Assembly: GCA_965112155.1 (NCBI GenBank)
Contig: OZ218108.1
Source of the DNA: Podarcis liolepis
Taxonomy: Eukaryota
Reading direction: 5' to 3' (one strand)
Length of the DNA: 64,000 nucleotides
A program made the position numbers and the translations under genes. Shown here one piece after another: positions 1-64,000 of this stretch (position 1 is its first letter; every line of letters starts with the position of its first letter). The notes under the pieces are model-generated. The model did not search any database, was not told the origin of the DNA, and was given only the letters and a program-made list of their open reading frames with translations.

Positions 1-151
1 CCCTGTTTTTCAAAAGCCAAGCCATGGACCCCTTAATTTTGAAAATGTTGATATCTCTATGGTAGTTTTTGTTATGTGAATAGTGCCACGGAGCCCCTGG
101 AAGGGTTACGCAGACCCAAGGAGTCTGCAGATTACCAACTAGAAACCATTG
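1..151. mobile_element. hAT-Charlie-type MITE, cut by the window edge
   Basis: Reverse-complement homolog of 52695-52880 (shared TTTTCAAAAGCCAAGCCATGGACCCC and GATATCTCTATGGTAG). Confidence 0.75.
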
Positions 152-166
152 CACTATATACAATTA

Positions 167-392
167 CAGTGGTACCTCTGGTTACGTACTTAATTCATTC
201 CGGAGGTCCATTCTTAACCTGAAACTGTTCTTAACCTGAAGCACCACTTTAGCTAATGGGGCCTCCTGCTGCCGCTGCGCTGCCGGAGCATGATTTCTGT
301 TCTCATCCTGAAGCAAAGTTATTAACCCGAGGTACTAGTTCTGGGTTAGCGGAGTCTGTAACATGAAGCGTATGTAACCCGAGGTACCACTG
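167..392 (+). mobile_element. Tc1/mariner (Tigger/pogo-like) MITE, family A, 226 bp
   Basis: TIR CAGTGGTACCTC...GAGGTACCACTG, flanking TA on both sides; seven copies in the window. Confidence 0.9.
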
Positions 393-422
393 TAGAAGGG
401 CAGCACAGTTTATACACATTTA

Positions 423-423
<1 letters not shown>

Positions 424-474
<51 letters not shown>

Positions 475-536
475 GTTTTGCCATGAGTCTGGCTCCTAAA
501 GTAACCAGATTTCTTTCTCCCTTACCACTCGGTTTT

Positions 537-579
<43 letters not shown>

Positions 580-679
580 CCTGTCCATCTGACTGGCTGA
601 CCCCAGCCATTTCCTGGGCTGACCAGCTGTACCTTATGTGACCTTTTGACTCTAATAATAATAATAATAATGATAATAA
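424..679. repeat. Cluster of three (AAT)n microsatellites (424-473, 541-577, 653-679)
   Basis: Direct reading; the second and third abut L2-type 3' ends. Confidence 0.95.
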
Positions 680-1569
680 ATTTTATTTATATCCTGCCCT
701 CCCCAGCGAAGGCCAGGCTCAGGGCGGCTAACAAGCAATAATAAAAACAAGTTGAATGAATACAACTTAAAAACAAGATTAAAATACATTTATTTTAATG
801 GCTAAATAACCTTGTCTAAACCAAAAGCAACCTATTTATAACTACAAACAAATGCATAATGGCTGGAGTTTCGTTTCCTTATGTCGGCCCTCAATAATAT
901 TCCACTCGTGTTGTCACTATTTCTTCTTTCCCTTGAATATTCCAATCACTTATACTTGGGATGATCTCAAACTGAGGCAGATAGACTTCTCAGTCGCTTT
1001 TGCTTCCATCCATCAGGGACTTTTGAACTCTTCCACTCATAAAAGCCTTTTGTTATGGGAGTAGGCGGGTCTAAAAAAACACCTCTCAGTGCCCAGAACG
1101 CTTTAGAACACAAAGAATATATAATTTGATCAACAACTTCTTGAAATATAGCAAAAGAAGTGCTGAAATGTGCTGGAAATAATTTGCAACTGTTATTGAT
1201 GGCTTTTGTCATAGCATCTGCATATATTTGAAAATAACAATACTTTTGAATTGTTCTCATGGAAGCAATTTAAAAGTGATGTTATTTAAAAGTGATGTTA
1301 TTTACACATTGTGGCTGTTGTTACATTTTTTTCATATTTGGTCAGTACTCCATGTAAGGTATCATTCAGGAATCTATTCTCATGGTTAAATTAAAATTAG
1401 TGTTCCATCGATGAGATCTGCATGAGAAAGGACTGGTGAATCAGAATAGCTGATACAATATCCTTTTCCACTGAACATTAGGCTTTGTTTTTGAAAAGGA
1501 ATGTGTGGAGAGGGCAGCTAAACCCACCCTCTTCCCACACCTTACCTCACTTACCCCTAAACAGCCTTC

Positions 1570-1881
1570 ATCCAGTATACCTGAAGGAGCATCTCCACCT
1601 CCATTGATCAGCCTGGACACTGAGGTCCAGCTCCAAGGACCTTCTGGCAGTTCCCTCACTGTGAGAAGTGAGGTTACAGGGAACCAGGCAGAGGGCCTTC
1701 TTGGTAGTGGCACCTGCCCTGTGGAACACCCTCCCACCAGGTGTCAAGGAAATAAACAACTATCTGAGTTTTAGAAGACATCTGAAGGCAGCCCTGTTTA
1801 GGGAAGTTTTTTAAGTTTGATGTTATAATTTTCTGGAAGCCACCCAGAGTGGCTGGGGCAACCCAGTCAGATTGGCAGGAT
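1570..1881 (+). mobile_element. L2-clade LINE 3' end
   Basis: Degenerate ORF2 C-terminus (..RTLRSS..LLAVP..RAF.VVAP.LWN.LP..FRRHLKAALF) and 3' hairpin region GCCACCCAGAGTGGCTGGGG. Confidence 0.8.
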
Positions 1882-1893
1882 AAGAATAAGAAT

Positions 1894-1998
1894 GTTGTTG
1901 TTGTTGTTAAGTCGTTTAATCGTGTCTGACTCTTCGTGACCCCATGGACCAGAGCACGCCAGACACTTCTGTCTTCCACTGCCTCCCGCAGTTTGGTC
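1894..1998 (-). mobile_element. RTE/Bov-B extreme 3' fragment
   Basis: Encodes LTKLREAVEDRSVWRALVHGVTKSQTRLND, (CAA)n tail, TSD AAGAATAAGAAT (1882-1893 and 1999-2010). Confidence 0.9.
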
Positions 1999-2515
1999 AA
2001 GAATAAGAATAGTGAACTCCATTGCTTTAAGCACATTTTCTCTCTTTCTGGCTTATTACCCATATTGCAGTTGGGTTCAGGAATAACTGTTTAAACACAG
2101 CATAACACAGTGAGCTAAGGTGGGGAAAGAGGTGAATGGGATCTGTGTGCGCATGACTGCCCCGTTACATCTAGTTTGGTCCTCAAAAAGAGTTATGAGT
2201 GCTGCCTTTTTTATTTTTCTTGGCAGCCATTTTTTTTTTTTTTAATGGCTCTTGCCGAGAGGAGAAAATTGGGATTTTCCGGAGGCAGTGGTTCTTCTGG
2301 GACAGGAGCCAAAAACCGAGCCAAAAACCATGATGAATCATTACAGTTGGAGGGTATGACTTCAAATTCAGTTGAACAAGTTCAGAATCCATACTACCAT
2401 TCTAGACTGTGCACAGTTCCCCTGTCCCCTGCTGCCATCACTGTTTTGACCCATATCTCCAGAATGGCTTGCAAGAAAATGGTAATTCTGGGGGTAGGTT
2501 GTGGCAGCATATCTT

Positions 2516-2574
2516 TCTACGTAAGGGCTCTTGGACACCCCATAAGGAAAAAAGGGCAGATTTTGTTTACAACA
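2516..2574 (+). mobile_element. 3'-terminal fragment of the same LTR family
   Basis: GGGCTCTTGGACACCCCATAAGGAAAAAAGGGCAGATTTTGTTTACAACA matches the reverse complement of 57789-57837. Confidence 0.7.
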
Positions 2575-3789
2575 TCTTCTTGTCATGTTACAGAGTCCAT
2601 GCTAGTTTGGAAAGTGGAACTGTACTAACTATAGCCATTCCATGTGTTTACAAACCAGCTTTTGCTACCTTGCAAGCAACTTCTTGTCACTCTGCCTGTG
2701 TTTCCTTGCCCTTCTATCTAGTCCTGCTAATGAAATGGAACAGGCTCGGCCCAGTTTGAAATGCTCGCATCCATTTCAAATGATGCACTTATTTCCCAAA
2801 GTTCACTTGAGGTTATTGTCACATTTTGAAACTGTAATAAGATGACACTGCTTAACATAATTAAGAGCCAATGCAAATATTAGCCGTGAACTGTAAGGCG
2901 TTCGGAGCCAAAGAATACGCAAACACAGTTTGCATTTCCTCTTTGCTGCAGCCGCCAAATTGTCCCTCTTTATGCAATGTGAATTTGATCCATGCAGCCT
3001 TTTCGGAGGCACTTTATTTCATTCTCTGAAGCCTTTTTGGAAACAAAAACACAGGGCTTCTAGGGATCGCCTCAACCTATATACACAACTCTCTTCGCCT
3101 TCCCTTACCACAGGCTAATACATGAAAAATATCTTGGAAAGCAGAAATAGCACTCATAATTTACTCAGTTTGCAACAGAGTATAGACATAACAGTGAGCC
3201 TTTCTGCAATTCCCTGTTATGTGTGGCTCAAAGTAGGGAAGATTTTTGTGAAAAAGAATAAATACCATTAGGAATAGAGAAGGATAAGTTTCATAAATGG
3301 AATTTGGTGGTTCTGAATCCGTTGGGCTTAGCTCACACTAGACTGCCTCTTGTATTATGTCTCAGTCACTAATGCACTTAACAACAAAAGCTTGAGTAAT
3401 TAACTGCAGAAATATGTGCACAATGCAATAAAAGTCAAGACCCTTGCTGTATTACACTTCTGTAGCTTAATTTTATATAAATGCATGCATATTTTTATAC
3501 AGCTATATGCATTTTTGTATGTGTCTATGTGCTGGTTATTTTAGGAAACCTGAAGTATATATGCATAATTATATTATATGCAAAAATTGCTCCTACTTTT
3601 AGGAGAGCTTGGGGCTTGTTTTAAGTAAAGTTAAGGAGTGAGATGGGAATTAGAAGGAAAAAATCCACACAGATAAGCTCAGCATCGAGATTTTCAGAAA
3701 ATTTCATCACTAAGTAATATGCAAGGGGGTGGGACTGACTTGAAAAAGACATTGGGAGTTTTATGTTCCTATGATGTGTAGGAAGGTCA

Positions 3790-4378
3790 CATAACTTGAT
3801 TCAGCTCACAATTAAAGGTGAACCTACCTAATTCACCCTTTCTGAAACAATAAATGAACCAAAACAGCAGTTCTTTGAAATTTGCATTTTTCTAAATCTT
3901 GTAGTGTTGTTCTCCATCACAAGTAATGTGTACACAAATGCACATAGTGGGATAAAATGTGTGTATAAATTGTTAAGTTGTGGGTGAACATATCAGACGA
4001 CACAGTGATTCTTCAAATAGCTCTTGTTTATTCACAGGCCAGAACAGAACAGAACTGAAGGGTTCAGTCAGCCTGCTTATATAGAGCTCTAGTACAACGT
4101 AACTGTAACAATTTCCTAAAACTATCCAATCACTGGACGTCACTTTCGATCCCTTATTTGCATAACTATCTACAGTATCCCCCTGCTGGCCCAGGGTGAG
4201 AACTTCAGTACATAACATAAATGTGTATATTAGTGAAAACATTCAAAATGTATTAAATTAGGGAATTGCTTTGCAAAAGTGTGCATATTCAGCAAAATTG
4301 TATACAAATGTGGAAACGTGGAGAACCGATAATGAGAAAATGAGACAAACCAAAATTGACAGATTTGTCCATTGCTAG
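3790..4378. repeat. Unclassified old interspersed repeat hosting the 247-bp LTR
   Basis: AAATGTG(T/C)ATA-type motif-rich sequence continues across the LTR insertion; boundaries approximate. Confidence 0.45.
3971..4217 (-). mobile_element. Solo LTR, 247 bp, 5-bp TSD (Copia/Gypsy-type)
   Basis: TGTTA...TAACA termini, TSD TAAAT (3966-3970 and 4218-4222). On the minus strand: TATA box (4076-4083) followed by AATAAA (4027-4032). Confidence 0.85.
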
Positions 4379-5286
4379 TGATGTGACAGCTAAAGTCAGC
4401 AGAGATCAGTTTTGCCTAATACACAGTTGTTAAAACTATATTAGCAAGAGCAAGACGGAGTCTGAGAGAATGAGATTCATGAAAATACATTTTTGCCAGT
4501 ATCGTCGTTACTGAGCATATGAACCATGCTGCACTTCTTCCTCTGCCTCCAAATTGTTGTTCCTGGATTTAGGAAAGGTCGACATCATTTCCAGCACATT
4601 TATCCAAGCTCAGTATTTGGTTACAGCCAATTCTGTTTTGCAAGCCAGAATGGAGAAACGTAAAGCACAAACTCATCAAGTTGAGCTCATGAGCCATGCA
4701 GAAGGGGCTTTGTTTAGCAGTATCAATAGTCCTGTAAGCAGTACATCAGCAGCCTGGGATCAGATTTTGGAAGCATAAACTCTTGTGCAAGTACAAGTCT
4801 CCATTCGCATTTGAACCTTCTCAGCAGAATCTCAAATTATGGATTTACTAATATTTTTATAGTGTTATAAGTTTGGGAGAGGGGGACTAGGCTGTAGGCT
4901 GGAACAACAATTTGGGGGTAGAGAAAGAAGTGCAGAGGTGGTTCATATGCTCAGTAACAACAATACTGGCAAAAATGATGTCTAATGTCTGGAGCCCCAC
5001 CCCATCTAATGCCTGGAATAGCCAGGCTAGCTTCCTAATGAGACGATGGCTTGGATGATGGACCACTAAGGGAAACAAAAGAAGTGGACCTGTGTGAGAT
5101 GGCAAATGGGTGTGGGGGGCCGTCCCCAACTCACAGGTAGTTAGAAAGACAAAGCCAGGGTTGAGAGCCAAGATATCATGATGTGAGCTAGAAGAAAAGC
5201 AACAAACTGGTAAGGGGGGGGGTGATTTCTATTTGAATTCAAGGCTAAGGCAATGAGAGAAGCAAGAGCCTTTGGGAGTCCTAGAC

Positions 5287-5802
5287 TAGGGTTACCAGAT
5301 GTCCCAGTTCCCAGGGACAGTCCCCGGATTTGCAAATCTGTCCCCGGACAAATTCAATCCCTGGAATGTCCCCAGATTTGCAAATCTGTCCCTGGGAAAC
5401 GTGGCAGCGGCAACCTCAGCAGCTGGTAGCACAGTTGGCTCTGGCTGGCTTCAGGAGCTGCTCGCTGCCGTGGCGTCCGCCATTCTTCCTCGCCGGAAGT
5501 CCCCATATGATGTGTCTTGTGCGCCTATGATGTGTCTTGAGCGATCTCCTGCCCCCTTCCCCCTTTGTTTTGACTGATTGGGGGAGGCTTGGGCAGGTGG
5601 CCATTGCCCCATTTTTTATAAACTCTGTGCATTTATGTTTCACAGGGTGCGAAAGAAGGGATTTGCACCTCTATACAATATGCATGTGTGCTTGACCCCA
5701 GGGTCTTTTGCCTCACAATCCCCACTACTGACTCCCTGTTGCTACTCAGCTTCAAAAAAAAAAGTGTCCCTGGATTTATTGAAAAAAAATCTGGTAACCA
5801 TA
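5287..5802. mobile_element. Non-autonomous hAT element, 516 bp
   Basis: TIR TAGGGTTACCAGAT / ATCTGGTAACCATA, perfect 8-bp TSD TCCTAGAC, repeated subterminal GTCCC motifs. Confidence 0.88.
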
Positions 5803-8043
5803 TCCTAGACTCAGGTTGTATATATGCATATACATATATGTATGACATTACAGTCTCTACTGTGCTTCATTGCAACAGAAACACAACCCTGGGTAAGAGC
5901 CTGGAAACCCTGGAATCTCGTATACCTCAGAGATTGGGTTGGGGTGCAACAATATGCAGAATATTTACAATATATTTACAACAATTTACAATATACACTG
6001 CTCCCCTTTTTCTATGAACTCAGGCAAGCCATAGTACTTCCCTGCTAAAACGAACAAAGTGTCTAATATCCTCACATTCTGAGAACACATATAGGACCTG
6101 CAATATGATGGAATGCTCTCATTTATGGTGCCTGCCAGCCAGCAATGTCCTCTCTTCCATTTTGTTCTCCTCACCTCGCCCCCCGAAACAGCCAGCCATT
6201 ATTCCATGGCTACTGAGCATGCTCAGTCCTTATTGCACTGATCTGGGGTCTTCACACCTTCAGGGTTGCTTCCTAAAGATTGTGTGTATGTGTGTCGCTT
6301 CTCTACTTCTGAAAACCTTGCGTTTCCCTCCGTTGTGCATGGACAGTGCAATTTTGGCAACAAAGGGATCCACTCTTCTTAGAGAATGAGGGCCATAAAA
6401 TGATCACTCTTCTCTTTGTTTTCTGTGATGCAGTACAATTTTAGGATACATTTTTAGTGTCCATGAAAGATTCTTTTTGCACCTGACGAAATAAATGCTT
6501 ATAACAGTGCATGCAACAATGAAATATATTTCTCTGGAGTAACCATTATTTTGTCGCCAAAAGTTCACAGTGCTGAAAATGTGGTTAATATGCTGTTCTC
6601 ATCTTTCCATGCCATTTAAACAAGTTTCCTTCTATTGTTAAATGCACATTAAGAATACGGTGCTTAAAAGAAACCCTTCAATTGACTATTGCCATCTCTT
6701 TACGGGAACTTAAAATATATATATCAGGAACTAGAATTCTATTGTTAACATGATTTTGAAAAATAATAGCCGTACATGATTGATAATGGCTAGATCAGCA
6801 GATCTCAAGGGCTCTATCCACAAAATGGTATCACAGACAGAAATATGGGGTTTCAACTTGTGGATCAAATGAGAAAAGCAGACAAGCTATGGGAGAAAAT
6901 GAAAAGTAATTGGAAGACTATACCACAGACGTCTGTAAGGCAGAAGTTACTGCCCTCTATACGACGTGGTGATTACAGAGTAACAACTAGCAATGGTATA
7001 ATCAGCCAAAGCTTTACAGTCAAACTATGGCTCATTTGGATGCTTCCCAACAATTTCTAAAAATAAAACTTTGCATGAATAGATGCCATATGGGAATTCT
7101 TAGACAGTTTTGGGCAACTGTGTTATTTTGGTTTACAAAACTGTAATATAGGTCATACATATGAATGTTGTAGTTACTGTAGTTGTCCCGAACTATTTTA
7201 GCAGAGATTGCTTATCCTGCAAACGTTAAAAGGATCGCTGCTCAATCTGTGTAGACAGTAACATGTAATGGGAATAATATAATTTCAAAATCTGATGATT
7301 GCTTGGCTGAGTATGTTATGCCAAGCCTAGGCACCTCTCTGATGTATAAGCCTTTTCACAAAGGAGCACTTTCAGATAAATAACATTCTTTTTGAAACCC
7401 AGGGTGGCACAAGTACAAGTAATAAATGCACCACTTCAGAAACCATGCTTTTCATGGATCCTTAACACAGATGGGTTACTTGGAAATAATAATCATTGAA
7501 CTCAATGGGATTTACTTCTAGGAAAAGAAGCTTAGGTTTGCTGGTCAATGAACCCTTCCAATAGCCTGCATGTTCACTGAATTATACACAATCAGCTTAA
7601 ATGGGCTTTATTATATTCCATTAAAATTTCAGTGGAAAGCTTTCATTTCATAAGTTTATCAGTAACAAAGAAGGAATGACAGCTGCAAATAGAATATTAT
7701 AACTTCAGAGTTTTTAGTTTTGATTACTGAATATGAGTAAAATAAACAGGCCACATTAAATCACTCCCTAGGGCATCAGAAAAAAATTCTGATGCAGACT
7801 GAATTATTTTTCAATGCAAGTTAACCTAACTCAATTTTTTATTGGAAACCCACATTCTTGTTTGACAGTGCTTCCAAAATATGGAGTTATCAAATCAAAA
7901 ATTAGTCAGCCTACCACTTTTCTGCTCAAGCCTTGCCTTTCTTTAGTAACATATAATGAAACGGTATTAACCATGGCTTCAGGAGGCTACAAATGTGTTT
8001 ATGACCTGCACTGCTGGAAAAAAGTGGTTGTAATATCACTCCT

Positions 8044-8081
8044 AAACAAACAAACAAACAAACAAACAAACAAACAAACAA
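8044..8081. repeat. (AAAC)n microsatellite
   Basis: Direct reading. Confidence 0.95.
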
Positions 8082-8135
8082 AAAACAACCCTCTGGATCC
8101 CGAGGACTGTAACAACTATCAGTCAGTTGCAATTA

Positions 8136-8377
8136 CAGTGGTAACTCGGGTTAAGAACTTAACTCGTTCTGGAGGTCTGTTCTTAACCTGAAACTGTTCT
8201 TAACCTGAAGCACCACTTTAGCTAATGGGGCCTCCCACTGCCGCTGCACCGCCACCACACGATTTCTGTTCTCATCCTGAAGCAAAGTTCTTAACCTGAG
8301 GTAATATTTCTGGGCTAGCGGAGTCTGTAACCTGAAGCGTATGTAACCTGAAGCGTATGTAACCCGAAGTACCACTG
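8136..8377 (+). mobile_element. MITE family A, 242 bp, inserted in an L2 fragment
   Basis: Same TIRs and body, TA TSD. Confidence 0.9.
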
Positions 8378-8554
8378 TATATCCTTCCTGAGTAAGGTGA
8401 CTAAATAGGTGGCCGCTGTGAAACTCTGTCCTGTTTAGGATGACTCTGGGTAACCGAATTCATTTCAGTCTGGTTTGAAGCTTGGGTTTGGCACAGGAAG
8501 TCTCGGTTGCTGTTGCATACACCAGATAAAAGTGACAGGGAGTGTGACCTAGCT

Positions 8555-8700
8555 CAGGTATCGCCAACCTTTTCACACCAAGAACTCACTTTTTAACCCA
8601 AAAATCTTTTACCGTATATTTGCATGGTGGTTCGTGCGACCCACATTGGATCAGGGCGCAACCCGCTAGTGAGCTCCAACCCACCAGTTGAAGTCCAGTG
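8555..8700. mobile_element. hAT-Charlie-type MITE, 146 bp
   Basis: Degenerate CAG...CAAC / GTTG...TG termini; flanks ACCTAGCT/ACCTAATT. Confidence 0.6.
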
Positions 8701-8994
8701 ACCTAATTGAAGTCCCCAGGACCTCTTAGCAGCTTTTGATACCTGACCATGCATTAAGATAGTCACTGGAGGCTCTTTGTCAAATGTCCCTGCTGGTGAC
8801 AGTCAGGTGTTATGAAAGTGATACCCCACTTATTTATTTATTTACTTGTCAGCATTTATAAACTGAAGTTTTACGGGTCGGGGAAAGCCTGGGCAAATTT
8901 AATTGTCCATACAAGTGGACTGAAGCAACTGTTTCACATCGGACAGAGGGAAAGATGTTCCATAATACAGGGGCAATAGCAGAAAATACCTGTA

Positions 8995-9236
8995 CAGTGG
9001 TACCTCGGGTTAAGTACTTAATTCGTTCTGGAGGTCTGTTCTTAACCTGAAACTGTTCTTAACCTGAAGCACCACTTTAGCTAATGGGGCCTCCTGCTGC
9101 CGCTGCGCCACCACTGCACGATTTCTGTTCTCATCCTGAAGCAAAGTTCTTAACCCAAGGTAATATTTCTGGGTTAGCGGAGTCTGTAACCTGAAGCGTA
9201 TGTAACCTGAAGCGTATGTAACCCAAGGTACCACTG
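8995..9236 (+). mobile_element. MITE family A, 242 bp
   Basis: Same TIRs and body, TA TSD. Confidence 0.9.
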
Positions 9237-9312
9237 TATTGGGGTCTTCGCCCAATGATACGCTATAATAAGGTGTGGTGCCATAAACAGAATTTTCCCA
9301 GATGGTCTAGGT

Positions 9313-9618
9313 CAGGGGTGGCCAACTCCCAAGAGACGGCAATCTACTCACAGAGTTAAAAACTGGCAGTGATCTACCCCCTTTTGGGGGGTTCAGGTCA
9401 AAGTTGTTGAGTTTTTTTTAGAAAGGAAAGCCCTGTTTTTTAGGGGTTCAGGTAAAAGTTGACCAGGTTTTTTTAGGGAGGAGGAAAGCACCATTTTTGG
9501 GGGTGCAGGGCTAAAATGTTGAGCTTTTTTAGGGGGACCAAAGTTGTTGAGCCAGTGATCTACCTCAGACATCCAGTGATCTACCAGTAGATCACAATCT
9601 ACCTGTTGGACGTGCCTG
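9313..9618. mobile_element. hAT-Charlie-type MITE, 306 bp
   Basis: CAGGGGTGGCCAAC / GTTGGACGTGCCTG termini, TSD GTCTAGGT/ATCTAGGT, internal degenerate tandem repeats. Confidence 0.82.
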
Positions 9619-12084
9619 ATCTAGGTGATCTTGCACGTCTGTATAGTAGCAAGTGGTCTTTCAAGTAATGTGGTCCCAAACTGGCCAGAGCTATATATGA
9701 TAACCACAAGACCTTTGACATGACATGGGAGCTGACTGACAGCCATTGCAGTTCCTTCAGCACAGATGTAGGTTGTGAACATTCAGGTGTTCCACTCAAC
9801 AGCCTGACTGCAGTGTTCTACATCAGCTGCACTTTCCAAACCAGTACCAAGGGAATCCCTATGTAGAGTGTATTACAGTAGTCCAGTTGTAAGGTTACCA
9901 ACACATCAATCACAGTGACCAAGCTGTAGCTGGCACACCAACCTATGAACTGCTTTCCACAGGAAAGTTTATCTGGTGCCTGCTCTTCTGCTATTCCGGC
10001 GCCAGATGTTTCTCCCCAACCTTTTTAAATATTAGCTTAATGTGGTTTTAAATCTCTAAGACTAAACTACTTCATCTGTTTGGATATAACACCAAAAATG
10101 CAGGTATGCTGTAGGGGTCCCGTCCACCCTGAAATCTGTTCTGAATTCCTGAAGTTATGAGGTTTCCAAGTAGAAGTCTGAGTTCATGGATGCTATGTTG
10201 GGAGTATGTTTTATTGCTTGCATAGTGTGAAAGTTAAGGCAGGATGCTAAGACTTAGCTTAACATTTCCATTTTTAGTTGTATTTTTGGTGCGTGAGTGA
10301 ATTTGTCAAGGGCTTAACTGTTCCCTTAAACCAAAAGATTTTTTTATCTATCCTCAAATTTCCTTCCAGTGTTTCCATGTCCTTCTTAAAAGGTGGTAAT
10401 CAAAACTGAACACACTGTTCTGGATTATGCCTATCCAGTATTTATCTAGTTGAATATTATGTCAGTTTAACCTTATTAGTCCAGGATCTTACTATTTGCA
10501 AAATATGTGAAGAGAACTTAACCTTCTCTAGTCACTGGAGATGAAGAATAGAAGCTTTATCTCAAAGCAAATTGTGAGTCAGGTCTCATCAGTGGGCTAC
10601 AAAAGCACAATGGGTGGGTTGCCAATATCCCTGCTAAAACAGGAGGCAACGGGGGATGAAACTCTTTGGTGGTTTTTCAACATAGACTATTTCACTGGTG
10701 CATGTATCCCCTGAGAAAATAGTTTGGGAGCTGCTGCCACTTTATAATCTTTTCTGACTAAGAGGATTTCAGTGATGAATCAGACTTTTTGCACGGAAAA
10801 GGAATTCATCAGAACACTTTCAGTCTCGGAAGAATACTAAGCCATGGTGTCACTATGTGCTTAGTGAGGTGCAAGCAGTACTGAGGATTCCTTCAAGAAG
10901 ATACTCTCCCGTCCAAAAACCCCCCACCCCAGACACTCAGACACAATGGGTTGTATCAATGGCCATGAGCAATGTTCCACTCATGCAATGGAACTTCCTT
11001 TCCTCTTACCATGTGCCCCAAAATCTGCTCCAGAGGGCTGCAAGGGAGAGGAAAGCAGGGTTCTGTTGCACACGCAGCCGTGTTGGAGATATATTGTACT
11101 TCCTCACTGGGAGCTCCATCTTTGGAGGTGCTACAGCAGAGCATTTTCAGTGGGTCCCCTTAGCCCCCCAAAGTGGGGCATGCAAACAGAGAGTTTTCTT
11201 ATACTTCCTGTGACCTTGTTGGGTGCTCTTGAGAATGGTGGAGACACTTGGTTAAGGTTTACAAAGTTCAGCTATTGCAAAAGTTAATTTTATGCCTTTT
11301 TGAAAATCACCATGGTATTTAGCAATAACATCTTACGTCCTTTAGAGGAGAAATTATGAATTGCAGAATTTTAAATGCCCGTCATCATCCTTGGCTTCAG
11401 CCAATTTTGTTTATTACACTCTTCCATTTTCTTCTAGTCGTGAGGGGGGATGGAGAGGGGCCTCTCTTCATCTAAATCCAGTCCTGGTTATGCTGAGCTT
11501 CATGGCTAGTGGGCGGAGAAGCCAAAGTGCCTCCCCTTACTGGCTCCCAAAAATGCTTTTCCCCAGGAGACTGAAAGCTGTGGTAGTAGGTAAGAGTATT
11601 TATTGATGTTGTGTCCTATTTAGGGGCTTCCCTGAACCATCTTGTTTGCCACAGTGGGAAAGAGGTTGCTGGAACATGTGGGCCCTTGGTTTGAAGAACA
11701 GCGTGGCTGTTCTTAAGCTCTTAGGTTCAAAAAGAGTTTGCACGCAAAATGAAATTTTTTGGACTCACCAGGAATGGCCAGTGGGAGAGGTGGAGGCATG
11801 CACCTGGCCTCACACCAGCAGAGTCATTGGAAAGGAGTGAGGTGGTAGGGAGGTTTGTGTTGTGCAGGTGCACCAGCAGAACCAGTTCAGCACTCCTGCC
11901 ATTGCACCAATCACCCCATCCCCTCCTGCTTCCCAGCAGGCACCATTGATTCCACTGCTAGGAGACCAAATATGTGATGGTGCTGCTGCTCACTCACCAA
12001 CCATTCCTGGTACCTTGTTGGAGATTCCTCTTCATCACCTCCAGAACTGCAAATGTGTAAAGGCAAATTAACATTCCTTCCTTA

Positions 12085-12429
12085 AAGGTAAAAGGGACCC
12101 CTGAATGTTAGGTCCAGTCACGGACAACTCTGGGGTTGTGGCACTCATCTCGCTTTACTGGCCGAGGGAGCCGGCATACAGCTTCCGGGTCATGTGGCCA
12201 GCATGACTAAGCAGCTTCTAGCGAACCAGAGGAGCACACGGAAACGCTGTTTACCTTCCCGCCAGAACAGTACCTATTTATCTACTTGCACTTTGACATG
12301 CTTTCGAACTGCTAGGTTGGCAGGAGCAGGGACTGAGCAACGGGAGCTTACCCCGTCGCAGGGATTCGAACCGCCGACCTTCTGATCGGCAAATCCTAGG
12401 CTCTGTGGTTTAACCCACAGCACTACCCG
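12085..12429 (-). mobile_element. Sauria SINE
   Basis: tRNA-like head with B box, ACCTTT-type tail, TSD CCTTCCTTA (12076-12084 and 12430-12438). Confidence 0.9.
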
Positions 12430-13340
12430 CCTTCCTTATTTACTCCAAATAGCCTTGTGCCATATTAAAACGATTGAAACTAAACCATAAATTAGAGAAA
12501 GAGAGTGTATGCAGTGGTTTTTTCATAATCCAGCAGCAGACAAAAGACTGTTCTTTGAACAGTACTGGAAATTTCTCATTTTCCACCCAGTTTGCATTGA
12601 TTCCCCCCCCCCCATATTCTGTATGGGCCACTTGTCATTCCACTGACATTAAGCTTCTCTTCACATCTGCAGTGTTCTCTGCAGAATGCACTGTATCCCC
12701 CGTTCTATTAGCAGCAATCTAGATAAAGGCCAACTTGACATTCCAAAGAAGAACGGGAATGTTCTAAGGAGTTTCCTTTATCATATAGTCCAAAATTTGC
12801 TTGACATTTAATGGCTCTATACTGGGGATGGGATTACAGTGAAAAACAGGAAAGTGAGATTTCTGTTGCCTGTAAAACAAATGGGAAAGGTTGGAGGAAT
12901 ACGATGGTATAAGGAATAAACACCATTTGCACAACAGCTGCTACTTCAGCCACTTGGAGAGGGGAAGCTGAGAGAAAATGAGCCCTTGGTATTTTCACAC
13001 GCAAAAGTACTTGTATTTGCAAACTGTGAATTTAATAAGCTGTGACTACTGTCAGGGTTGGCATCAACTCTTGGTATTCTTGGGCAGCTGTCAAGAGCCC
13101 AGTGACCTGGCAGGGCTCACCATTAACCGGAACCCTCTTTTTAAAATTGTTGTAAGCTGCATGGGGAGACTGGGTCTAGCTGCCATTTTAACTTCCCCCG
13201 ATGTCATAGCATTGCTCGGGAGCATTATTGGAAATTAAAATGGCAGCCTTCTACCATCCTGTGCTGCTCAGAGCACTGCTGCTTCCCATCCCCACTACCA
13301 GATTAGCCAAACAGTTGCAAAAATAAATAAAATGGAAGTA

Positions 13341-13582
13341 CAGTGGTACCTCGGGTTAAGAACTTAATTCGTTCCGGAGGTCCGTTCTTAACCTGAAACT
13401 GTTCTTAACCTGAGGTACCACTTTAGGTAATGCGGCCTCCTGCTGCTACCGCACCGCCGCCGCTCGATTTCTGTTCTCATCCTGAAGCAAAGTTCTTAAC
13501 CCAAGGTACTATTTCTGGGTTAGCAGAGTCTGTAACCTGAAGCGTCTGTAACCTGAAGCATCTGTAACCCGAGGTACCACTG
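13341..13582 (+). mobile_element. MITE family A, 242 bp
   Basis: Same TIRs and body, TA TSD. Confidence 0.9.
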
Positions 13583-16030
13583 TATACATTCATCTGACTG
13601 TAGGTTTTGTTTCATTTTGGGGAAAAATTAAAAAATATTCTTATTTTATTTGGACCAAAATAAAGAATTGTTGTTTATATTTTGAATTAGATATATATGA
13701 GGGCACCAAAAACTTTTAAGTGCTATGGGCTTCTAATGGTCTTAATCTGACTCTGATTATCATGGCTGCATTTTTTTTTGTTCAGCCACAGCAATCACAA
13801 AAATTGCTATGATTATTTTGTGTCTGCCTTGCCCTCTACCCAGTAACACAGGACCAGTGCTGCCATGCAGGAGGGTAAAGCGTCCTGGTTCAAGCAGCAC
13901 CATGAGGGAGCAATAGATGCGAGTAGAAAATGGATGCTGTGAAAAGTATTTTTAAAGTGTCGGCCCTAACAGAAGAAGAATTTGGGCGCCCAGCAGCAAA
14001 ATATCTTTGGCCAGCAGAATTGTGGTAAAGTTCCCTCAAGCAAGTGCTGGCATGGATAAGGTAAGTATTCGTGGTGACTGCCCCTACAGCTGACCCCCAA
14101 ATAGTGAGTTTTGATAACACCTTTGCTCCCTGAAAAAGTCATCCCCATCCAGAAGTTTTGGAACGCGTCACAAACCTGGGTGAAAATGTTCAGCTGCTGT
14201 GTGGCGCACAGAGAATGGGACCCTGTGTTGTCAAGGCAACCCTGTGTTCCCAAACTCTACTGTGGCAGTTTTATTGCCCATCCTCACAGCTCGGCACAAG
14301 GCAAAGGATGTTTCCTGGCATCGCTGAGGCAACTAAGCAACATGACCATTCTTGTCACTCTGTATGATGCAGCCGGGCAATAAAACCACCACAGGACAGA
14401 GTCCGGGAGGAGCACCAGCCTGCTGCCTCGACATGGTATGTTTTCCCTCCTCCCTCCTGAGTGATGTCAGTACTGCTTCATTTGCCCTCAGCGACACTGC
14501 TAAGTAGCCAAATCTGATTGGTTACATAGCTTGGGGATATAAATTCACTTGCCACAGGATCCCTAATAGATTAAGTTCACACAGTGGGGGAGAAAGAAAA
14601 CAGCATCCAGGAGAGGATCAAGAGGAAGCAGCCACAAACAATGAAAAGGGATACATTGGGGCTTCCCAGGAGTATTATACAACCACCCACCAGAAACCTT
14701 CTTTGGCTCTCCAAAAATCATATGAGTCCCAGAATCATAGAGCTCTTTCTCTTAAGATACACATCTGGTTGATTATCTTCTGGAAATGGAGCCATTTTTT
14801 GTTTGAGATGGCTATGGTTATTCTGCCACAGATGATGGAAAAGATGAAGAGTAGTTGGCATTTTAATTTAAAATGTTGTTTTGTATGGTCTATATTTGGT
14901 TTATTTTTATTCCTTGGGAGTTTTTTCTAAACCCAAGCCTTAGAAATAAGGCAGAACAGGGACTCACAAGAATTTATTTGACTACAACTTAACTGATGAG
15001 CCAGCAAAAAAGAAAAGTTCAGAATACTACCGTCGTCTAAAAATGTAACAGGATTTAATCCTTTTTTCTCTCAAATATGCTCATTGTCTTCTTTTTTTTC
15101 TTTTTTTGCACTCCGGTGTTTACACTGCAGATGAATTCCTAGACATAATTAAAGGCAGGCATACCAAGTGGGAAGGAGACATACCCACACAAATTTAGCA
15201 TGTCTCCAGCTTTTCTAAAGGCAACTTTTCAGGATATTTAATTCATAAACAGAGCATACTGCTATAACCTGGCGCCCTCAAAGATGGCCCAAACATTTGG
15301 ATAATGAGAACTTCAGATACACTAGGCAGCTATTTATATTTGCATTGAAACATATTAGTGTAAAGACATAGATATGGAAGGCAAACAACTACATCAGATA
15401 ATGCAGTTTCAAATGACGATGCCTAATGTGAAGGGAGTTCTATTTTATTTTATTCAGGATGATTCTAATGAGCTCCACGATAAGTCATAAGGTTAAAAGT
15501 GGTAGACTTGGACAACCAGACTACTAGAATTACATATAGACTCTTAGAAGCTTCTGCAGCTTTATTGCTTTACAGACCATAATGACTGATATAATGGCTT
15601 CGTCTCTTCATATAATTACAATAATACATACACAGTGCTTTTAATCTTCAAAGCACTTCATATACTTAATTGAAAAGGAGTGATCCAATGTCTAGCCTAG
15701 TGATAAAAACTAAAAATGTGTGCCAATTAGACCTGTCAAACAAAAATGTGGGTTTTAACCAATTGAAAACCAAAATAAACTTCTCTAGGAGTACTTCAGT
15801 TACCCTTCCTTGGGTTTCTAAGAACCTGAAGGCACTAATTTCTGTAACTGCTGCAACCACAAACCACAGACCTCTGAACATTTTTTTTCCCATTTCCAAT
15901 ATCCAAAGAATCATGAAATCAGAAATAAGCATGCATATACATTGGTATCATGGCTCAGATATTTGAAGGTGTACAGTTACATGAGCACATTATCTACTCT
16001 GAGCAGATTCATTTACATGTCTAGATAGGG

Positions 16031-16145
16031 TAAGGTTACCAGATTTTTTTCAGTGAATCCGAGGACACTTCAATGAATTTTGTATGGGGACTGATTTGTA
16101 AATCCGGGGACTGTCCCCGGGAAACGGGGATGTCTGGTAACCTTA
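16031..16145. mobile_element. 115-bp derivative of the 5287-5802 hAT family
   Basis: TIR TAAGGTTACCAGA / TCTGGTAACCTTA; degenerate TSD AGATAGGG / ATATAGCG. Confidence 0.8.
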
Positions 16146-17970
16146 ATATAGCGTCTTATGCAGCCAAAGAGAACCCCATTAATTGCTGGGCTGTGTCCAA
16201 CTGGTGTTGACCCAGTTCAGCAACTGGCCTGACAGTGGCTTTGCCCTGCCAAGGATGTGAACTCTTGATTTTTGTTGAGGAGATTCCAGCTCTTGTTCTT
16301 GTGACTCTCACTCTGTTGTCAACAATCTTGGACCCAAGGATATCTACTAACTGGACACGTATTTTGGCTCATTTTCTTTTTCTGTACTAAATACAAGATA
16401 AATCTAGTTCAGGGGGAAACAGAGTAAACTGAAACATAGCCTGACAATAAGTGAATGAGGGCTACTGTAAGGTATCCATGTATCTATAGCTAATGAAAAA
16501 ATAAACTGTGTAGTCAAAGCGTCTATTTAAACAGCTGCATATAGAACATAATTACTTTTTTTCTTTTTTAAAAATGAAATTTTCAGATGAGCGTCCATCA
16601 CACAAGCACTCTGCCCATGGTTGGGCTAGTATAGATTACAGCATGAACATCTGGTCTGAATTGTTGCAACGTGACCCTGCATTATACTGCATGCTTTCTT
16701 ATTGCGGGTTAAGGATGAGAATAGAAAATTATGGTTTGCGCTCATGATAAACAATCTGGATGATCCACTTCACCTCAGAAAAGGCTTGTTCCCATAACTG
16801 GCACATGTTAAAGAGTGTTTCACAGAATTTTGTCTGCAGAATCCCAGAAACTCGGTGCAGTTCCTCTTCTAAGTTCCATTCCTTGCTGTGCTTAGATTGC
16901 ATGGCCATGTTAATCCAATACATGAAAACATCCAAGGCTCATATGGTAGCCTTGGGGTACAATAGTATGTGAAATGGGGCCTGGAATTTATGCTGTATGG
17001 GGTGCTTTAGCAGTGTGCCCTGCAGCAATGTGAGCTGAAAAGTCTTTCAGCTATAAAATTGCTGTTCTCCAATCTTCAGATAATTGTCAGCTACAGATGA
17101 AAGACATCTGTTGTTCCAGTTTCCCCACCCCCACCTCTGTTCTTTTCATATGCGGTTTTCCTTCAGGGAACATTATTGGTCCGCATAATAATTACCGTAT
17201 GTATGAAAAAGGAAAGTGGAAATCTATCATTTCAAACGCTCTAAAATAACAATAAAATTTGCTGATGGGAGAAGCTGGAGTTTATGCATGCAAGAAGTTG
17301 TCTTCATACCTTCGAGGCAGATTCCTATAAGTCCATTCCGCACCTGAGTGTTAAAACTGTAATTGTGGAAAGTATTTCAGGTGAAGGGTTAGATGCCTCT
17401 TCCTGGACACACTGTGCCACTTGTTTTCAGCAGGTAGATGGCAGCCCACAGCTGAGTCACCACCTGACTTAAAGTGGGTCAGAAGGGCATCAGTGCTGCC
17501 ATCTTTTCCTTTTTAAAGTACGTTTAATTTGCTTAAGTCTCCCACAACATTAGGCACCGATAACCTCGGGGCCTAATGGGCCCAGCTGTAGGAAACTCTG
17601 TGTCATTTGGTTTTCTGTGCAGTTCTTGTTGGTGGAAAAAAATAGAGCTTCTTGATGCCAAGATCCAGGTTTGGCATAAGTACTCTTTGGTGAGAGAATC
17701 CCTGCAGAGATTTAAAATCAAATCACAAAATTTGTGGAAATATAGGCTGCTAGACCTTTAAAATATGCCCTTCTGGGTGAGTTCCAACTTTTCCTCTTCC
17801 CCTAGCACAGGAAAAGACTACACATTTGTTAAGTTAAAAAAAATGGTTTACTTACAAACTCTCCAAAGGTCCGCTTCATGTGCTTTTCCACAGATCAGTC
17901 AGAAAAGTTGCACAGGCAATAAAACTTAGCTTAGTTATAAAGTAGTAAAAGTTCTTTTACTCTACCATTT

Positions 17971-18105
17971 CATAGAATGGTAGAGTTGGAAGTGACCCTG
18001 AGGGTCATCTAGTCCAACCCCCTGCAATGCAGAAATACGCAGCTGTCCCATACAGGGATCAAACTTGCAACCTTGGCGTTATCACCACCACGGTATAACC
18101 AACTG
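17971..18105 (-). mobile_element. SINE with tRNA-Ile-like head and CR1-derived tail
   Basis: Head resembles CAGTTGGTTAGAGCGTGGTGCT.ATAACGCCAAGGT; tail matches the CR1 3' UTR at 27519-27575. Confidence 0.8.
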
Positions 18106-18904
18106 TATTAACCTTCCCTTCTTCAGGAGCTCAGGGGAAAGTATCTCTGTTTCTCCTATTTTATCCTTACAAACTTTACCTTTGAGCGTATAATTTAATT
18201 TGGTTAATGAAGTGGAATTTAGGCTGCAATCTTATACTCACTTAAGGCAAACAGTGCAATCCTATACACACCTCTCTGGGAGTAAATTTTATTGCATTCA
18301 GTATGGCTTAATGCTGAGTAGGCCTGCACTGTTAACCTTCACACCCCCAGTTCTGTTTATATTATTATATTATATTAATTTGGCCATTTTCAAATTAGAC
18401 TGCAATTGGCATCAATCTTTTTAAGTTACCTGAACAGAAAATCTGCAGATAGTCTAGTGAGGCTATCATGAAGAGCGGTGTGGCTTTTTTTAAAAAAGCA
18501 GGAACCTTGTATATGGAAAGGTTTTCAGTTCAGTGGATAACAGCAGCTTTTTAAAAAGCTCACATTGGAGAGATGGCAAACCAAACTATTGATTTGACTT
18601 GGTACAAGGCAGCCCTTGGAAGGAAAAATAGGATCATAAAATTAAGATCTAGTAATAGCTAATATTTACCCAATATTTACTGATCCATTCTTTTGGTTCA
18701 AATTCAGCCTTTTTCTGTTTTCAAAGTTCTTCCCAACAAAGGTTTTCTGAAGTTGCCAAGGTATTTTTGCTGAATAACTAGTAATGTGTGGTGGTTAAGA
18801 TTAGGGACTACCAGAAGTGTTTCAGAAAACAGTTTTGGGCTAGGTTTTTAAACATTTTGAGCTCCTCCTGAACTGCTGAAGAATTTCATCGCTCCCCTGG
18901 AGTA

Positions 18905-19130
18905 CAGTGGTACCTCAGGTTACATACGCTTCAGGTTACAGACTCCGCTAACCCAGAAATATTACCGCAGGTTAAGAACTTTACTTCAGGATGAGAACAG
19001 AAATTGTGCTCCGGCGGCGCGGCAGCAGCAGGAGGCCCCATTAGCTAAAGTGGTGCTTCAGGTTAAGAACAGTTTCAGGTTAAGTATGGACCTCTGGAAT
19101 GAATTAAGTACTTAACCCGAGGTACCACTG
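18905..19130 (-). mobile_element. MITE family A, 226 bp, inverted
   Basis: Reverse-complement copy, TA TSD. Confidence 0.9.
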
Positions 19131-19969
19131 TATATTCAGCAATTGAAAGTTAGGCAAAGAAAAACAGCTGTCCTGTTTTTGCCAGCCATGTGCACAACTG
19201 TGAATCCAGTTTTCATATAGTTAAATATTTTATTTGTTTAAATATTTATTGGCTGCACTTTCAATATAGCACAGCAATATTTATCTACCTATATAATAAA
19301 AATCTAAGAGTGTCATGATGGTGCAGTTTGCTAGGCCCCAGATAGGTGGTGCTATGAACTGCAGAACAGTGACAAACTGGTTAGTTTCCCCCAGGAAAAA
19401 AGAGCGGGGAGGAAAGAAAGAGCATCTCAGAGCATGTTCTGTTACAAGTTTACACTGGCATTTGCTTGAGCTTTCCAGCTTCATTCGCTGGCTTGACGTT
19501 TGATGTGCCAACACAGTCAAGCACACCACCCATCGCTATCCATGACGCATCATGCAGCAATCTGTGAGAATCAATCCCCGTCACTGGTAAAGCAGGACCT
19601 GTCTTGCATTTGCCTTGTGTTATTTGATTCCACACACAAAATCCCAAACAGAACAAGGTATGAATTACCAAGTACCGTTAAAGAGATAAGCCTATAGATG
19701 GGAGAGGCAAAAACAAGCTTTGTTTTCTTCCCAGTTAGCCCTGATTGGATCTGAAAAGCCAAACAGCTTAAAGGGTATTAGGGAACATAGTAAACTTTCA
19801 TATCCACAAGTTAAGTTTCATATCCACAAGCTAGTAGCCACTGATAGTCCTCTCCTCCATGAATTTGTCAAATCATCTTTTAAAGCCATCCAAGTTGGCT
19901 ATCACTACCTCCTGGGGGCATTCTGAAAGAATTTCATGTGGCCTGATATCTCTTAATTTTTTAACACTG

Positions 19970-20605
19970 TGTTATAAGAATTTTAAGGTCTCAAACATAG
20001 AATAAATATTCATAAATGCACACATATCTAATTATATGAACCATATGTCATTGAAATAGTATGGGCAAGCAATCCTGAAGCCATTTTGACTCTCCCAATG
20101 ACCTCAAATATTCTGCTGCAGTAGGAGAGGCAAATGGGGAAAGCCTTCCCATTGTCTTTTCCCTTGCAAATCCTGTCTTAAGGTCGTATTTGTGTATGAA
20201 TAGGGTGAGCCTGTGACCTGGACTCAGGAACTAAAGGATTAGCCATCACAAAAGAATGGCCAGGCTGCCCAGGTAATGCAGTCAGTGACCATTATCAGGT
20301 GTCCTGGAAGAAGGATTTCTGCTGTATGTATGTATTATGTTGGGGGGGGGGTCTTGGGCTACAGTGTGGGCAATTTCAAAATTCTATGTAAGGGCTTGCA
20401 AACCATTGTTCAGGGTTCTCCTCCCTCCTGTATGTGGTGAGTTGGGACCCTGTTGCAACAATTCCTTCAATAAAGGTCAGGTTTACTAGTCGCTTTGCTT
20501 CTCAATATACCCTGGCTGGCCTCTGTTTTCTCCTACCAATTAAGGGCTCTATACAGGCTCTGGAATACCCCACATAAGGGAAAAGCGGCAGTTTTTCTTA
20601 TAACA
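19970..20605 (+). mobile_element. Solo LTR, 636 bp (ERV-like)
   Basis: 11-bp inverted termini TGTTATAAGAA/TTCTTATAACA, flanks ACTG/ACTA (4-bp TSD with one mismatch), AATAAA 20469-20474, homologous to 57789-58785. Confidence 0.82.
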
Positions 20606-20799
20606 ACTATAAGATGCTTCAGTTGTGGGCTTGGATTTCAAATCAAACCAGGGACTGAAAATAAATATCTCCATATATATATTTGTGAATCTTTGTACTT
20701 TTGTCCATTTACTCTATTTATTTTTCCAGATCTGAACTATAAAATGGTGGTTTTCTTGAGTCAAAATGAGAGTAACCTTAAATATTTGTTTAGGAGGGG

Positions 20800-20846
<47 letters not shown>

Positions 20847-21060
20847 ATTCTTAGCAACACATTGTCACCCTTTAAATTAAGATCTCCAACTAAAGGAAAT
20901 CTGATTTCTCCTATGTGTTTCTTAGTGGTGGTGTTTAATTCCACCTAACAACTTCCTTAGATAATTCCAGTTTTCTGATGCCTTTTTTTTGTCATCAGTT
21001 CTGGTTTGGATTGGGCACTGACATCTAAGCATCTAAGCATGCAAGCCTGAAACCTGTACC

Positions 21061-21192
21061 CAGGGCTGTTTTTCTAGAAAAAGAGGTGCTAGAACTCACT
21101 ACGAACACCTCCCTCTTTAGAATGGCAACGGTACCCACCTGAGAGGTGCCGGAACAGAGTTCCGCCAAGTTCCGGCTGAAAAAAAAGCTTTG
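21061..21192. mobile_element. hAT-type MITE
   Basis: CAGGGCTGTTTTTC / GAAAAAAAAGCTTTG termini; internal GTTCCG repeats. Confidence 0.6.
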
Positions 21193-22002
21193 CCTCACTC
21201 AAAAGAGATTCTATGTTGAAAATGGGGGCAGCAGGGGAGAGAGAGAGAGAGAGCTGAATATTATCTGAACAAAGTCTGATTTAGTAAGTCCTGCTTAGTG
21301 TGGCCACTGACACAGTGCAAAAAAAGAGGGGACAAAGATAGCACAGGTTTGTATAAAATGCGCACATACTAATTAATATATATAGGTGCAAATTTAATAG
21401 TAATTATTATTTAACTACAAATGGAATAAATTGTACTTGTGCTCCTTACTACTCTTGTTAGCTTTTTACTGCTCTATTCTTACAACATAAAATTATATTG
21501 CAGGCAAGGGATGTACCGTAAATGATTGCCTCTGATACCAGAGATAGCCATCATGACTAAAAGCCATTGATAACTTATTTACCCAAAATTTGTCTAACCC
21601 CACTTTCAAAACTGTCCAAGTTCTCAACCATCTCTATAACTTGTGCTAGAAAAAAATTCAGGGTTTCACTAAGTATGGATGTGCCTTTGTAGACTTAGAG
21701 GTTGTACCTGTACACATCTTCAGGAACATAATTTTTATTTTTTTAACAAAAATTAGTCCAATCATGTTTTCAGTGGGATTCCTTGCCTTCCTGAGAATAA
21801 TGATTTGGTGGGGTAGGGAGCCTGGGGCAGCACAAACATATTTAATAGATCACCCTATCTGTCAAAACATGTCAGCGATGCCATATCATACTTTACTAGA
21901 GTTCAAGCATGCAAATGGGAACACGCTTAAGCAGATAATTTTATGTGGCAATATAAAATAGGAATGTATCTAAGTGGGTAATTAGCCATTCCTTGTGGGG
22001 CA

Positions 22003-22174
22003 CATGGGTGTAGCCAGGGGGGCAGGGGGGCAACTGCCCCCTAAATCAAGTAAATAAATGAAAATACTTACTGTAACTAACTGTCCAATCGAGTTACAGA
22101 TAGCTCAGTTCTGCACCCCCTTACAAAAGTCTTTCCCCACCCCCACCCCAGCATAAATCCTGGCTACACCCATT
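22003..22174. mobile_element. hAT-type MITE
   Basis: ATGGGTGTAGCCAGG / CCTGGCTACACCCAT inverted repeat; flanks GTGGGGCA/GTGGGATA. Confidence 0.75.
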
Positions 22175-25100
22175 GTGGGATAATGGAACCTGTTTTCCAG
22201 CAAAACAACCGATCTGGGGGCAGGGGGTGAGAAAATGCTTAATTGCCATTCATATTTCTGTAGTACTTTAGCTATTCTTATTTCACATACACCAGCCTTG
22301 CAAAGCTTTATCTGCGACATAGTTGGAGCAAAACTACGGTACAACAAACCTAAAACCTACACACACACCACATGTTGTACCAGGGAACTAGAGAAACCTA
22401 TCTCATTCAACTACCACATAAAATGTGCTTATTGACCATGTTTCTGACTAGCAGAACCACAGTGATTAAAAACTGGTTAAGCAAGGTTCTTCCTTCCCTT
22501 AGCGTGGATCGAGCAACAATGCTTTCTGCTGACAGATACAAACTGTACATTGTAAGTGAGTAAAATGCAGTGTAACTTGCTCTGGGATCCCTTTGTTACA
22601 AATGCTTACCAATCAGTTGAAGCCAATGACTGAGTTGTTTGTTATCCTCTCTTTTCTGCTATGACTCATAAATCTCCCCAAGACAGGTTGATGGGACAAC
22701 TAGGCTGCATGCAAATTACATTGTATTATTGCTTCCCCCCCCCCCCCAGTCTTATTTGACCTTTCTTTTTCTTTCTTTCTGGTGGGTTTTTTTGGGGGGG
22801 AGGTGTATGATGGGAGCATTTTTTATTTTAAAGGAAATAGAAAGAGCAATTTAAAAGACTTAGACTATTCAGCTGTTACGTTGTGTTCTAACTTTGGGCA
22901 TCTTAATTTATCTCCGTACGATGGTGCCAATTATAATAAATGCCACTCGTTGAATGTAGATACACAAAGAAAAGTTAGCAATGTAGTACATCTTCACTAA
23001 TGGGGAAATGGTCGTGAATTGAGCAGTCTTAAATCAAGCTGAGGAAGGGCAACCGTGAACCAATGTGAAAAGAATTGCCTTTCCCCTCCAACATCCAATG
23101 CAATTTTTTTCCATCATAAAGGAACATAATGAAAAACATATGGTGGGCATGCTAGCTCTAGTAAGCTTCCTATAATAGAGATAAATTGCCACTTTAGCAC
23201 CACTTGTATCCATGAGCAAAATGTACATTGACATTTTAATGAGGACTAGTATGGCTGGTTGCTGTTCTACGAATTTAATGCTCTGGGTGTGGAGGCTCTC
23301 AACACTATCGCACAGGATGGTGCTTCAGGCAAACCAAGTGAGACATCAGTACAAAGCCACCAAGAGCTTTTTAAAGATAGGCTGAGATTTCTGACGCCAA
23401 CAAAGGCGGATGAAATAGATGGCTGATCGTCCTGATACCTTGGAGAAATGGCACTGGGTTTTCAACAGAGATTGGAGGAAGATTGTCTGAAGAAAGTGCA
23501 GGACTGAGAGTGAAGACATTTTTGTTCCCTCTTTTCACTTTCTCTTAAAATAATAATAAAAAAGCCTGGATAAATCATTCCATCTCAGTGTGTCCTTCCT
23601 TACTGTCTCCACTTTTTCTGCAATGTCGCATCCATTATGAAGAAATCCATTTGTCTCTACACAAAGGCTTAAAATATAACAGTAAGTTTTCAAAAAATGA
23701 CCATCTCCTCATGAACTCATGAATATGAACAGGATTGTCACAGAAGTATTCAAGACAAGGTCCCCCTTATTCCCTGGATATGTGAGACCATTCAATCCAT
23801 AGAAAAGGTGCTTTCAGCCAATCCCCAAATGCCATTTTGCACAAACTTTGGCAAAAGCTGCTTTGGCTAACACATTTAAAGCACTCTTATATCACTTTAA
23901 CAGTTGTGGCTTCTCTCCACCAACACAAAAAATTCTGGGAACTGTAGTTTGGTAAGGGTGCTGGTGACTGTAGTACTATTGAGGCTGAACTACGGTTCCC
24001 ATGATTCTTTTGCTGAATCTATGACTACTAAAGTGGTATAAATGTGCTTGAAAGGTATGGTGTGGGTGTGTCCCGAGTATATTGGTGCCCTTCCAACGTC
24101 CTATTTTTGAAGCCCCCTTCTTCTTAGCTAGGGGAAAAGCGGAATATTTGTTAGCCAGTGTTTTGCTTTTGCTTTTTGCATTTTTTGTTTTTTTAAAAAC
24201 CTAATATCTTATTTGTGATCCAAAAGATCAACAGTGTCCACACACAACAGGGCCATCACAAGGTGGCTGTACCCTCTTTAACAACCTAATAAATGCAGGG
24301 AAACAGTTGCATACCTGCCAAGTGACCTGGCGGGAAATCTCATTTTTTTCACACAAGATCTCAGCGTCCGTTTTAGGTGCCATGATCTTGCACATTCTTG
24401 GGCTGTTCTCTAGCCCCCAAAAAAGCACTTGGGGGGGGGCTAGAGCACAGAGCACATCATGTGACACACCCAGGAACTCATCCCAAAAGACGTGCACCCC
24501 AGTTTTGGATCCAAAAAAGTTAGACGGTATGGAGTTGTAGAATATTAAAATAATACACATACACTCATTTCAGTGATAGAAACTACACACTAAAAGACCG
24601 GAAGATGTTGGGTACATATGGCCAGTATTTTCCTGAGACTAAGCAATGCTTTCCAGGCAGCAGAGATGAATGAAAAAGAAGACTTCATGTCTCTCCCTCT
24701 CTCTCTTTCTCTCTCTCTGTCTTTCTCTTTCTCTCTTTCTCTCCTGGTCCCTGGCAAGAACCTCCAGAGGTTGCAGGAAAATGATCAAGAAGTGGTTGCA
24801 AGATGTGTTTCTTCACAAGGGTGTGGATGCAAATCCATCCCCTTAATAAAAAAATAAAAAAGTGTACCATGCAAATGTGTCCTAATTAAAAAAAATAAAA
24901 ACTTCATTATATTCCATCCTTGCTAGCTTAAAGAGTTGCATCACCTGAATGTGAAAGGACAAATAAAATGGCAAAATATGCCCATCTTCTTCTTGTGCTA
25001 CAACATTTTCTCATGTTATAAGTTGTGGCTCAGAACCTGAACACAGTTTTCAAGAACAAATGAAAAACTGAAGTAAGGGCCACAGCAATTCACTTTCATC

Positions 25101-27046
25101 CTTTTCTGTCTCAGCGTGTAAGAGTGTGGGTGTGGTTCCGAAAACAAAGGCCAGGTGAGTTAGAACTTAATCATCACCATATACTACGATACAGGCTCAA
25201 CAACTTATTCACTGAAACCACTGTTGTCCTTAATTTGGCTATTGCTCAAACGATGAACTGAAATTAATACTCAGTTTTACCATCATAGAGTATTAATTCA
25301 AACTAGTGAAACAGCAGGCATTTATTGACAGGGCTGATTCTTCTGAAATCAGGAAGGATTTCAATATAGGGTGTCCAATTTCAGCCCATGCAAAGGGCCT
25401 TTCAGTCCATGTTTACCAAACTACTCTAACCTTTAAAATCCTTCTCAAACTTCCTTGCATAATCATTTGAAGTCATGAGTGTGCGTGTGACTATCAGACG
25501 CATGCAAGCCTTTATCAGAACATTGCACACTGCATTTTGTTCACAGACTGACCTTACCTTCCTTCTTCCTCCCATGTTATTCCCATTGCCTCTCAAATAT
25601 TACTTTCAAAAATGGCTCAGGTCGTACAGTGAGTAGTCAAATAAACACATATTCCTTTTTATAGAGGATTCCTTGAGATCAGTTCCTTGTTGCCTCTGTC
25701 ATCAGCAGTTCCTCTTCCACAATCTCATCCAATATGACAGCCTATGTGAATTCCTACCTGGAAGCCAGGTTCACATAGACATATGCATGGAATGTCGACT
25801 AGATGGTACCGTAATAATTCTCTGCATACATGGTGTGCATTCAGTGACAAATTTCTGCTTGCAATTTTTCAGTATAGCTACACTGGCTCCTAATACATTT
25901 CCAAGCCCCATTTAAATATATTTGTGTCCTAGAGATGACCACCACACAGTTTAATTCTGTTACACAAGCACTACTAAACCTGGCAGAGCAATTAAGGACC
26001 CCAGGACTTTGCTTGCCATTACTGCAGTTCATTTACATCTGTAGCAACATTGCCATGATCCTCACGTGATTAACTGCATGGTGATTTCACTGTACTGCAT
26101 CTGCTGCTATCTTTGCCTCTCCCTTTCCATCGTTCTTTCCGGTGAATCTTTGTGGTGCTTTAGCTGGCTAATTTTTTGGTGACCAAGATGATGGGAATGT
26201 GCTTAGAGGGAAGGAGAGATTCTGTCTGTGGCTTGGTGGTGTAGTTTTTCATCCTCTTGCATAATTTATATTTCGCGGTGTGTTTTTGTATCGTAATTTC
26301 CATATCTACTTTTTTTGTAGCAAGTATCTAAGAAATCAAGATAAGGTTAAGGATGTTTGTCCTACAATAAACATGTGGCACAGTGATCTGTATAAAGGGA
26401 CGTACAAATTTCTCCATGGAACTCAACTTCTGTATAAGAATTTCACCAGTTCTGATGAGACTTCAATGCAATATAAGCCTGTAACAGTAATGCCCCTGGA
26501 AGACTAACAGTCTGCTTTTTCCTTCCAGTGTGAACCTTCAATTATTCTATCCACCAAGCCAAGTGTACTCCTGACAGATCACTCATCATCAGAGATGTCA
26601 AAGTCCTAAAATAGACTCTATGCCTGCCTGTGATTTATAAAATTCATGCAGCTTTAGGGAACAATTATATTTCATTTACTTCAAGTGCTCTTTGCTTAAC
26701 AGGCTGCTTCTTGCATGTTAAGTGGGGTGATTTCTAGCAGGAGGGGGGAAATGTAGAATTGGAAGGTGCTGCAACCTCCTTTTAAAAAAGAAAGGATATG
26801 TTGTAGACATTAGAAATCAGACAGTATAAATCTTTTTACAGCTTTAAATATATTTTAAATAATTAAAAATAATATATAATAATAATATGAAATAACAATA
26901 TATACTGAAGATAATGAGATTCACATTTTCTCATCTGTATAGATGTTGCTCCCACATAACTTGCTTCAGATTGTCTGTGGGAGGAAGGAGGAATCTTTAT
27001 ATAAATTAATCAGACTTTTCAGACTTGTCGCATCATGGATGTACCT

Positions 27047-27338
27047 CAGTGGTGGAGAAACCCTCTTCAGCACCCGGGGCGGGATGCCAAGGGGCGGGAC
27101 GAACCACCCAGTGATGCACGTGCGGCATCCATATGGACTGTGCACGTGCGGCAGCCCATATGGACAGTGCACAAGAGCAGCAGCCTGGAAGGACACCGCG
27201 CAAGCGGCGCTCATACTGTCTGCACGCACCCTTGATTGCTCTACAGCCGGGGGGAGGCAGGGGCCATCTTGTCACACACACCCCAGAGTGGCACCCAGGG
27301 CAGCCCGCCCCCTGCGCCCCCCACTTTGTACGCCCCTG
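27047..27338. mobile_element. GC-rich non-autonomous hAT element, 292 bp
   Basis: TSD ATGTACCT/ACGTACCT, CAG...CTG ends, internal duplication CCATATGGAC.GTGCAC. Confidence 0.8.
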
Positions 27339-27518
27339 ACGTACCTAATCTCAATTTATCTTGTCAGTATCAGGTTGGTGATTGATTCATTATATGTTTA
27401 CTGTCAGAAATTCCAGGTAAAAAAAAATGTTCTCCTTTTTCCCTATTAGGAGGAGGGAAGAGGCATTTTTGTATGAGAAAAATGTATGACTCAGGCCTGG
27501 GAATCAAAAGGCTGAAAC

Positions 27519-30230
27519 TCATAGAATCATAGAGTTGGAATAGACCACAAGGGCCATCGAGTCCAACCCCCTGCCAAGCAGGAAACACCATCAGAGCACT
27601 CCTGACATATGGTTGTCAAGCCTCTGCTTAAAGACCTCCAAAAGAGGAGACTCCACCACACTCCTTGGCAGCAAATTCCACTGTCGAACAGCTCTTACTG
27701 TCAGGAAGTTCTTCCTAATGTTTAGGTGGAATCTTCTTTCTTGTAGTTTGGATCCATTGCTCCATGTCCGCTTCTCTGGAGCAGCAGAAAACAACCTTTC
27801 TCCCTCCTCTATATGACATTCTTTTACATATTTTAACATGGCTATCATACCACCCCTTAACCTCCTCTTCTCCAGGATAAACATGCCCAGCTCCCTTAGC
27901 CGTTCCTCATAAGGCATTGTTTCCAGGCCTTTGACCATTTTGGTTGCCCTCCTCTGGACACATTCCAGTTTGTCAGTGTCCTTCTTGAACTGTGGTGCCC
28001 AGAACTGGACACAGTACTCCAGGTGAGGTCTGACCAGAGCAGAATACAGTGGCACTATTACTTCCCTTGATCTAGATGCTATACTCCTATTGATGCAGCC
28101 CAGAATTGCATTGGCTTTTTTAGCTGCCGCGTCACACTGTTGGCTCATGTCAAGTTTGTGGTCAACCAAGACTCCTAGATCCTTTTCACATGTACTGCTC
28201 TCAAGCCAGGTGTCCCCCATCTTGTATTTGTGCCTCTCATTTTTTTTGCCCAAGTGCAATACTTTACATTTCTCCCTGTTTAAGTTCATCTTGTTTGTTT
28301 TGGCCCAGTTCTCTAATCTGTCAAGGTCGTTTTGAAGTGTGATCCTGTCCTCTGGGGTGTTAGCCACCCCTCCCAGTTTGGTGTCATCTGCAAATTTGAT
28401 CAGGATGCCCTTGAGTCCATCATCCAAGTCGTTGATAAAGATGTTGAATAAGACCGGGCCCAAGACAGAACCCTGTGGCACCCCACTAGTCAGCCAGTTA
28501 CAAATCCACTGAGTGGTAGCATAGTCAATACTGCATTTTACCAGCTTCTTTACAAGAATATCATGGGGCACCTTGTCGAATGCCTTGCTGAAATCAAGGT
28601 AGGCTACATCCACTGCGTTCCCTTCATCTACCAGGCTTGTAATTCTGTCAAAAAATGAGATCAGGTTAGTCTGACTTGACTTATTTTTCAGAAATCCATG
28701 CTGACTATTGGTGATCACAGCATTCCTTTCTAGGTGCTCACAGACTGTTTGCTTAATGATCTGCTCCAGAATCTTCCCTGGTATTGATGTCAGACTGACT
28801 GGGCGATAATTATTTGGGTCCTCTCTTTTCCCCTTTTTGAAAATAGGGACAACATTTGCCCTCCTCCAGTCTGCCGGGACTTCGCCTGTTCTCCAGGAAT
28901 TCTCAAAGATGACAGCCAGTGGTTCTGAGATCACATCTGCCAGTTCTTTTAATACTCTTGGATGCAGTTCATCTGGCCCTGGAGACTTGAATACATCTAA
29001 ACTAGCCAAGTATTCTTGTACTATCTCCTTAGTTATTCTGGGCTGTGTTTCCTCTGCTGAATCATTTGCTCCAAATTCTTCAGGTCGGGTATTGTTTTCT
29101 TTATCGGAGAAGACTGAGGCAAAGAAGGCATTGAGGAGTTCAGCCCTTTCTGTGTCCCCTGTTTGCATTTCACCATCTTCTCCTCTGAGTGACCCCACTG
29201 TTTCTTTGTTCTTCCTTTTGCTACAAACATACCCATAAAAGCCTTTTTTGTTGCTTTTAACCTCTCTAGCAAGCCTGAGTTCATTCTGTGCTTTAGCTTT
29301 TCTGACTTTGTGTCTACATGTGCTGGCTATTTGTTTGAATTCCTCTTTGGTGGTTTCCCCCCTTTTCCATTTTTTGTACACATCCTTTTTAAATCTTAAC
29401 TCAGTTAAAAGTTCTTTAGATAGCCACCCTGGCTTCTTTAGGCACCTTCCATGTTTCTGTCTCATTGGTATTGCCTGAAGTTGTGCTTTTACTATCTCCC
29501 TCTTAACAAACTCCCAGCCATCATGAACTCCCTTTCCTTTTAGTATTACTGTCCATGGGATCTCACCCAGCACTTCCCTAAGTTTTATGAAGTCGGCTTT
29601 CTTAAAGTCAAGAAATTGAGTCCTAGTATGCTTGGCTGCTCCTTTCCACTGTATAGTAAACTTCAGAAGAGCATGATCACTCGCGCCTAATGATCCTTCC
29701 ACTTCTACCCCACTAACCAGGTCATCAACATTGGTTAGGACCAGATCTAAAATGGCTGTTCCTCTTGTTGCTTCTCCCACTTTCTGGACAATGAAGTTGT
29801 CTGCAAGGCCAGTGAGGAATCTGTTTGACCTTATGCTCTTGGCTGAGTTTGACATCCAACAAATATCCGGGTAATTGAAGTCCCCCATTACTACTATCTC
29901 CCTTCCTTTTGCCTGCTTGGCCATCTGTTCCAGGAAGGCATCATCTATGTCCTCCATTTGGCTTGGGGATCTATAGTAAACTCCCACAATGAGGTCTCTG
30001 TTATTCTTCTCTCCCTTAATTTTGACCTAAATGCTCTCACTTTGGCTTTGAGGTTCTAAATCTTGGATCTCTTCACAGGTATACACATCCCTGACATATA
30101 ACGCCACTCCTCTTCCTTTCTTGTCTGGTCTGTTTCTCTGAAATAGATTGTATCCCTCCATTATTACATTCCTATCGTGGGACTTATCCCACCAGGTTTC
30201 AGTGATGCCTATTATGTCATATTTAGTTTG
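27519..30230 (-). mobile_element. CR1 LINE, 5'-truncated (~2.7 kb), young
   Basis: ORF2 with APE endonuclease and RT motifs. The CR1 3' UTR ends in the ATTCTATG-type octamer repeat (tcatagaatcatag at 27519 on the + strand). Homology stops abruptly at about 30230. Confidence 0.96.
27591..30230 (-). pseudogene. CR1 ORF2 (endonuclease + reverse transcriptase), disabled
   Basis: 798-aa open segment with GDFN, ILDLVL, SDH, YLDFSKAFD, GVPQGSVLGP and FADD motifs. The frame extends upstream (YDIIGITETWWD...GVALYV) through a TAG at 30027-30029. The N-terminus is missing and there is an in-frame deletion before GVPQG. Confidence 0.92.
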
Positions 30231-30866
30231 AGATTAAGAAGAGATTATGGGTGACAGCTACATGTAAACAGGCCAAGTCAAGAAAAGCCAATGTGGTGCC
30301 CTCCAGTGTGGCTGGATGCCATATCTCATGAGACCCAGTCAGCAAGGCCAATGGCAGGACGATGGGAGCTGTACTTCACCAACATCTGGAGGACCACAAT
30401 TTAGTTACCACTGATGTAAACAGCCAGGGAGAGCAATACAGACCCCTGATCCACCACACTTAAGCTAAATTGGATATGGTGGAGCTCTCCTTCAGCCTGG
30501 CTTAGCTCAATTCTGCTGGCATAAAGGGCCCTGCTGCACCCCACAAAAGCTTGGGTGGAGAAAACTAATACTGGCAATTTGCTTGCCACTGGTAGCCAGT
30601 GTGAGCCCCACAAAGGAGACATTTTGGAGGCTGAACTAGGCCTGCGAAGAATCTGCTGGCTTGTATGTTGGTCCAATTACTAGCGCTGGACCCAACCCAG
30701 ATAATGCGTAGAATTCACTAAGGCAACTGTTCTCTTTGCACAGTGGACTGCTGCCCCCACCCCTGCATGCCCCCCAAATCTGTTTCAGGGGTTCCCCAGC
30801 CCTCTGGAGCTGGTTTAGGGAAGGGCATGAGGGAAGGGAAGGAGGGGAAAGTCATGTTGCACAAGC

Positions 30867-31000
30867 AGAAATTGTAGAGTTGGAAGGGACCACGAGGGTC
30901 CTCTAGTCCAACCCCCTGCAATACAGGAATTATTTCCCCAATGTAGGGCTCAAACCCACGACCCTGAGGTTGAGAGTCTCATGCTCTGCCAACTGAGCTA
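30867..31000 (-). mobile_element. SINE with tRNA-Lys-like head and CR1 tail
   Basis: Minus strand reads TAGCTCAGTTGGCAGAGCATGAGACTCTCAACCTCAGGGTCGTGGGTTTGAGCCCTACATTGGG, close to tRNA-Lys(CTT), followed by the CR1-type tail. Confidence 0.8.
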
Positions 31001-31552
31001 ATAAGGATACCTAACAGAAGGGAAGGCACTTTGGCAAATCACAGACCACATATACCAGTAACAATGCCCCGGGATAAAAAACCAACAGATTACATCCACA
31101 CACTCCTTGGAGATTTCATTTGAAAACCTTCCATATAATTTATAAATTAATTCCTTTCTTAAGATTTCCCAAATGGCAGCAACTGCAAGGCAAAATGTCA
31201 GCATGTTCTCATTGCACCCGGCTCTAAAGAATTGGTTTTAAGTTAGCTCAACAACAACGTTTCCTTGATCACCTTCCACTTCTGCCACCAACCCTGGTGG
31301 ACATTTTAACATTTGTTTAGCATGACACAGATAACCATTGTGCTGTTAGCAAAGTGCACCACTAAGGTCTTCATCAGACTGGAGGGTGGGGAAAACACAT
31401 TCGCACAAGTTGCCGAATCTTAACACACAAATTTATATGTCTTAGAAACATAAATTTGAAGTTACAGATAGGTAACCGTGTTGGTCTGCCATAGTCAAAA
31501 TAAAAAAATTCCTTCCAGTAGCACCTTAAAGACCAACTAAGTTAGTTCTTGG

Positions 31553-31588
31553 TATGAGCTTTCGTGTGCATGCACACTTCTTCAGATA
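31553..31588 (-). ncRNA. Second hammerhead motif (mirror copy, 3-bp stem I)
   Basis: Exact reverse complement of 31598-31633; stem I is only UAU/AUA. Confidence 0.6.
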
Positions 31589-31596
31589 GAAGAAGT

Positions 31597-31634
31597 GTAT
31601 CTGAAGAAGTGTGCATGCACACGAAAGCTCATAC
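31597..31634 (+). ncRNA. Minimal type I hammerhead ribozyme motif
   Basis: GTAT-CTGAAGA-A-GTGTGCATGCACAC-GAAA-GCTC-ATAC: stem I GUAU/AUAC, core CUGANGA, stem II hairpin, GAAA, palindromic AGCU in place of stem III, predicted cleavage after CUC (31630). Confidence 0.75.
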
Positions 31635-32599
31635 CAAGAACTAACTTAGTTGGTCTTTAAGGTGCTACTGGAAGGAATTTTTTTATAAATTTGAAGGTGA
31701 GGCATATTCCTTGTAGGAGAATTGCACTGATCAGCCCAAGTTGCTAAGTGTTTTCTACACCTGACAGGTCAGCAGAAACAGCCCCACTAGTGGTGATTAC
31801 ACATCCTTTTTATGCTTCTGATGCACGTTATACCAGAAAAACTCCTCTGGCTCATGAGAACCGACACATTTGGGTGGATCCACGCAACATTTTACACCCA
31901 AGCTTTAGTTCAAAGTGCTGAACTCAGGAATGCTTCCCTCATTATCTAGCTTAAACACAGAAGTGTTCCTACACGATGCTCCCATATCTTCAGTGACCTT
32001 CAAACAGAACACCAAAGGAAGGATTGACTCATTGTTTCAGATTAATCATTTAAAATAACCCCACAGATATACTGGGGTCCTGGCTCAGCTGTCCTTAGAG
32101 CTACATGCATATTTTAACTTTCCCCATGTTACATTTTTAGAGTAATATAGCACAGGAAGAAAAATCATATGATATAAACAACTTGATTGCGTTAATCCAG
32201 AGCTGTGTATCCACTCCAAAGCAGGCACGCAACTCCTGTGCCTAAAGTCCCATTCATTTCAATAAAGATGGGTTGCCATATGACAAGAAGTAAAAATCCA
32301 GACACAAAAGTTGTTGAGCTCAGAGTTGTTGGGCTTTCTTGGGAATTCACCCAAAAAAGGCAAAGAGTGATACTCAAATGCACATTTCCAGGTGGCAAAA
32401 ACCCAGACATTTTTCTGATTTTGTAGAGGGAGTACTTTGGCATAGAGCAGTAGTTCAGTCCTTAAAAGAAAGGCAACTCTTCATCTACACTGAAACACCT
32501 GCAAAACAGTGCTAGATCAGAGTGAATATATGAAGTTGATATATATTATCAGTGATATCAACTTAGAATATCTTAAGCAAAAAACAAACACCTACATAT

Positions 32600-33465
32600 A
32601 TTAAAACCTGAATTTTAAACAGCCTAAAATACAAACCTGTTTTTAAAAAATAGATTAAAACATCACACCTACGAAAAAGGCCATAGATAATTAAAACCCA
32701 AAGGCCTGTTGAAAAAGGAATGCTTTTTCCTGGGGCCTAAAGATATGTGATGATGGCACCAGGTGAGCCTTCATGGGGAAAACATTCCACAAGCAGGGAG
32801 CCACCACTGAAAAGGCCCATTCTCGTGTTGTCACCCTCTTCACCTCCTGAGGTGCACACAATGAAAGGCCTCAGATGATGAACATATGGTCCAGGTCAGT
32901 TCATATGGGGAGAGGCGGTTCTTGAGAAATTGGGATTCAGTGTTGCATAAAGCTTTATAGGTCACAACCAGCACTTTAAACTGAAATCAGAAACTAATCT
33001 GTAGCCAGTGCAGTTGGGCCAGGATTAGTGCTATGTGCTCACACTGTCCTGCCCCAATGAGCAACCTGGCCACTGAATTTTGCACCAGCTGCGGTTTCCG
33101 AACCATTTTCAAAGGCAGCCCCACATATAATGCATTGCAGTAATCTAACCTAGAGGTTACCAGAGCCTAGACAACAGAAGTTAGGCTACACCTGTCCAGA
33201 CAGGAGCGCAGCTGAGCCACCAGCCCAAGCTGGTGCTCTATGCCACCAAAGCCACTTGAGCCTCAAGCAGAGGCATAGCAAGGTCAGGTGGTACCGGTGC
33301 GAAGTTTCTTTTGTGTCCCCTCCCCCCACGTCAACAGCTCGGGGTAGGCTTGGGAGTCGCAGGCGCGCGCATGCCGAATGTCACCCCCCTCAGCGATGAT
33401 ACCTGGGGCGCTCTGACCCCACCTGCACCCCACTTCCTATGCCTCTGGCCTCAGGTGATAGCCAC
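32600..33465 (-). mobile_element. L2-clade LINE fragment with nested hAT element
   Basis: Minus strand contains [33 protein letters not shown], an L2 ORF2 signature; boundaries approximate. Confidence 0.8.
33268..33447. mobile_element. Non-autonomous hAT element, 180 bp, inside L2
   Basis: TIR CAGAGGCATAG / CTATGCCTCTG; TSD GCCTCAAG/GCCTCAGG. Confidence 0.85.
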
Positions 33466-33909
33466 TTCTTCTTGATGTATTCTGCTTCTGTTAGATTGTT
33501 TCCACTTTTGTCTTTTATTATGGTAATCTTTGTACGAAATGTTCCTTTCATATTGATGAAACATCCTCAAGCATCAGATTTTGAGTGTCATGAAAAGGCG
33601 GCAAATGGTTATGTTTGTTGTTATTGTGTTTTTGTTCCCAGGGAGAGAGACACATGTGGGATTTTTGCTTCAGGTCCCCCAACTAACATTGTCAGCCTTG
33701 AGTACATTGCAGTTGGACTGGGACCAGTGGTGGGAGGAGGGAACTGTGCTGCGTTGCCTCGGGCAATGAAATGTCTTGGCCCTGCCCTATTTGTTTTAAG
33801 GATTTATTTGCCAACCTTTGATGTAAATATTTGCAACACAGCTATGAATGTTGCTGGGACAGAAAAACAGGACATAAAACAAGATAAACCTCTCTCTCTC
33901 TCTTGTGCG

Positions 33910-33912
<3 letters not shown>

Positions 33913-33954
<42 letters not shown>
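33913..33954. repeat. (TG)n microsatellite
   Basis: Direct reading. Confidence 0.95.
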
Positions 33955-33959
<5 letters not shown>

Positions 33960-36900
33960 AGAAAACACAAATAAACAAGCTTGTGATAAGCCAACCTGAA
34001 GGTACTCTTGGGTGAAAAACTAACTGAAAAAAATACAAGGGAGAAATGGAAGTCTTGAGTGATCTGGGGGGGGGAATAAATTAATAATAATATTTATAAC
34101 CAAGTTTCCTATGTGCCTCACTCATTGTAAAAAAATTACAATGATTTTTGAATTTTAAGGGGGGGGGAACTATGATTGGAAACTAGTGTGGCATCTTTTA
34201 AAAAACCACATTTGAACTCAGTCAACCATAATGAGGAAAACTTTCCAGGAATAGGAGTTGTCTTCCCCTAAAACCTATAAAATTGTGGTTTGTTATTTAA
34301 ATAGAAATTTTGGTGACCATGCTCATACATGAACAAGGAATACAGGTATAAAAAAAGAATCAATTTTTGACGCATATTCAGTGTAACCTTCAATATGCAA
34401 CAGACGCATATTCAGTGTGGATAGTACAAGTAGGAATTGAAAGGGCAGGGTAGAGAAGTCTGCAGAGCGTGGAAGTCAGGATATATGCTGCATCCTGGGT
34501 AATTCTTTCTGTGGCAATACATAGTGAGTGTGCTTAGAACTATCAAGCCCATGTTGCATTGCATTGATTTCAGCAACCACTTTAGAAACTGGTTCAATAT
34601 TATGTAACTACTCAAGTGACAAAGTTGATGACTTGTGAACAACAGGAATAGGCAGCTTGTGACCCACCGAGAAGCTAAAAAAATATTACAGTAGCTGGTA
34701 TTAATGCATATAAATCTACAAGTGCATGCTCTTTTGGGACAATTATCTGTAGTAAGTTTGATTTGACAGTCGGTTTTGACACCAACTTTTGTGAATTCTT
34801 ATGTTTCAAGTTGTTTAATACTAAGATGGTTCAGTAGCTCCTGCACCTGGCACTCTCTACTAATATCTGCCTGAAATTATCCTCGACATTGTAAAGTCTT
34901 CAAGTTCCTTTACTCAGTTAATTCTAGAGAGGAGAAGCAGTTTGCAACATTTTTGTAAACCATGTGGTCCAGTATAAGAAAGGTGACATTCAGTGCATCA
35001 TTTAGATTATTCATCCCAGCAAGGCAAAACATTACTATTAGGTGTACATAAAAGGTAAGCAGCAAGATAAGTCTATTTCTGATAAAAGGCTTTGAGGCCA
35101 CTCTGCACAAACAAGGTATCATCAGCAAGGTGTTCTTTAATGAGATGTTTTCCTTAAATCTTAGCATTCAGAATCAAAGGATTCCCCCACTGCCCCGAAG
35201 CAGTGAGCTGTCCAGCCCAGCTGTCCAGCTGTCCTTGCAAAACTCTCTGGAATATCAAAGCAATGGAAACAGGGGCAGCCAGTGACATCTCTGGAGCCAC
35301 CATCAAGTTCACTGGTGTCAAAGAGAGTCTCACAATGCTGACACCAGGCAGCTGGCTCGCTTGTTGGGGTTGTAACACAGGTCTGATATTATCATATCAA
35401 AGCATATAATCCAATGGCATTAACAAGCAAGGCTGGACCATCAAGCAGGAGGTTCAGCAAAACCTACGGCTTAGGGGGACAGAAGGTCATGGTTGTCAGA
35501 TGGATTCAACAAAGGAGGAAGAAGCCAAAGAAGGAAGGAGCAGGCCAGCGCAGGAGAATTATGAGAATTCTAAAGATGCTCATGGCTAGACATAGAGATG
35601 GATCCTTGAGTAATTGCTGCTACCTTTAGCTTTCTGCTCTTCTACATGCATTGGTAACTTTCAGATTGAACTTGACTTCCACTCATGTGATGGAGTTTTC
35701 CTTCCTCTCATCCCTTCTGCATACAAATACACATACACACACACCACAAATTTGCTTTAGAGCAGATTTTGGGCACACACAGGGAGCTGCAGGAGGGATG
35801 GGGAATTCATTCCACCATTCTTCTGGCAGGCAGACACTATTAGATTTCCCGCAAGGCATCCATAAACTATGCAGATGATGAGCTAAGAGTTATTGGTGGA
35901 GATCAGGTACGAAACTTCTCTCTCTATGAATGCTAGCAGAGATGACTGTCTGTGTTCAATGAAAACAGAGAACAGCAAATGCATTTTTGATTTCAGCTCA
36001 TGCAGATCATTTTTCAAAGACAAAGTATTTTTGATGATGCCATACTGCAGGGTGATGGCACACAACAAATATGCATGTCAAAAATGTAGAACAGCCACAT
36101 AGCTGAGTGGCACTTTTTTTCAGTGGCACTAGCTCCTTTTGGAGGAAGGCTGACGTACCCATCCATGTATAGCTGAGGGAAAACCTTGGCACTGCCTCTC
36201 CAATCATGATGGCCGGAGGCCAAAGTCCCAAAGGTAGGCAGCAAGAGAAGCTTCAAATGGTTAAATATAGCAAGTCCGATAGGCCACAGCCTTTCATGAC
36301 AAATTCTCACAGTGACATACAAGCAAGACGGAAACAGAAGAGGCCATCTCTGAATTGACAAGATAATTTAAACAGCTGTTGTGTGTAGTCAGCTTTCACA
36401 GTTTAGCTGACTCATATCTCTGCCAAAAAATAGAGCTTGGAAACTTCTCAGTTACATTGGCCGTTAAGTCAGAAATAATTCAAGCTGACTCTGCTGACTG
36501 ACTCGAGTGAAAAAAATCAGTTTAAAAAGTGAATTTTCACAAAATTATTATTGCTGCTGCTGCTGCTGTTATTCAAGAGATTTCTAACCCACATTTCATT
36601 GATATGAGTATATCATATAATTGATGCATGACAGAAGAAATGGGAACAGTGTGTGAGATGAGGCACAAGGGAAAAAGCAGGGCAGTTCCCTGGACCACCA
36701 GGACTTCCTGATGTCTTGGTTGTGTATCCTCTTGCTCAATAAGCCAGCTTTTATTTTATATTTGATTATATTTATAAGCGTATTTCTAAACCACCAACTC
36801 TCATATACACACATATATACCATGGCAGTGTAAAAGAAAAAAAAACCTAAAACATCTTAAAAATATAAAATAATGAAACGGAGCAGGCAGCCAACACTGT

Positions 36901-37952
36901 ATCAAATTAATTCTCTGAAAATGATTTTCAAAACAGAAACTTTTGGCACCTCTGTCTGTTCATGATTATGCAGGTCTGGATGTTTGGCTCCAGTCAGGGG
37001 TATTTATGGATGAACCAATTAAAGATGGATCCTGACTAAGGCGGGATTCACCCAGTCACTCAGATTAGCAGCCTTGAGGTATTCCTGGATCCACTGCTGC
37101 GCCTCTGTCTTCAGTATGAGTACTTTTTGCCATCTCTATATATAGGAAGAAAGCTGCAACATTCCCAATGCAAAATTTAGCAACCTCACGGCCTGACTGC
37201 TGTGATGTAGCTTATATTTATTTATTCCAATGTACAACTTAATGTAATAAACTTCTCAAAAAATACAATTACAATAAAAAATGCAAACATTAAAAGAAAA
37301 CCTTAAGCCAGGATAATAATAATAATAATAATTCAACTCTACATCACAAGTAAAAAGAAAACTGAGGAGTATACAAAACAAAAAAGTAAACATTTTAAAA
37401 ATCCGAGTCTAGGAAAGTGTGGGTAAACTTTGGGGTTTTTTTGAAGTCATTTAAACTGTCTCCACTTCACAAATGAAGAAGGGCATCTCAGAGTGGGAAT
37501 GCTATTGCCAAGAAGGCGTGATGCCATGCTGTCATCAAGTGACAATCCAGTAATTGTGGATGACCAGATGCTCATAATATCTTAAAGTCTGGCTTGGTCT
37601 GAATCAGGGAATGCAGGTTGCAAAGTATCTGGTGTTCAGAGTTTACAACTTCTGCAGGACACCCATTGCCCCAGAGTTGAGAAGCTGTATGCCAATCTGT
37701 CAGGGAGAAAGGAAAGCCACTTCAACAAGCGAGCAGAGTGACCCAGGGTTAAGATGGGGCTGTGAAGCCCTTTCCCTCCTTTTCTATCGTTGGCCCCTTG
37801 GATAGAGAAAGAGAGGAAGGTGAGTTTTATTCAGAAGTGTCCAGGGTTCAGCTTTGGCTGAGAAAGTGATCTCTTTTCTCTCCTTCTTGAAAACTGATCT
37901 TTGGACTCTGCCTTGTTCAGGTCAGTATCACTTTTGTTGTGGCTCCCTGTAA

Positions 37953-38121
37953 CAGTGGCGTAGCGTGGGTTGTCAGCACCCGGGGCAAGGCAAGTAATTT
38001 GCGCCCCCTAACCCGTGGATTTGCGCCCCCTAACCCGTGGATTTGCGCCCCCTAACCCTAACCCCCAGATGTTGCGCCCGGTGCGGCCGGCCCCCCCTGC
38101 ACCCCCCACACTACGCCACTG
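37953..38121. mobile_element. Non-autonomous hAT element, 169 bp, with 22-bp tandem repeat
   Basis: TIR CAGTGGCGTAG / CTACGCCACTG, perfect TSD CCCTGTAA, ATTTGCGCCCCCTAACCCGTGG repeated about 2.8 times. Confidence 0.9.
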
Positions 38122-38479
38122 CCCTGTAATGCTCTTGTTGGCTATGGTACATTGCACCAGGACTGAACTTCCTGGCCCACAACACAGCACAACTCAGGTC
38201 CTTTACAACAGCTCATTTGTATTTAAATTAGCATAACTAAGCTAGGTCTGAGCAGCAAAACAATTCAGAACTCAGAACTTGCAATGCCACCATGCAAGTC
38301 TTTAGTTCAAAACCACTAGGGGTTAGAAAAGTTTCTAAATTAACACATTTTCAACTTCATTTCTTTAGCACCTAGCCTGGGACTCCACTGTTCAGCTCCA
38401 AAGCACTACTTATGTTTTAGATTTTTTGATGCTTTTAACTTCCATGATGAACATGGTTTAAATGCGAAGATTAAAATAC

Positions 38480-38977
38480 TGTTACAAGCCACACCAATCG
38501 TTGCTGACCGATGTGAGATTTCATGGGTCTTGGCCCTTATCCAGGGTTTCTGTTCCTCTGCAATGAGGCCCAGGGGAGACTAGTGTCTTTATGAAATATA
38601 GTTTATTCACGCATATTTACACCTGAATTTTTATGGCGAAAGAGTTAATAGCATTTACATCTCAAGAGGGGTTTGTCTTTCCCAGCAGCTCTTTGACGGA
38701 GAGGATGCAAAACTGTCACAGAATGGAAAAGGGCTCATCCATCCATTCTTAGCCATAAGAGCTTTTTCTCAGGATCCCAACTCCAGGTACCAACTCATCG
38801 CTTTGACGCAAAAATGCACAGCGTCTATTATAAAAAGGGTCATTTGTCTTAGCTATAGTTTTCATATAGCTCTAGTGATTTACCATAGTGTTTCTTCTGT
38901 CTTTTATAAGCTTTATACAATGAAATTAATGCAATCGGTTCAGGGTTTTCGCTCCCACCCACCCACCCCCTGTAACA
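38480..38977 (-). mobile_element. Possible solo LTR (~500 bp)
   Basis: TGTTACA...TGTAACA termini and minus-strand AATAAA near 38622; TSD not convincing. Confidence 0.45.
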
Positions 38978-40904
38978 CTGCTGTGACTTTAAAAGCTGCA
39001 CAACAGGCAGAAATTCAATAGGTTTGGCTTGCCCATCAATACACCTACATGTGGGAAGAGGCTACCCGACAGGGAACTCTGAAAGCCACAGATATCTTGC
39101 CATGAAAACCTAGCAACCTTAGATGTGTCCTAAAAGAGGGCAGCACAGCACTTAATGTTTAGGTTAGAGGTGGGGCTAATGTATAAACTTGATGTGCAAA
39201 TTCTGGGACTAATCTGTGGCATTATGATCAAATCATCAGCTTGCAGAGTTCATAGCTGGAGATACGATTCTTATCTAGTTCTGTATCCATGTCTCCAAAA
39301 TGAGTGTGCCTCTAGAACAAGTAAGCGATAAGGAAACATTGGACAAGAGCCAAGCTGCTGTAGTGCAGTAGATAAGAGACTGTGGGCACCACAGGCAGGC
39401 TGTGGGAGATCTGCATTTTTACAAGATAAAAGCAGCTGGGGGTGGGTCTTAGGCTGAGTCTATAGAACTGGACAAAGGAGTTTAACCCTTTCCCTTCCTA
39501 GCTTTCCCCCAATCTATGTCAGTCCCTTGACACAGAGATACATCTGTTTTCCTCTGTGGGACAAATAGCAGTTCTGTGGGGGTTTTGGTGAGGTGAAATC
39601 AGAATGATAGCAAGTGAGAAAGCAGTTAACACCCCCACATAAAGAAAGTTGCAGTTCTGATCTCATTTGTGCACCCCACAACTGCCTTTTTTTTAAAAAA
39701 GTGAACCCCACACAATATATCACACTTCATTTGCATACACAACATATTTACTCATTAGTGTGCAACAGAAAACCCCAATACAGATGGAGAGAGATGCTAT
39801 ATCAAGACGTCACCACAGGAATTCCCACAAGTGAGAATAGACTCACTGTACTACCGGGCCAGGAATTCAGAAACTTCAAAAATGCAAGAGAGTAACTAGG
39901 AAACTACCTCAGAGAGAGAACCACTTCCGTCCCTTAGGAACGTATTACTAATCTTGAAAAGTCAAATGTATTATTATGAATGTATTCTTGAAAAGTCAAG
40001 ATACTGATAAACTGAAAGAGAGTGTGACAAAGGCTCACTTTCAACAGTCATGGTGAAAGCATCTTGTGAGATATATTTGCAGACTTGTATGGCTGCTAAG
40101 TAGGACAGCAAGGCTCTCAAGACAGGCTAGAGGGGGTTCAGGGCCCAGGCCTATCCGGGGGACAGGGAGGCATACAATGGGGAAGGGACTTCCTGATTCA
40201 TTATGAAGCATGTGGAGCTCTTTATTTGTTTCTCTCTAAATTCAGGCAATGGAGAAGGCCTGTCTGATTTACTTCCAGATGAAGAACTCAAACTCTCCAT
40301 TCTGTTTCCCATTGAAGACTTTAATGCACGCAACAGATCAGTACACAGGCAAGGCAGTGATTACAAGGTTTAGCAGGTGCAAGAAAAGCATAGTTGCTTT
40401 GCTCAGAATTATTAATACATTGATCCAACATGCCTCCTGCATCTTCTTTCCAAAGTGGGGCAGGCACAGCTCTCAGTTCAGCAAGCAGCTGGAGCCCAGG
40501 GACTGGGCATTCCTTCAAGTGAGTTGGGCCTGTGGAGTTGGTTCACACTGGTGTTTCTGTGTCAATGAACACAGGAGTGGAATCGGCGCGGATTTAGTCT
40601 CACTCCACTAGGCTCCCCAGAAGAGAGGCTCCACAACAAGTATCTAACCAGAAGGAGTCAAAATCATAGAGGTAGAACATTTCTCTGTCACTTGGTCCCG
40701 CTCCTGCATCCATCTCCTTACTCTCTGGATCACTGGCCCCCTCATCAGGTTCTGACATTTCTTGGGGGCCAGTTTCTGCCGTCCCAAGCTACTGAGTCCC
40801 TTCACAGCATCATCAAACTCCAACTTTCTGAGCTCTTCCCATTCTTCCCCATTTCCTCCACGACATCGCCTTGTGATTTTGTGACAAGCACTTAACTATC
40901 TCAT

Positions 40905-40911
40905 GTTATTA

Positions 40912-40946
<35 letters not shown>

Positions 40947-41140
40947 TATTGTCAATGTACAATCTGCATACAATGAAATTAACCAAGCCTCCCTCCCCCC
41001 CACACAAACACTCAATCTCAAGTTGAAATCAAAGTATTTTTCTGTGGTTGGATTGGGCACTTTGTCAGAAGGAAAAGCCATATTTAATGTTTATTATTAC
41101 TATTATTATTAATAATAATATTGCTATTATTAGTATTATT
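40905..41140. repeat. Two (ATT)n tracts (about 40905-40950 and 41090-41140)
   Basis: Direct reading; the second includes the palindrome TATTATTATTAATAATAATA at 41101-41120. Confidence 0.85.
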
Positions 41141-41672
41141 ACTTCATACTGTAATTGCATCCCCAGAACCATAACAGCTACAATAAAAACAGGGTGTCGT
41201 GTATTCCAATAATAACACTTCATGTATCGATGACTGGGACTGTTCTCCACAAAAACTTATGCCACAATGAAATGTAATCATATTTAAAGGTGCCATATGA
41301 CTCTGTTGGCTTTCCCCACCCCCACTACTGTGGGGTAGCTTTATTAATCTGTTGCAGTAAAAACAAGCGATCCCTTAATTCTCAGACCAAACAATGAGAA
41401 ATTGCCCTCAATCATGAAATAACGGAAGTGCTTTAATTGGTAGGGCATGTAGAATAGACAAAATCCAAATAATACTATTTGTATACCAAGATGACTGAAC
41501 AGGGAAATTAAGTTCGCTGATTCACTCTTTCCCAATATTTCAAACTGTCATTTCCGTTTGACCTATCAGAATGAGAGACAATTGCATCCTTTTTTAAACC
41601 AAAGTCTGCACCCTACAAGATGATAATAGTTATTATCAGCAGTCGTATTGCATACAGTTTTTAATATATATT

Positions 41673-42115
41673 AGCTATGGTTTTCCCGGTAGTGATATGT
41701 GGAAGTGAGGGCTGGACCATCAAGAAGGCTGATCGCCGAAGAATTGATACTTTTCAATTATGGTGCTGGAGGAGACTCTTGAGAGTCCCATGTACTGCAG
41801 GAAGATCAAACCTATCCATTCTTAAAGAAATCAGCCCTGAGTTCTCCCTGGAAGGACAGATCCTGAAGCTGAGACTCCAATACTTTGGCCACCTCATGAG
41901 AAGAGAAGACTCCCTGGAAAAGACCCTGATGTTGGGAAAGATGGAGGGCACAAGGAGAAGGGGACGACAGAGGACGAGATGGTTGGATAGTATTCTCAAA
42001 GCTACCAGCATGAGTTTGACTAAACTGCAGGAGGTAGTGGAAGACAGAAGTGCCTGGCATGCTCTGGTCCATGGGGTCATGAAGTGTCGGACACGACTAA
42101 ACAACATCACCATCA
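41673..42115 (+). mobile_element. RTE/Bov-B LINE 3' fragment
   Basis: ORF 41677-42141 reads MVFPVV..GSE.WTIKKADRRRID.F.LWCWRRLLRVP...LKLRLQYFGHLMRREDSLEKTLMLGK.EG.RRRGRQR.RWLD, the Bov-B C-terminus; degenerate (CAA/CAT)n tail. Confidence 0.93.
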
Positions 42116-42529
42116 TCACTGATTTATTAATTGTCTTCTAGATGAACGCCATAAGGTATACATGCATACATTGAACGAAATAAATTATTTCCAAATATAA
42201 ACCAGCCAAGCCAACTACTATGAGCCCAAAAAGCCCTGAGCTGATGCAACAGAAAAACAAAGAACAATTAATGTTCATGCTATGATGTAAAATTTTTCAC
42301 AAGCCCCTGGAAATGCTCATTTTTTAATAATATGTTTATCTACCTATCTTTTTTCTTACTAATTCTAACGTCTTATGATGATCTGATCTGCACTGCAGTA
42401 TGAAAGGATGTTTCGTTGTGAATCCTTTCACCTTATCTGTATTGTAGCATGAACAAAAATGTTCAAATCAAACGTGCTCTCTTATCTCTGATCCTCTTTT
42501 ATATTTATTTTTATATTTATTCTTAGAAC

Positions 42530-42590
42530 CATAGAATTGTAGAGCTGGAAGAGACCCCAAGTGTCATCTGGCCCAACCCCCTGCAATGCC
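42530..42590 (-). mobile_element. CR1-type SINE tail fragment
   Basis: CATAGAATTGTAGAGCTGGAAGAGACCCC...CCAACCCCCTGCAATGC. Confidence 0.7.
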
Positions 42591-42694
42591 CCAATGAAAT
42601 TCATCTCAGAGGCCCTCCCTACAGAGATGGACCAGTGAGAAGACTTGCTTTTACATGCTAAGAACCCAAAGCATTGCAAATATTTTCTTTCTCC

Positions 42695-42922
42695 AATAAT
42701 AATAATAATAATTTATTATTTATACACCTCCCATCTAGCTGGGCTTCCCCAGCCACTCTGGGCGGCTTCCAACAAAATATTAAAATACCGTAATGCATCA
42801 AACATTAAAAGCTTCCCTAAACAGGGCTGCCTTCAGATGTCTTCTAAAAGTCTGGTAGTTGTTGTTCTCTTTGACATCTGCTGGGAGGGCATTCAACAGG
42901 GTGGGTGCCACTACCGAGAAGG
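42695..42922 (-). mobile_element. L2-clade LINE 3' end (same family as 1570-1881)
   Basis: Reverse-complement match (CTTCCCTAAACAGGGCTGCCTTCAGATGTCTTCTAAAA) with an AAT-rich tail. Confidence 0.82.
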
Positions 42923-43180
42923 TCCAAGACAAGATCTTACTGCCTTTTATGCAATTTCATAACAAAAATTGGGAAGCATGTGGAGATCCACAGCCGTTCT
43001 GATTTGTTACCACTTCCCATGATCTTTTTTTCTTTCTTGTGTTGGCTACACAGCAAACTGCAGCACAGGACCGAGTACGTATAAAGTATAGATTTCACGC
43101 TTTAGAAGAGAAGAATTCACAGACCTTTCACTGAAGATGCTGCTAATACAACATTGTTGCAGTGCAGCAGGAACATAATA

Positions 43181-43388
43181 CAGTGGTACCTCTGGTTTAC
43201 GAACTTAATTCGTTCCGGAGGTCCGTTCTTAACCTGAAACCGTTCTTAACCTGAGGTACCACTTTAGCTAATGGGGCCCCCCGCTGCCGCCGCGCCATCA
43301 CACAATTTCTGTTCTCATCCTGAAGCAAAATTCTTAACCCGAGGTACTATTTCTGGGTTAGCAAAATCTGTTACCTGAGGTACCACTG
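43181..43388 (+). mobile_element. MITE family A, 208 bp (subterminal deletion)
   Basis: Same TIRs, TA TSD, lacks the TGTAACCTGAAGCGTA repeat block. Confidence 0.88.
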
Positions 43389-43396
43389 TAACCTGA

Positions 43397-43423
43397 TCTC
43401 TCTCTCTCTCGCTCTCGCTCTCG

Positions 43424-43454
<31 letters not shown>
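43397..43454. repeat. Compound (TC)n/(CTCTCG)n/(CA)n microsatellite
   Basis: Direct reading. Confidence 0.9.
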
Positions 43455-43455
<1 letters not shown>

Positions 43456-45169
43456 GTATATGTGATCTACGCTTTGACCACTAGGTCATACTACTGTGTT
43501 GCTGAGGGGCAAAGAGAAGAGAGAATGGACTGAAAGACCTATGACTCACAAATGCCCAGCTCACTATCCTGAGTGAGGACTCAGAAGATTTATAAAAGTC
43601 ATGTGAATTAATTTTCAGATCTGAACTAGCCTTAATCCACCTCCCTTGCAGAACATGCTGGGTGCATGCTGATGGGTCATAGAAAAGTTAATTTGCTGCT
43701 GTTGCTGTTGCTGCCGCTGCTGCTGACATTTAACAGAAGCAGAAGCTAGATAATAGTATTTGTATACAGGGATGATTAAACAGGAAAATCAAGATTGCAG
43801 TTCCACTCTTTCCCAATGTTCAGAACTGTCATTTCATTTGACTTGTCGGAATGTCAGGCAAGCACGTCCTCCTTTTAACCTATTTAAAACTGAAATGGCT
43901 TAACCTCTGTTCCTTTAGATCTGCTAATCCCACAGGGGAAATGCTACAAAGCCCAAAGCAAGCAGCACTAACAGGGAATGCTTACGTCATTTCCCTCCTG
44001 GAGGCAAGAGGATCCACTTGCAACACTGACGCCATGGGCTGAGCAACAGCAGTTAGTCATCAAGAAGTAAATGATTAAATGGAAGCCTCAGGGGTGATAG
44101 ACAGATATATAAAAAACACAGAACATATACTTTGTTAAAGTACAGTACATTGTGCCCTGAATTCTACAACAGGAGCTGAAAGTGTGTTACTAATTTCATT
44201 ACCTTTTTGTAAACAGAATTTTCCATTCTGAGTTGTTGGCTCACATTATTCTTATTTTTATTTGCAGTATTTGATAGATATTGCTTAATTAAGGGCGTGG
44301 GGAGGGAGGTGGAAAATAATATCACGATGGAAAAGCCCTTTGGGTTGCCATTTTTATACACCAGCTAAACAGATAGTAAAACTGAGCCCAAGATTTCACT
44401 GAGATTACTTGACGTAATCATGGGTTCTGTTTCTTGCACAATCTTAGGATTTCTGACTGCTAGTATAGGTCTTCCCCAAGCCCTGATTGATATAATGGGC
44501 AGGAACTGTTGACAGTTTAGGAAGGTCGCTGCCCTGATAGCTCTAATATCCTTTCCTGATCTCATCTGTCTTCAGTGATTACCCAGACTTTAAATGCCCA
44601 CTTAAAAAACCCAGGAACTGGTTCAAATTTGCAAGTGTTGTCAAGCCTACCGTAATTGGGGCTTGACGAGGGGGGGGCGGCGGAATGACTTCATCTTCTG
44701 TAAATATTCACTTGAAAAAGCGATGTTTGGCCTATGGAGAGGCCTCAAACGTTGATTTTCCAAGATGTCTCACATAAAAGGATGTGAGTATGAGAGTTAC
44801 TATAAACACATGTGTTGTTGTTGTATTTTTTTTACTAGCCCTTAGCTAGAAGATGGTAGGGTGTGTTATAGCATATTGTTAGAGATTTGGGGTAAACCCT
44901 AGAAATTAATAAATGCCAGGGATTTGATTAAAAACAAACAAACTGGTAACCACAGAACAATAATTCTATAAAGCACATTACAGGGAGGACATCAAAATCA
45001 ATTTCTTCAATTTTCACGGTAAAGAGGTGCCTCTTCAACAACTGATGAAAGCTATAAAGAGATGGTGTCAGACACACCTCTACAGAAAGGGAGTTCCATA
45101 TTTATTGAGTCACTCTCACAAGCTGCCGCTGCTACCACTGTCCACTGAGAGCGGCAGAACCACCAGCAG

Positions 45170-45450
45170 GGGCTCCTTCACTGATCTCAGTCCCTGGGCT
45201 CGCTTGTATAGAAGGAGGCACTCTTTCAGTTAGTTCAACTTAAAACTGATATGAGAGCCTTAAAGTGGGCTCGGAATCTAACAGACAACCAGTGCAACTG
45301 CTTTAAATCAGGTCTTTGATGCATTTTTGCAGCTGACCGCCGCCAACAACCTGGCTGCTACATTCTGCAAGCAGTTGGAGCTTCCAAACGGTCTTTAAGT
45401 GCAGCCTTGCACAGAGCTCATTGCAGCAGTCTTGGAGCCGGCTTGAATGA
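45170..45450 (-). mobile_element. Old L2 fragment
   Basis: Degenerate match to the L2 ORF2 region seen at 32900-33160. Confidence 0.55.
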
Positions 45451-45549
45451 ACATTGATGCAGAACTACACTACATAAGTTAGATTCCCACCCCCAGAAAT
45501 TGTTTTCCTTCTCTTTCCGAATTGCCCCTTTGTACCTATGTGCTTCACT

Positions 45550-45551
45550 TA

Positions 45552-45582
<31 letters not shown>

Positions 45583-45584
45583 AT
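45550..45584. repeat. (TAAA)n microsatellite
   Basis: Direct reading. Confidence 0.95.
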
Positions 45585-46600
45585 CCCTTTTTGTTTTCAC
45601 TTCTGTGACGGATGTTAAACTGGAGCCTAACAATCATGCCTAGATGTTCTGCAACATGATATAACATTTAGATAAAATAAGAAAGGATGCTAGGGGGGTT
45701 GGGAAGACCAGCACTGAGACTATGTGGTGGTGGGAGGGCATAAGTCTCATTATTGTCTACTCCCTTGTTCTTCCCTCAAAGTGTACCTTAGCACAGAGAA
45801 ACAGTCCACAGGGGGCTCTTGGCAGCAACCACTGAGGCTTTGTGCGAAGTAGTTGTTTTATTCAGAATTTAAAGACATTGTGTAAAAGTGGGGAGGGACA
45901 AATTCCCTCAGGTGATGCGTCAATTACAACATAAATAGGCAAACATAAAGGGAATAAAGCTGTCTGGAGAACAAAAAAATTAAAACTATTTTTTTCCCCC
46001 TTAGGGACTGACTTCCCTTGAAAATTGCATCAACATAAAACCACAGTGAGTCATGTTAAGGAACACAAGGCTGACCATAATCACGCAGTCGTGGCAAAAG
46101 GATTTTAGCTTAAAACCAACTTGAAACAACATTGGACATGACTGGTCCTATCCCTATCACCAGAGTTGCTCTTTGCTGATCTAATAAAAAGGGTTCCGCC
46201 ACCCCCACCCCACACATGCACACACACAATGATGCTTGTCAACTAGAGGTGTGTAAATAAGCCTCCTCCAAAAACCTGCTTGGAACAACAGAACTTCAAA
46301 GGTGATTATTAAAATGCTAATATGGTGGAACAGCAAGCAGTGACACAGAGAGCACTGCCAAGGAGAAAAACAAGGTACTGAAAGTTTTGTTTTCCTCATT
46401 CAGGACTGGATCTGTCACTTTTGCATTAAGAAATGAACAAAATAAAAGGACAACTCAGGAGCCCGGGCAGTGCATGTAAGGACCTATTTTGGATTCTATC
46501 CCATTTGTCTCTACCCCAGATTACTCCACCTTATAACATGCAAGAAACTGTGTGATCAACCAAAGTTAAAAAAACAACAACACAAAACCTGACTTGCATT

Positions 46601-46644
<44 letters not shown>
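46601..46644. repeat. (TTG)n microsatellite
   Basis: Direct reading. Confidence 0.95.
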
Positions 46645-46850
46645 ATAGTGCCCTTAACCTGAAGATCTAAGTGTGGTTCACAACAGAAAAATTCAAAATG
46701 AGAATACAAAATACATAATAAAACAAACGAATAAACTCTCTCCCACAATCACATTTTAAAAGCCACAAAATGTTAATGAGCCAAACTCATGGTTGAAGAG
46801 AAATGTTTTCTCCTGATGCCTAAAGATACAGAATGAAGGCACCAGGTGAG

Positions 46851-47212
46851 CAGGGGCGTCTTACCTATAGAGGCTAGTGGCGCAGGGCGCCAGGGTGCCA
46901 AGTTCTGGAGGGCACCAGGGAAGAGGCCAAGGCTGGACGCAGTGCCTCCTGGCATCACCTCGCCGCCCTTGCCCAGAGCCTCCGTCTGCCGTGGCCACCG
47001 CAGCACGAAGCATCCATCTGAGCCAGGAGGCGCCGCGGCCAGCCTCTGCCTCTTCCCCGCTGGAGGAGCCACCCTCCAGCCTCTGCCCACCTCCTCCAGC
47101 CCTGCTGGCAGCGCCATCCTCCCTAAAAAAGGTGGACAATTCAGGGAAATGGGGGGTTGGGCGCCGGAGAGAGCTTTGCACCACAGCACTGGATATGCTC
47201 AAGACAGCCCTG
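46851..47212. mobile_element. GC-rich non-autonomous hAT element, 362 bp
   Basis: CAGGGGCGTCTT / AAGACAGCCCTG termini; perfect TSD CAGGTGAG. Confidence 0.87.
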
Positions 47213-49631
47213 CAGGTGAGCCACCCTGGGAAGAGTCTATCAAAACATTAAACTTGGGCTACAGGTTGCTAAAGTGATATAGAGGCATCTTGAGCAATAT
47301 AGATTTCCAAAGACGCTCTGCTACAAATTGATTATATCACGAAGATGATGTTTGCACAGACACAACGAATGCTTTCTTTCTCTCATGACAGAAAGCTGAA
47401 GTCGAACAATAGGAAGGGAATAATTACAGGGCCTAAGCATGTATTGCAACTTCTGTTCAATACAGAGTTATGCTGAGGTGTGTCCTTGAGGTAATAGGCA
47501 CACCCATGCTGCCAATTAATACTTTTACATGTTGCCAGCTTCCATGGTTGGTGAAAGAACTTCTAGGGACAGCATCACCTAGGTTTGTTTTCTTCAGGTG
47601 AGGGTGCACTGGAGACACACCAGGTGTAACTTCATAACAAACATACTGTAACAAGCCACCCCACTCTCTGAGCAGTGTAAAATTCTGGAAGTCTTGGCAC
47701 TTACCCAGAACTACATATTAGATTCAAAGTGCTTTATATTCAGCCAGCTATCAGACTTTCTTCTCTGTTTCTGCCCTAAACTACTACGCTTGAATACAAT
47801 CTGCTATGCCTTTGTCTCAGGCCTCACCTCTGCAGGTAAATTGCCCCTTTTAGCAAACATCCATTAAGAAACATTAACATTCTTTCTATTCCAGGAAGTG
47901 AACGGCCAATTCACAGTAACCAGCAAAGTCAGTAAACTCTTATTGAAATGTTATCCCATTTTACTGTGCCGTGAGGGTAGGCATTTTTTAAAAACACAGT
48001 GAATATTTCCTTTTAAATACACAGTAACTACAGAACATTGTAAATAAAACTTCAGAGGTATCAATAAATTGGAGGAAGATTTAGCAATTGACAAAACAGC
48101 AGTTGAATACTTTGCCATTGTCACCGTGTGACTTTGAAACTGAAAAACACAGATGCGAGGAGAAAGCAATCGGCTGTGTCAGAATAATAGCTCTCATACT
48201 TTTAACAGGTAGCTTATTACCTGGAACGTTTCCTGTTGTTGTTCTTTTCAGACAATGAAGAAAGCTAAAAGCAAATTATTAAACCATAGATCTTGAAAAG
48301 AGGTCACTTGGCTCATTGCTGTTTAATGCCCCTTTGGCATTCCTGAGCACAGAGCTGTAGACTTTGCCACCTATTTAAAATGAAAAACAGTTGCTATGGG
48401 GGTTTTCCTCTCATTTTTTAATGTATAAAAGTCAGTCGTACAAAGTGGTCACATTGCCTTTCTGACGCATGTATCCTTATATCATATAGATACTGTGTGG
48501 ACATCAGATGGCCTAGTTTAAGCAGCAGTCTATAACTACTGTCCACCAACACAGGAAGAATGAGGGAAGAATGCATTTTTCTTTCATTTTTCTTGAGCGG
48601 CAGATGCTGAGAAGAGCTATCTTCCTTCTGTGTGGGGACCCTGGTCTAAGTAGCTTCAGGATTTTGAGGGGTTCACTGGCATGAAACCCCTGAACCTGGT
48701 AGAGATAGGACATGAACCCTGAGAATTCTCTTAAATTGTATCTGATCTTCTAGAATGTTCTGTGCAAAGTGGAAATAGCAGCACTATTAGGGTAGTGGAA
48801 ATTCTGATATTATTGTGACAAGTCCAGTCCAGCATTTGTCACCCTCTGGAGCTGGTCCTGGAGCTAAGTCTAATGTGTTGAGTGTTTTGGTTTACATTTT
48901 GTATGCAAAACAACTTATTTCATTTCTCACATACAAGTTTTTAACAGGCTACTTTTCCTCTCAGGAACTATCAGCTATTCAATGTGGGTGAAAATCAGCA
49001 CCATCTGTTTAATTCTGAACATGCAAGTGCCAACTTGCATCTCTCGTTCAAGAAGATTCGTCCAGTCAACTACAGTAGAACAGGGGTTGAGGGATCAAAA
49101 TAAATACATAAGCAGCCTTTAACACATTAATCCAAATGTCTCCACCAACGTCAGGAGGCGCTTCCTCATGTAGCAGTGTGGCTGCCAAGCACTTATGTAA
49201 ATACAGTTTTTTAAATTAAATTCAATGATATAATAGCAAGAAACAATTAAGAGTGTGAATAATGAATGTTTGTTTAATCATTTCAACCTGTGCTTAGTGT
49301 ATAATTCAATATTAATAGCATTAAAATGCAAGCTATATACAAAGTATTCCAGAGTAAACTAGATAGCCAGGGAGACAATCAGGACTAAAGAATGGGGCCA
49401 ATAATATACTCACACTCATTTTTATTTTAAAATATATAAACTGAATATCTAAAGAAGTCCCCAAGGCTAAAAACATTAACAATAAAAATAAGAAACATTA
49501 TAAAATCAATAAACTAGAAACACACAAACATGTTTTTAAAAAAGAAATGGATAAAATATTTCACTCTCCTCAAGAGATCCAAAACACTAGTAGAGCAATG
49601 CTATAACAGAGAAACCATTGTTTCCTTAGCC

Positions 49632-49796
49632 CAGGGGTGCCAGCTTGAATAAAATATTGGGGGGGCAGGTAAGCCCCACCCTGCATAATCAATCACATGA
49701 TGGTAATGCCCATCAAATTGGGGGGGGGCTAGAGCCCCTCAAATATTTTATTGGGGGGCCCAAAGACCTCTCAGCCTCTAGGAGTTGGCTCCTATG
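49632..49796. mobile_element. Shorter relative of the 54581-54956 hAT family
   Basis: Shared AAAATATTGGGGGGG and GGAGT(T/C)GGC(T/C)CCTATG ends; TSD unclear. Confidence 0.65.
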
Positions 49797-51713
49797 GCCC
49801 TGGTGAAATTGTGCCACCAGATCAGAAGGTAGAGGAAGCAGCTTTCCTCCTCGTTCCTATTTTTTTAAAACTTATTTAATCCTTTCTTTAAACAAAAAAC
49901 ACCCTCCCATTGGTTTCAATAGGAGGAAAATGAACAATGCAAGAGAGAGGGGCATTTTTAATTGGGAAAATGGTGCAAAACAGAAAGTCTTCAAAATAAT
50001 CCTTCTCTAGCATCATGGTCTTATAGCTGCTACTAACTTTAAAACAAACAAAAACCCAAAGGACATCCTGCATGTCATCTCCTGCATCCTTAAGGAAGTG
50101 GCTTGGCGGGCCTTCTTGGGGAGAAAGTATTCTTAATGGTAGAGGTGCTCCTGGGAAGTCCCTGCTCAAAGTCATGCTCTCACATCCTGCCTAAAACGGA
50201 CCTAGTTTATGACCAGTGCGGGGCCAGGATGAATAAGTGTGATGTCTTTATGAAGTGCTTATTGCTGATAAGTGTTGCAGAGCATCATGAAGAGATGGCA
50301 TCTAACCCAGAACTCACTGTCTGTTCTTTCCGTATTTCATAACCAAAATATATATTAGGAATCAATTTGTATGCTTCAAGCACACATGTGGAAGGAACTT
50401 GGTTACAGCAATGGGTAAATGGAAAACTGTCAGAACTGTGCAAGGACTCACAAATTTCTTAAGTTAAACCGCAGAGAATCCTGTGATTCTCCTGTTTGAG
50501 ACGTGCACTTAGACTTGAGTCTTGATTAGTCTTGTGTATTTCTCAATATTAGATGGGCAGTTCTGAGTACTGCCAAAGAGGTCATGCCACTAAGTGAGTA
50601 AGTCTATTAGGCAAGAAATATTCATAGAACTCTTTCAGGAAGAGGAGAACAGATGTTTCTTCAGAATTCCCTATGTCATAAAAAGTTTCCCACTTGTGAC
50701 GTTCTTGGCTGCTAGTTGCAGAGAGTTTTGCATTGTTGTAGATGTTTCGTATTTCTGTCCCCTAGAAGAAAATACAAAAAACTACATTTCAAGACTCTAT
50801 ATATATAACAATATTACTTAACATGATTTGAAACTATTTTCACGTATGAAAGTGTTTCTAAATGTTGTAATTGTTTTTTATATACAAAACTGTGATTGTT
50901 TTTATTGCAGATGTTTTTAATTGTGAAATTGCTTCTGGATATTTTATGGGAAGCAATTCATAAATGAAATATATATTAGAGACTACCATAAGGCTAACAT
51001 TCTGTGATGAATGGATGGGTGATGGACAGAGCCCAACAAAAAGCAGTGACGCTTCTCAGATCATTCTCACGTGACTACCCGTTTAAAAGACACAGTTTAA
51101 GCAAGAAAGAACACCCCTCCCCAAATTTTATAGCCATGTGTCCTTGTAATCCCTTAATCTGGTCCTGATTACAATGTAAACTGAAACAATGTTGTCTTCT
51201 GATCTAGTTCTAGTTCAGATAAAAACAGCAGCTGTAGAATGTGCATGTTCCTCCCATTCATGAAAGTTAACTTTGAAGTCCTGTTATTGCCTCTTATATG
51301 ATAACGCTGTTAACTATCTCACAGCCCATATTTATACAATAACAAGCCAATTTATTAAGCAAGCAAGACACACCTGTTAAGTAAATCTTCCCTGTTACAT
51401 TCCTTTGAAGGGGCATTCAGACTAAGTACACTCCTATATGCTTTACCTGATACAGATTGCACTCTTAAAGCCCCTTTAACAGAGCAGATCTTTCTGCAAC
51501 CTAGATATTATTATTTTTTTCAAATTACCCTTGAATCTAACTAGCAAAAAGGCAAACTGAATGTATGCACATTTAAATCATTTAATATGTACAGTTATTA
51601 AATAATTACAAATCCTGGCAAATATACTAGGATTTTACACACACATACAAATCTAAAACAAAAGAAGCATTGGAAATTGGTGGACTGTCAAAGTTGCCAT
51701 AATTATTATTTAC

Positions 51714-51714
<1 letters not shown>

Positions 51715-51757
<43 letters not shown>
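51715..51757. repeat. (ATT)n microsatellite
   Basis: Direct reading. Confidence 0.95.
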
Positions 51758-51758
<1 letters not shown>

Positions 51759-52694
51759 GAATTAGAATTTATATACCACCCTAACAAGGTGGATTTGCTA
51801 TATCATCTGTAAAGAATGACATGGATAAAAAATTCTGGGACCAGTGGTTAAACTCTCTGATTTCAACCTAGAAGCTTTAGGAATGTGAGCTAAAGCTAAG
51901 TGGTTTTAACAATCAATCCCTTTTAACAGGAGACTCTTGGAATTGTACTTCCCCGTGGGAAATACTGTAGGGGCCTCAGACCAACTCTCAGCACCCTTCC
52001 GAAACTGCAGCTCCCAGTATTCTTTGTTTAAAGTATATAGTGGGAATATGGCTTCAAAGAGGCTAGGCTAGCCTGATTCAGTCTGCATCCTTGCTAGAGA
52101 TTAATATCTCTAATATCCTATTGATCTTAACTGGGTTTACAAGAGCAGACGTGTATAAGTGTAAGCAGTTTTTGCTTACTGTAAGGAGGCAGACCTAAAA
52201 TTGTATTGAAAACTTCACACAAATCTTATCTTCAGCAATTGGTTGGCTAAACATATCCCAAGATTCTGAGACATCCATTATGAATTAAATACTGGTTGCT
52301 AATAACCAGCAAAACATCTAATTCCCTAAACCTATAAGATCTAGAAGGAAAAGCAAAGTTACACTGAAAGGAAAGCTAAAAGATTGGATTTAGCTGTGGA
52401 AGCAGAGACACACATCTGCAGCATGCAGGTTTTGCTTTCATATCTGGTGTCCTTGCATGGGCAAGGTTCTTATCTTAAGTAAACTTTCTGGTCGGAGCAC
52501 TTCTGACAATCCCTCCAAGTTAACACCACAAAGTTAATTAGAGTCACTCCTCAGTTGCTAAAATTCTGAACAAGGATTACTTAGCTATTGGATTTGCTAG
52601 CAGTCAATTACTTTGCAAGAATCAGGTGAGATACCTTAAGGATTTTACATTGTCCAAGGCAGGCTATGCAATTAATTGCATAAATACCCTACAC

Positions 52695-52880
52695 CATCGG
52701 TTTCAAATTAATGGTCTGTGGATCCCAGAGCATCTGCATAGCCCACCCAGGGGGTCCGTGACACCATTCGCATTTAAAAAAACCTACCATAGAGATATCA
52801 AAATTTTCTAAAGTAGGGGTCCATGGCTTGGCTTTTGAAAAGCAGGGGGTCTGCAGTACTTAGCTAACTGGGAACCACTG
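52695..52880. mobile_element. hAT-Charlie-type MITE, 186 bp
   Basis: Ends GGGAACCACTG; flanks CCCTACAC/TCCTACAT; homologous to 1-151. Confidence 0.78.
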
Positions 52881-53291
52881 TCCTACATGATGAAAATGTG
52901 CAATATTGATGTAGGTGAAAGTCTGCAAGTATAGTGTGGGGGAAAACTACCATTATATATCAATGTTCAATATTGTAGCAAAGTGGTTAAATTGTAGTGC
53001 AAGGCTGTAATTGCTTAAGCCTGGGAGTCATTCCATGGAGCTTCAACTCAGTGGGACTTACTTTCATGAAGAAGTACATAGGATAATGGTGCAAGGGCAG
53101 CCTATCTCAACCTGTTGTCCTCTAGAAGTTTTGTACTACAAATCCCATCATCCTGGTCATTAGCCATGCTGGCTGGGGCTGAAGGAAGTTGAAGCCCAAA
53201 ATGTCTAGAAGGCATCAGGTTGGGGAAGGCTAGTATTTGTTCATATATTAAGCCCCTCCCCTACACACACACACACGCTTAATAGGCATTA

Positions 53292-53868
53292 AAGGTAAAG
53301 GGACCCCTGACCATTAGGTCCAGTCGTGACCGACTCTGGGGTTGTGGCGCTCATCTCGCTTTATACGCTGAGGAAGCTGGCGTACAGCTTCCGGGTCATG
53401 TGTCCAGCATGACTAAGCCGCTTCTGGCGAATCAGAGCAGCGCACGGAAATGCCGTTTACCTTCCCGCCGGAGCGGTACCTATTTATCTACAGTGGTACC
53501 TCGGGTTACATACGCTTCAGTTACACACTCCGCTAACCCAGAAATAGTGCTTCAGGTTAAGAACTTTGCTTCAGGATAAGTACAGAAATCATGCTCCGGC
53601 GGCACAGCAGCAGCAGGAGGCTCCATTAGCTAAAGTGGTGCTTCAGGTTAAGAACAGTTTCAGGTTAAGAACAGACCTCTGGAACGAATTAAGTACTTAA
53701 CCCAAGGTACCACTGTACTTGCACTTTAACGTGCTTTCGAACTGCTAGGTTGGCAGGAGCGGGGACTGAGCAACGGGCGCTCACCCTGTTGCAGGGATTC
53801 GAACCGCCAACGTTCTGATCGTCAAGCCCTAGACTCTGTGGTTTAACCCACAGCGCCACCCGCGTCCC
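53292..53868 (-). mobile_element. Sauria SINE (interrupted by MITE)
   Basis: Full-length head GGGACGCGGGTGGCGCTGTGGG on the minus strand, (ACCTTT) tail, TSD TTAATAGGCATTA (53279-53291 and 53869-53881). Confidence 0.92.
53491..53715 (-). mobile_element. MITE family A nested inside a Sauria SINE
   Basis: Host SINE sequence TATTTATCTACTTGCAC is split as TATTTATCTA-[MITE]-TACTTGCAC, duplicating the TA. Confidence 0.92.
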
Positions 53869-54580
53869 TTAATAGGCATTAGGGGACCCTAATACATAGA
53901 ACATTCCATACACTTGTAGTGGCTACCAAGTTCCAAGAGTGAGTACAGGTGTCTGTAGCTTCAAGGAGAGACTAACAAAGAGAACCAGCTTTGACACTGT
54001 TTGGCGTCTCAGTAACAAGAACATGCAAAGCTAATGCCAAAGTGAGCAAATGCTAAACTCTGTCCTTCCTGGGAGCACAGAGCAAGAGATAGCTAGAGGG
54101 AGGCTTCTGTAGTATTGAAATTAGTGACCCTTACAGGTGCATGGAGGCTCTCCCCATATAGTGCATCATTAAGAGACTTAACATTCAGCATATCTGTCAG
54201 TGAATCAGCTCTAATATACAATATTTCATTCACAGAACCTTCTCTAGCCTCCTGAAAGACAATAGTCTGACTCGAGATTCCTCAGCTGACAAGTCAGCTG
54301 TTGCACATAGATAGCAGGCTTTTTGAACGATATTCCACTGATATTTGTGTGCCAGTGGTGCAGTCTGCAATGATTTATACGATATTACTAAGTGCTCCAC
54401 TTGCAGCCTGAAGAAGTACAAACCTTTCTGTGTTTTGTTGTCTGTCTTCCGTGCCATCGTCTCATCCCTCTTCTTTAATCATCAGACCCATTCCTATTAT
54501 GAGTTTGCACTATTGTCCCATGTGGAAATTTCACCCGGCCCATCTGAAGTCTCCTCATCCTCCATTTTGTCAACAATGTG

Positions 54581-54956
54581 CAGGGACGCGGACTTAGAAA
54601 AAATATTGGGGGGGCCCGGGAAAGCTCATGAATAATAAATAAGCTCATGAATATGCAAATAAAGTGGCTCCGGCCCTAAATAGGGCAAGCCACGCCCCCC
54701 CAGCCAGCCGATTGGCTGGCTGGGAGGTGTGGCCAGTCGGGATTCCCCTGTTCTCGCGGGATTTCCGGCAGTGCCTTGGCGATTAGGGCGCGCGGCTGGC
54801 TGGCTGGCGAATGAGCAGGTGGGGAGGAGGCGGGGGACGGCGGCGGCGCTCTGCTGGAAGGGCGCCCGCCCGAGATTATTGGGGGGGCTGAGCCCCCCCA
54901 AAAATTTTTTTGAGGGGGCTCGAGCCCCCTCAAGCCCCATGGAGTCGGCCCCTATG
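54581..54956. mobile_element. GC-rich non-autonomous hAT element, 376 bp
   Basis: Perfect TSD ACAATGTG (54573-54580 and 54957-54964); CpG-rich; ATATTGGGGGGG motifs. Confidence 0.85.
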
Positions 54957-55531
54957 ACAATGTGCAATGCATCAGTCTCATCTGGCACACATCTCCTGAG
55001 GATGCAAATGTAATTGCACAAACTCAGTGTTGTTGTTTTAAAAACAAAACCAAACCATGAGCCAACATTGCCAAGTGGTAAAAGCATGTTTATATTCATA
55101 AGAACAAAAAGTGAAAGCGCTGCCTTGGATGCATCCAGAGTTTTAATATGTTTGGGGCCTCTTAACCTAATTTCAAAATTGTTTCTCAAACTTCTGTACA
55201 CTTGGGCTGTGCAAAACTCTTAACATTTGCTAGATGAACTTTGATATATTTGTTTTACATTAAGTGAGACATAGCTGGCTAGTGAGTAAGCCTTAGCTAA
55301 GGGTTCCAACGGCTGAAACTTTTAGAAAGCCTTATTTTGAAATACATATTTCCACACAAGTCAAGAAAGAAATGACATTAAAATATCACAAATCTCCATA
55401 TTTGTAAACTTGGCATACACAACGATTAGATTCAGCATCAAATCTTGAAAAGTGGTATTCCTCAAGTCAAAGGGGGTATTTTTGGATAACATACTTCAAG
55501 CATTTTGAGTACACAAACATTGTGCAAATGG

Positions 55532-55742
55532 TAGGGCTGCCATACATCCGAATTTTCCCGGATACTTCCAAGATTTCAAAGGTGGAATTGATGTCTGAGG
55601 GGAATTTCCGAAAGGCAGTGCTTCATCCAGGATCTTAGGCAAGTCAACTGAAAAATTGTGGGGGTTTTGGCGTTTTTGTAACATAAAGCTCAACAAATTT
55701 TGGGGTGTCCTGGTTTTTCCTTTTTGAAATATAGCAACCCTA
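55532..55742. mobile_element. hAT-type MITE (TAGGG termini)
   Basis: TAGGGCTGCCATA / TATAGCAACCCTA termini with CAAAT(G/A)G flanks. Confidence 0.7.
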
Positions 55743-55874
55743 CAAATAGTTAATTAATTACAAAATCACATTGGAATCACTTTATGTAGGCATATAGCCC
55801 AGATGAGGGCAGAACTTGGGTGCAGAGGCATGACATAAAGGTGCATAAAGTCTACATATGCACATTTAGATGTA

Positions 55875-56203
55875 CAGTGGTACCTCGCAAGACGAATGCC
55901 TCGCAAGACAAAAAACTCGCTAGACGAAAGGGTTTTTTGTTTTTTGAGCTGCTTCGCAAGACGATTTTCCCTATGGGCTTGCTTCGCAAGACGGAAACAT
56001 CTTGCAAGTTTGTTTCCTTTTTCTTAACACCGTTAATACAGTTGCGACTTGACTTCGAGGAGCAACTCATAGGTTTTTTAAGACTTTAGTGATTTTTGAA
56101 GCTTTTCCAAAACTTTCCCGACTCCGTGCTTCGCAAGACGAAAAAAATCGCAAGACGACAAAACTCGCGGCACGAATTAATTTCGTCTTGTGAGGCACCA
56201 CTG
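55875..56203. mobile_element. Tc1/mariner-type MITE, family B, 329 bp
   Basis: TIR CAGTGGTACCTCGCAAGACGAA / TTCGTCTTGTGAGGCACCACTG, TA TSD, about seven TCGCAAGACG-like motifs. Confidence 0.88.
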
Positions 56204-57372
56204 TATACACAATGTATATGTATAGATTGTCTCTGGGATAGTGAAATGCTAGATTCTGGGTGTTAGATGGTTTGTGTTTTATCAGCACAATAGTTTGCAG
56301 TGCACACAGCTAAACTATAAGCAACATTTAAAAAATTAATGCCACACTTGCAACTTACAGTTTAAGTAGGTATTGTAGCACTGTCATGGCTTCCCCCAAA
56401 GAATCCTTGGAACTGTAGTTTGTTAAGTGTGGTGAGAATTGTTAGGCAATTCCTATTCCCTTCACAGAGCTATAATTCTCAGAGTTCCCTGTGAAGAGGG
56501 ATTGATTGTTAAAAGGCCAGTTTGTGAGGCATGGAAAGGTGGGATTTAGAAGTTAGTCCCACTGCATTCAGTGGTCTTAGAAAGTGCATTTAAAGACGGT
56601 GGCCTAACAGCACAATCCTATAGATATTTTAGTATGGCTCACTCCCAAGTAAGTGTGTACAAGATTGCAGACTAAACTTCACTCCGGTGTAATAAAATAT
56701 TCACATAAAAGGTCTACATTTTATTTTCGAGTACTCCATTTTGCTGGCTACTGTGTTCATAGTGTTTATGAAAGATAAGAAATGCCCCATTTACAAGCTT
56801 CGGTTCTATAAATAATGGCAAAACTTCGTCTTCCTAGAAAACACAGCAGTTATAGTGTTTTGACAGTAGTAATGAAGGCTTAAGTGGTGGCTACAACTTC
56901 TTCCAGCAAAAGAAACAAAAATTCTATTGCTTCCACAACAACAGAGACTTTCAAATACAAAACCAGAACAGCAGGGCTCCTATTTAAGGAACAATATCTA
57001 AACACTGGGCACAATTATATATTTTAAAATGGAATAGTAAACTGAACCTGTTGCTACATGCTAAATTACCTACATGCAGTCCACCAGACTTAAGCAATTA
57101 TAGTTTTAAACAAATTCCTTCCCCTCTAATTTGTTTAATGATTTTCTGGTGGGCCCACATTATACTGAAAAAAACAAATTCATATTTTTGATCCAGAGGG
57201 CTGAGGAATGTACAAGTTTTTGTTTTTTTTAAAGGCTACAATCCTAGCCTGGTTCTCATGGCATGCTAAACCAAGCCTTGGCTGGGCAACATACCTGTGG
57301 GCCCTTAGAAATGAGCTTGCATCTGCTTTGCTGCTCCCAACCCCTTTTCGCCACCACACTATGATGAGCTAA

Positions 57373-57780
57373 TGTCATGAACTGGCTGGATACAGAAGAG
57401 TGGTGGGAGGCACCAGCAGAGGAACCCCCAGGGGAAGAAGACTCAGAGCCAGGGGATTGGTAGAGGGCCGATGATGAGTGGTCAGAAGGAGAAGACGGGG
57501 GTGGGGGTGTTGGAAGATGGAGGGGCAACAGGGTTTAGTGAGCAGGAAGAGTCTGTGGCTGAATGCAGTTCAGACTCTGAGGCAGAAGCAGAGGCTGGAG
57601 AGGAGGGGGTCAAGAGGCTCCTGAAGAATCCAGGTATTCTCCGCCTCCTGCAATGACAAGCTCCCCAAGAAGGCACAGAATAATGAGGAGAGCAGAACAG
57701 AGGTCAGAGGTGTGCAGACACCTCTGCAGACACAGTTTGAGACTGTGTGGGGAAAACCCTGGAGAGGGGGAGCCTTAGAG
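57373..57780. repeat. Purine-rich LTR-like interspersed repeat
   Basis: Starts TGTCA, GA-rich body unlike its flanks; right end not resolved. Confidence 0.4.
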
Positions 57781-57788
57781 AGAGGTAG

Positions 57789-58785
57789 TGTTGTAAACAA
57801 AAATTGCCCTTTTCGCTTATGGGGTATCCAAGAGCCCATATAGTCCTTACATAGGTTCCCTATTGGTAGGAGAAGATAACAAAGGCCAACCAGAGAATAT
57901 TGAGAAGCAAAGCAGCTAGTAAGCTTGATCTTTATTGATCTGTTGCCACAGGGTGCTCCCCTCACCCACAGGAGAGGAGGAGGAACCCCGGAAAATGGCG
58001 TGCAAGGCCTTATAAAGACTTTTCAAATTGCCACCCTGTAGATCAAGACCTTGGGGACGCGGGTGGCGCTGTGGGTAAACCCTCAGCGCCTAGGACTTGC
58101 CGATCGTCAGGTCGGCGGTTCAAATCCCCGCGGCGGGGTGCGCTCCCGTCGTTCGGTCCCAGCGCCTGCCAACCTAGCAGTTCGAAAGCACCCCCGGGTG
58201 CAAGTAGATAAATAGGGACCGCTTTATAGCGGGAAGGTAAACGGCGTTTCCGTGTGCTGCACTGGTGCTGGCTCGCCAGAGCAGCTTCGTCACGCTGGCC
58301 ACGTGACCCGGAAGTGTCTTCGGACAGCGCTGGCCCCCAGCCTCTTAAGTGAGATGGGCGCACAACCCTAGAGTCGGACACGACTGGCCCGTACAGGCAG
58401 GGGTACCTTTACCTTTACCTTAGATCAAGACCGCCCCCAGAAACATCATACATACATCACAGAAGGGGTGTAACCTAAGACCACCCCTCAGATACATCAT
58501 ACCTACATCACAGAAAAGGGGATCTAAACAGAAATTTGAATGTTGTTTATCTCCTGTCTGGCAACTTGATTGGATTGCCTGGGGAGCCTGGCCATTCTTA
58601 TGTAGTGATAAATACTTAGTTCCTGGGCCAGGTCACAGGCTCACACCCTATTCATATCTTAAATGTGCCCTTAAGAGAGGATTTGTGAGGAAAGAGACAA
58701 TGGGGAGGTTTCCCACTTTGACCTTACAGAGAAAACATTTGCTCAGTTTAGGAGTCAAAATGGTTCCAGGTCGGTCTTCTTAGGG
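57789..58785 (-). mobile_element. LTR of the same ERV-like family, U3 end not resolved, contains a Sauria SINE
   Basis: Reverse-complement homology to 20080-20605; AATAAA (57931-57936) and TATA-like element (~58010-58017) on the minus strand; duplicated ACATCATAC.TACATCACAGAA block. Confidence 0.78.
58051..58420 (+). mobile_element. Sauria SINE, CpG-rich young variant, inserted in an LTR
   Basis: A box region near 58062, B box GGTTCAAATCC 58117-58127, Bov-B-like GAGTCGGACACGACT near the 3' end, ACCTTT repeats, TSD TAGATCAAGACC (58039-58050 and 58421-58432). Confidence 0.92.
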
Positions 58786-61290
58786 CATGAGCTTCCCCAG
58801 GGTGGTGGCAGTCTACCTTACAATCTAGAGGGTCAACAGAGTGAGATGCAAATGAGTTCCAGCAGTAGTCTAACATGCATTTATCATTTTATTCCCTGGA
58901 ATAGCTTGTGAGGGCTCCTCCATGGAAACCCTTTTCACCTTTGATGTGAACCCTCCACAAGAACGTTGCACAACGGAAATAAACAAAACAACAGCAACAC
59001 TGCATTGCATTGCGTTTTGTGCAGCAGGTGTTTCACATGTTTAAAATACGATTAACCTCTCAAATCTAAGCCTAAAACCTGTGTGTATGGACACTTTGCC
59101 AGTGACCTTGGTGAGAGAAGACTCCTATCAAATGGTCTCCATTGTAAAAGTTCTTTGTATTCATTGTCTGACTTTTGAAGGTTCAATTGATCTCTTTTGT
59201 AGCCCTTATCATTGCACTTTCTGGCACCAGTGTGACTTTAACAATGCTCCCCTCCAGATGGGAACTCTCCAAATCAGATGCTAAAGTACTTTAGGAAATC
59301 CCTTTCTAGAGACAAAACATGTTTCCAAAGCAGGATTCTAAGCCTTTTGTCCTGTTCTGAACAAAGTCATCCTGATTTGCAGCCATGGGACAAATGGACC
59401 ACAGCAACTGCAGCCTGTTTTCAGTAAAAAATAAATAAAATCAAGCGGTCTAGCAAGAAACACACATGATACAAACAGGGATGCAGTGCAATGGACACTT
59501 CTGCCTGTTCATTAAGCTTTTACTCTTTCAAAGTCAGTGCAAGTTTTAAAAAACGGTGCTCACTCCAGTACTTAGGAGAATTAAGGAGAAGTTGTCAGGA
59601 GGAATAAATCACAATGGCTGTAATCGAGCATGCAACTATGCATGATTCAGTCCCACTGATTGAAGTTGTTCTATCAATCTGAATGGGACTTAAGTGAGCA
59701 TAATTGGATGCAAGGCTGCTTTCATCCTATTTCAATTCTAGGAAGTGTGGTGGTGGTGGTGCTAGTATCACTGTGTACACCTAAGACTGCAGCCCTATGC
59801 ACATTTACTTGAACACAGCGGAACTTCCTTCCTGGAAAATCGGTATGCTGGTCAGGCTGTGAACTGGATCCATTTTTCTTTCAGTTATCTCAGAAGCTGC
59901 GGACAGAGACCATACAATTAAAACACATTCCCAGCACCACTCAAAGAATCTTGGGAACTGTAGTTTAGCCCTCAGAGCCACCATTCCAAGCACTCTAGTG
60001 CCTTTTTTTCCTTAAAAAAAAAGTACTCCCATTTTGACTCAAGAAAATCACCATTTTATAGTTCAAATCGGGGGAAATAAATACAGTAAATGGACAAAAG
60101 TACAAAGAACATGCATTACACGGGGAAGGGAAAGGAAGCCACCATTGGAGGTGGTAACAACGAAACTGACCAATCACTGTGCTAGATTCCAACTCCAACT
60201 TCACACATTAAACGCTCACTTCTGTCCAAGACTCAGGAAACACCATGACAGGAAATGAGGCCACCATTGGGGTGGCAACAGAACAGACAATTCACCATGG
60301 TAGAGAAGAAAATATTTTTAAAAAAGTTTCTTCTCCCGTTAGATTCACAAAATGTTTAGGGGTATGTGTACCCCTGCGTACCCCCAGAAAAAAACACTGC
60401 CCTTAATAGACTAGTTCTCAGGATTCTTCTTGATCTCTGAGCACAGGTGTTATACGGTGACAAGACCTCACTCCTGTCAGCAATCGTGCTGCAGCATTGT
60501 TTGTTAAATAGCAGTTTCAGGGGTGCCTCAGACAGGAGGAGAGGGTTAAAAACAGCAGCAGCAACCTTCTCTGTGTTTCACAGATGTCCCAATCCTGATT
60601 GGATGCTAATAGCAAACAGCAATGTTACCTGTAGTTTAGCCTTTGGAAGCCAGAGAACAAGGCTCCAGTGTCCTACAGTGCTCCTGAACTATTCCCTCAC
60701 AAGCAGAATAATCTTACGTTAAAACACTAGCATCACAGAAACCATTCAAATGTGTTTATTTTTCCTGTAGTGGAATGTGAATAACCTGGCGCAGGCTTTT
60801 GGAAACTGAGTACATGCAGCTCTGAAGGCTACCAACTTCAGCATGAACAATTCTCTGTGATTCTTCCTTTGTTTTAACCATTGTCTGTGCCATATGCCAT
60901 TATCGTCACAGAGAGGCAGCCTTTTATCCTGGGAAGAAATTAGTGCAAAATAGTTCATCCAACTGTTTTAAGACTTCATATTAAAAAGAAAACAAAAACC
61001 CTGGCAAGGAGAAATAGTACCTGACCCTGGAAGAATGGAGACAAACAGGATTATGCAACCATCTGTTGCAACCCGCCACCAAATCACACATCCTCCCTTT
61101 CTCAGTATGTGTATCAAATGATGGAATGTACTGAATTTGTATTAAAACAGTAGCTGATTCCCCAAGCCCAGCTATTGCTAGTAGTAATCTGCCGTCTTCC
61201 TTTAACACCAGAACGTAAATATTAGCTAGCACGTTAGTTGTCAAACAAACAAACAAAAACATGCAGAATTTCAAAGCAAGGACAACAAAA

Positions 61291-61418
61291 CATGGTGCTG
61301 ATAATGCCAATGTTGCAGGTTCAATCCCCACATGGGACAACTGCATATTCCTGCATTGCAAAGTGTTGGACTAGATGATTCTCAGGGTCCCTTCCAACTC
61401 TACAATTCTAGGATTCTA
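61291..61418 (+). mobile_element. SINE with tRNA-Ile-like head and CR1 tail (5'-clipped)
   Basis: Same family as 17971-18105; ends CCCTTCCAACTCTACAATTCTAGGATTCTA. Confidence 0.8.
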
Positions 61419-61639
61419 ACATTGCACACAGTACTGATTTCTCGAGATATTTCCAGTTTGGGGATAAGCACACTGATGTTCCACCCGCTTTTTTTCTTAG
61501 CTATCATCTATACCCTTATATGGCAAATGTAAGAATATTGCAAGACATAATAAACACTTGGGATTAAATTTGTAACCCCCATTGGGATTACATTCATAAC
61601 ACCCTTTCTGCCTTTATCCTGGATCTGAATACAGTCACA

Positions 61640-61830
61640 GTAGTGTATGGCTTCAGCTTCAGAGGAGGAACCTGAGAGACCAGTGTTTAAATCCCCACTC
61701 CGCCATAAAGTTTGCTGGGTGACCTTGGGCCAATCATCTCTCAGTCTATAACCTACCTCACAGAATTGTTGAGAGGATTAAAAAATGGGGAGGGGAGAAC
61801 CATGAATGTCCCCTTGAGAAGAGGAAAGCT
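61640..61830 (+). mobile_element. MIR-like/CORE SINE, degenerate
   Basis: CTGGGTGACCTTGGGCC...CTCTCAG..CCTACCTCACAG..TTGTTG.GAGGAT; related fragments near 62890-62975 and 18110-18175. Confidence 0.6.
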
Positions 61831-63646
61831 ACACACATAGACCATGAGTGGTGAAACTCTGCTCCTGGACCTGCAAAGGTTTACACTCAATAGATGGATG
61901 TCATGGAGAGCAGCCAGGGAACTGCACACATTCGCAGCCAGCCACACTGCCCCTTTCACACAAGGGGGATTAAGCCCTTAGTCACACGTTTGATACAGGA
62001 GAAAGGGCTTTAGGTGTGATTGCCACATTCCCAATGCACCACGTGCAATGCTAGGAAAGCAAGGAACTAGCCAAGCATGGGCACCTCTCACATATCCCTT
62101 GAACTCATGGAAGGGAGGGATGTCTTCCAAACTCCTTGAGATGAGTGCATGAAGGGAGCTAAACTGAATAGTTAAAATGTCACTAAATGATTAACTCTAA
62201 GCCTCTTTCAATGCCTGCTTATGGATACAGTGGAGATTTTTATCTGTACAGTATATGGAACAGCATGGAAACAGTAAATGATACGTAAAATAAGAATTAT
62301 GAAGTGTTTTGCACAATTAAAAAATGAACTATATAAATCACTCAGTAATATATTTATTATTCCAGATTACTTTGAGAGCTACATTTGGAGGGATGGCATC
62401 AAGCATCAAGGGTGTGCCCTGCCCAATGTGTTGGACCAATGCCCATCTGAGATAACCCCATGGTTGTCATGAAGGCCATGAAGTCTTTAAATGTACTTTA
62501 AATATATACAACCAAGTATAAGACTCTCAGCTTCAGACATTTCCCCAGCATCTTGTTGAGACTGACTCGTAATGGGCAAAGGTAGTACATTCATTCTAGC
62601 TGCCTCCACCACATTTACTTAACTGATATTTATACTTTCTACAAAGAACAAATCAGGCATAAGGAAACTCCTGATTTCACCCACCTGTAACTAAATTCTG
62701 TGCCACCTAGCAAGTCACTTGGCTAAGCAGTGAGGATGGGAATCCTGTGATCCTCCAAACCAGCCTTCCCTCACCCAGTGCTCTCCAGTTGTTTCAAACT
62801 CCAGCGCCCATCAATCCCAACCAGCATAGCTTAGATTTAGTAGTTCAAAACAGCTGGAGGTCACCGGCTTGGAGAAGGCTCGCTTCCAGAGGCTTATTTG
62901 ATTTTTATCCCATCTTTCCTGAAAGGAGCTCAATGTGGTACCCCCCCACTTTATCCTAACAACAACCCTGTGAGGCAGGTCGTTGGACTCCAAATCCTAT
63001 CAGCCCCAGCCAGCACGCATGGCCAATGGTCTGGGACAAGGGAGGTTGAAAGCCTCAACATCTAGAGAACCCCAGGCTCCCTAACCCTGCAATATAAGAG
63101 CACAAGCCACACAGAGAGAGAGATATGCAGCCTCGTGGATCCAGATGTGGGGAGAAATAGCATCCTGGAGGAGAGCAAACACTGATGTGGGTAAACAGGC
63201 GGCACAGAGCACGGCCGCTGACAGCCCAGGGTACATAATGGTCCTACAGGTGACTCAGCCCTAAGCGTCAATAATGATATAAACGCGCTTGAACGCCGCC
63301 TGCGCTGACGTCAGCGTGCTGCCCCGCCCCCCTCCTCTCCGGCTGACCTCGGGTAAGCCTCTTTCGCGCGGATCCCGGCTGGGGAAGCTTCGGCCAATCA
63401 GCGAGGCCGGCGGCGCGAGGCGTCTTCGCGCGGGGAGGGGGGCGTGGCGTGCGTGTCGCGGCCTGGCAGCGGGCCTGTCGCGTGGGGGGAAGAAAGGGGG
63501 CGTGGCTAAGGTGTGCGGAGAGGGAGGAGGAGGAGAGGGGAAGGGCGGCCGTTGCGCTGAGTGGGCGGGGTGCCGCGGCGGCGGCGGCGGCGCGGCGCTG
63601 GCGGCGTCTGCGCGCTGGCGGGCTTGGCTGGTACGTCAGCGGCAGG

Positions 63647-63772
63647 ATGGCTGTAGCTGTTGACCCAGCAGCAGCAACAGTAGCAGGCTCCGGTGGCGGC
63701 TTGGCGGCCCCAGCGGTGGCAGTGGTGGCTGTGGGGCGGGAGGTGGCGGCGTTGGCGGCGGTGGCTTGGTAA
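63647..63772 (+). other. Candidate upstream ORF (41 aa) ending 1 nt before the ELL2 ATG
   Basis: aggATGg at 63647, open to TAA 63770-63772, then g, then ATG 63774. It is only a uORF if the TSS lies upstream of 63647, which cannot be determined from sequence. Confidence 0.45.
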
Positions 63773-63773
63773 G

Positions 63774-63905
63774 ATGGCGGCGCTGCAGGAAGGGGGCAGG
63801 TATGGCGTGTCCTGCGGCAGAGTCACCCAGGACAACATCACGGTGCTACATGTCAAGCTGACCGAGACCGCCTTCCGAGCGCTGGAGAGCTACCAGGGGA
63901 GCAAG
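63774..63905 (+). CDS. ELL2: RNA polymerase II elongation factor ELL2, coding exon 1 (44 codons, phase-0 donor); gene continues beyond the window
   Basis: Manual translation from ATG 63774 gives [44 protein letters not shown] followed by AAG|GTGAGG. This matches the ELL-family N-terminus, and [15 protein letters not shown] matches ELL2 rather than ELL as I recall them. Strong Kozak context (aagATGg), inside a CpG island. Confidence 0.93.
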
Positions 63906-64000
63906 GTGAGGGGCGCCCCGGGGTCGACGGTCGTCCTCACTCGCTCGGGCTGGGACGCCCGGGCTGGGAAGAGGGACACGCAGCCGGCGCAAGGGGCGTG

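Follow-up and report, generated by a model that had tools for sequence, protein, structure and literature searches.

Head-to-head stump of a young Penelope-like element in Podarcis liolepis, probably primed from both target strands on one RNA

Background

Insertions of EN+ Penelope-like elements (PLEs) are described, in the portions of PMC8557442 and PMC3846280 that we draw on, as having an inverted 5'-truncated copy beside the 5' end, a tail of 30-40 bp on one side, target-site duplications (TSDs) around the whole unit, palindromic head-to-head junctions, and TATA-like and Inr-like motifs in the pseudo-LTR (pLTR). The insert analysed here, which lies in a 64,000-nt stretch of Podarcis liolepis DNA (the window), has this same layout with an inverted pLTR and a tail at one end, but its arms are cut to ~90-130 nt. 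Apparent TSDs in its family are 12-15 nt long as against 8-10 bp in the account of Adineta, and the 5' ends of its family pile up at the Inr-like site, a pattern not found in those portions of PMC8557442 and PMC3846280.

Relevant sections of PMC4209133 describe minimal type I hammerheads of PLEs that resemble those of the insert in their 4-bp helix I, the unpaired nucleotide before stem II, the palindromic 15.2-16.2 and their mostly dispersed, truncated copies, and they report that reptiles have related motifs and that dimers show low activity. Stem II is 7-8 bp in the Schistosoma motifs of those sections, whereas here it is 5 bp and itself a 14-nt palindrome, and the opposite-strand hammerhead pairs reported there are 100-700 bp apart, in contrast to cores that are separated here by only 15 nt. 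The Poseidon element PAc of the green anole, so far as the excerpts of PMC11167929 describe it, likewise has a hammerhead in its pLTR close to where the ORF begins. As in our family, its tail is delimited by two 3' boundaries and its targets are AT-rich, and its template is uncleaved RNA, which we propose for our family as well. Our family differs from PAc in its CX4CxxC linker, which is of the Neptune/Nematis type, and its ORF begins inside the tail, with the ATG about 60 nt past the cut site, rather than within stem II.

Non-LTR retrozymes, as outlined in part of bioRxiv 10.64898/2026.07.22.740005, are also short and non-coding with a type I hammerhead and an origin in PLE pLTRs, but they form head-to-tail tandem arrays, whereas the insert is head-to-head and non-repeating. 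Membership of the retrozyme class was rejected because head-to-tail tandem hammerhead units are absent and an inverted pair is present instead. In LINE-1 twin priming, both target strands prime on one RNA and a 5' inversion results within one TSD. The same double use of one RNA is proposed here, but LINE-1 arms copy non-overlapping parts of the RNA, whereas the arms here usually overlap almost fully, so that the same stretch of RNA would be copied twice.

The layout of inverted pLTR and single tail is already published, as is the minimal hammerhead. The locus is genuine but is a PLE stump of an ordinary kind, of which the genome has about 1,500. Literature searches covering largely papers outside subscription found no publication that explains PLE inversions by twin priming, and, within article texts apart from supplements (that of PMC11167929 may bear on insertion ends), none that maps stump ends to a start site.

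Anatomy of the insert and its target site

The earlier note had claimed a 223-base insert with a 12-bp TSD at 31462-31684, and the sequence bears this out. The insert is bounded by the direct repeat ATAAATTTGAAG, present on the plus strand at 31450-31461 and again at 31685-31696, and its left flank is single-copy in the assembly. Element positions are counted here from the A of the Inr-like TTCAGT (+1). The tail-less arm, at 31594-31684 on the plus strand, begins exactly at this A, runs to about +91, and ends in a U-rich tract, where 2 nt (AT) are microhomologous to the target; the last 2 nt of the left TSD also fit the element's continuation, again a microhomology. The tailed arm, at 31462-31588 on the minus strand (locus L001), runs from +5 to about +130 through hammerhead, U-rich tract and tail.

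Together the arms form an inverted repeat of 89-nt arms (31500-31588 and 31598-31686) that are 100% complementary across a gap of 9 nt. The description of the minus-strand hammerhead as an exact mirror copy nevertheless fails. Its stem I, at 31552-31588, begins CUAU and keeps 3 bp, the fourth pair being a C-C mismatch, and has a predicted pair probability of 0.01. The arms are also unequal, the minus arm being the longer by a tail of ~38 nt (31462-31499), which is found on this arm only. Because these extra 38 nt contain the ATG of the parent ORF (31492-31490) and its first ten codons (MADQHGYLSV), the arm consists of a pLTR followed by the PLE tail known from parts of PMC11167929 and PMC8557442.

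The junction insert between the two arms, GAAGA at 31589-31593 on the plus strand, is a re-copy of element +10 to +14. Given this 5-nt repetition, and the presence of AGTGT in the element at both +1 to +5 and +15 to +19, the sequence suggests template slippage at the template end.

Parent element and family

The link to Penelope made in the earlier note was confirmed when the arm was identified as the pLTR belonging to a tandem unit of 3,008 bp that carries a 910-aa ORF with RT and GIY-YIG domains. This unit lies between two cores in L097-L101, where the pLTRs are partial tandem copies. Both the genome count and the parent that the note had called for were obtained: the 34-nt core has 11,672 exact occurrences in the 1.57-Gb genome, longer family copies run upstream into the end of the GIY-YIG ORF, and out of 6,384 candidates in a protein search 150 matches were scored, several of them within 926-aa stop-free frames. 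The parent ORF (L099:1819-4551, 910 aa) matches RVT_1 (E 1.3e-11) and GIY-YIG (E 2.1e-5), both above the Pfam cut-offs, and has a CX4CxxC linker, CNKPRCQLC, upstream of GIY-YIG. A Zn-finger-like CX2-5CxxC linker between RT and EN marks Neptune and Nematis in the relevant part of PMC8557442; judged by its sequence, the parent is a young Penelope-like element, Neptune-type by a linker motif common to Nematis.

Back-to-back cores with a spacer of at most 30 nt were found 1,504 and 1,507 times by strand (~1,500), with 0 in the controls, and spacers, junctions and arm ends vary among loci. The ~10-kb head-to-head insertion L097+L098 (G000:C1:101118568-101128724) contains two 926-aa frames, both intact and with 99-100% identity to L099, which points to very recent activity. 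With its youth, its abundance and its intact 910-aa copies, the family provides insertion statistics that constrain those steps of PLE integration which follow first-strand priming.

The hammerhead motifs

The plus-strand hammerhead at 31597-31634 is as the earlier note gave it, with a 4-bp stem I (GUAU/AUAC), CUGAAGA, an extra unpaired A, GAAA and the palindromic AGCU; its stem II is 5 bp and the predicted cut falls after 31630. The class marks of the minimal type I hammerhead are all present (CUGANGA and GAAA boxes, an NUH triplet, and an unpaired base before stem II), and the core pattern occurs twice in the window as against 0 times in 100 shuffles. The Rfam search that had been proposed as a check gave no hammerhead family at E<=10. 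Such minimal motifs were recovered by a relaxed descriptor in the sections of PMC4209133 that concern them. All 21 Rfam matches to the insert fell below gathering scores, and 19 were miRNA models fitting the hairpin; a miRNA identity was rejected since these matches reflect the hairpin and are below threshold. Palindromes of this kind are a trap for miRNA, MITE and retrozyme annotation.

Covariation supports the hammerhead fold at the level of sequence. Among 26 motifs of other families from the same genome (30 of 49 matches fetched, less four main-family rows), 70 of 104 stem I cells were paired, compared with 31 and 34 in slid controls and a shuffle mean of 53.9, and 69 of 104 stem II cells were paired against a shuffle mean of 49.3, although these statistics ignore relatedness. 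Compensatory swaps in the stems were of the types U-A/C-G and A-U/G-C. The same genome also contains at least two older hammerhead families (L194-L223), with other stems I and II and a triplet ending in UU.

The proposal that a read-through transcript would mask the ribozyme holds in silico: the predicted hairpin has an energy of -172.7 kcal/mol and pair probabilities of 0 for stems I and II. Both stems are predicted to form in the isolated 47-nt plus motif, and stem I to be lost in the 91-nt arm. Dimer pairing was predicted to be most stable at the stem II palindrome (duplex energy -25.2 kcal/mol) and not at AGCU (-3.9). The stump has no TATA box, and because of this and the predicted burial of both ribozymes in the 89-bp read-through hairpin, it is probably inert.

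Paired arms and their priming

We examined 129 pairs from four samples, namely a C1 sample not chosen for pairing (set A) and sets of long, best-match and back-to-back pairs. An adjacent inverted arm was present at 48 of the 87 core-bearing insertions at the start of contig C1. Across all samples, exactly one arm carried a tail in 122 of 129 pairs, and an apparent TSD of 12-15 nt accompanied 88 pairs, with none detected in 24. Tail-less arms end in a cluster at +90 to +102 and tailed arms at +126; as the reference subfamily differs past +126, the true tailed ends are at about +126-132. The same layout was seen with arms up to 2.5 kb.

In set A, which covers only the first 5.4 Mb of the one contig, 28 of 47 pairs were non-nested, 10 nested and 9 equal (28/38, p=0.005), with the tail-less arm reaching further in the 5' direction in 28, the tailed arm in 10, and neither in 9. 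This bias was absent or reversed in the chosen samples, where the non-nested, nested and equal pairs numbered 5, 9 and 1 (long), 1, 4 and 15 (best-match), and 4, 3 and 33 (back-to-back). At L120 and L121 the tail arm comprises merely +95 and +91, respectively, to +126, which we take to be the classic LINE-1 twin-priming form.

The long pairs, which came from the protein search, bear on whether mates had a common template; nine pairs of medium length could not be used for this, being too short or too old. Arm differences per ~1,030 nt were 0 in nine of 13 long pairs, 1 in three and 5 in one, so that mates differed by 0-1 in 12/13, whereas median differences from other arms were 13.5-31. All 23 two-copy variants were common to mates, and the 5' ends of mates lay within 25 nt of each other in 7/14 long pairs (0 of 20,000 permutations; L100, a tandem, was left out). 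One arm, L106b, was identical to arms of another locus. The junctions of the long pairs L104, L110, L114 and L116 contain AT-rich or iterated inserts of 15-40 nt, which presumably resemble the templated insertions of polymerase theta.

We consider it probable that a young Neptune-type PLE inserted here head to head in minimal form, with both nicked target strands priming the RT on one uncleaved RNA. The GIY-YIG nuclease would make a staggered cut of ~12 nt, the size being indicated by the TSDs, in a target met by an element RNA that would begin at the TATA/Inr-like site of the pLTR, at +1. One DNA 3' end would prime at the end of the tail (~+126-132) and the other 30-40 nt upstream (~+90-102), and the RT would copy through the intact hammerhead up to the 5' end of the RNA, after which microhomology and a short templated insert would link the two cDNA ends head to head. 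The second arm may be a second pass of the RT, or it may arise by fold-back with bridging to a short cDNA of the tail, and either would leave the same sequences. Since non-nested arms require two priming events, and shared variants with matched 5' ends indicate one template, we infer that double priming, run-off and microhomology joining account for these three features.

For the anole PLE in vitro, the portions of PMC11167929 concerned report that the RT starts at two internal sites, which delimit the tail, that both strands are nicked and extended, that the protein assists cleavage, and that the template is predominantly RNA left uncleaved; this support comes from a Poseidon-clade element and not from the family studied here. 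We regard the evidence as evenly poised on a broader reading, by which PLE integration would routinely copy the same uncleaved RNA from two starts 30-40 nt apart via both nicked strands. On this reading, double priming would directly produce the inverted pLTR with its one-sided tail, each ~130-nt stump would be a full run-off copy of the mRNA 5' end and would map the promoter, and the inserted ends would owe nothing to the hammerhead. These ideas give the existing in vitro system predictions to work with, namely that the RNA starts at +1, that priming occurs at two sites, that a single RNA serves both arms, and that cleavage has no role.

The arms might instead arise by fold-back only, with a single tail-primed cDNA that reaches the 5' end of the RNA, snaps back, copies itself, and stops before the tail. 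Self-priming has been proposed for head-to-head junctions in the part of PMC3846280 that treats them, and a fold-back would account for arm identity, matched 5' ends and palindromic junctions, as well as for the nested or equal pairs (19/47 in set A, with 9 nested among the 15 long pairs). A fold-back copy must, however, sit inside the first arm, whereas 28/47 pairs of set A have sequence unique to each arm, and the tail-only arms of L120 and L121 also speak against it. Deletion at the palindrome centre after insertion should favour neither arm, but 28 versus 10 was seen. Fold-back in this pure form fails on the non-nested pairs and we think it unlikely, although the identity of the arms could come from fold-back or from later gene conversion as well as from double priming.

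The 5' boundary and the start site

The element contains TATATAGA at -30 of TTCAGT, and by consensus we take these two motifs to be TATA- and Inr-like. The 5' ends of 101 cores from the first 5.4 Mb of C1 lay at -3 to +8 in 55 cases, at -10 to -4 in 0, at -30 to -11 in 2, and further upstream in 44. Genome-wide, the 33-mer +5 to +37 had 10,785 matches and the 33-mer -21 to +12 had 3,958. Because the sample of 101 needed an intact core, arms were re-sampled by +38 to +70, which has 15,534 matches genome-wide, and the first 100 were taken: 48 start at -3 to +7, 16 at +9 to +29, 36 upstream, and 0 at +30 to +38. The arms are likely not to be random truncations; they stop at the TATA/Inr-like site, like run-off copies of the RNA 5' end. 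The modal 5' end is +2/+4, not +1, which counts against the proposed start.

Ribozyme cleavage is ruled out as the source of this boundary, as 0/100 arms start at the cut, and for the same reason the hammerhead is, on the evidence of the sampled arm ends, an inherited passenger at this locus. A stall of the RT at the hammerhead was held unlikely, since the RT reaches that structure from its 3' side.

Among the listed holders of the sequence, none of the public sequencing runs was recorded as RNA. Four raw RNA runs from a related species (2 studies) contained mostly read-through of dispersed copies on both strands, with 85-92% continuing into unlike sequence; in these mostly read-through data, molecule starts did not pile up at +1, nor read ends at the cut. 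Loose read ends at +2 to +5, ~+90 and ~+126 correspond to boundaries seen in genomic arms. The RNA of the related species thus gives no direct sign of a transcription start and bears on neither promoter nor cleavage, and an RNA start at +1 is a prediction. In runs X21 and X22, 19 reads join +192 back to exactly +1 (L099:1720 and 1911) with unknown letters between, which could reflect either a genomic copy in tandem or an RNA circle that begins at the predicted start.

The boundary at +1 to +5 might alternatively reflect splicing, with CTTCTGTTTCAG/TGTAT as the 3' splice site, or processing of the RNA end, the mechanism being otherwise as proposed. A pyrimidine tract and CAG do precede +3, the 5' ends peak at +2 and 0, and in the D. 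virilis Penelope, according to the passages of PMC4209133 on it, an intron reaches as far as the 5' end of helix I. Solo copies that start there are nevertheless preceded by host flank or a TSD with no common upstream exon by eye, a TATA-like box lies at -30, and no splice joint into +3 occurs among the joints listed for the related-species RNA reads. We therefore find splicing or processing doubtful, a good deal more so than fold-back, and prefer a transcription start as the origin of the boundary.

Spread as a unit and separate templates

The earlier note had left a choice between an extreme truncation product and a ribozyme-only non-autonomous element. The former is closer to what was found, and the latter, a retrozyme- or MITE-like palindrome mobilised as a unit, is very improbable. 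The ~1,500 similar palindromes and the single TSD around the whole unit would fit such an element, and non-LTR retrozymes derive from PLE pLTRs in the account given in part of bioRxiv 10.64898/2026.07.22.740005. The junction 35-mer, however, has 1 match in the 1.57-Gb genome, which indicates that this palindrome did not spread as a unit and largely refutes MITE-like mobilisation at this locus. Junctions, spacers and arm ends vary between loci, the same layout occurs with arms far longer than these, and the insert has no tandem array, no TATA box, and ribozymes that are predicted to be masked.

An origin of the arms in two independent RNA molecules, one per arm, would suit the dimeric protein predicted for a related PLE in part of PMC11167929, and matched ends need no common template where both arms stop at +1 to +5, as here, but the private variants that long-pair arms have in common (23/23) and their closely matched 5' ends (7/14) make it scarcely credible beside double priming on one RNA.

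Two further palindromes from C1 depart from the usual form. L053/L054 (G000:C1:2374860-2375282) is a head-to-head pair whose centre is split by about 240 nt of unrelated, SINE-looking sequence, and L224 (G000:C1:38768-38863) is centred on the stem II palindrome, with both arms starting from +16 and CUGAAGA absent on either strand. Within the window itself, a stop-free frame of 811 aa at 27591-30026 on the minus strand has domains of AP endonuclease and RT and is a LINE ORF2 fragment, which we take to be CR1-like.
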